This document shows positions 1 through 33,845 of a stretch of DNA of 33,845 nt, one piece after another (the first letter of the stretch is position 1; every line of letters begins with the position of its first letter). The notes beneath the pieces were generated by a model. That model was not told the DNA's origin. It was given only the letters and a program-made list of their open reading frames with translations, and made no database searches. A program made the position numbers and the translations under genes. The DNA comes from a virus. Its lineage: Duplodnaviria > Caudoviricetes. The stretch covers positions 1-33,845 of IMG/VR virus record IMGVR_UViG_3300033076_000358. The stretch is one strand, 5' to 3'.

Positions 1-360
1 CCTCGTAGCACTGGTGGTGCTAACCCTGAGAAGATCACTGGAAGCATGACTCCTCCTAAGGCTGGTGCTCGTCCTTCGGTCGGTAAGCCTGCACCTGAGC
101 AGACTCCTCGTAGCACTGGTGGTGCTAACCCTGAGAAGATCACTGGAAGCATGACTCCTCCTAAGGCTGGTGCTCGTCCTTCGGTCGGTAAGCCTGCACC
201 TGAGCAGACTCCTCGTAGCACTGGTGGTGCTAACCCTGAGAAGATCACTGGAAGCATGACTCCTCCTAAGGCTGGTGCTCGTCCTTCTGTAGGTAAGCCA
301 GCCCCTGACCAGGCTCCTCGTGTTCCTGCTAAGCCTAACCCTGAAACTATTACTGGTAGC
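1..360 (+). repeat. 105-bp (35-aa) coding tandem repeat
   Basis: Unit cctcgtagcactggtggt... restarts at 1, 106 and 211. Identical to about base 287, then a degenerate partial copy from 316. Confidence 0.95.
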
Positions 361-618
361 AGGGGCGGTAAGGCTCCTAAGCCTGCTGGTGATGTTTCGG
401 CTCCTGGTGCCCGTCCAGTGAAGCCTGCTCCAGCACCTGCAGCACCTACTGTTTACCGTGCTAAGAAGGGTGACGGTTTGTGGCAGGTTGCTGAGAAGAC
501 TAAGCCTGCTGGTGGTAGCACTGCTGCTTGGTGGACGAAGATTAAGAAGTTGAACAGCACCAACGGTAAGGTGAACCGCACCTACACTGGCACTGGTGTG
601 AAACTACCTAAGGCGTAA
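1..618 (+). CDS. Pro/Gly/Lys/Thr repeat protein with C-terminal LysM domain (5' end outside window)
   Basis: Frame is open from base 1 (PRSTGGANPEKITGSM...). The C-terminus YRAKKGDGLWQVA...IKKLN...TYTGTGVKLP follows the LysM pattern (Y.VK.GDTLW.IA...N...I..G..L.LP). Confidence 0.75.
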   Translation, partial: PRSTGGANPEKITGSMTPPKAGARPSVGKPAPEQTPRSTGGANPEKITGSMTPPKAGARPSVGKPAPEQTPRSTGGANPEKITGSMTPPKAGARPSVGKPAPDQAPRVPAKPNPETITGSRGGKAPKPAGDVSAPGARPVKPAPAPAAPTVYRAKKGDGLWQVAEKTKPAGGSTAAWWTKIKKLNSTNGKVNRTYTGTGVKLPKA

Positions 619-620
619 AA

Positions 621-1271
621 ATGAGCGAATTGCATCCAGCACTGCGAGGTAAGAACATTGCTCCAGGAACTCCTGAAGCGTTCATTGCTGTTGCACAGTT
701 TTATGTTGGCACTAAAGAGAAGCCGAAGGGTTCCAACCACACTATTTTTGGTGCATGGTATGGTGTTCAGACGGCTTGGTGTGCCATGTTTGTTTCTTAC
801 TGTCTAAACCACTCTGGTAACGGTAAGACGATTAATGGTGCTCAGTCGAAGAAGGGTTTTGCTCTTTGTTCGAAGGGTATTGCTTGGTTTAAGAAGAAGA
901 AGGCTTGGTTCCCTGTGAAGCAGGCTAAGCCAGGCGATGTAGCGTTCTTTGACTGGAACCACGACCATAACCCTGACCACACTGGTCTGATTGTTAAGGT
1001 TGATCTTAAGAAGAAGCGTGTTCTCACGATTGAGGGTAACACTGGTCCTAAGGATCTTTCTAATGGCGGTATGGTGTCTAAGCAGTGGCGTAACATGTCT
1101 GTGATTATTGGTGTTGGTCGTCCAGCGTTTCCAGCCCTTGTAGCGGCTCCTGTGGCTCCTGTGGCTGTTCCTGTAGCGGCTGTGGAGCCTGCTAAACTAG
1201 AATTACCATTAGATCCTGCTGTAGCGGCTCTGGTGGCTCAACACGAGGCTAAACAAGAGAAGCAGGTATAA
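621..1271 (+). CDS. Endolysin, CHAP domain
   Basis: AWCAMFVS (catalytic Cys), PGDVAFFDW, DHTGLIV (His) and TIEGNT motifs; Pro/Ala/Val-rich tail. Confidence 0.9.
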   Translation: MSELHPALRGKNIAPGTPEAFIAVAQFYVGTKEKPKGSNHTIFGAWYGVQTAWCAMFVSYCLNHSGNGKTINGAQSKKGFALCSKGIAWFKKKKAWFPVKQAKPGDVAFFDWNHDHNPDHTGLIVKVDLKKKRVLTIEGNTGPKDLSNGGMVSKQWRNMSVIIGVGRPAFPALVAAPVAPVAVPVAAVEPAKLELPLDPAVAALVAQHEAKQEKQV

Positions 1272-1556
1272 ATGACGTTCGGTGAGCGTGTAAAGGCTGT
1301 GGCAGGCGTTTTAGCAACGTTGGCATGGCGTGGTTTCGGTATCCTCCTATTTGTTGTGGGTGGTGCTGCGGGTTCTGGTGCGATTTTCACTGGTGACCCT
1401 TTTGTTGGTATTCTGATTGCTTGGTCTACGATGATGATCGGTGTGGTTGGTGCGATTGGTTATGCAATTGCGGTGACTGGTTCTGCTTCGTCTGAGGATG
1501 TGGCTAAGGCTACCCAGGATGCTATTCAGAAATATCAGGAAGAGAAGGACAAGTAA
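1272..1556 (+). CDS. Putative holin (two transmembrane segments)
   Basis: Two hydrophobic stretches and a charged C-terminus; directly follows the endolysin. Confidence 0.65.
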   Translation: MTFGERVKAVAGVLATLAWRGFGILLFVVGGAAGSGAIFTGDPFVGILIAWSTMMIGVVGAIGYAIAVTGSASSEDVAKATQDAIQKYQEEKDK

Positions 1557-1816
1557 TGATTAGCAAGCCTAAAGATCCTCGTCCTATTGGTGAAGAGGAT
1601 GACTCGTATCTTAAGCCTGGCATGAAGGATGAGAACGAGTCAACCCACAAGGTTGGCCGTCCTACCCCTGTCAAGCCTATGCCTGTAAAGAAGAACGGGT
1701 TAGTTAAAGGCGTTAAGCCTATGCCTGTAAAGAAGAACGGGTTAGTTAAAGGCGTGAAGCCTATGGCTGGTAAAGTTCGTGCTTTGCGTGAGGCTATGAT
1801 AAGGAAGTCTAAGTAA
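1556..1816 (+). CDS. Small basic hypothetical protein with 14-aa repeat
   Basis: TAATG-coupled to both neighbours; VKPMPVKKNGLVKG x2. Confidence 0.65.
   Translation: MISKPKDPRPIGEEDDSYLKPGMKDENESTHKVGRPTPVKPMPVKKNGLVKGVKPMPVKKNGLVKGVKPMAGKVRALREAMIRKSK
1673..1765 (+). repeat. 42-bp tandem repeat (~2.2 copies)
   Basis: aagcctatg recurs at 1673, 1715 and 1757. Confidence 0.9.
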
Positions 1817-2160
1817 TGGCTAAGACTCCTGATTCTTTCGCTGCACCTCGTGGTGCTGGTTCTGCTGGCCGTCCTGCTACTTATGGCGGGTCTGCTAGGG
1901 CTGCTAAGCAGGCTAAAGCAGATAAGCGTAAGGCTCTCGCTAAGAAGGTTGCTGGCGGTGCCGCTGCTGGCGGTGCTGTAGCCTACTATCTTTACGCACA
2001 GGAAAAGATGGCTCAGAAGCGTGAGGCTGACCGTAAAAAGCAAGAGCAGATCAAGAAGGACTCTGACAAACTTGGCGTAGACTCTAACGGTAAGACTTAC
2101 GAACAGCAGCAACTTGATGAGCGTATGAAGAAAGTTAAAGACACTATCAAAAAAGGTTAA
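1816..2160 (+). CDS. Hypothetical basic protein with Gly/Ala hydrophobic segment
   Basis: TAATG overlap with previous ORF; VAGGAAAGGAVAYYLYA segment; ends just before the terminator. Confidence 0.7.
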   Translation: MAKTPDSFAAPRGAGSAGRPATYGGSARAAKQAKADKRKALAKKVAGGAAAGGAVAYYLYAQEKMAQKREADRKKQEQIKKDSDKLGVDSNGKTYEQQQLDERMKKVKDTIKKG

Positions 2161-2171
2161 TACTTTTAAAA

Positions 2172-2208
2172 GAAAACCCCCTCCAGGAAGACTTTGGAGG
2201 GGGTTTTC
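2172..2208. terminator. Bidirectional intrinsic terminator between convergent operons
   Basis: Perfect 14-bp inverted repeat gaaaaccccctcca/tggagggggttttc, 9-nt loop, T-rich runs on both strands. Confidence 0.85.
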
Positions 2209-2211
2209 GGT

Positions 2212-5200
2212 TTATAGACCGGCTTGGTCTTTTCTTCGTGCAATGATCTCTTGCACTGCCTTTTTACGGATCTCGATAGTGTCGAGTTCAGTAAGTTTCA
2301 TACCGCTTAACCAGTTGTTGATTGCAATCCAGTGTTTACGGTTTAGGGCGTCTTTGTTCATTCCATCTTCAGAAGCCTTCTTAGCGATGTCTGGGAATAG
2401 CATTGCAGCCATAATATGTTGTGGGCCCCAACCAATCTTAGACAGGGCATCCTCTACCAACAGTCCAACAGTTTTGTTAGTGAATCTGCCGTTCTGGAGT
2501 AGCGGTGACCCGCCCTGGGTTTCCTTCTTATCAACCCAGTCTGTGTATAGCGAGATTAACAGTGGGTTTGATGATGTTACAAAGTTGTCGAATGTCTGGT
2601 AACCTACTTGACCGATTTGCTGTTCGATAGGGTCTTGGTTGTTGAAACGGAGTCCCTGTAGCCATGAACCTTGACCGAGTAGATCGGTTATAGGGTTGGA
2701 TACGGTGAACGATGCCATACGTCCCTGGTCGTTTAGTATGGTTGGGCTCATGTTGCCTCGCATATACCATGGACGTAACTGGTTGTTAGGGTCGAAGTCT
2801 CCGAAGCCGCTGTATTCGGCTCCTTGTGCTTCGCCCATAGTTTGCTGGAATCGTAGGATGTTGTTGGCAACACCTGGCTTGTCTAGGACGTCCATTAAGA
2901 CTGTTCCTAGCATTTTTGCTCGCCAGGTGAAGAATAGAACAAAGTTTCTTGTCCATTTCTGGTTCACGGTGCTTAAACCTTGGACCTGTGGGTGGACACG
3001 GTTTACTTGCTTTCCAGCATAGGCTGCTGCTTCTTCTAGCGAGTTCCAGTTGCCTTTCTGGATGATGTTGATGAAGGCTACGATTCTTAGCCAGTCGTCA
3101 CGAGTTCCTGCATTTCTTGCTAGGAATGCGTCTCCACGCTGGTATAGGTTAGGTTTTTTAACCTTTCCAAGCATTCCTGCTTCACGTAGTGCATCTACAC
3201 CACCAGCCTGGCTGTGAGGGACGACACCAGCATATTTGGTATACATGTCCCACCAGGTTTTGACTGGAATGTTTACTGACTTGTTCTGAACCTTAGTGGT
3301 GTAGGAAGTGCTGGTTAGTGGATCGTTTGCTGGGTTGAATTCGATTTGTCCCTTAGCGGTGCGACGGTCTAGTTTTGCTAGCATTCCTTCGATTGATTTG
3401 CGGTCTAGTCCTAGTTCGTCTACTGCTTGGCCTACTGAACGCATTACTTCAGCACCTCTAGCGTAGGCTAATGGTGAGTTGACGCCTAGGAATAGTGAGT
3501 TTGCTACGACTCCACCTAGTGTGTTCTGTATCCAGTTCTTTGGGGTGTAGTTGGTCATGCTCTTTTTGGCTATGTCTTGAATCCACTGCATCTTGAGCAA
3601 TGCTTTTTCTAGGGTTCCGTTGGCTTCTAGGTGCTTAACGTCACCCATGAATTTGGCTAGGCTTTGAATCTCTGAGGCTAGTGCTCTAGGGAAGTAGTAG
3701 CCTTTAGGTAGGTAGTGGAGCATTTCGGCACCGTGTGGGATGTTTTTTGGTGGCACGATTTCGACTAGGTCGGCTGCTCGTGCTTCTTCCTTGCTGATGC
3801 TTTCTACAGGGAATCCGAATTTCTCTAGTTCGGCACCCATGATGCGAACTTCTAGGGTCTTACGGCCAGCAGTGTGTAGACCTACATATAGATCTAGTGG
3901 GTTGCTAATTTCCCATTCACGCCATTGGTTTGCAAAACCTTCAGGGTCTTTAATTGATTGTAGTGCGTAGGAGTCTCTAACCTTTTTAGGCTGAACAGTT
4001 GCTGTGCCTGCTTTTAGAGCGATCTCAGCGTCTTTACGGTTAGTGATTGCTTTACCGCTCTTGGTGTCAACAATTTCGGTGATTTCTCGACCCATTCCTT
4101 GGCCGATGTCTCTCAGGAACTTGTTGAATAGCCTAGTTTCGTATGCGGTGGCTTGGGTGAGGAAGTTCTTTTCTGCACCTGCCAGCATGCGAGAGTGTAG
4201 GATCCATAGGTCTGCTGCAGCGTCTCGTAGCCAGGAGTCTTCTGCTGGAATATAGTCGTCGAGCAGTTTGACGTCGTCAAGTAGGTTTGAGTATTCTTCT
4301 TTAGTCATGCCTTCGATGAGTCCTGATGCTTTAGCGTCAGCGATCTCTTCTAGGCGTTTCATTGCGTCAAAGGCTTTTTGTGCGACTTCGTCAGGCATTT
4401 TCTGGAATGCTGCGAAGGCTTCAGCGGATAGGTTGCGTCCGGTGCGTTCTTCGAATGACCCGAATTTTTCTTTCATAGCGTATGCGTGTTTTGCGACTGT
4501 TTCAGCAAATTCGCTTGTAACAGTTTTAGTGTTCATTACGATTGGGTCTGCTAGGTGGCGAACTTCATCCATTCCGTATGATGCGAACATGCGTAGTCCA
4601 CGGTCTAGGAATCCTAGCATTCGCAGGTTCTTTAGGATGGTGCCTTTTTCTGCGTGTAGGTTTACTGCGAACTCGTAGATTAGGTCGTCGTCAGCGTTCT
4701 TGTTTATGAGTTCCATAGTGTTTGTGAACATCATGTTTTGGAACAAGATTGGGTCTAGTGCTTCGCTTGCACCTTGCTGTAGTTCTTGGATGCTCTTGGC
4801 TTCAGCAGATAGGTCTTCAACCTTCTGGATTTCTTTAATAATGATTGCCTGGTGTGGCTGTAGTCGTGCACCGATGCGGGCTCCGAAGTCCATTTTGGCG
4901 ATGAGTTCTACTCGTGGATCGTTAGTTACGATTCCTGCAGCCTCGTTTAGGGCTCGTCCAGCGTCTTCTACGGCTTTAATGTTCATACCGTCGCTGGTGA
5001 ACTTGCTGTCTAGTAGTTGGAATAGGCCTTTGAAGATTGGTTCGGTTACTACGCCTGCTTCGTATTGTAGGCGTTTGTAAGCGTATCCTCCTCGAGCAAC
5101 ATGGTTTCTGTATAGTTGATCTGCTACGTCTTCTCTTAGTAGGTGGTCTACTAATGTTTCAATTTTGACTCTGGTGTTGAATAGGGTGGCTTCGTCGTTC

Positions 5201-8200
5201 ATTAGCGACTTAATCTTTATACCCTTTTCGGTCTTTCCACGGTCAATCTTTCGGATTGCGTTTTCCATGGCGTCGATCATTTCGCCTTTTAGTCGGCTGA
5301 TAATGTCGGCTTCGAACCACATTCCTTCTTTAAGGGCGGACATTCCGATGATTAGGAGTCTGGCTGCAGGTAGCATTGAGGTGATTGGTAGGCTGTCTAG
5401 GCGTCCAGTGAAGAAGAATTCTTTGCTCATTACTGGACCGAATACGTCCATGAAGTCTGTTTCGGTTAGGTAGACTGCGTGTTTACCTAGTTTCTCAATT
5501 TCAGCCTTTGTTAGTCCTTCGTCACCAAATTTTCCAGTGATCTTGGCTAGGTTGGCTAGTTCGCCTTTGGATAGGTTGATTGTTGAACTTGGGTAGATTC
5601 CTCGGGCGTTGAAGTATAGGTCACGGACCTGTAACACTTTCTTAGTGTAGACGGTCATGAATTCTCGCCATGCTGGAGAGTTCTTTGCTAGTTTTCGACC
5701 TTCAGCAATGTTTTCTAGTTGGAAAATAATTTCTTTCCAAGCAGTGTATAGGTTGTAGGTGTCGAAGTTTGGTTTGATAAAGACCTGGTCTTTTTTAGGT
5801 AGGGTTTTTGCAGTTTCTTTATCAACGTTTGCTCGTTGCATACGTCCAGCGAAGTCTTCGTAAACTAGGTTGGCTACTGGTCGAACTGCTGTGCCTTCTT
5901 CCTTAGCGATATAGCCTGGCATGTCTGTGAAGGTTCCGAATGCACGTCCAGCGGATAGGTCAGCGATGTCGACTACCCATGATTCACCGGCTTCTTCTAG
6001 CGTGTTTACGGCTGAGGTTAGCATGTGTAGGGTTTGGTCTACCGTTATTTCTGGGGCTGGTAGAGCGTCTGACATGGCTTTAATGTCGTCTCCAGCAGCG
6101 AATAGTTCGTTGCTGAACATGTCGTTCATTTGAGCCTGTTTTAGTTCTTCTTCGCTAATGTGTTTTTTAGCGGAGCGGATTAGTCCTAGGATGTCTGAAC
6201 GCTTCAGGATTTCAGCCTTGCTGAGCATCTTGTCTGCATCTTTAACACCTAATGCTTCTAGGACGGTTGCTACTTGTTCTTCTGTTGGAACTGGGCGTCC
6301 TGTTGCAGGGTTGATCTGTCCAGGTAGTAGGGTAGAGTTTTTGCGGTCTACGTAACTGTCTAGGAGTTCACGATAGTTTCTCCAACGGCTTCCGCCTCCA
6401 CCAAGTTTGGTCATGTTCTTCATGTGGCGTAGGGCAATTTCCCATTCGTCCTGGTCGAGAACTGTTAGGATTTCTTTGTTGCGTAGCCAGGAGATGAATA
6501 AGTTTGGGTTGCCTGTTTCGATAACTTTCAGGACGCTCATTTCGCCGTCCCATTCAACCTTCGCTAGGTTTGGGTAGTCTTTTTCTACAGCGGCTTCGAT
6601 CTTCTTTACGAGTCGGTCGAAACTCTTTTGTTCTTTAACTAGATCTAGGACTCCACCATCGCTCTTTACAACGAACTTGTGTAGTGGGGTTTCGATTGCT
6701 CGTAGGTCTGCTGCTGTTTCTGCGATTCGCATGTCGTATGCATGCCAGAATCTTGCGTTAATGTTTGCTTCGACACGTGCCACTGATGTGCTGTTAGCCT
6801 TAATTTCTCTCTGAATGAAAGATAGTAGGGCTTTCTTGTCTAGGCTTAGTGGGATGGAGCGGATTGCTTCTTTTCGTGCGATTGCTTCGATTGCAGCATT
6901 TTGGGCTCGCTCGTAGCGGGCTGCGATTAGGCGGTCGTAGAAGAAACGCTCAGTCTTGCTAAGTGCATTATATTTCTTTTTCTTGGCAGAGTTGATGACT
7001 GCGTCTACGATTAGGTGGGTTGCTTTTTCACCTTCAGCGGCGGCTACTGCTACACCGTTTTTAATGACGGCTGGAACCATTCCAGGGTTTGCTGGAAGGT
7101 TCTTAAACATGTCGATTACTTCTTTGGTGGCACTAATGTAGTTTGTTTTTAGTGCACGATCTGCAGCAGCGATTCCTTCAGGGAACTCTTCAGATACTAG
7201 GTCTTTCCCTGTGACTGCTCGACCTTCATCGATAATGATTGAAAGGTATGAGGTGTCTGCTTCTTTACCACGAGGGTATGGAAGGATAATTTTGTTTCTT
7301 GAGTATTCTTTACCTAAAGCGATCTTGGATTCGTAGATGTCGTCTTCAAGGTATTTGAGTAGTTCTTCGACTTTTTTGGTTAGTCGCTTCTCTTCGTTCT
7401 TTATGACTACGGCTGCACGTGATGAACCTGTTGCTTTACCAATGGTTCTGGTTCTTACTTCTAGTGAGTGAAGTAGTGGCGGGGTTACGTATGCGGTCCA
7501 TTCGTCAGTTTGTGCTAGTAGTTTTAGGGCTTCTGCACGGCTTTCAGCGGTTTTGAATGATGCTAGTGGTGGGATTCCTGCTTTGGCGGCCAATGCGTCT
7601 AATGCTTCAGCGAATACGCCTCCGTCTAGGGAGTCTCGAGTGTGGGAACTTGCAGCCCATGCATAGGCTAAGAATTCACTCTTTAGTTTCGCTGCTTCGC
7701 CTACTTTTGTTTCAGTGAAGATGCGGTCTAGTCCTTTACGTAGGACTGGGCCTAGTTTTCTGTTGTAAGTTCCTGTGACTGCGGTGAGTAGGGCTGATCC
7801 GTTGCTAGTGTCACCTACTACGTTGATTCCGTGTCGGCTTAACTGCATGATTGCTTGTAGTTTGGCTTGGGCTAGTTTTTCAACTGATTCGATTGCTAGG
7901 TCTAGTTCTGCCTGGCTTACAAGTTCTGAACGTAGTTTGTTGCGTCGTAGTCCTGCGTCTAGGGCGTCGATGACTTGGTTGTCGGTAAGTTTGGTGACCA
8001 TCGCTGCGGTAAGGGTTACTGGCTTACCTTTGATGTTGATTTTGATGGTTTTCTTTTCGATAGCCTTTGCGATTGCTTTTTTGGCGGCTACGATTTGCGA
8101 CATGCGGGCTGCTGTTAGGTCTTCCGCAATGTTGTCTAGGGCCACTCGTCCTTCGATTGCTGAAAGTGATTCTGAGCGGAGACCTAAACGGCGTAGGAGG

Positions 8201-10323
8201 GCTCTAAGTTCTTTGTCACGGATAACACCGGCAGCCTGCTGTAGTAGTCCGTAGATGTCTCCACGGCTTAGTTTGAGGGTGTTTCTGCCTAGTGCTTTCG
8301 CTATGGCTTTGTCTTCTTCTCCACTCCACATGTCGAATGAGCGGGCGGCATATGGCTGTGCGGTTAGTGGGTTGTATCCTCGTTCGATAGCGTTTTCGAT
8401 TGCTGCAGCGTCGTTTCCTTCGCCTGCTAGGCGTCGTGCAGCCCATTCTAGACGGGATGCGAATAGCGACATGGAGATTCCAGACTTCTTTAAGAGGTCG
8501 CCTGTGATCTCTGAGGCTGGTAGTGCAAGGTTTCCGTCTGTTGAACGGCTCATTACTGAGCGTAGGCGTAGCCAGTCGTTGGCTGTGTTGTCTGCGTTCC
8601 AGACCATAGCCTTGTTTTTCTTTTGGAAGTCGCTCTGTTTACGCTGTAGGAACTTTACTTCTCTAACTTCATTCTTGCGTCCTACAGTTCCGCCACCTTT
8701 ACGTTTGGTTGGGGCTCCTTGGACTGGTGCGTCTTCGAGGGTTACTCGGCCGTTTCCGCTTTTTACTTGACGGAAGCCAATTGGCTGTGAGGTTGCTTCG
8801 TCTAGGTAGCGTAGGTAGTCTGCGTTGGCTGGATCTGCTACGAAAGCGTCCCAGGCTGAGTAGCCTCCGTCACCGTCTTGACGGCGGACTGCACTGATAA
8901 TGTCGTCAGATAGTTTCTGAATTGGTGCTGCAGCGGCTAGTTGTGCACGTCCCTTGGTTACAGCGAAGATTCTAGATGGGCCTTCTAGGGCCATTGTAGC
9001 CTCGTCAGCGGCTCTTGTAGCACTTAGTGGGGCAGACTTGGTTCCTGCTGCTTCTGCAGCGTTCTTGAGGGTCTCAGCGGACTGTTTGACCATTGTCTTG
9101 CGACGGGCTACCACATTCGATAGGGTGCGTCCTAGTCGTGCTGCTTCCTCAGCGAGGAACTGGTCAGCCTGTTCCTTAGAGATCTTCTTGTCGGCTTCTA
9201 GGGCCGCCTTCTTTAACGACAGTTGCTGTTCGAGCATGTCGCTACCGAGCCGTAATACTTCTTCGTCTGGGAGGTCTGTGCCTGCTTTTGCGAGGGTTTC
9301 GTCTAGGTTCCTAGCGTATGCTCTAGCGGCAGACTTTGAAGCCCAACGGTCGAAAGCAGCCTGGTGTGCTTCCTGAAAACCTCTACCCATTTCCTTAAGG
9401 ATATATACGTATGGGTTGGTGTTTTCGATAGTGTATTTTGGTGCAGATAGTTCAATCTTGTTTCCTGCACGAGTGCGTAGGAATTTACCGTCAACTTTTT
9501 CTAGCGGTGCATAGAATGGGCGAGGCTTGTTGATTACTTTTCCTGCTGCTGCTGCTTTGTCGGCTGCAGTAACATAGCGGGCTGCAGTGGCTACACCACG
9601 TCCAGCACCTTTAATTGCGGCACCCGCACCTACAGTTAGGTAGGTTGTTGGGTCTAGACCTGCGTCCAGGATGAATCCTAGAGTGTTTTTCGCAGTCCAT
9701 CCGCCGAATGGGGTGTCTAGGTATACGTCTTCGCTGACTTTAGGGATTCCTGCCCCTAGCCATTCTTCGCTGTTGATTAGTTGGTCGAAGCGGTCGTAGG
9801 TTTTTCCGCCAGTTAGTTTGGCAATTTCGTTTTTAGCGTCTGGAACGGCTGAGTAGGCTAAACCTTCGAAGGTTCCGATTGGTGCAGCCCACATACCTTT
9901 CCAGAATGCTCCGCCTAGGGCTCCCCAGTCGTCTGACTGTAGACCGTCTGATAGGGCTTTGTTTGCGTCTGCAACAGCAGATATAGTGTTTGCGGTGGTG
10001 TTTAGAATTGCACGGCCTAAACCTGTGAACATGCGGAAAGCCCAGCCTACTGCACCCCATTCGCTGTAGTCGGCTTTCTCGTTTAGAGGCTTGGTTGGTC
10101 CGCTAAGGGCGTCGCCGTAACTGCTGCTTGAAGATAGTGGGTTGCTGCTTGCTGTTCTTTGTCCTGGACCGATTAGGCGGGCTGCTTTATTAGAGTAGTT
10201 AGCCCATGCTCCACCAGTGAGTTTGTCGGCTTTCGCTGATCGGGTTGCGATACGTGCGTTCGACATGTCACGAACAGATGATGAAATCTTGTTCGCCTTC
10301 GATAGGTAAGAGTTGTCTGCCAT
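2212..10323 (-). CDS. Very large internal virion / DNA-ejection protein (2703 aa)
   Basis: Last gene of a podovirus-type structural operon. Ala/Lys/Glu-rich helical composition, hydrophobic N-terminal patches (LDPTTYLTVGAG) and C-terminal PKNWIQN and FVLFFTW segments reminiscent of podoviral ejection proteins. No catalytic motif recognised. Confidence 0.65.
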   Translation of the reverse strand: MADNSYLSKANKISSSVRDMSNARIATRSAKADKLTGGAWANYSNKAARLIGPGQRTASSNPLSSSSSYGDALSGPTKPLNEKADYSEWGAVGWAFRMFTGLGRAILNTTANTISAVADANKALSDGLQSDDWGALGGAFWKGMWAAPIGTFEGLAYSAVPDAKNEIAKLTGGKTYDRFDQLINSEEWLGAGIPKVSEDVYLDTPFGGWTAKNTLGFILDAGLDPTTYLTVGAGAAIKGAGRGVATAARYVTAADKAAAAGKVINKPRPFYAPLEKVDGKFLRTRAGNKIELSAPKYTIENTNPYVYILKEMGRGFQEAHQAAFDRWASKSAARAYARNLDETLAKAGTDLPDEEVLRLGSDMLEQQLSLKKAALEADKKISKEQADQFLAEEAARLGRTLSNVVARRKTMVKQSAETLKNAAEAAGTKSAPLSATRAADEATMALEGPSRIFAVTKGRAQLAAAAPIQKLSDDIISAVRRQDGDGGYSAWDAFVADPANADYLRYLDEATSQPIGFRQVKSGNGRVTLEDAPVQGAPTKRKGGGTVGRKNEVREVKFLQRKQSDFQKKNKAMVWNADNTANDWLRLRSVMSRSTDGNLALPASEITGDLLKKSGISMSLFASRLEWAARRLAGEGNDAAAIENAIERGYNPLTAQPYAARSFDMWSGEEDKAIAKALGRNTLKLSRGDIYGLLQQAAGVIRDKELRALLRRLGLRSESLSAIEGRVALDNIAEDLTAARMSQIVAAKKAIAKAIEKKTIKINIKGKPVTLTAAMVTKLTDNQVIDALDAGLRRNKLRSELVSQAELDLAIESVEKLAQAKLQAIMQLSRHGINVVGDTSNGSALLTAVTGTYNRKLGPVLRKGLDRIFTETKVGEAAKLKSEFLAYAWAASSHTRDSLDGGVFAEALDALAAKAGIPPLASFKTAESRAEALKLLAQTDEWTAYVTPPLLHSLEVRTRTIGKATGSSRAAVVIKNEEKRLTKKVEELLKYLEDDIYESKIALGKEYSRNKIILPYPRGKEADTSYLSIIIDEGRAVTGKDLVSEEFPEGIAAADRALKTNYISATKEVIDMFKNLPANPGMVPAVIKNGVAVAAAEGEKATHLIVDAVINSAKKKKYNALSKTERFFYDRLIAARYERAQNAAIEAIARKEAIRSIPLSLDKKALLSFIQREIKANSTSVARVEANINARFWHAYDMRIAETAADLRAIETPLHKFVVKSDGGVLDLVKEQKSFDRLVKKIEAAVEKDYPNLAKVEWDGEMSVLKVIETGNPNLFISWLRNKEILTVLDQDEWEIALRHMKNMTKLGGGGSRWRNYRELLDSYVDRKNSTLLPGQINPATGRPVPTEEQVATVLEALGVKDADKMLSKAEILKRSDILGLIRSAKKHISEEELKQAQMNDMFSNELFAAGDDIKAMSDALPAPEITVDQTLHMLTSAVNTLEEAGESWVVDIADLSAGRAFGTFTDMPGYIAKEEGTAVRPVANLVYEDFAGRMQRANVDKETAKTLPKKDQVFIKPNFDTYNLYTAWKEIIFQLENIAEGRKLAKNSPAWREFMTVYTKKVLQVRDLYFNARGIYPSSTINLSKGELANLAKITGKFGDEGLTKAEIEKLGKHAVYLTETDFMDVFGPVMSKEFFFTGRLDSLPITSMLPAARLLIIGMSALKEGMWFEADIISRLKGEMIDAMENAIRKIDRGKTEKGIKIKSLMNDEATLFNTRVKIETLVDHLLREDVADQLYRNHVARGGYAYKRLQYEAGVVTEPIFKGLFQLLDSKFTSDGMNIKAVEDAGRALNEAAGIVTNDPRVELIAKMDFGARIGARLQPHQAIIIKEIQKVEDLSAEAKSIQELQQGASEALDPILFQNMMFTNTMELINKNADDDLIYEFAVNLHAEKGTILKNLRMLGFLDRGLRMFASYGMDEVRHLADPIVMNTKTVTSEFAETVAKHAYAMKEKFGSFEERTGRNLSAEAFAAFQKMPDEVAQKAFDAMKRLEEIADAKASGLIEGMTKEEYSNLLDDVKLLDDYIPAEDSWLRDAAADLWILHSRMLAGAEKNFLTQATAYETRLFNKFLRDIGQGMGREITEIVDTKSGKAITNRKDAEIALKAGTATVQPKKVRDSYALQSIKDPEGFANQWREWEISNPLDLYVGLHTAGRKTLEVRIMGAELEKFGFPVESISKEEARAADLVEIVPPKNIPHGAEMLHYLPKGYYFPRALASEIQSLAKFMGDVKHLEANGTLEKALLKMQWIQDIAKKSMTNYTPKNWIQNTLGGVVANSLFLGVNSPLAYARGAEVMRSVGQAVDELGLDRKSIEGMLAKLDRRTAKGQIEFNPANDPLTSTSYTTKVQNKSVNIPVKTWWDMYTKYAGVVPHSQAGGVDALREAGMLGKVKKPNLYQRGDAFLARNAGTRDDWLRIVAFINIIQKGNWNSLEEAAAYAGKQVNRVHPQVQGLSTVNQKWTRNFVLFFTWRAKMLGTVLMDVLDKPGVANNILRFQQTMGEAQGAEYSGFGDFDPNNQLRPWYMRGNMSPTILNDQGRMASFTVSNPITDLLGQGSWLQGLRFNNQDPIEQQIGQVGYQTFDNFVTSSNPLLISLYTDWVDKKETQGGSPLLQNGRFTNKTVGLLVEDALSKIGWGPQHIMAAMLFPDIAKKASEDGMNKDALNRKHWIAINNWLSGMKLTELDTIEIRKKAVQEIIARRKDQAGL

Positions 10324-10342
10324 AATGCCTTCCTAAGGAATA

Positions 10343-10351
10343 ATTATAGCA
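10343..10351 (-). promoter_or_regulatory. Extended -10 promoter TGCTATAAT for the 2703-aa gene
   Basis: TGn+TATAAT in a 41-bp intergenic gap, upstream of SD AGGAAGG. Confidence 0.6.
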
Positions 10352-10364
10352 GTTTATTCACCAA

Positions 10365-11504
10365 CTATTGGCTGTTCGTATAACTTGGAACTACGCTAGA
10401 TTTAGACCAACCGATCTGCTTAGCGTATAGTTCTAGGTATGGGTCTAATGGCTGGTTTGGATCAGCGTTTGCAGCGTTGCTGTAATAGTTCAGCAACTTC
10501 TCCTGCATCATAGCGTTCCAACCACCCTCACCAGGGCTGTAAGTCTTTCCAGTTTCCTTATCTACGCCGTCAAAGATTGTTGGGCTCTGGTATCGGACAG
10601 ATGGATACTTGTCAAAGTATTCGTTGGCTTGACGCTGTGCATCAATCAACTTGTTCGCTCCAGGCTTAGTTAAATCAAACTGTTCCATAAGAGTGTTCTT
10701 TAATCGAGTCTTCTGGATTCCAAGAAGCATCGAGCCTTCTTCAGTCAGTTTGCGAACTGCCTGGCGAGACTTTTCCGAACGGATAGCGTTGTTAAGGTTG
10801 GTTGCTACACGATCATACTCTTGCTTCATAGCGGTAGTGGTCTGGTTTTGAGTGTTTCCTACTGCCGTCGCCATGTTTGCTCCACGCTCTGTAGCGAGGT
10901 TCTTTTGCGACGTTAATAGTCCCTGCCAGTTCTGGTTTTGACCTAGAACTGTTCCCATAGCCTCGTTTAGACGGCCGGTCGAACCGTAGTCGGTTAGTAG
11001 GGCCTCTTTGCTGATGCCTAGTTCGGCTGCGGCACGGTTACGGCGTTCCTGCTGTGCAGCAAGTTCGCTTGATAAACCTGCAACGTTTGCTTCTGCCATA
11101 GAGGAAGACTGTTGCATTCCAGCCTCATACGACTTACCTAGGGCTTCAGTGTCAGCCTTTACGTCGGTAGTCAACTGTCCATACATGTTTTCTACGTCTG
11201 CACGGTTAGTTTGGTAACGTTTCTGTGCGTCTTTACGTTGCTGAGTCAACTGGTTGATTAGGGCCCAGTTTGGTCCGCCAGTTAGGTAGGAGTATTCTCC
11301 GTAAATGTTGGCTTTTGCTTGTGCGTATGCGTCTAGAGGGTCTAGTAGCGGGGTAGCAGCAGCACCAGTTCTACGTTCTATAGCATCAGCGGATACGCCT
11401 GACGTCTTAGGGACTGGCTTAGGTTTTGGTGCTCCACCAAATAAGTTTTTGTAACTGTCCATGGTTACGCCAGTTCCAGTTAAGTTTATGTTTGATCCTG
11501 GCAT
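10365..11504 (-). CDS. Putative internal virion protein (Gln/Ala-rich, coiled-coil)
   Basis: Position between tail genes and the large ejection protein; composition. Confidence 0.55.
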   Translation of the reverse strand: MPGSNINLTGTGVTMDSYKNLFGGAPKPKPVPKTSGVSADAIERRTGAAATPLLDPLDAYAQAKANIYGEYSYLTGGPNWALINQLTQQRKDAQKRYQTNRADVENMYGQLTTDVKADTEALGKSYEAGMQQSSSMAEANVAGLSSELAAQQERRNRAAAELGISKEALLTDYGSTGRLNEAMGTVLGQNQNWQGLLTSQKNLATERGANMATAVGNTQNQTTTAMKQEYDRVATNLNNAIRSEKSRQAVRKLTEEGSMLLGIQKTRLKNTLMEQFDLTKPGANKLIDAQRQANEYFDKYPSVRYQSPTIFDGVDKETGKTYSPGEGGWNAMMQEKLLNYYSNAANADPNQPLDPYLELYAKQIGWSKSSVVPSYTNSQ

Positions 11505-11506
11505 GA

Positions 11507-12016
11507 TTAACCCTTAATCTCGTTCAGTTTTTTACCAGCCTCAGTGCCAATAAATTGGGCAATAAGTTGCTGAATAGCGTTATCTCTCGTAGCCTGTTCA
11601 CCAGTATCAGTAATCTTGTTCTGTTGAATAAGGTCTCGGAGGACAGTGTATTGTTCCTGTCTAGCATCTTGAGTGTCTGCATAAACCTTATCCTCAGCGG
11701 CTTGAGATCCGCCTGAGCGGAGCATGCCACGTGCAGCATAGTTGTTTGCTACATTCTTATAGGCATCTAATGACGTTCTATCAATCTTGGCAAGATTAGT
11801 TCTTAACTGCATTGCTGCAGCGTTCTCTTGATAGTTACGTAATGCACGGTTAGTTACTAATGGAATATCTGCGGCGTTAGCCTGCAACTGCTCTGGGATG
11901 CCTAGTTTGTAGGACTTTCCGCCCATGTTGTAGGTTCCTGGAGTAGGAACTGGCTGTGTTTTAACAATGTCGGACGTGCCAGTAATGTTAGAGTTTGGGG
12001 TAATGCCGTCAGCCAT
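11507..12016 (-). CDS. Putative internal virion protein
   Basis: NNYAARGMLRSG segment is typical of small podoviral ejection proteins; operon position. Confidence 0.55.
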   Translation of the reverse strand: MADGITPNSNITGTSDIVKTQPVPTPGTYNMGGKSYKLGIPEQLQANAADIPLVTNRALRNYQENAAAMQLRTNLAKIDRTSLDAYKNVANNYAARGMLRSGGSQAAEDKVYADTQDARQEQYTVLRDLIQQNKITDTGEQATRDNAIQQLIAQFIGTEAGKKLNEIKG

Positions 12017-12234
12017 TAACTCTTTCCAATCTGTCCGTTAGGTTTACTGAATAAACGTGCGTTATTTTTATTCTTAACCCATTTTAGCATAGCAGCGTTC
12101 TTTGCACGTTGCTTTGTTGAACGTTCTATATAGCCTTCTTTATCAAGTTTCATGCCAGTGTTTGGGCCGCTTACTCCGATACCGTAACGCTTTGCTCCTG
12201 CAGCGTATTTGTTGAATCCTGCTCCGCCGATCAT
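12016..12234 (-). CDS. Small basic hypothetical protein
   Basis: Start/stop overlaps with both neighbours. Confidence 0.6.
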   Translation of the reverse strand: MIGGAGFNKYAAGAKRYGIGVSGPNTGMKLDKEGYIERSTKQRAKNAAMLKWVKNKNNARLFSKPNGQIGKS

Positions 12235-13793
12235 GCTACATGTCCTATCGTCATTCGTCGTCCAGCCTGGATATACAGGACGATACCATCAATGGTTGAT
12301 GGTGAAGTGTATTGGGTGCCATCATTCTGGAATGATAGTTCAAACATTGCTCGCTTGAAGGTCTGTTTTCCAGAAATTTTAACTACGATTGGGACAGGGT
12401 TATAGGTTTGTAACCCGTTAATGAATACGGCTGGCGGTGCACCTTCTGGAGCCCAAAGGGTAGTTAACATGTCGTCCCAAGTATTGCTGGAGTTTTGGCT
12501 CCAAGAAAGCACTGCCGTGTCTTTATATTCGACAGGGGTCAATGTTGCTTTCAAGTAATCGACGATTGTTCCAGCGAACTCCCAACCGAATAGGCGTTTA
12601 AACTTTGTTGGCATACCCATATCGTATGAGGATGTGCGGATTGTGGCAGTGATGTATTCCTGGTCTGCCCCGTATTCAAGTTTCATACGGATAAGTTTGG
12701 GGGCTATGGTTGCCCCGCCAGTTTCAGTAGCGTGGACACCATAGGCTGTGATTGGTGAGCCTTCTGAGATGATCGTTCCGTAGGGGGCTTCTAGCATGTA
12801 GTAGGGGGCTAGGAGGCTAGTCCAGGTAGTCCAGGTTTTTGTTTCAGTGTTGTAGCAGTAGGTGATTCCTGAATACCATACGAGTAGGAATGGGCCGATC
12901 TTTGACAGGGCACTTTTAACATCCCAAGTTCCAGAGCCTTTAAACTCTACTTTTTGGGTGTTGTTGAATGGATAATAGTTGTATCCTGCGAAGTTGTATA
13001 GGGTTCCAGCGTAGAGGACAGCATACGTGTTGTCGATTGCTACGACTGAGAATTCGTTGTCGGCTCCGATAGATGTAGATAGTGCGGTTAATGCACCATC
13101 TGTTGGTTCGGCTGATGCACCAAATGCTAAACGCCAGGTAGAGTTTGTGCGGAAGATAAAGATCTCTGCGTTACCTTCAACGAATTTGACGATTCGCTGT
13201 CCGTCTCCTTCGCCAACTTTGATGAAGTTGTTGACAGGGAAGTCGTCTATTGAGGTTCCTGCAGAGGCACTGGTGATGTTGCTGTAACGGATTGTGGCAG
13301 TGTTCCCTAATGCACGGCTAGAAATATAGATACGGTCATACATTGCAAGTATCTGGTTACCTGCAGGCATACCGGACAGGTCAGTCCATGCGTAAGTTCC
13401 GCTTACTTTTGACCAGTATCCTCCAGCACCATCAGTGCGGACTAGGTAGAGTCTGTTGTTGTATGCGGTCATGTCGGCTGCACCATAACTCCAGATTTGC
13501 GTCCATGCACCAGTGGCGAAGTTAAAAATATAGGTTGCTGAGTTGTTTGCCACTACAGCGAAGGTTACGGAGTCTTCGTTTCGGAAGTTACCTAAGACAC
13601 GCATACGGCTAGCGTTTCCGCCAGGGAAGTCGTTTCCGACTGATACGAACGCTGGGCGGGTAGTTATTTTGCCGTTAGGGCTAATAATAACGTTGTTCGC
13701 TATAGATAGTTCGTTCTCGTTGATTAGGGTAGGGTTGCTGGCGTTGTTTAATCCGCCCGTAAAATTCGATAAAACAACACCTTCCCTAGCCAT
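12231..13793 (-). CDS. Tail tubular protein B / nozzle (beta-propeller-like)
   Basis: N-terminal NFTGGLN...N.....G...RP motif; RYSN, IFIFR and C-terminal K.FKR motifs typical of podoviral nozzle/stabilisation proteins. Confidence 0.75.
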   Translation of the reverse strand: MAREGVVLSNFTGGLNNASNPTLINENELSIANNVIISPNGKITTRPAFVSVGNDFPGGNASRMRVLGNFRNEDSVTFAVVANNSATYIFNFATGAWTQIWSYGAADMTAYNNRLYLVRTDGAGGYWSKVSGTYAWTDLSGMPAGNQILAMYDRIYISSRALGNTATIRYSNITSASAGTSIDDFPVNNFIKVGEGDGQRIVKFVEGNAEIFIFRTNSTWRLAFGASAEPTDGALTALSTSIGADNEFSVVAIDNTYAVLYAGTLYNFAGYNYYPFNNTQKVEFKGSGTWDVKSALSKIGPFLLVWYSGITYCYNTETKTWTTWTSLLAPYYMLEAPYGTIISEGSPITAYGVHATETGGATIAPKLIRMKLEYGADQEYITATIRTSSYDMGMPTKFKRLFGWEFAGTIVDYLKATLTPVEYKDTAVLSWSQNSSNTWDDMLTTLWAPEGAPPAVFINGLQTYNPVPIVVKISGKQTFKRAMFELSFQNDGTQYTSPSTIDGIVLYIQAGRRMTIGHVA

Positions 13794-14452
13794 TATTCGT
13801 CCTCAGGAAGAACGATCTTGGTAGGGTAAAAGTTCACGTCGGTAACGTTTTCTTGCGTCATGTGACGGTTCATTGAGTCACGGAAACGCTGATCCTGGTA
13901 GGACATTGCCTGCCAGTTTTCGTCTAAACGGTATGCCTGTCCTAGGACATAGTCGACTACCTGGTTGTAGAAGCGGTCTGGAACCTGCAATGTTTCTGTG
14001 ATGCTTGTAAGGTTTTGCGGGTAGGCGATGTAATACAGGGTTAAGGCTGCCGCACTATCTTCGTTAGCGGAAGGGTAAATGTATAGGTCGCCGTCCCATT
14101 CATACCAGACTTTAGGGTCACCAGTGGCCTCCATCTCAGGGTCATCAGAGTTGATGGTTTCCTGGGCGGATTGGAAAGTAATCGCACGTAAAGGGGTTCC
14201 CTTGTAGTGAATTCCCTGAATTTGATACACTGGACTATTGCTCGGTAGAGCATACAAGGTTTGTCCCTTTACGGCGTCTGCGGTTGCCGATCCTTTAAGC
14301 GACTGGTTACTGGTCGCAATTTCACGCTGTGCAGCGTTCACCCAACGGAGCAAGTCTACTTGCTTAAGTTCTACCAGTGCCTCGTCACCGAAGATGCGTT
14401 TGACGTCTTCAGCGACTTCGCTTGCTGTGCGTGTATAGGATTCTCTAGGCAT
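13793..14452 (-). CDS. Head-tail adaptor / tail tubular protein A
   Basis: LLRWVNAAQREI, GQTLYALP, GDPKVWY, LYIYP and YYIAYP motifs; located between capsid and nozzle genes. Confidence 0.75.
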   Translation of the reverse strand: MPRESYTRTASEVAEDVKRIFGDEALVELKQVDLLRWVNAAQREIATSNQSLKGSATADAVKGQTLYALPSNSPVYQIQGIHYKGTPLRAITFQSAQETINSDDPEMEATGDPKVWYEWDGDLYIYPSANEDSAAALTLYYIAYPQNLTSITETLQVPDRFYNQVVDYVLGQAYRLDENWQAMSYQDQRFRDSMNRHMTQENVTDVNFYPTKIVLPEDE

Positions 14453-14912
14453 TTGGGTCGAATAGTAACTTTCCGTTATGGCGGGCGTAATTCATCGTTA
14501 ATCCTAGTTTAGCAACATCTCGGGCTAATTCACGACGCTCAGCCATCATTTCCTCACGCTCTTTAATCTTCATGAACTCATGAGCAGCGTTTAATGCTTG
14601 GATGTCGTCGATGGAACCGCCAGACTGAGTAACGTCTGCAGAGATAATGTCTGCCATGATGCGTTCATCCAACTGCCATTCAGCATAGTTCTTTAGAACA
14701 TAGCGGTCTTTGTCGCCTTTAACGACGATAGAGTATGGGCGTTCCTTGTCAAACTGTGGGTGGCTAGGTTCCAATTTGCGAATATATAGGGCAGGGTCGT
14801 AGTCTGCTAGGACTCGTGCAAGGCGTTCACATCCTGTAGGGACGTCACGCATGCGGTCTAGTTCGCTGAAGTCTGAGATTAGACCTCTTTGGTTAAACAT
14901 TTCTATAGCCAT
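14445..14912 (-). CDS. Hypothetical protein (structural operon)
   Basis: Strong SD AGGAG; overlaps the adaptor start. Confidence 0.7.
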   Translation of the reverse strand: MAIEMFNQRGLISDFSELDRMRDVPTGCERLARVLADYDPALYIRKLEPSHPQFDKERPYSIVVKGDKDRYVLKNYAEWQLDERIMADIISADVTQSGGSIDDIQALNAAHEFMKIKEREEMMAERRELARDVAKLGLTMNYARHNGKLLFDPNA

Positions 14913-14929
14913 TTGTTTCTCCTAATAAG

Positions 14930-14973
14930 CCAAATGGGGCATAGGTTACGAGGATCACCTATGCCCCATTTGG
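14930..14973 (-). terminator. 17-bp perfect hairpin after the capsid gene (terminator/processing site; loop GATCCTCGTA)
   Basis: ccaaatggggcataggt (14930-14946) / acctatgccccatttgg (14957-14973); weak U-tract CTTATT on the - strand. Confidence 0.75.
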
Positions 14974-14983
14974 GGTTGTTTGG

Positions 14984-16237
14984 TTAGATACCTGAAGCGA
15001 TACCCGAGATTACACCGTGAGTGTTACGACGGTAGGTCGACAACTCCGAGTAACTACGTAGGTAAGCGATGAAGGCGTCACGACGTGGAACCTGCTTCCA
15101 CTTCGAACCGTCTTCGTCGATCCATTCCCAACCACGGTTAGTGTTTAGGTTGATCTTCTTCTGGTTTACAAACCACATCTTGCCTTCTGGGGCGTCAAAG
15201 TCAGCCTTGAAAGGTAGGTCACCGAACTCGGTTGCGAAACCAAGACCACGGTTACCACCCTCTAGGTCAACCTTGTTGACATAACGGCGGCGGTCCTGAA
15301 GGGCCTTCCAGTAACCGTTCCATGAACCGTGGTCGGTCCAGATAACGTCTGGCTTGTCGCCGTCCTCAGCAATCGAGGTCACCATAGCGATCATGTCCTC
15401 TTCGGTGATCTGCTGTGGGGTTCCCGATACAGAGATGTCCATCGTGTGGGCAGCCCATGCTGGGGTGGTGGCTGGGTCGATTCCGTGCAATGCAGTGCTG
15501 TCACTGATTAGTGCACCGAAGCCCGACCATTCCTTCTTCCAGTTGTTTACCTGGCTCGACGAGGTCGAGTTCGAGCGAACAACAGCCGAACCAACGGTAA
15601 CGCTCGATGCAAGGTTGCGGTCGAAGGTTACTACCTTAGTGGTCTTGTTGATTGCGGTGATGGTTACGTAACCACCAGTGTGGGCAGGGGATGGGACAGC
15701 GTTGCCTAGCGAAGCAGCGAGTAGAACGTCTACACGCATACCTACGTGAAGATACTTCACGCTGTCTAGTGCTAGGGTTGCTGCAGCAGAAGAGTTAGCG
15801 GTCTTGACCTTTGCTAGGGTTCCAGTGCCGTCACCGAAGATCTGGCGGTTCTGGTCCTTAGCGATGTCGTCACGGATACGCTCGATTTCTTCCGAGGTAA
15901 CGTCAGCGAAGGTCTGGTAGTTCTGCGAAGCCTGTGCCATAACCTGTCCGGTTAGACGCACGGAACCGTAGAACGACTTTAGACCAGTCTGGCCGTCGAC
16001 ATACTGCTGGTTGCCAGCCTCTGGTAGGTCTTCGTCCTCACCACGGGCACCAATACCAGTGTTACGACCTACGTGTGCAACGAACTTGACACCTAGACCA
16101 CCAACCTGAGTAATGTTGCGGGCAGTTGACTTAATACCATCCAGTGCTGGAGTTGCGTTGTTAATCTGCTCGTTAATGTCACCGTAAACATCCTTAAGGA
16201 TGACGTTGGCAATAGCGAGGTTCTGTCCTTCGGACAT
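14984..16237 (-). CDS. Major capsid protein
   Basis: ~417 aa, follows the scaffold gene. LKDVY, E.EDLPEAG.Q, RQIFGDGTG and R.NTHG.I motifs typical of HK97-fold podoviral MCPs. Start placed at the ATG after SD AGGAG. Confidence 0.88.
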   Translation of the reverse strand: MSEGQNLAIANVILKDVYGDINEQINNATPALDGIKSTARNITQVGGLGVKFVAHVGRNTGIGARGEDEDLPEAGNQQYVDGQTGLKSFYGSVRLTGQVMAQASQNYQTFADVTSEEIERIRDDIAKDQNRQIFGDGTGTLAKVKTANSSAAATLALDSVKYLHVGMRVDVLLAASLGNAVPSPAHTGGYVTITAINKTTKVVTFDRNLASSVTVGSAVVRSNSTSSSQVNNWKKEWSGFGALISDSTALHGIDPATTPAWAAHTMDISVSGTPQQITEEDMIAMVTSIAEDGDKPDVIWTDHGSWNGYWKALQDRRRYVNKVDLEGGNRGLGFATEFGDLPFKADFDAPEGKMWFVNQKKINLNTNRGWEWIDEDGSKWKQVPRRDAFIAYLRSYSELSTYRRNTHGVISGIASGI

Positions 16238-16318
16238 ACACACTCCTAAGTGTTGGATTGACTATTTATTAACTTCGTTCGCCCTGGCCCGTATTGGACT
16301 GTGCTCACTACTACTAAA

Positions 16319-16327
16319 AGTGTATCA
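16319..16327 (-). promoter_or_regulatory. Extended -10 promoter TGATACACT for the capsid gene
   Basis: TGn+TAnnnT directly after the scaffold stop, giving a ~75-nt leader. Confidence 0.55.
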
Positions 16328-16330
16328 CAA

Positions 16331-17212
16331 TTAATTAAAACGACCATACTGCTTAGCAATTGCTTCAATTGCTGCAATACGTTCATCTCTACTGTTTAAC
16401 TTAACCTGTTCTGGTGCTGGTAATGCGTTTCCTGCACCGCCTGATACACGTGGGGCTCGTTTAGATACCTGCTGAGTGATCTGTGCAACTTCCTGCTGAT
16501 ACTGCTCAAAAGCGGCACCGAGTAGTTGTGGGAGTTCAGCGTCTGGGTAGTCTTCGCTAAGTAGCATGGCTCGACGGATAATCATGTTCTCGTCAAAGTC
16601 TCCGTGCTCTTCACGTAGATACTCTAGTGAGGTTTCAATCTCATACTCATACTGGGCTTCCTGAGCAGCCTGGAACTCTTCAGCACGTTCGTTCTTCATT
16701 GCATCGATCTCAGCCTTTAGTGCCTGGATCTCTGCGTTTGACTGTCCGTCGCCTAGTTCGAATGAGAAGGCATCTTCTTCTTCGCTGTCGGTAGCAGTTG
16801 CGGCTACAGCGGTGGCTTCCTGCATGATCTGCTGAGCCTGCTGCCATCCGTAACGTTCTGCGAGTTCATCATAGATTGCACGTGGGTTTGCAGAGATCTG
16901 CTGTGCTAGTTCTAGCGATGCTTCGATAATGTCTGGAGATACGCCCGCTTCAGCCAACTGGCGGTAGCCCGACATCTTCTCAAATTCACGGTCGATACCT
17001 GACTGCCACTTGGATACGACTGGCTCTACTAGGCCGTGTAGCGACTTAGGTAGGATGTCGTATAGTTCATTTAGCGATGGGTTGTTATTGGCGGGGGCAG
17101 CATCTTCTGCTTCCTGCTCGTTGTCTCCTGCACCATCGGGTAGCAGAATCTCATCGCCCTCCTCAAAAGAGTCGGTTTCGTTGTAATCTAGAGTGCCTTC
17201 GTCTTCAGCCAT
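16331..17212 (-). CDS. Capsid scaffolding protein
   Basis: Highly acidic, helical, basic C-terminal end; lies between portal and MCP. Confidence 0.75.
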   Translation of the reverse strand: MAEDEGTLDYNETDSFEEGDEILLPDGAGDNEQEAEDAAPANNNPSLNELYDILPKSLHGLVEPVVSKWQSGIDREFEKMSGYRQLAEAGVSPDIIEASLELAQQISANPRAIYDELAERYGWQQAQQIMQEATAVAATATDSEEEDAFSFELGDGQSNAEIQALKAEIDAMKNERAEEFQAAQEAQYEYEIETSLEYLREEHGDFDENMIIRRAMLLSEDYPDAELPQLLGAAFEQYQQEVAQITQQVSKRAPRVSGGAGNALPAPEQVKLNSRDERIAAIEAIAKQYGRFN

Positions 17213-17228
17213 TCCTCGTTATCCTTCT

Positions 17229-19259
17229 TTATTGGGCAGGTGGGGTTCCTGCTTGTTGTTGTCCGCCAGTCTGGTCGACTGGTGGTTGGGCGTTTGCTTG
17301 CAACATTACTAATGCTTGTTCATGCATGTTAATGTGCTTGTTAAGTTCAGCCTTCTGTGTAGGACTTAGCATATCATATGCAGGGCTCTTACGGAAGTTG
17401 TCGTGTTCTTGAATGTGAACAGCATGGTTATCCCATTTGTTAACTGGAATAATCGATGGGGCTTCAAGAGGTGCACCAGTGTCCTGGTTAACCATTGCAG
17501 GGTTACCGCTAGTAGCACCTTGCTGCCACTGCTGGTAGAACTGCATGACAGCCATGTCGGTGAGGTTCTTGAACTGGATGTTCTCACGCTGTGCACGAAG
17601 TTCATCAGGGCGAGTTCCCTTGTTGTCTGAGTAGCCCTTAATGTTGGTGATGTCTAGGAGTTTTAGCCCGTCCTCTGGCGGAATCATACCCATCTTCATC
17701 ATGTCCATTACTAGAGCCTGCTTAGCGGCCTTAGAGGTTGGTAGAGCAGATCCGGACTCGATGCGGATATCGGTTCCACGTGCAATGTCTGAACCCTTAA
17801 ATAGTTCGGCACTGAAGGAACTGTCTGAGCCAACGATCTTTACAGTGCGTTCGGTCGTCCAGTATTCGGCTACTAGCGATAGGGCTAGTTTAGCGGTAAT
17901 CGATAGGCCCTCTTCAATTGATGCGAAGGTTGGGGCTAGGTAACTGTCGTCACGTTCCTGCAGGTAGGCGATAGCGGTAGCGGCTTCGACTCCTGGAGGG
18001 GTTGAACCCTTCGATACTTGGTGCTGACCTGAAATGTCTTCCAAGTCCATGTTCAATGCTTGTAGTTCTTCTGCCACATATGGTGGAAGTTGAGGCATTG
18101 GTGCGGACTGTGGGAAGTCAAATCCTGGGCGGACACCGATGTATTGACCTGGGGAAGTGTTGATCTTCGATACGGTTAGCGAGCCTTCACGGTAGTAAAC
18201 CTGTGGCTTTGCCATCATGTTCTTTGCTTGGATACGCTGTGAACGGGTGCGGTTTACTTCACGCTGTAGTGGAATTGCGTCGTCGATTACACAGGCAGGG
18301 TAGTATTGTCCGCTTGGGATGTGGTCGAACTTAACGATTGGGTAGCATTGGTAGCCGTTAGGGAATCCGTTTAGGGATGCTTCGACGATAATGTCGTCTA
18401 CGACAACAATAAAACCGCCCTTAGGGAATAGTGGAGATGCTCCTGGCTTAATCCATGCTTCGATCACTAGGCAGGCGTCTGGCTTGTTGTTGTTCTCACG
18501 AATGTCTAGGGCAGATGAGATATCTGCGATTTCGGTAGATGCTACAACGGTAGGCTGCTTGTCTTTAGGGATTAATGCACCGTAAGTGTTCTTAACCCAT
18601 TCGAGTGGCTTGGTGTATACGTGCAGCATGTATGGCTGCTTTTCGTGGTCGACGATTGACAGGTCTGGCACGAATACGTTGAATGGCGAGACTTGTTCGA
18701 TGACTACGTCACCGTTTACTTGGTTGATAGGGTCTTGGATGCTGCTGTCCCAGTAGGTTTTTAGGTAGCCTAGGCCGAGGACTGAAATGTCTCGTGCTAC
18801 TAGACGCATCTCTTTACCGACCTTTAGACGGTCGTAGAGCGATTCCCAGATTTGAGTTGCAGCGTTAGCAGCGAAGATGTCTTCGATCTCGTTTGAGGCT
18901 GGTAGGGCTACAGCAGATGGCTTTTGGCTGGTTAGTTTAGAGATTTCGGTGCGAACGATTGGACGAATACGGTTGATGGTGATTCGTGGTAGGTTCTTGT
19001 CGCCACGTGGAAGTGCTGCAACCTGGCTCTTCGTTGAGTCCCAGGCTACATACTGTTTTCCACGTTCGAACGACATGTTGATATACCATTGACGCACACG
19101 CCAGTTCTTAGCGTCTTTACACTTTGTGTATTCTTTACGCAGGTAGTCGACAATCTTCTTACCCTTAGGGTCTTTGCCGAGTTTGATTAACGCAGCATCG
19201 TCTAGGAGTGACGATGTTACTTCAGGCGTGATGAAGTCGATAGCATCACTTGATGCCAT
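17229..19259 (-). CDS. Portal protein (P22-like, long)
   Basis: ~676 aa; ITINRIRPIV, VSPFNVFVP, IPLQREVN, EDISG and DNHAVHI motifs; Gln-rich tail. Start uncertain (19259 chosen; ORF open to 19301). Confidence 0.85.
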   Translation of the reverse strand: MASSDAIDFITPEVTSSLLDDAALIKLGKDPKGKKIVDYLRKEYTKCKDAKNWRVRQWYINMSFERGKQYVAWDSTKSQVAALPRGDKNLPRITINRIRPIVRTEISKLTSQKPSAVALPASNEIEDIFAANAATQIWESLYDRLKVGKEMRLVARDISVLGLGYLKTYWDSSIQDPINQVNGDVVIEQVSPFNVFVPDLSIVDHEKQPYMLHVYTKPLEWVKNTYGALIPKDKQPTVVASTEIADISSALDIRENNNKPDACLVIEAWIKPGASPLFPKGGFIVVVDDIIVEASLNGFPNGYQCYPIVKFDHIPSGQYYPACVIDDAIPLQREVNRTRSQRIQAKNMMAKPQVYYREGSLTVSKINTSPGQYIGVRPGFDFPQSAPMPQLPPYVAEELQALNMDLEDISGQHQVSKGSTPPGVEAATAIAYLQERDDSYLAPTFASIEEGLSITAKLALSLVAEYWTTERTVKIVGSDSSFSAELFKGSDIARGTDIRIESGSALPTSKAAKQALVMDMMKMGMIPPEDGLKLLDITNIKGYSDNKGTRPDELRAQRENIQFKNLTDMAVMQFYQQWQQGATSGNPAMVNQDTGAPLEAPSIIPVNKWDNHAVHIQEHDNFRKSPAYDMLSPTQKAELNKHINMHEQALVMLQANAQPPVDQTGGQQQAGTPPAQ

Positions 19260-19569
19260 ACTCTTCACGGATGGAGTCGAAATCATACTCATTGTTGTCA
19301 TCTACCTCTTCGTAATTATCCGTTACTAGCGGGGCTTGTTGGTGTAGCGGTCTTAGTTGCTCGCTTGCGGCTAGGATTTGCTGGAACGCTATCGGATCCT
19401 TCGTTGACAGTAGGCTCACTGCTTTCGCTAGGAGTTCCGTCGTCGACTCGTTCTGTTTCACTAACCCCAGCGTCGCCTTGTTCAACGTTCTGGTCATCAG
19501 CCAAAACGATAGCGGCAGGATCAGCAAGCAGGTCAGCACTAGCATTAATAGAAATGTCTCGGATGTCAT
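19246..19569 (-). CDS. Membrane protein (single N-terminal TM), overlapping the upstream gene
   Basis: SD GAAAGG 7 nt before ATG; hydrophobic FLLMLVLTCLLILPLSFWLM; stop overlaps the portal start region. Confidence 0.65.
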   Translation of the reverse strand: MTSETFLLMLVLTCLLILPLSFWLMTRTLNKATLGLVKQNESTTELLAKAVSLLSTKDPIAFQQILAASEQLRPLHQQAPLVTDNYEEVDDNNEYDFDSIREEYGIK

Positions 19570-19843
19570 TGATTAACCTTTCAGTGATTAGCGGGATACG
19601 CTTAATCTTCTCTTTTAGCAGAGTGTTCTCTTCCTTGATGGAGGTAGCATGCTCTGGTGTGATGAAGCCTAACTGGTCGCCAATAGCGACTAGGCATCGG
19701 TAGCATAGGTAAACCATGCCGTGGTAATCAACCTGCTTGTCTAGGTCGATTAGAACGTTGTCGATACTTGCGTTACTGCTACATACTACACACTGGTATG
19801 GAATGTGTGGTGCACGTGTATATGTAGGGAAAGTTCTAGGCAT
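19316..19843 (-). CDS. Hypothetical zinc-binding protein (CxxC...CxxC) with coiled coil
   Basis: CVVC and CYRC; SD AAGGA; TAATG coupling. Confidence 0.7.
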   Translation of the reverse strand: MPRTFPTYTRAPHIPYQCVVCSSNASIDNVLIDLDKQVDYHGMVYLCYRCLVAIGDQLGFITPEHATSIKEENTLLKEKIKRIPLITERLINDIRDISINASADLLADPAAIVLADDQNVEQGDAGVSETERVDDGTPSESSEPTVNEGSDSVPANPSRKRATKTATPTSPASNG

Positions 19844-20148
19844 TATTTGTTTCCTTTTAATCTCTTGGACATTGCTGCCGCTTTTGCTTTAGCATCAGAC
19901 TTTGATGATGCACCCCATACCTGTAATGATTTTAGCAGGCGGGTAGGGCGACCTTTAGCATCGTATTCTGGACCTGGCATGTTTCCCATACGGGCAAGGA
20001 AGGATGCTCGTCTAGGGTTGTCGCCGGATTTTACTGGCGGACGTAGGTTTGATCCAGGGTTCTCTGCTTCATAGGAGCGACGGCCAGTCTCGTTGAGACC
20101 GCCTTTAGGGTTTTTTCCAGCACTACGCTGCCAGGCTCCTGTAGCCAT
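19843..20148 (-). CDS. Conserved basic phage protein (DUF6321-like)
   Basis: AWQR..GKNPKGGLN..GR.SY and RRASF.ARM motifs, recalled from small genes adjacent to terminases. Start at the TAATG overlap with the TerL stop. Confidence 0.65.
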   Translation of the reverse strand: MATGAWQRSAGKNPKGGLNETGRRSYEAENPGSNLRPPVKSGDNPRRASFLARMGNMPGPEYDAKGRPTRLLKSLQVWGASSKSDAKAKAAAMSKRLKGNK

Positions 20149-21662
20149 TATTCCCATCCTATGTTTTCGTCTGAACCGTGTTTGAATGTCCATGCGGACA
20201 TGGCAGAGTCTCGTCTTGTATCTTGCTCTACTGCATTAAGTGTATCACCAAACTCGAGGAAAATCTCTCGTTGCCCGCTTAATACATCTGGTGTTAAGTC
20301 GTCCATTAAGGTAAAGAAGTATCTTGACGAGTCAAAGGCGTGGTTATCTCTATCTTGTATCTCTTCAAGTTTGTTTAAAGATAACTCTTGCTGTCTGTTT
20401 GCTCGCCTCTTGAACTTAAGTTTAGATAACTCACTAATTAGGTTAGGGCAGTCATCAGTTATTTGCCAAAAAGGTTTGTCTGTTTTAGGGTTTGTTTTAA
20501 TGTATTGCTGCATCTTGTTCAAACCAACACCAATTTGTTTTGGAATAATGTCGATAACAATGTTCATGCCGCCAAGTTGGAACTCTTGTAAGTATGATGT
20601 TCCCTTAACGCCATTAGTTTGAGCCAATGCAGGGTCACCGACGACCATATATGGCTGGATGTTCCATTCACGGTTGATCCTGTGGAACACTTCGCAGTGT
20701 TCTTGGATGGTCATTTGTGACTGGTAGTGCTCTGCGAAGGTGGTTATGGTGCCGTCTGGGGCTACAGCATGCCACAGGATGGCTGTAGGGTCTCTCCAAC
20801 CGTAGTCGACAGATACATAGATGCGGTGTTTCTTGGTTAGTTTGAAGTCTTCTGACGGAATGGTGTGTGTGGAGCGGTGGAACTCTTTAAATACTGCACC
20901 ACCGACCTGGATGAACTGGCCTTTTTCACGGATTGCACGCTGTTCTGGGGTCAGTGAGGATAGGTATTCTTCGATTGCTGAACGTTCTAGGTATGGGTTG
21001 TCTGTCATTTCAACTTCGACAACACCAAACTGTGGGTGTCCTTCTTTTCCTGGTAGATACACTTGTTCGTAAATGTATTCCATACCTTCAACAGGTGTGA
21101 GGGTCATCCACCAGTCACCGTTGGTGTCAACTAGACGGGCACGACATTCGTCATACACTAACTCTGGCGGCTCTTCGTCGAAGTGGACGAAGTGTCGGGA
21201 GGTTCCAGCGAACTTTTGCAGGTCCTGGTCGTAGGACATGAACTCTACAAAGGATCCGTTAGATAGGGTTAATACCCTACGTTCCTTGGAGTAGGAGTCG
21301 TCCCAGTTTCCGTTGACGAGTAGCGAGGGCGGGACCCATTGCTTGAACTGGGGTAGTAGGATCTTGTCGATACCTGAGGAGAAGTCGACGCCGACGACAC
21401 GTCCTCTGACCGGCGTTTCTGGGGTCTTTCGATAAGGATGTTCACCTTTGAGATAGTAGATATCTTCAATAACTCCTGCAACAGTTTTACCGCTTCGGTT
21501 ACCTCCGACGTAGAGGCGGTGTTTATGCTGATCTGAACTGAACTCAATTTGTTTCCTGTGGGGTTTGTATCGGTTAATGTTTGGTTGAACTGCGGATAGC
21601 CTCATCTGCTCCGACACGTTGCGGAGTAGTTCGGCTGGGTTGATTAGTTTTTTACTAGCCAT
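20148..21662 (-). CDS. terL: Terminase large subunit
   Basis: Walker A GGNRSGKT, Walker B VHFDEE, motif III TLTP, RNase H-like VDYG..DP and DNHAFDS. Confidence 0.93.
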   Translation of the reverse strand: MASKKLINPAELLRNVSEQMRLSAVQPNINRYKPHRKQIEFSSDQHKHRLYVGGNRSGKTVAGVIEDIYYLKGEHPYRKTPETPVRGRVVGVDFSSGIDKILLPQFKQWVPPSLLVNGNWDDSYSKERRVLTLSNGSFVEFMSYDQDLQKFAGTSRHFVHFDEEPPELVYDECRARLVDTNGDWWMTLTPVEGMEYIYEQVYLPGKEGHPQFGVVEVEMTDNPYLERSAIEEYLSSLTPEQRAIREKGQFIQVGGAVFKEFHRSTHTIPSEDFKLTKKHRIYVSVDYGWRDPTAILWHAVAPDGTITTFAEHYQSQMTIQEHCEVFHRINREWNIQPYMVVGDPALAQTNGVKGTSYLQEFQLGGMNIVIDIIPKQIGVGLNKMQQYIKTNPKTDKPFWQITDDCPNLISELSKLKFKRRANRQQELSLNKLEEIQDRDNHAFDSSRYFFTLMDDLTPDVLSGQREIFLEFGDTLNAVEQDTRRDSAMSAWTFKHGSDENIGWE

Positions 21663-22101
21663 CGATTAGGTCTGTAAGTTCCTGTAGGGTTAGTCGGACA
21701 ATAGGATTATTGCGACCACTATAGTTAGCGTCAGTGGAACTGCTGATATTAACAAGGTCGCTAAGATTGGCGAATGCCCACCAATTGCCGCTCCGAGCAG
21801 CAGAGAACCCACTACGCTGAGTGACAAGAAAACCGTAGTTACCTGACGCATTACTACGCTCAGTGTAGGCTTCTTGCATCCATTTAGCAATCTGTTCTTG
21901 TGAAGCAGTCTTGGCACTGGCTCCTCCTTTTACCTCGAATACTATCAATCCTAGTCGTGGACTCTCTAACCATACGTCACCTTGGTCGGCTCCGCCTGTT
22001 AGGACGTTACGGCGGGCTTCAAGTGGACTGTAGCCGACTCGTAGTAGGTGGTTTCTTACGCCTGTTTCGGCGGCTGTGCCGATTTGTTTAGCCTTACTCA
22101 T
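21655..22101 (-). CDS. Holliday junction resolvase (PD-(D/E)XK, Hjc-like)
   Basis: SKAKQIGTAAE...DQGD...EVK pattern; start after SD GAAAGAG. Confidence 0.75.
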   Translation of the reverse strand: MSKAKQIGTAAETGVRNHLLRVGYSPLEARRNVLTGGADQGDVWLESPRLGLIVFEVKGGASAKTASQEQIAKWMQEAYTERSNASGNYGFLVTQRSGFSAARSGNWWAFANLSDLVNISSSTDANYSGRNNPIVRLTLQELTDLIDG

Positions 22102-22114
22102 TATGTCTCTTTCA

Positions 22115-22123
22115 TGATAAGAT
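22115..22123 (+). promoter_or_regulatory. Extended -10 TGATAAGAT; probable leaderless transcript for the tail-fibre cassette
   Basis: -10 hexamer ends 6 nt before ATG 22130; no SD upstream. Confidence 0.55.
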
Positions 22124-22129
22124 TTTGTT

Positions 22130-22158
22130 ATGGTAGAGTCCACCAATATTGATGTGAA
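22130..22158 (-). promoter_or_regulatory. Sigma-A-type promoter TTCACA-N17-TACCAT for the packaging/structural operon
   Basis: -35 at 22153-22158, 17-nt spacer, -10 at 22130-22135. Confidence 0.5.
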
Positions 22159-22381
22159 TCAGTTACACTTATCTGCTGATACTGATACTGGTGCTACCGC
22201 TATCCATCATACGCTGGGTCCTAAGCCTTTTCAAGCATCTCCAGGTAGCCATAAGCATGATGGTAAGGATTCTGTTCGGCTAGATTTTAATGATCTTTTG
22301 AATAGTTGGATGAACATTGACGGCGGAGAACCTGGCACTGTTTATACTCCTATTCCTCACCTTGATGGAGGCGGCGTTTAA
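22130..22381 (+). CDS. Small minor tail protein
   Basis: D.D....AIHHTLG....QASPG.H.HDG motif typical of actinophage fibre-anchor proteins; DGG repeats. Confidence 0.65.
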
Positions 22382-24423
22382 TGGCTGTTGTTATTCAGAT
22401 TCGTCGTGGAACTGCGGCACAGTGGACTTCCGCTAACCCTACGCTTGCTCAGGGTGAGATGGGTGTTGAAACTGACACTCTTAAAGTAAAGATTGGTAAC
22501 GGATCTACTGCTTGGACTAGCCTGCCATATTTTACGCAGGGGTTGAAGGGTGACACTGGTGCTACTGGTGCTACTGGTGCTACTGGACCTGCGGGACCTA
22601 CTGGTGCAACAGGACCTCAGGGTCCTCAGGGTATTCAAGGTGATACTGGCCCTGCAGGCCCTACAGGTCCACAGGGCCCTCAAGGTGTTAAGGGTGACAC
22701 TGGTTTAACTGGTCCTACTGGTGCTACTGGCCCGCAGGGACCTCAAGGTTTAAAGGGCGACACTGGAGATACTGGACCGACTGGACCTACAGGAGCGACA
22801 GGTCCGCAGGGTCCTCAAGGTATTCAAGGCGATACTGGCCCCGCTGGTCCACAAGGACCGCAGGGTCTCACTGGTAACACTGGTCCTGCAGGTCCAACTG
22901 GTCCGACTGGACCTACGGGAGCGACAGGCCCAGGAGTCCAAGCAGGCGGAACTACAGGACAAATCCTAGCGAAAGCATCTGCTACTGACTATGACACTCA
23001 ATGGGTGAACACTCCGCCTCCTACGCTTTACGCCACTTCACCTATCGTTTACGATAGCGGAACTTCTACGTTCAGTTTCGATGGTGTAGCATTCGCTAAA
23101 ACTACTATTCCTATCTTGGATTATGGTAAGAACGATACTGGTGCTTCTGTAAGCAAGGGTCAGGTTGTTTATGTTTCTGGATCTAACGGAACAAATGTTC
23201 TCTGGTCACTAGCCGATGCGGATAGTGAGGCGACTTCGTCTAAGACTATTGGTTTGCTTTACCAGGATCTTGCCGTGAATGGTTTGGGTTGGGTTGTCAC
23301 TAACGGTATTTTGTCTGGTATCGATACTTCGGCTGCTTCAGCGGCGGGTGTGAGTGTCTGGTTGTCTTCGACTGCTGGTGGTGTTGTTTATGGTGCTCCG
23401 CCTGCTGAACCTGCTCAAAGTGTCTATTTAGGTGTTGTTACCCGTAAGCATGCAACTAACGGTGAGATCTTGGTTAAGGTTCAGAACGGTTATGAACTTG
23501 ACGAACTACATGACGTATTTGTTGGTTCGGCTGCATCGGGTGACTTACTGAAGTTTAATGGCACTGGCTGGGTTAATGCTGCTCAGTCTACTTTGGCTAT
23601 TGCTCCATCGCAGGTTACTGGCACTGCTGTTATTACGACTGATAGCCGTTTGAGTGATTCGAGAACACCTACTGCTCACGCATCTACGCATGGTTCGGCT
23701 GGTTCAGATCCTATTACTATTGCCCAGTCACAGGTTACTAACCTGACTACTGATTTGGCTGGTAAGGCAGCGACTTCACACACTCACGCTATCGCTGACA
23801 CGACTGGTTTGCAAACCGCTTTGGATGCTAAAGCACCTTTACAGGACCCTTTGTTTACTAGAGTATCTTCGTCTGAGGGTGGACAGATTAATCTTCAATC
23901 TGGCAACGCATCTGGAACTACATGGGCTATAGATAGTTATGGTTCTACTACTACTCCAGATATGCGTATTATTGAGGGTGCAAATGTTCGTGCGACTTTT
24001 GCTGCTGGTGGAAATGTCTCTATTGGTGGAACAGTAACTGCTGGATCGGTAGTTAAGTCAGGTGGAACTTCATCCCAGTTCTTGAAGGCTGATGGAAGCG
24101 TAGATTCTTCAACCTATGCTATTGCTGGCTCTAACGGCGTCCCATTAGCAATGTCTGCTGGATATGTAACAATTAACCCAACAGCAAACACTAAAACTAA
24201 CGTGACCGTTACGTTCCCTACTGGAAGATTCAGCCAAACACCTGCAGTAATGTGTATGCCTAACTCATCCGTAACTGGAACAACTATCGCTTATTATGGA
24301 ATGCAAGACCCATCAGCATCCAGCGTTATCCTCTACGTAAACAGGGCTAACACTACTGCTACTGTCATGTATTACACTGCAACACAAATGACATCATCTC
24401 CATACTCAGGAACGGCACAATAA
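22381..24423 (+). CDS. Tail fibre / receptor-binding protein with collagen-like region
   Basis: Mtd-N/hyaluronidase-like N-terminus [29 protein letters not shown]; Gly-X-Y run; HASTH and HTHAIAD knots; C-terminal VTFP..F...P.V domain. Confidence 0.85.
22540..22935 (+). repeat. Collagen-like Gly-X-Y repeat (~44 triplets)
   Basis: Continuous GATGPTGPQG-type triplets. Confidence 0.9.
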
Positions 24424-24427
24424 AACT

Positions 24428-24589
24428 ATGTATAAATACGACGTATCTTGCAAAACTATTGGATGCCTTAACGAAGGAATCGTTATGAATGTTCCAAATC
24501 CAGATGCAGAACCTTTCATCATTTGCGGACCATGTGGAAAACAAATAACTGATTACGTTCAAACTGATTACATCGAAGAAGAGGTTTAG
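24428..24589 (+). CDS. 53-aa Cys-rich protein downstream of the tail fibre (not in the ORF track)
   Basis: MYKYDVSCKTIGCLNEGIVMNVPNPDAEPFIICGPCGKQITDYVQTDYIEEEV; C-x4-C and CGPC. Confidence 0.75.
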   Translation: MYKYDVSCKTIGCLNEGIVMNVPNPDAEPFIICGPCGKQITDYVQTDYIEEEV

Positions 24590-25254
24590 TCTTCTAAGAC
24601 TTTAGGGATGCTTCCGTGGCGGCGAGCCTCATCACGTCTACGCTTATCCTCAGCATGAATCATCTCATCTGGAGCAAGAGTCTTCGGATCATGAGGCAAG
24701 CATTCATGGTCGATAGGTAAGAACGGGACACTAGCATCTACACGACCATCAGGTGTTGTAGGACGGTCACCATAGTATGGGTCGTTGGTTGCATGCCAAC
24801 GGTTGTGGCATTCAGCACAGATACGGTGAATGTTACCTTCAACATTCATCATCGTGTTCTTGTCAGGTCCGTGGTGGATAGCCTCAGCAGGATGTCCTGG
24901 ACACCCAATGATTGGTTTCACACCGCCACCGGCATTCTTTAGCCAAGCCCACTCACAAACCATACCTGGCTTGATAGGGAACTTTTTGGCTGCTTCTTTA
25001 CGGCCTGTAGAGATCGGGTCAGCATACTGGTCAAGCGGTTTACTGCCTGTATAGCCGTCAAAGTAGGCTTCAAGTTCAGGCTTATCGTCCAGCATAGATG
25101 CGGCTGCTTCGTATGCGTCTGATGGTTCCAGGGAGAAGGCTCCCTCGCAGCAACATTCCATGTCGTCTGCGAGGTTGCCGTTCCACATGTCTGCACATTC
25201 GTCGTGAAAACCTGCCCTGCAAGCAAGGCATACGTCTTTAGTAGTGGTCTTCAT
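24586..25254 (-). CDS. HNH endonuclease with additional Cys/His cluster
   Basis: IHHGPDKN...N.HRICAECHNRWH; N-terminal CLAC...H..C...CCC. Start placed at MKTTTK. Confidence 0.7.
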   Translation of the reverse strand: MKTTTKDVCLACRAGFHDECADMWNGNLADDMECCCEGAFSLEPSDAYEAAASMLDDKPELEAYFDGYTGSKPLDQYADPISTGRKEAAKKFPIKPGMVCEWAWLKNAGGGVKPIIGCPGHPAEAIHHGPDKNTMMNVEGNIHRICAECHNRWHATNDPYYGDRPTTPDGRVDASVPFLPIDHECLPHDPKTLAPDEMIHAEDKRRRDEARRHGSIPKVLED

Positions 25255-27733
25255 ATTCCGTTCCGCCAAGGTTGTATAGATATATACCAGAATACATCCT
25301 GCGACCGCCACCGCCACGTTGTGGTGAGATTGGCATACGCATGCGTAGTTCTCGTAGGAATGAGGTCATCGACAGGGCTGTCTCTCCGTTGATAGAACAC
25401 CACTTGTTGTAAGTAGATAGTAGTTCTTGTGCAGACACCATGCTTGCAGGGTTCGCTACTACACAGTCTTCTACGAACTTGGTGATGTGGTCTTCTTCGA
25501 AACGGTATTCGTTCGTAGCAACCTTTACAGCATCTGGTTCGGTAATACCTTGTGCGAGGACACGTCGTGCACCCTCAATCATCCAAGCCAACACTCCAGA
25601 GCCTTCAATTTTGACGATGTCGTCTGATAGGCCTTGCTTCTGTAGGGCTTCAGGAACTTGGTAACTGAAGTCAATCTTGCGGAGTCGACGCCAGAAACCC
25701 GAACCACCAGAACGCACTGATGGTAGGTGGTTTACTGCCAGGAATAGGGTGTGTGATGGTTTGAAGTCGAAGAAGTCCTTATACATTTTGCGGGCAGAGA
25801 TAGTGTCTCCACCTGTAAGCATTTTGATACGGGACTCGTTGAACTTTCCGTCTGGTCTTGTCTCTGATGCTACAGCGAAACGCACACCACGCAGGTTAGC
25901 GATTTCTGTCGCATGCTGTGTAGTGTTGGTGTCTAGTAGGAAGTTTTCAGGCATTGACCTAGCATAGGTTCCTAGAATCTTGGCTGCAATTTCGAGCAGG
26001 GTGGATTTACCGTTGGCACCAACACCTACAAGCACTGGTAGAACATGCCATCTGACTTCACCGATTAGGGCGATGCCCAACAGTTCTTGAATGTAGTTGA
26101 TTCTATCTTCATCAGTGATAACTAATTTTAAGAAGTCATCCCACATTGGTGTGGCTGTAGGTGTTGGTGCAACAGTAGTTTGCATAGTGTTGTAGTCCTG
26201 TGTAGGATCTGCATCACGCAGCACTCCCGTTTCCAAGTTAACTATGCCGTTAGGGGTGCATAGTTCTAGCGGGTTCTTGTCTAGTTCATGCGGTAACACG
26301 ATAATGTCTGGCACTGATTGTGCTAACGCTACTGCGGATGTAATCGCTGAACGAGATAAAGATTTTTTCGCCCAATCCATCCCTGCCTTTGAAGCATCAA
26401 GTGCTCCAAAGGACAGGGCGGATTCTGCAGCAAGTCTCTCGATTGACTTGGCAGTGTCTGGCACGTATGTGCTGTTCTCCCAACGATACCAGCCAAGGTC
26501 TGGGACGAAAATGTATTTGCCTTTCGCAAAGTCTGCTAAACGCTCCGCATTAGCCACGTCAGTATATTTGAACGCATCCATGGGCAAACCGATTGGAGCC
26601 AGTTCAGGAGCGAGTGCTAGTGAGCCATCGGTAGTATTCGACACGGATGCTTGTCCTTTTGGGAGGTCTGGAACTGCAGACAGATGCAGTTTGTGAACAT
26701 GGTTACGAACTTCTGACGCTAGTTTGGCTTCGCTATAGGTTGATACCATTTGCTTAGCCCATTTGAATGCGGTCTGAACTTCGCCAGGGTGTGGCTTACG
26801 TTTCTCACCATCAGTTAGCAGGTTAAGGAATTTGGCTTCTAGAAGTTGTGCCGCCTGATTATAACCCTCTTCAGTAAAGCAACCGTAGCGGACGGAAGAG
26901 TATAGTTTGATGGCTTGGGCAACAAGCCATGGGTGTCTGGCTTTCGGGTTGGCTTTATCGATAGAGTCCAAAAGTTGTGCTGTCCAAGCACAGTTCTCCG
27001 ACGCAACACGCCATTCTTCAGGGGGAGCAACAACAACAAATTCATCGACAGTCGTGTTGTCTGATAGAAAGCCGTGCGATTCGAGTGCTTCCACAACTTG
27101 CGAAAGTTCGACAGGATACGTGAAATCATTGAACTCAACCTTTACATCGATAGGGTTGACCGGATCTTTGTGGTTGATAGTGCCTGGTGCACGTAACACT
27201 CGTGGAAGGTCCGATACGTTATCAACTTTACCACCATAGAGTTCGGCTACACGTTGAACGAGTTGACCGAATCGGCGGGATACGCCAGCAACCATGCTGC
27301 GGTTCATGTCGTTGATTTCGCCGTCTTCTACAGCCCAGTATGGTTGTAGACCGTGTCCAGAGTGGACGATGGCACAAGGGTTTACGCCAATAATGGCGGA
27401 GATAGATTCGATAACACCCATAGCGTTCTCGTATGAGTTGATGCCTGAGTCTTTATAGTCTAGGTCTGCCCATAGAGCGTTTAGGCGAGTGATGTCGTTA
27501 ACGTCGCCTCGAGTGTTAGCGGAAGTTATTTTAGATTCGTCTACCGAGTTCACCATCGTGTAAACGTTCATACCGTTAGCGGTTAGGGTTTGAGCAAAAA
27601 TGTCTGCGTTTGCTAATGGTAGAGATTTAGAAGTCCAGGGGTTCTTTGGACCAAAGTAGCAGACTGTGATCTTATCGGTTTCAGTCTTGCCGAGCCTTGT
27701 GAACAGGCCAAGAATCGGCTTATCGATTTCCAT
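25238..27733 (-). CDS. Primase (AEP/RepB-like) fused to D5/P4-type SF3 helicase
   Basis: LWADLD, HSGHGLQPYW, RVLRAPGT.N.K; TD..NAERL; Walker A GVGANGKST; LTGGD.I.AR; FWRR. Confidence 0.92.
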   Translation of the reverse strand: MEIDKPILGLFTRLGKTETDKITVCYFGPKNPWTSKSLPLANADIFAQTLTANGMNVYTMVNSVDESKITSANTRGDVNDITRLNALWADLDYKDSGINSYENAMGVIESISAIIGVNPCAIVHSGHGLQPYWAVEDGEINDMNRSMVAGVSRRFGQLVQRVAELYGGKVDNVSDLPRVLRAPGTINHKDPVNPIDVKVEFNDFTYPVELSQVVEALESHGFLSDNTTVDEFVVVAPPEEWRVASENCAWTAQLLDSIDKANPKARHPWLVAQAIKLYSSVRYGCFTEEGYNQAAQLLEAKFLNLLTDGEKRKPHPGEVQTAFKWAKQMVSTYSEAKLASEVRNHVHKLHLSAVPDLPKGQASVSNTTDGSLALAPELAPIGLPMDAFKYTDVANAERLADFAKGKYIFVPDLGWYRWENSTYVPDTAKSIERLAAESALSFGALDASKAGMDWAKKSLSRSAITSAVALAQSVPDIIVLPHELDKNPLELCTPNGIVNLETGVLRDADPTQDYNTMQTTVAPTPTATPMWDDFLKLVITDEDRINYIQELLGIALIGEVRWHVLPVLVGVGANGKSTLLEIAAKILGTYARSMPENFLLDTNTTQHATEIANLRGVRFAVASETRPDGKFNESRIKMLTGGDTISARKMYKDFFDFKPSHTLFLAVNHLPSVRSGGSGFWRRLRKIDFSYQVPEALQKQGLSDDIVKIEGSGVLAWMIEGARRVLAQGITEPDAVKVATNEYRFEEDHITKFVEDCVVANPASMVSAQELLSTYNKWCSINGETALSMTSFLRELRMRMPISPQRGGGGRRMYSGIYLYNLGGTEYEDHY

Positions 27734-27756
27734 AATTATTCACTCCTTAGTGAATG

Positions 27757-27800
27757 TGAAGACCCCGATAGGAAAGGAGACGAAACTATCGGGGTCTCCA
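27757..27800 (-). other. 15-bp RNA hairpin with anti-SD loop TTTCGTCTCCTTTC between ssb and primase
   Basis: 12-bp perfect core agaccccgatag/ctatcggggtct, extended by a G-U pair on the - strand. Confidence 0.8.
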
Positions 27801-27802
27801 TC

Positions 27803-27811
27803 ATTGTAACA
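27803..27811 (-). promoter_or_regulatory. Extended -10 TGTTACAAT
   Basis: Predicted start site ~27797 coincides with the 5' arm of the hairpin. Confidence 0.55.
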
Positions 27812-27814
27812 CGA

Positions 27815-28387
27815 TTAAATCGTAACGATAGCCTTAACCTGGTCTACAGTGAGGCCAGTGGCTAGAGCGATCTGGTCAATACCTACACCCGACTGGGATA
27901 GGGAGTTGACTAGGTCAACCTTGTCTGCAGGAACACCAGCAGTAGCGACAGCAACACCAGCAGCCGCAGGGGCTTCAGCAGGTGCAGCAGGGGTGCCACC
28001 GAACTGGTTAGCGAAGTAGTCACGAGCCAACTTAGCGTCCGATTCGGTGAACGGAACTAGGATGAATGGTGCGGACTGACCTGGCTTTGAAGTGCCTCGA
28101 CCTAGACGACCTAGGACAGGCTTGTTCGAGCCGACAGATGGCTTAAGGGTTGAGATTAGTGCACCCTGGAAGAACAACACGTTGTCGTGTTCTTCAACAC
28201 CGTTTGCACCGTCAAGAACAACTACACGTGCTGCAATAGCGTCGCTGTCTCCGTAGTCGGTCTTGATGCCCTGACGGTATTCGGTAGGCCAGACAAGAAC
28301 CAAGTTGCCCTGGTAGTCGGCTGCACGGAACTTAGATGGTGAGGCAGGCTGTGAGAAACTGTCCTCGAAATAAGGCTGATTTGCCAT
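27815..28387 (-). CDS. Putative single-stranded DNA-binding protein with C-terminal HTH-like tail
   Basis: Beta-rich core (LVLVWPTEY, VLGRLGRG..K.GQ.APF.L) like actinophage SSBs; replication context. Confidence 0.6.
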   Translation of the reverse strand: MANQPYFEDSFSQPASPSKFRAADYQGNLVLVWPTEYRQGIKTDYGDSDAIAARVVVLDGANGVEEHDNVLFFQGALISTLKPSVGSNKPVLGRLGRGTSKPGQSAPFILVPFTESDAKLARDYFANQFGGTPAAPAEAPAAAGVAVATAGVPADKVDLVNSLSQSGVGIDQIALATGLTVDQVKAIVTI

Positions 28388-28410
28388 GGTGATCGTCTCC
28401 TAAACGATTT

Positions 28411-29163
28411 TTACTTGGAATTGGGTTGTGTAAACAAGTCGTCGACATATACTTCGACAGGCTCATCAACACTGGGGTATTCGGAACAAGAGAAGCAATC
28501 TTTGCTCGTGTCGAGCGTTCGTAAATATGCGTTCAAGTCTTCCGTAGAAGTAACCTTAGCATATATTTCGTTCGCTCGTGCAAGTGCATCGAGAGCAACT
28601 TGTTCATCGAATGGCTCGCTCCAGAAAATTCCTGCAGCGAGAGATATATTATTGCGTGGATAAAACTTAACCGCAACCTCATTGACGTTGTAGCCAGCGT
28701 TTTTCCAACCAAGCCCATACAAGTGGGCTTGGATTCTGTAAGTGTCACCAGGACCCTTGCGGGTCACTGATGCTAGTTTAGTGGTGCCGACCAACTTGTG
28801 GTCGATAACAGTGCCAGTAGATGTATCAAAGAGATCACAAGAACCCTGAATAACATTCGGACCGATTGCACCTACTGTGAGTCGGGTCTCGACGAGCCAG
28901 CGGGGTGTCTCTCCATCGACATTTGCCGATCTAAAGAATCCTTCCAGCATTTCATGCATGGACGTGCCGAGGAATGGTAGCCATGGTAAATCGTTGATAC
29001 CTTGTGGTTTATTCCTCTCCACACCTGCCAACTTGCGAGCCAGGCATCGGACACAATCCGTTCCAATCTCTGACGGCCCGATAAGCGTTTGCTGCGACCT
29101 TGGTTGGTTGGCAATGGCATCAAATATCACTGCTTCCATCGCTTGATTCACTGGATGATTCAT
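28411..29163 (-). CDS. Cas4-like PD-(D/E)XK exonuclease
   Basis: IGPSEIG..C.R, GT..H, E, GSCDLFD, DHK, Q.HLYG and terminal CFSC. Start after SD AAGGAG. Confidence 0.85.
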   Translation of the reverse strand: MNHPVNQAMEAVIFDAIANQPRSQQTLIGPSEIGTDCVRCLARKLAGVERNKPQGINDLPWLPFLGTSMHEMLEGFFRSANVDGETPRWLVETRLTVGAIGPNVIQGSCDLFDTSTGTVIDHKLVGTTKLASVTRKGPGDTYRIQAHLYGLGWKNAGYNVNEVAVKFYPRNNISLAAGIFWSEPFDEQVALDALARANEIYAKVTSTEDLNAYLRTLDTSKDCFSCSEYPSVDEPVEVYVDDLFTQPNSK

Positions 29164-29536
29164 TGTTCTCCTTGTTAATAAAGTTCTCAATATCGACTAT
29201 TGAAAGATCCACATCATTGCGAACTTTGGAAATCTCTTCCTTGAACGCAATAAGGTTAATGTCTTGCATCAGTTGCGAAGTCCACAGTTTGAATCCCAAG
29301 TGGGCCACGTCATACATCTTATCTTGCACCACCGACATTAAGAGCAGAGAAGAGAACACCATCATAGCATTCGCCTTCATCAAAACCTTTAACTCTTCAG
29401 TTTCTTCTTTACCGTCGACCGGCATGAGTTGTGTATGTAGTTCGCCAACATCAAGCATTTCAAGACAGAGAGCAGACAAAAAGTCTAGAGCCGCCTCATC
29501 AGATTGCAACTGTGGCTGTTTATTTTCTTCGGACAT
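29120..29536 (-). CDS. Hypothetical protein
   Basis: SD AAGGAG; abuts the helicase stop. Confidence 0.7.
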   Translation of the reverse strand: MSEENKQPQLQSDEAALDFLSALCLEMLDVGELHTQLMPVDGKEETEELKVLMKANAMMVFSSLLLMSVVQDKMYDVAHLGFKLWTSQLMQDINLIAFKEEISKVRNDVDLSIVDIENFINKENNESSSESSDGSSDI

Positions 29537-31030
29537 TTAACTCCTTAATGATGCAAGCACTTGTCTTGCATACTCGACTCCACGAGAACCATCTAACAGT
29601 TCTCGCTGTATTTTGAATCTATCGCCATTAGTTTCAGCGATAGCCAAATCAATTGTTTCATTAGACATCAGCCACCAAATCGTCATACGATGTTGACGAG
29701 ATAAGCGGTCGATACGGTCTTCAACCTGTTCAGCATCATCAGATGAATACGGGACATCAAAGAACACCATGTCATCAGCCGCATCTAAGTCGATACCTAC
29801 ACCCATAGTCATAGATAGTAGCACGACACGCAGTTTAGAATCATGGTCTTGGAACTCGGCCTGAATCCTGGAACGATCCGTCTCCTTCACAGAACCGTCC
29901 AGGATTTCAGCCCGAACACCACGCTTAGCCAACTCTCTCTGCAGCCAAGCAAGAGTAGCCCGAAAAGACGAGGCTACTACAACCTTAGATGGTTGGGGTG
30001 ACACAAAGTCAGGATCCATATATCCACGCTCTTCAAGCCATTCCTCTAACCAATCAAACTTACTAGATGAGAAGGATTCGCCAATACCTTCAGCCTGCCA
30101 ACCAGAAGTAATCGCTAGTTGACGGGCACGTAACGCATACACTGCAGGCGATAAAGGATTAGCAGTGCCTTGTGACGCTAAATGTTCACGCCAATAGTCA
30201 AAATATGCGGTGCGTTGAGGCTTATTCATGTCCAGGATGACGTTAATGTATTGTTTAGCCGGACGACCAGCCTGAATCTCAGCCTTAGTTCGTCTAATAA
30301 GATACAAAGCATCCCTAGAAATCCATTCGAGGGGTGCTCGCAACGATACAGGAATAATCAAGTCTTTTGTGCGGCCGCCAGGAAGCCTGATAGTGCGAGC
30401 CTCAAGGTTAAAGTTAGTAGCCAACCAATGCTGATGCGACTTATACACTTCAGGGAACAAGAACTTAAGTGTGCCATACCTGTTCTCTAGTTTAGAGCGG
30501 TCAGGTGTTCCAGATACGGCAAGCCTAAATGCTTTCTCCGCTAAAGTTATTAACGATAATCCTCGCCAGAATTGTGTGTATTGGTATCGCTGATCAGTAG
30601 CAGTAGGTAATACACGATGAGACTCATCGATGACAATATGAGTGAATGTAGGTAGAAAGAGATTAGGGACACGTCGTTTGCCACCTGGGGCCACACTAAG
30701 AGCGTCGTGATTAGCGACGATAATGGCGGGAGCGACAACACTTTCAATACGTTCATTCTTTTTCTCCGCACTTCCTGACGTCAAGTCATAAATGTTTACA
30801 TGCTTAGGCACGTATTTTTCGATATGGCCCTGCAGCCATGTAGTTTTAGCAGGAAACTTAGGGGCAAGGATGAGAGTAATACCATCATTAAACGCTCCAG
30901 AACCCTCAAGGGCAGCCAAACTCATTAAAGTCTTACCAGAACCAGGCTGATCGGCTAAAAGGGTTCTACGCTTAGCCACCATAAAATCGACAGCCGTCTT
31001 TTGCGGCTCCCACAACATTTCATAAATCAT
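29537..31030 (-). CDS. SNF2-family (SF2) helicase
   Basis: LADQPGSGKT, IDESH, SGTP, RRTK, G.GIDL and Q.EDRIDR motifs. Confidence 0.9.
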   Translation of the reverse strand: MIYEMLWEPQKTAVDFMVAKRRTLLADQPGSGKTLMSLAALEGSGAFNDGITLILAPKFPAKTTWLQGHIEKYVPKHVNIYDLTSGSAEKKNERIESVVAPAIIVANHDALSVAPGGKRRVPNLFLPTFTHIVIDESHRVLPTATDQRYQYTQFWRGLSLITLAEKAFRLAVSGTPDRSKLENRYGTLKFLFPEVYKSHQHWLATNFNLEARTIRLPGGRTKDLIIPVSLRAPLEWISRDALYLIRRTKAEIQAGRPAKQYINVILDMNKPQRTAYFDYWREHLASQGTANPLSPAVYALRARQLAITSGWQAEGIGESFSSSKFDWLEEWLEERGYMDPDFVSPQPSKVVVASSFRATLAWLQRELAKRGVRAEILDGSVKETDRSRIQAEFQDHDSKLRVVLLSMTMGVGIDLDAADDMVFFDVPYSSDDAEQVEDRIDRLSRQHRMTIWWLMSNETIDLAIAETNGDRFKIQRELLDGSRGVEYARQVLASLRS

Positions 31031-31344
31031 GCAGTCTCCCTAACGAATGCATCAATGTCTTCAAACACTGCGTATGTAGTAAACGATTCAGCCAACTCAT
31101 CAAGCGTAAGCAGCCGAGTCTGGAACGCATAGTTACCATTGTAACGCAACGACACCACATACCTGTTGGCATCTAACTGTAGCGGAAGAATATCTAGGAC
31201 CACCATATAGGCAGGCTGATTCTCGTTTTGAGATTCAGCCTTGCCTAGATAGGTGTAAGGCATTTTAGCGATCTGCCTAAAACCTAAACCCTCAAGCACA
31301 CTCTTGGCTTCATTAGACAATGCGGGTAGGTTATGTTTAGCCAT
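31027..31344 (-). CDS. Hypothetical protein
   Basis: Overlaps both neighbours; SD AAGGTG. Confidence 0.65.
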   Translation of the reverse strand: MAKHNLPALSNEAKSVLEGLGFRQIAKMPYTYLGKAESQNENQPAYMVVLDILPLQLDANRYVVSLRYNGNYAFQTRLLTLDELAESFTTYAVFEDIDAFVRETA

Positions 31345-31729
31345 CGCTATTCACCTTCTTCTTATCTCTACGATTCTTACGCAACGCATAGATACGCATC
31401 TTGTTACGTTCATAACCAGTCAAACCACCCCACACACCATCAGGAATATTGAACCTGATAGCATGCTCAGCACATTGCATAATCACTGGACACGTTTTAC
31501 AAATCTGTTTAGCAGTTTGCGTGTCAGCAACATTCTCAGTGCTAGCAAAGAAAGCATCAGGCCAGATGCTACAAGGCGGTTCGTCACATAAACGTTCGAT
31601 ACGCTCCATCAAAGCGATATGAGAGCGTTGCTCAGCATACGAGCCAAGCAACCCCTCAAAATCGAAAAGTTTAGCAGCATCCTCTTTCTGCAGGTTGTTC
31701 ACTGTCGTCTTTTGAATGTCTAAACCCAT
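31337..31729 (-). CDS. whiB: WhiB-family Fe-S transcription factor (start uncertain)
   Basis: C...PDAFF...AKQICKTCPV..QC...GVWGGLT..ER with a basic tail. Confidence 0.9.
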   Translation of the reverse strand: MGLDIQKTTVNNLQKEDAAKLFDFEGLLGSYAEQRSHIALMERIERLCDEPPCSIWPDAFFASTENVADTQTAKQICKTCPVIMQCAEHAIRFNIPDGVWGGLTGYERNKMRIYALRKNRRDKKKVNSDG

Positions 31730-32018
31730 CGGTTTCAGTCTCGCTTTCTTCAACACCACCGAGATAGGCTTTAGCAGCCGCCTCAAGCAGTTCAAGGTCT
31801 TCGTTATACTCTGGACTAACCTTACGCAAAGCCTGCTCTAGACCTCGAATAAGGCGAATCACAAGGTCAGTATCCACAGCATCCTTACGGATAGACACCG
31901 ATGCATGCATCTCATCTTCAGGGACGTAATACTTGACATCGACAGATAGAACAGTTGATTCGTTCTTCTGGTCTAGAATCGGGTCAAGGTTGTATTTGTT
32001 ATTCTGCTTAGGCATCAT
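31671..32018 (-). CDS. Hypothetical protein
   Basis: SD GAAAGG; acidic tail overlaps the whiB frame. Confidence 0.65.
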   Translation of the reverse strand: MMPKQNNKYNLDPILDQKNESTVLSVDVKYYVPEDEMHASVSIRKDAVDTDLVIRLIRGLEQALRKVSPEYNEDLELLEAAAKAYLGGVEESETETDGFRHSKDDSEQPAERGCC

Positions 32019-32313
32019 AACCTTTCATGTCAGGCACATCAGGGAGTGCATTATCGGTTACGCCACCAGTGCCGATAGCGTAAATATCATATAGCCCGTC
32101 CGGGCGGGAACGAATAGTGATCTTGATAGGCAATTTGTGGCGAGCCACAATCGCACGAAGACCACTATTAGAATTCTGTGAAGGTTCAGGCAGTCGCAAC
32201 CATTTACCAGGATGCTCCAGCAAAGCCTTCACAATGTCATCAAACTTACTCAACTTGTGCCCAGATCTTACAGGCGGCTCTTCCCAAATAACCTCGAGTT
32301 TATCTTTCATCAT
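32008..32313 (-). CDS. Hypothetical protein (possible DNA-binding)
   Basis: WEEPP...L..HPGKW pattern; SD AGGAG. Confidence 0.7.
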   Translation of the reverse strand: MMKDKLEVIWEEPPVRSGHKLSKFDDIVKALLEHPGKWLRLPEPSQNSNSGLRAIVARHKLPIKITIRSRPDGLYDIYAIGTGGVTDNALPDVPDMKGYDA

Positions 32314-32318
32314 CTCTC

Positions 32319-32525
32319 CTATTTGTCAGTGAACGGTTGCACCGTTCGTGAACGCAAAAACAATTCAACATCAGTGCGTTTATAGCGGATAGTGGCCGCA
32401 TTACTGCCACCAAACTTTACATAGCGTGGCCCCATGTTACGAGACCGCCACTTCTGCAGCGTGTTCATAGAAACACCACAGAGTTCAGCAACCTGTGCTG
32501 AAGTCAACATTTCACTCTCTGTCAT
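32319..32525 (-). CDS. Excisionase/AlpA-like helix-turn-helix protein
   Basis: LTSAQVAELCGVSMNTLQKWR...GP.YVK.G...IRY...DV. Confidence 0.85.
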   Translation of the reverse strand: MTESEMLTSAQVAELCGVSMNTLQKWRSRNMGPRYVKFGGSNAATIRYKRTDVELFLRSRTVQPFTDK

Positions 32526-32643
32526 CTAACTCCTGTTCATCATGCATATCGTTCATATAATCACAAACACATACGCCTTTGCAATAGTTGCAATACTCGT
32601 CATCCGGTATTTCATCAACATCATGCCAATCTTCAGGTATCAT
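32512..32643 (-). CDS. 43-aa acidic Cys-rich microprotein (not in the ORF track)
   Basis: MIPEDWHDVDEIPDDEYCNYCKGVCVCDYMNDMHDEQELDDRE; SD AAGGGAG; ATGA overlap with the upstream stop; fills the gap between neighbours. Confidence 0.7.
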   Translation of the reverse strand: MIPEDWHDVDEIPDDEYCNYCKGVCVCDYMNDMHDEQELDDRE

Positions 32644-32840
32644 TTGTTCTCTCCCTTGATAAGAGCGATAAAGTCTGCCTTAGAGTATTGAATAGTATTG
32701 CCGTCAGGTCTGAATACCCCGATAAAGTCATCAGCAAGTAATTCTTCTATCTGTTTGGTAATGAGTTGTTTTGATTCTTTGATTCCAGACTTACGCCCAA
32801 ACTCAAACCACTTGGCTTTTAGTTCATCTGTGTCGCTCAC
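32640..32840 (-). CDS. Hypothetical early protein
   Basis: GTG start with SD AAGGAG; coupled to neighbours. Confidence 0.65.
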   Translation of the reverse strand: MSDTDELKAKWFEFGRKSGIKESKQLITKQIEELLADDFIGVFRPDGNTIQYSKADFIALIKGENK

Positions 32841-33061
32841 TTGTTCTCTCCTTTACGAATCTCAATATATTCTTGGAAAAAATCCAACAACTTCTCCAAC
32901 ACATCCAAACCGCCATCATGGTAAGCAACATTCAAAGACATTTGCACAGGGTCATCAAACCGAAAGGCATCCTTACGCATAGACTTTACAGTCTTGATTT
33001 GATTCTTTATCTGCTGTTCAACAAACGCAATATCCAAAAGATACAACTCATCCTTACTCAT
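32837..33061 (-). CDS. Hypothetical early protein
   Basis: SD GGAGGAG; TAATG coupling. Confidence 0.65.
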   Translation of the reverse strand: MSKDELYLLDIAFVEQQIKNQIKTVKSMRKDAFRFDDPVQMSLNVAYHDGGLDVLEKLLDFFQEYIEIRKGENK

Positions 33062-33273
33062 TACAACTCCTCCAAAGTGTTGAAGTCGATGTCTACTTGA
33101 ATGCCTTTATTCTTTTCAGCACCGTTGTGTGCCTCGTGAAGCCACTCAATAGGTTGCTCACCTAAGTCAACTTGACTTGTAAACTTGCGGGCTTCTTCAA
33201 GGCTCTCAGCCTCAAAATAAACCTTCCACGTTTCAATAACGTCATACCAAACAACAAACGTTTTCTTAGACAT
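33061..33273 (-). CDS. Hypothetical early protein
   Basis: SD-containing leader; V.FEAESLEEA motif common in small phage ORFs. Confidence 0.65.
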   Translation of the reverse strand: MSKKTFVVWYDVIETWKVYFEAESLEEARKFTSQVDLGEQPIEWLHEAHNGAEKNKGIQVDIDFNTLEEL

Positions 33274-33275
33274 AA

Positions 33276-33563
33276 CTACTCACTCTCCTGAACAAACCTG
33301 CTCACACCATGATCCGCCTCAAGATGCACACCATCAGCAATACCATGAGCAACCGCATCCAACACTTCAGCCAACTCGAAACACACTTCACACGAACAAG
33401 CCCGGTAAATCTTATCCAACTCAACCAGCAAATCAATCACCGCACTACGCTCACGCAAAGTCGCTGCACGATCAGTCAACGACATCACAGACTCCATCTG
33501 TCCAGTCAACTCCGTAAGATTCTTCGTAATACGCTCAATCTGGTCACTAACTTTTCTAGACAT
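33276..33563 (-). CDS. Hypothetical early protein (CxCxxC)
   Basis: SD AGGAG; first gene after the non-coding array. Confidence 0.7.
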   Translation of the reverse strand: MSRKVSDQIERITKNLTELTGQMESVMSLTDRAATLRERSAVIDLLVELDKIYRACSCEVCFELAEVLDAVAHGIADGVHLEADHGVSRFVQESE

Positions 33564-33617
33564 AACTACTCCTAATCAACCACTAAAACCACTAACTGTT
33601 CCAGTCAGCGTGTCAAT

Positions 33618-33845
33618 AAAAAAGTGTGCGACCCGACGCAGTGATAGGGGGAGGACACTACATCGGGTCACACACTTATACAGGCAAGCAGAAATCACAA
33701 AAACATCTTGCCTGTTTGTGTTACCAAGCGACATCACAAGCCGAAAGGATTACCTGTGATACTCGATAACACTCGTTAGGGAACCAACCTAACGAACACT
33801 ATAACCCCTGCCAGACGGAGTAACTGGGGGCGGTAGGAATCTGGC
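33618..33845 (-). ncRNA. Putative structured ncRNA: at least five tandem hairpins with pyrimidine-rich/anti-SD loops, ending in a terminator
   Basis: Hairpins at 33622-33677, 33680-33715, 33718-33772, 33773-33795 and 33810-33845. Mispairs are G-U on the - strand. U6 tract overlapping the 3' end of the last stem (33618-33623). Confidence 0.7.

Follow-up and report, generated by a model that had tools for sequence, protein, structure and literature searches.

To our knowledge, the means by which phages dependent on host promoters lower the expression of their early genes are largely open, and we know of few phage RNAs that regulate their own mRNAs in trans. RsaE is, like 6C, a base-pairing sRNA with an anti-Shine-Dalgarno (anti-SD) loop. 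The account of the 6C (B11) sRNA of Actinobacteria in PMC6486639 is of an Hfq-free RNA that exposes pyrimidine-rich loops for purine-rich sites on several mRNA targets; in mycobacteria, its C-rich loops bind mRNAs without chaperones. In the icaR mRNA of S. aureus (PMC3868564), and in the long-range anti-SD folding described in PMC12697547, initiation is blocked when an anti-SD motif 3′ of the coding sequence base-pairs with the SD of its own mRNA. According to the latter report, anti-SD sequences more than 500 nt downstream reduce protein by 44% in B. subtilis, an effect that is mostly or entirely lost when the anti-RBS 8mers lie between pairing segments or hairpins of the 3′ UTR. Among phages, the c4 antisense RNA of P1 and P7 is described as directing loop sequences to the RBS region of its own mRNA in trans (PMC12197685). 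In the early-mRNA shut-off by T4 RegB, GGAG followed by an A-rich 3′ context (consensus GGAGRAYARAA) marks the early RBSs, and late ones escape (PMC3014915). The start-associated sequences (SAS) of cluster K mycobacteriophages give a class of non-structural genes RBS bases that are not read by 16S rRNA (PMC3203893).

Several of these features have a counterpart, observed or predicted, in a small hairpin of a phage whose host would belong to the same phylum as that of 6C. Sequence comparison shows that this element is real and conserved; it is apparently undescribed, and we regard it as a variant of the anti-SD-loop regulators. We found no description of it in the literature, although large screens for structured RNA (e.g. 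PMC5737381) may list it among the motifs of their supplements.

The window, by which we mean the whole stretch of DNA that was analysed, is a virus record of 33,845 bases with a completeness estimate of 79%. Judging by its gene set (WhiB, helicase, exonuclease, primase-D5 helicase, RusA-like, terminase, portal, capsid), it looks like an actinobacterial phage, and a close relative (L304) is carried by a contig in an Actinomycetota MAG. The element lies on the minus strand in the 81 nt that separate an ssb-like gene from a primase-helicase gene:

25238–27733, minus strand: primase/polymerase-D5 helicase, 831 aa (PHROG 2478, E 5e-200; Pfam D5_N)
27815–28387, minus strand: ssb-like gene, 190 aa, with a predicted OB-fold domain and a C-terminal helix-turn-helix-like part (PHROG 870; model pLDDT 84)
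28411–31030, minus strand: upstream early cassette of helicase, 138-aa protein of unknown function and exonuclease, whose RBSs are secondary candidate targets

The closest cultured relatives of the primase-helicase (Gordonia GMA4, Mycobacterium phages) are about 35–37% identical to it. The 190-aa gene had originally been taken for ssb, a name that no annotation carries. Its predicted fold is OB-like and nearest to the PRD1 SSB P12 (Foldseek E 0.014; Z 6.4, rmsd 3.6, 100 aligned), with other OB folds among the top matches, all at values below the confidence levels of these tools; PHROG 870 is a family of unknown function, and Pfam gave no SSB match for this gene. The resemblance is suggestive only, hence the label ssb-like, and DNA binding is a prediction. 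The C-terminal three-helix HTH-like part (residues 151–190; 27815–27940, minus strand) is shared by the proteins of the clade, and many distant homologues do not have it. On the opposite strand, a 680-aa ORF with collagen repeats that resembles a tail fibre gene (22381–24423, plus strand) is flanked by the primase block and the RusA-like/terminase block.

The element and its candidate partners comprise the following features:

27758–27799, minus strand: extended stem, a 14-bp hairpin in which the discriminator pairs with the linker
27761–27796, minus strand: core hairpin with an 11-bp stem (27786–27796 with 27761–27771)
27772–27785, minus strand: anti-SD loop UUUCGUCUCCUUUC, 13–15 nt in relatives, with GUCUCCUUU invariant
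27803–27811, minus strand: extended −10 promoter-like motif TGnTAnAnT of putative activity, without a consensus −35
27796, minus strand: predicted transcription start at the first base of the core stem, placed by its spacing from the −10
27743–27748, minus strand: primase SD AAGGAG, 10–16 nt past the core stem, a possible 6-bp pseudoknot partner
28393–28401, minus strand: RBS of the ssb-like gene, AGGAGACGA, the best predicted loop partner in the window (−15.5 kcal/mol, rank 1 of 37 genes)
28392–28408, minus strand: predicted local 7-bp hairpin over this RBS that uses the same spacer bases

The positions and sequence relations of the original prediction proved correct. On the minus strand, 27772–27785 reads TTTCGTCTCCTTTC and 27803–27811 reads TGTTACAAT; the 9-nt complement of the loop is present at 28393–28401, the 6-nt complement in the primase SD, and the extended −10 recurs in relatives. 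The tail-like part of the loop, CUCCUUUC, is identical to the 16S 3′ tail in all six 16S loci compared, which come from around an Actinomycetota MAG. Directly after the tail CUCCUUU, four of these six loci (L328, L330, L331, L332) carry CUAAGGAG, the same eight bases as in the primase SD context (27743–27750), possibly a coincidence.

The 111-nt region folds with −37 kcal/mol (z = −4.4; none of 200 shuffles was equally stable), and the predicted unpaired probability of the loop is 0.91–0.97. A second contig from the same study (run X2) spans the element with identical hairpin and RBS, and a covariance model found no second copy in the window. A scan for −35/−10 pairs did not list the motif at 27803–27811 among its promoters. 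Motifs of the same TGnTAnAnT type lie at 10343–10351 and 16319–16327 (minus strand), ahead of a 2703-aa ORF and the capsid gene. We rejected the hairpin as an intrinsic terminator: its loop is 13–15 nt long, and the nine nucleotides after the stem contain 4 U in the window and 3–6 in relatives; a 14-nt loop is outside what the terminator scan can list.

Relatives were collected by protein-seeded scans. Nine close viral loci, the 22 of 30 metagenome loci that are close (at least 68% identity), one close genome-contig locus and the window make up a set of 33 (19 of them distinct over the element), some of which are one phage filed twice. All 33 share the −10, the hairpin, the loop core and the primase AAGGAG in the same order, i.e. 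stop codon, TGnTAnAnT, 6–8 nt, 11-bp core stem, 13–15-nt loop with GUCUCCUUU, pyrimidine-rich linker of 10–16 nt, AAGGAG and primase start. In the nearest more distant locus (L033, 46% identity), the hairpin is different. A protein tree of 20 close and two outgroup loci resolves three lineages.

Within the 20 aligned rows, the T, G, T, A, A and T of the −10 motif are invariant. The core begins at +7 to +9 from the −10, and the base 7 nt past the motif, at or beside the stem base, is a purine in 18 of the 19 distinct variants, as expected of a transcription start site; the −10 and this purine would suit a discrete RNA with its own promoter, and the 3–6 U after the stem are few for a defined 3′ end. 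The core stem can pair in all of its 220 cells, with two-sided changes in four pairs, a one-sided G-U change in one and six invariant pairs, and the loop core never changes while 5 of the 11 stem pairs do. The locus thus has a conserved hairpin with an exposed, sequence-conserved C/U-rich loop, as in base-pairing sRNAs of the 6C/RsaE type. The extended stem varies by lineage: own arms pair with a mean of −9.75 kcal/mol versus −5.83 kcal/mol for swapped arms, and none of 20000 permutations was as good, a test from which relatedness was not removed, and the own arm is best or tied in only 7 of the 19 rows. Because the discriminator pairs with the linker, the extended stem would form only in read-through RNA from the upstream operon. 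A small hairpin over the primase SD of the window is not conserved among the relatives.

No Rfam family, including 6C, CopA and the alpha-operon RBS, matched the window at its gathering threshold; the best local scores were 19.7 of 60 bits for CopA and 16.6 of 38 for Alpha_RBS. PMC6486639 presents 6C as a host RNA that has a C-run in each of two loops; the present element differs in being a single phage hairpin ahead of a gene, and its CU loop has the ending of the 16S tail. Among cultured phages, blastn with the 91-nt element returned only alignments of at most 32% coverage at E of about 10 over the SD end, and the element is absent from all five cultured actinophage regions with an ssb-like homologue. 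An exact 24-nt search of viral contigs gave no match. A looser loop search gave 47 matches, with stems of at least 11 bp only in nine contigs of the close clade, and the covariance model, run on 96 sources, found one copy in each of these nine clade contigs; outside the clade its highest scores, 36.9 and 26.6 bits, fell on a pair of terminators from unrelated phages. The exact 14-mer of the loop occurs at 120 loci or more in 16 of 64 parts of the viral contigs; among the 96 distinct matches listed, 61 sit just before the complement of a start codon and one has a clean stem of at least 8 bp, so that most occurrences of the 14-mer in these contigs are ordinary RBSs read on the other strand.

With an anti-SD core and an AGGAG given, the extra 4-nt match has a chance of about 0.007 for a single specified gene and of about 0.08 when all 11 AGGAG genes of the window are considered, and because of these values, the match between loop and RBS in a single genome is modest evidence. 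It is not unique either: ORFs contain two further complements of loop bases (AAGGAGACG), each of 9 nt, at 29887 and 13210. Across contigs, the start of the ssb-like gene ranks 1/37 for loop pairing in the window, 2/55 in G001, 1/51 in G002, 3/56 in G003, 1/46 in G004, 1/40 in G005, 6/32 in G006 and 1/10 in G007, i.e. first in five of eight and in the top three in seven of eight. The match amounts to 8–11 bp in two of the three lineages; in the third, the loop is kept and the match has decayed to 6–9 bp with −8.5 to −11.7 kcal/mol. The partial loci L015/L016 and L021 have no pairing better than −10.

The ranks favour the ssb-like start as a loop partner, but the originally predicted dedicated pair of loop and ssb RBS is not supported: the co-variation looked for among relatives was not found in 17 distinct combinations, and loop and spacer vary largely independently. 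A locus's own loop variant is unsurpassed for its RBS in only 10 of the 17, with two of the seven misses differing at the last loop base only, and the commonest loop sequence pairs with the various spacers at −8.5 to −17.9 kcal/mol. Local hairpins over the RBS, which are predicted for the window as well as for L001 and for L002, the latter with an A-U pair swapped to U-A, can explain the conservation of the spacer in another way. After opening of local structure, the predicted net energy is about −10 in the window, −7 to −11 in the two matching lineages and −3 to −11 overall.

Other early genes upstream of the element are also candidate partners. The helicase start of the window scores −12.4 against the loop, and the exonuclease start of G006 scores −15.8 and ranks first of 32, with an RBS (GAGGAGACAAA) that pairs over 11 bp with the shorter loop of that genome. 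When the three loop bases 5′ of CUCC, which differ from the 16S tail, were compared with all 64 options, they ranked 1–4 in each of the seven genomes for upstream genes with GGAG, versus 9–60 for other GGAG genes. At the level of gene families, upstream early RBSs fit the loop better than others (p = 0.001; 38 vs 25 families), also without ssb (p = 0.002) or without the four-gene cassette (p = 0.004), in genomes that are related to each other and with start calls and an early/other split that are heuristic. There is no such difference in the window alone (p = 0.48) and a weak one in its lineage (p = 0.09). GGAG is followed by A in 35 of 59 early versus 10 of 35 other family/spacer types (p = 0.005), the position after GGAGA is not enriched (17/35 vs 5/10, p = 1), and GGAGAY gives p = 0.13; the early-class signal rests mainly on one base, the A after GGAG. 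A RegB-like protein could also cause such a GGAGA skew in early genes.

Among distant ssb-like loci, A follows GGAG in 32 of 119, a poor control for the GGAGA skew at their G+C content of 60–72%. Partners are found outside the early genes as well: in G001 the best one (−16.4) is a gene that belongs to the packaging/structural block, and three genomes have RusA-like starts with a good match to the loop. Near 33795 (minus strand) of G001:C1, a 175-aa gene before the portal gene has an RBS with a 12-bp match to the loop of G001 that its orthologues do not keep.

Membership in the cluster K SAS was considered and rejected: the bases after GGAG vary among early genes; in the MarkPhew control, CC follows GGAG in 18 of 22 starts. 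In PMC3203893 the SAS appears as a strict 13-bp repeat, unlike the shared part here, which is only GGAGA(Y) and statistical. A point of likeness is that in several genomes one copy of the SAS has the opposite orientation (PMC3203893). No inverted repeats were seen beside the early RBSs in a non-systematic look.

Which partner the loop serves can be read in several ways. The main rival to a multi-target reading, itself unlikely in our judgement, is control of the primase in cis, in which the loop CUCCUU would form an H-type pseudoknot with the AAGGAG that lies 10–16 nt past the stem and would keep translation of the primase-helicase low, possibly until opened by SSB or another factor. All six pairs are possible in 20 of 20 rows, every one of the 33 loci has AAGGAG, an A precedes AGGAG in 20 of 20 primase genes versus 68 of 126 other genes, and the linker length is held at 10–16 nt, with the partner close by on the same molecule. 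However, the six pairs of this second helix never vary, so that co-variation cannot show it, and the SD would be conserved anyway. The pairing stops at 6–7 bp (−7.4 to −10.4 kcal/mol) and never extends, the base after AAGGAG being U in 19 and C in 1 of 20 rows and never the extending A, and the invariant GU and UUU flanks of the loop would be unexplained unless they form triples. The originally predicted complement to the primase SD is invariant but short, and this SD is a weak partner; if the pseudoknot alone were real, it would still be a new translational operator on a replication gene. Strict looping as first proposed, in which the 3′ hairpin would fold back, icaR-like, only on the ssb RBS of the same mRNA and shut off completed ssb transcripts, we rate as improbable and below the pseudoknot. 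It draws on the first rank of the ssb-like start in five of eight contigs, on a long match held in two lineages whose proteins differ by about 30%, where one C-to-U change still leaves a G-U pair, and on an extended stem that could form only in read-through RNA; the conserved −10 at the hairpin base points instead to a separate transcript. Because co-variation is absent, the match has decayed in the third lineage and local hairpins offer another cause, the ssb-only model is not favoured. Specific complementarity to the SD region of the same mRNA is thus conserved only in part, and unlike the icaR motif as described in PMC3868564, this one sits in a hairpin loop with its own promoter-like signal and has a partner that is not fixed across relatives. 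It likewise differs from c4, presented in PMC12197685 as having one dedicated target and a co-varying specificity that underlies heteroimmunity, in that the loop is an SD complement and no co-variation is seen.

Two further readings do without a designated partner. The loop may be a generic mimic of the 16S tail or a pyrimidine-rich protein site that acts on host mRNAs, titrates a factor or recruits S1/30S and so helps primase translation, the match to ssb being a by-product of common RBS composition; we place this between the pseudoknot and strict looping. Its identity with the 16S tail, a 3′ UUC that fits neither the ssb nor the primase SD, a 14-mer whose complement is a common RBS, and the recurrence of the same loop in U-tract terminators of unrelated phages, where RBSs matching the core are few, all fit this view, but it does not predict the difference between early and other genes within a phage. 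Least probable of all, and very unlikely, is an ordinary terminator, 5′ stabiliser or single-stranded DNA hairpin (an origin or primase signal) whose loop has no pairing role. Hairpins right after distant ssb-like genes are common and mostly lack an anti-SD loop, and the site lies among replication genes in a region (24 to 30 kb) across which the G+C skew goes from mostly positive to negative. Yet a neutral loop would not remain fixed while the stem changes, the U content past the core is low, and the G-U pairs tolerated in the stem suit RNA better than DNA.

A multi-target anti-SD loop fits the data better than either single-target reading, ssb or primase. In our best model, to which we assign a probability of about 45%, early genes of the GGAGA type, most often the ssb-like gene, would be damped by a stable hairpin RNA with an anti-SD loop, which would work either in trans or as the 3′ end of the early mRNA. 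The −10 would start a transcript at the first stem base, so that the hairpin would form the 5′ end of the primase mRNA and could survive the decay of this mRNA as a stable RNA of 36–45 nt. In read-through early mRNA, a longer stem would form about 620 nt past the ssb RBS, close to the 3′ end, and the same loop could act in cis. Pairing of 7–11 bp would take up both SD and spacer and, with no chaperone needed, keep the 30S subunit from binding, and the primase and capsid SDs, being GGAGU, would largely escape. As the number of templates and the amount of hairpin RNA increase, early proteins of replication and recombination would likely come under negative feedback. The benefit of damping SSB while primase is made is not obvious.

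We counted in favour of this multi-target model the sequence itself, its conservation, the co-variation of the stem, the invariance of the loop and the better computed fit to upstream RBSs. Against it we counted the occurrence of the same promoter type ahead of structural genes (10351, 16327), the duplex energies, which ignore the strain of a helix within a 14-nt loop, and the shielding by flanking structure reported in PMC12697547. Because pseudoknots are excluded from whole-mRNA folding, such folding cannot reveal pairing of the loop.

In its boldest form, which we regard as doubtful, one 36-nt hairpin would do two jobs, as the 5′ end of the primase transcript and as an orthogonal anti-SD that reads the base after GGAG, silencing a class of early mRNAs and sparing primase and capsid; it would do with RNA what T4 RegB does, and unrelated phages would have arrived at a near-identical loop on their own. 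Unlike RegB, which PMC3014915 describes as a nuclease, an RNA loop would read the site. Such a one-base rule (GGAGA targeted, GGAGU spared) would be simple to test with reporters and, if true, would serve as a model for the SAS of mycobacteriophages, which lack an explanation; the surprise is tempered by bacterial precedents for the RNA mechanism.

Near distant ssb-like genes, most hairpins are plain, and related anti-SD loops occur near some; across unrelated phages, this looks like repeated use of a motif and not one family. Nearly the loop of the window is found in U-tract terminators of two unrelated phage groups (L109, L110 and L121, ~1490–1545; L116, ~1490–1545). Hairpins of 17–18 bp with a GUUCUCCU loop lie 45–80 nt past the ssb-like stop in L288, L323 (an Actinomyces MAG contig) and L274 and match their own ssb-like RBS poorly. 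Interrupted hairpins with the same 14-mer occur in L157, L163, L166, L225, L252, L178 and L228, several of them followed by a U-run and a GGAGGUGG RBS. In the distant actinophage L279, a 16-bp hairpin (15026–15075) has a loop that is a perfect 12-nt complement of the RBS at 8599–8610, 6.4 kb upstream on the same strand, which serves a small gene immediately following the ssb-like gene. L037 (3929–4030), L038 (3932–4040) and L039 (420–525) have, past a distant ssb-like gene, a TAnnnT hexamer and then a CCCC/GGGG hairpin, whose loop is CUCCCUC, with an SD downstream; two downstream RBSs in L037 are GAGGGAG, the exact complement of that loop.

Follow-up and report, generated by a model that had tools for sequence, protein, structure and literature searches.

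What is the tandem run of RNA hairpins at the end of this phage contig, and what would its loops read? The window, meaning the whole stretch of 33,845 nt analyzed here, covers 33.8 kb of a podovirus-like phage of about 44 kb, whose relatives' records reach 44.8 kb. A family scan of its 36 proteins identified a terminase, a P22-type portal, a major head protein, a primase-polymerase, a helicase, WhiB, and an excisionase-like HTH protein; apart from the last, the scan named no integrase or repressor. The capsid protein shares 36% identity with Arthrobacter phage Jasmine and 83 to 97% identity with seven uncultured records of up to 44.8 kb. Relatives were collected via helicase and GATase searches. 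A WhiB-seeded search gave none, the array region had no blastn match among 50,697 phage records, and an exact search for the loop of the outermost hairpin (H5) across viral contigs returned 0 hits.

Of the four runs covering most of the window, two carry a freshwater label, and the contig of one relative sits in a metagenome-assembled genome (MAG) labeled Actinomycetota bacterium, where mis-binning is possible. Genomes sampled from the genus of that MAG measure 1.0 to 1.9 Mb, and its 16S rRNA has the 3' end GGAUCACCUCCUUUCU. We infer that the host of the phage family is a small freshwater actinobacterium.

Elsewhere, the contig begins inside a 105-nt tandem repeat (window 1-361) of a Pro/Gly/Lys-rich ORF adjoining the endolysin, a repeat that accounts for the assembly break at the window start. 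A 2703-aa gene (2212-10323, minus strand) with an extended -10-like element ahead of it lacks Pfam hits and matches a PHROG weakly, at its C terminus alone; its product is likely an internal virion protein. At 32639-32837, a 66-aa ORF is absent from runs X3 and X4 (a 197-nt skip), and the ends of this ORF form a direct repeat over the ribosome-binding site (RBS) and start region, which suggests gene gain or loss through recombination between repeated RBS cassettes.

Architecture of the hairpin array

The array and the gene that follows it comprise these features:

33810..33845, minus strand: H5, the first hairpin visible; 22-nt loop at 33817-33838 with tracts of CCUACC, C5, and ACUCC; the contig end truncates the stem
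33773..33795, minus strand: H4; 8-bp stem and 7-nt loop at 33781-33787, not anti-Shine-Dalgarno (anti-SD)-like
33718..33773, minus strand: H3; bulged stem, loop UAAUCCUUUCGG at 33741-33752
33680..33715, minus strand: H2; 9-bp stem, U-rich loop at 33689-33706, similar to a loop in L002
33618..33677, minus strand: H1; stem at 33622-33677 of 22 bp (19 Watson-Crick, 3 G-U), loop UCCUCCCCCUAU at 33644-33655, then U6
33276..33563, minus strand: first small gene past the array; 95 aa, no family; opens the small-gene/excisionase-like/WhiB cluster that fixes synteny

Refolding recovered the five stems and loops on the minus strand where the initial annotation had drawn them. H5 is the positional counterpart of the first hairpin in L001 and L002, whose loops run CCUCC..ACUCC; as cut by the contig end, it retains only 7 bp and is absent from the centroid and from the 232-nt minimum free energy structure. 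An outer extension of H4 competes with the outer stem of H3. Contigs of runs X1 to X4 cover the array, with no alternative letter among those listed.

The minus strand of the array folds at -105 kcal/mol with a z-score of -8.26, a value that none of 200 shuffles equaled, versus a z-score of -3.95 for the plus strand. Among 298 segments of 228 nt on both strands, the array is the most stable (z-score -9.2; the next is -7.0; 10 shuffles each). We also tallied single internal non-Watson-Crick positions in 32 distinct stems, defined by Watson-Crick pairing in the window and its relatives, which as kin are not independent: 12 are G-U, two C-U, one U-U, and none A-C. Both the folding energies and this strand bias bear out the earlier proposal that the fold belongs to a minus-strand RNA. 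A DNA cruciform, considered as another candidate, is disfavored by the 12 to 0 count of G-U over A-C; a single-stranded DNA hairpin is possible.

The loops were further proposed to be different anti-SD sequences. This description holds for H5, H3, and H1, the H3 loop having UCCUUUC in common with the 16S tail, and does not hold for the U-rich loop of H2 or the 7-nt loop of H4. At the other end of the array, H1 and its U6 tract likely form a terminator-like end of an early transcript. A U tract follows the last stem in L001 and L002 as well and is absent in L003, L004, L009, L010, and L173. In L003, L004, L093, L094, L095, L009, and L010, the motif CG(A/G)(A/G)TAGAA recurs after the last hairpin and before GATase; the clades whose stems precede it have no U tract, and the motif is a possible processing or promoter signal.

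Position behind the early GATase gene

In relatives, the array slot lies between a class II glutamine amidotransferase (GATase) gene, which has an Amidoligase_2 gene before it, and the small-gene cluster. This slot holds one to five hairpins with unrelated stems and C/U-rich loops, so that the pattern noticed in the window, in which stems change and loops stay rich in C and U, recurs across the family. RNAalifold gave no consensus for 11 last hairpins because the unrelated stems do not align. An X4 contig of 2877 nt joins positions 33661-33845 to the GATase and amidoligase genes, and because it passes from the array into the GATase gene, the array can extend past the window by at most about 50 to 90 nt, a gap estimated from record positions. 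The expectation that the array continues beyond the contig end can thus hold for about one more hairpin at most.

In the closest relatives (L001-L004, L093, L094, and L100), the array begins 4 to 7 nt past the GATase stop. A sigma-70 scan and a listing of TANNNT matches revealed nothing conserved that could serve as its own promoter, with no conserved -10 element before the array. These two observations lend no support to the initial view of a free-standing multi-guide sRNA and indicate that the array is most likely the 3' tail of the early amidoligase-GATase mRNA or a processed piece of it.

The same operon carries other palindromic elements in relatives. A single perfect 15- to 17-bp hairpin with a C-run loop occupies the amidoligase/GATase intergenic region of L001 (5348-5398) and L002 (5946-5992), and in G002, the loop of the hairpin at this place pairs over 12 bp with a G-run 138 nt ahead of the first early gene. 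A conserved palindrome lies upstream of amidoligase in L001 (3397-3438), L002 (3995-4046), L003 (581-618), and L004 (3581-3618); its arms presumably resemble DnaA boxes. Searches with the first early protein gave no name.

Hairpins with pyrimidine loops are concentrated in this family. At least one such hairpin within 250 nt of the GATase stop was counted at 16 of 17 family loci versus 8 of 94 other GATase loci, and at least two were counted at nine family loci versus none of the others. The loci came from a set of 159, of which 18 were too short and 30 were duplicates; 12 had been dropped beforehand (11 repeat fetches of the same contigs, plus L128, whose GATase frame is unreadable). Family membership was defined by downstream marker genes, with L095, L097, L099, L102, and L103 assigned by sister position in the GATase tree or by near identity to a marked locus. 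L017, L038, L053, and L098, which nest in the GATase tree without an array, were counted as others; three of them are 60- to 91-kb contigs. The GATase genes of the larger phages (L017, L038, and L053) end in at most one plain hairpin. In other phage groups (L023, L026, L027, L039, L045, and L111), one long hairpin with a C/U loop lies about 90 to 160 nt behind GATase, and in L039 and L045, its loop fits the phage's own GATase RBS (about -11 kcal/mol).

Loops and the ribosome-binding sites of early phage genes

The initial annotation cast the loops as silencers of RBSs in host and/or phage mRNAs. The phage side of this idea is supported by a fit, by prediction, between the loops of relatives and the RBS regions of their own upstream early genes. 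For the window itself, the target genes fall past the end of the contig, and the claim of co-variation therefore concerns relatives rather than the window's own upstream genes. We scored whole arrays with an accessibility correction (opening energies) and compared own-clade with swapped fits by exact permutation of tree clades. Own fits exceeded swapped fits for the amidoligase RBS (p = 1/720, 6 clades) and the GATase RBS (p = 0.006, 7 clades). With sister clades merged, the values are 1/24 for amidoligase and 6/120 for GATase; for picked loops, they are p = 0.005 (nine loci) and p = 0.0013 (11 loci); for five clades with curated starts, 0.042 and 0.008; and for four clades with automatic starts, 0.125 and 0.042. 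Each test comprises only 4 to 7 clades; the limits of the arrays and the starts of four amidoligase genes were chosen manually or from an SD-like pattern, and gene starts are heuristic, with some wrong.

Among 24 coding control segments, none reached p ≤ 0.01 and one reached p ≤ 0.05, and 14 other orthologous RBS sets gave p values of 0.083 to 0.93, with none at p ≤ 0.01; these control RBSs vary less between clades and so have lower power. The effect per clade is -1.85 and -1.46 kcal/mol for the two upstream genes versus -0.47 to +0.63 kcal/mol for the 14 other sets. Examples include the loop AUCAACUCC with the RBS GGAGUUGAU in L001, UAUCACU with AGUGAUA in L103, and CUUUCUGCUUC with GAGCAGAAAG in L173. 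Several loop letters in these examples leave the 16S tail where the RBS leaves a perfect SD.

The fit is uneven across genes and clades, and the loop-RBS duplexes are short (7 to 14 bp). The amidoligase RBS ranks 2 to 7 of 26 to 55 own RBSs in all five genomes. The upstream genes fall in the top quarter of own RBSs in 9 of 16 cases, compared with 10 of 16 by plain SD strength and 6 of 16 once SD strength is removed; the first gene and GATase are therefore not steady targets. Loops of clade E (L009, L010, and L093) fit their own sites poorly. Among the window's loops, H3 forms a 9-bp duplex with the RBS of the first early gene in both nearest relatives (G001, rank 1 of 48; G002, rank 2 of 47), and H5 and H1 fit the amidoligase and GATase RBSs of these relatives weakly (-4 to -9 kcal/mol for the window's loops on the G002 sites). 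When run contigs were aligned to L002, the upstream RBSs were covered by just 36 nt, at the RBS and start of GATase (L002 6003-6038).

The reading we favor, which we hold to be slightly better than an even bet, is that the early message shuts itself off, with the array loops pairing with the RBSs of their own upstream early genes and so capping early protein output. The early amidoligase-GATase message would run on into the array as its 3' tail, and the unpaired loops would base-pair with the amidoligase RBS and, less surely, with those of GATase and the first gene. Pairing could occur in cis, by fold-back after transcription, or in trans, through a stable decay product, and translation of the early genes would stop when the early RNA has been finished or has accumulated. 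The model expects CCGAAAGG-like and GGAGU-type sites in the window phage, fitting H3 and H5. The model does not account for H2 or H4.

A second unit of the window, a single hairpin (P) in the replication region, is built on the same plan and consists of the following features:

28393..28401, minus strand: RBS AGGAGACGA of a 190-aa gene; fits the P loop best among the RBSs of its genome (rank 1 of 36), equaled by 0.5% of 417 crude host RBSs
27803..27810, minus strand: -10-like element directly upstream of the P hairpin; conserved in 7 of 7 aligned genomes
27757..27800, minus strand: P hairpin; 15-bp stem, loop UUUCGUCUCCUUUC; between the 190-aa gene and the primase-polymerase gene

The P loop, UUU(C)GUCUCCUUU(C/U), is kept in nine of nine genomes, and the P stem shows two-sided changes at 7 of 15 pairs (seven sequences); covariation could be counted for this hairpin alone. 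In four of the nine genomes, the best own target of the loop is AGGAGACG, the RBS of the adjacent upstream 190-aa gene; this RBS ranks second or third in four more, and in G007 it falls outside the top four, the loop there fitting the exonuclease RBS best. In the host set, no more than 0.5% of RBSs match the P loop equally well. Given the conserved -10-like element before it, the P hairpin may open the primase message, and its loop could reach the primase RBS 7 to 8 nt past the stem in a predicted 6-bp, pseudoknot-like pairing. An exact search for the P loop across viral contigs found three, all of them already among the contigs analyzed, and searches with the 190-aa protein gave no name.

Considered together, the two units raise the doubtful but possible idea of a protein-free RNA timing circuit in which each operon has a private RBS dialect that its loops read. 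The array would serve the early amidoligase-GATase genes and the P hairpin the AGGAGAC-type replication genes, loop and RBS would co-evolve like address and label, and the poly-C loops would hit host G-rich RBSs or kin phages.

The array might instead be purely structural, a terminator with stems guarding the early mRNA 3' end and C/U-rich loops that merely stay unpaired. Its place right behind a stop codon, the U6 after H1, and the very stable stems suit such a role. However, this reading leaves unaccounted for the 10- to 25-nt loops, their co-variation with two RBSs alone, and the near-invariant P loop on a changing stem, and the GATase genes of larger phages make do with at most one plain hairpin; we regard it as very improbable.

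Host targets and comparison with known RNAs

The host side of the silencing idea fared less well. The set of candidate-host RBSs, 417 crude calls, was drawn from 26 stretches of DNA in G008 and six members of its genus. On these RBSs, H1, H3, and H5 are not enriched for hits relative to shuffled loops: of 30 shuffles each, 7, 9, and 25, respectively, scored as well. The best own amidoligase site is equaled in fit by 2 to 10% of crude host RBSs in G001, G003, G004, and L173 and by about half in G002.

Poly-C loops of 6 to 12 C have no own RBS partner, as GGGG occurs in 0 to 6% of own RBSs. A conserved G-run cluster lies 100 to 330 nt ahead of the first early gene (in oriented coordinates, G001 33564-33610, G002 19483-19531, G004 25141-25200, and L173 1408-1458) and could mark a genome end, a leader, or a promoter region. 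Tested against this cluster at 100 to 250 nt before the gene, poly-C loops rank first for 3 of 13 loops (G002 twice and L173 once), without an own-over-swapped pattern. Lacking both an own RBS partner and a steady partner in the G-rich leader, these loops may play a role like that of 6C RNA. As for 6C itself, of 41 genomes in the candidate host family, one has a hit above the model's cut-off and 10 others have weak hits; G008 has none.

These loops are the main argument for host shut-off, in which the processed array would act in 6C fashion on G-rich or GAAAGG-type host RBSs and the fit to own RBSs would be secondary. GGGG occurs in about 10% of crude host RBSs, and the 44 loops match the 16S tail slightly better than shuffles do (mean 5.05 versus 4.61 nt, p = 0.002; kin not independent). 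The 6C RNA acts in this way without chaperones (PMC6486639). Against this stand the failure of H1, H3, and H5 to match host RBSs more often than shuffled loops, on a host assignment that is inferred and RBS calls that are crude, and the loops' adherence to phage-specific RBS letters. Self-avoidance of loop complements was rejected as a signal: on the window sense strand, GAAAGGA occurs 0 times (4.1 expected) and GGGGA once (7.3 expected), but host DNA is just as poor in GAAAGG and GAAAGGA (GAAAGG 156 of 307 expected), leaving no phage-specific avoidance. We consider host shut-off unlikely.

A protein could also be the partner if the C/U-rich loops act as a sink for an RNA-binding protein or nuclease of the host. 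Rho prefers C-rich single strands, and Rho_RNA_bind was found in five of five genomes of the candidate host genus (Rho_N, 0 of 31). A poly-C length of 5 to 12 suits a protein better than a fixed target, yet the loops are short and held by stems, and a decoy needs no match to phage RBS letters. Such a decoy strikes us as every bit as improbable as a purely structural role.

No Rfam family matches the array under gathering and E-value thresholds, which gave only miRNA-family noise; this outcome agrees with the initial annotation. For 6C RNA (RF01066), the window gave no hits over the gathering threshold, the array none at E ≤ 10, and 10 relative loci none at E ≤ 5; of five genomes, none exceeded the cut-off. 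The 6C RNA (PMC6486639) shares with the array C-run loops, adjacent stems, the likely host phylum Actinobacteria, and, as a model, chaperone-free RBS pairing, whereas the array has one to five hairpins with unlike loops and no own promoter found and is phage-borne. The 6C stem-loops have six conserved cytosines; the window loops have C5, and some relatives have C6 to C12 and others none. The cuckoo RNAs (RSs0680) resemble the array in layout, with two to four adjacent hairpins, variable stems, anti-SD-like loops, and one cluster co-transcribed behind an upstream gene; they belong to alphaproteobacteria, and all their loops carry CCUCCUCCC (PMC4615179). That motif is present in 0 of 44 distinct array loops, which differ mutually and between phages. 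A comparable layout appears in the 9 of 17 family loci with at least two hairpins, the window having five.

Among phage RNAs, the c4 antisense RNA of P1 and P7 (RF01695) is one whose loops pair around an RBS of the phage's own mRNA, as predicted for the array, with a specificity that differs between related phages (PMC12197685). RF01695 was found in none of five relatives' genomes at E ≤ 1 and not in the window; moreover, the array consists of simple tandem hairpins downstream of its predicted targets, and no antirepressor target was seen. The likeness suggests superinfection control, in which a resident RNA would silence early RBSs of incoming close kin and loop and RBS would diverge as immunity types. 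The joint change of loop and RBS is the P1/P7 pattern (PMC12197685), and amidoligase-GATase pairs, whose possible roles in phages are discussed in PMC10580990, have been proposed there as a superinfection block. However, cross-clade fits can exceed own fits (clade F loops on the clade G amidoligase RBS, -20.4 versus -18.5 for the own fit), no integrase or repressor was named among the 36 window proteins, and the genomic tests give the same outcome as for self-regulation. We judge superinfection control improbable.

A precedent for self-shut-off, alongside c4, is the icaR 3' UTR of Staphylococcus aureus, in which a C-rich motif pairs with the SD region of its own message, in cis or trans (the study leaves both options), blocking initiation and drawing in RNase III (PMC3868564). 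As in icaR, the array of relatives lies behind the stop codon of a gene whose SD its loops are predicted to match, and the P hairpin does likewise. By that account, icaR has one motif (UCCCCUG), a 40-nt pairing, and one host gene, whereas the array has several loops on long stems in a phage operon; loop and RBS change together across clades, and a second, single-hairpin unit exists besides. A literature search, mostly of open-access papers, found no description of the array element; one review tabulates 38 undescribed phage sRNAs, among which related elements may figure.

In the cultured relative Jasmine (L243), an 18-bp hairpin with the loop CUUCCCCCAUA lies behind ATPase gene 41 (35844-35890, minus strand). 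The annotated RBSs that fit it best are those of late genes 10, 19, 26, and 21; the hairpin is not syntenic with the array, and none like it was found in Shocker or DS1. With this one similar C-loop hairpin, Jasmine may serve as a bench model.

Early-gene shut-off in lytic phages is usually credited to proteins. If self-shut-off is true, the array would be a compact, chaperone-free switch, and regulation by an icaR-type 3' UTR would extend beyond a single staphylococcal gene to a whole family of phages. The co-varying loops and RBSs amount to built-in natural compensatory pairs across clades, and the array gives a handle on the timing of the little-studied amidoligase-GATase module.
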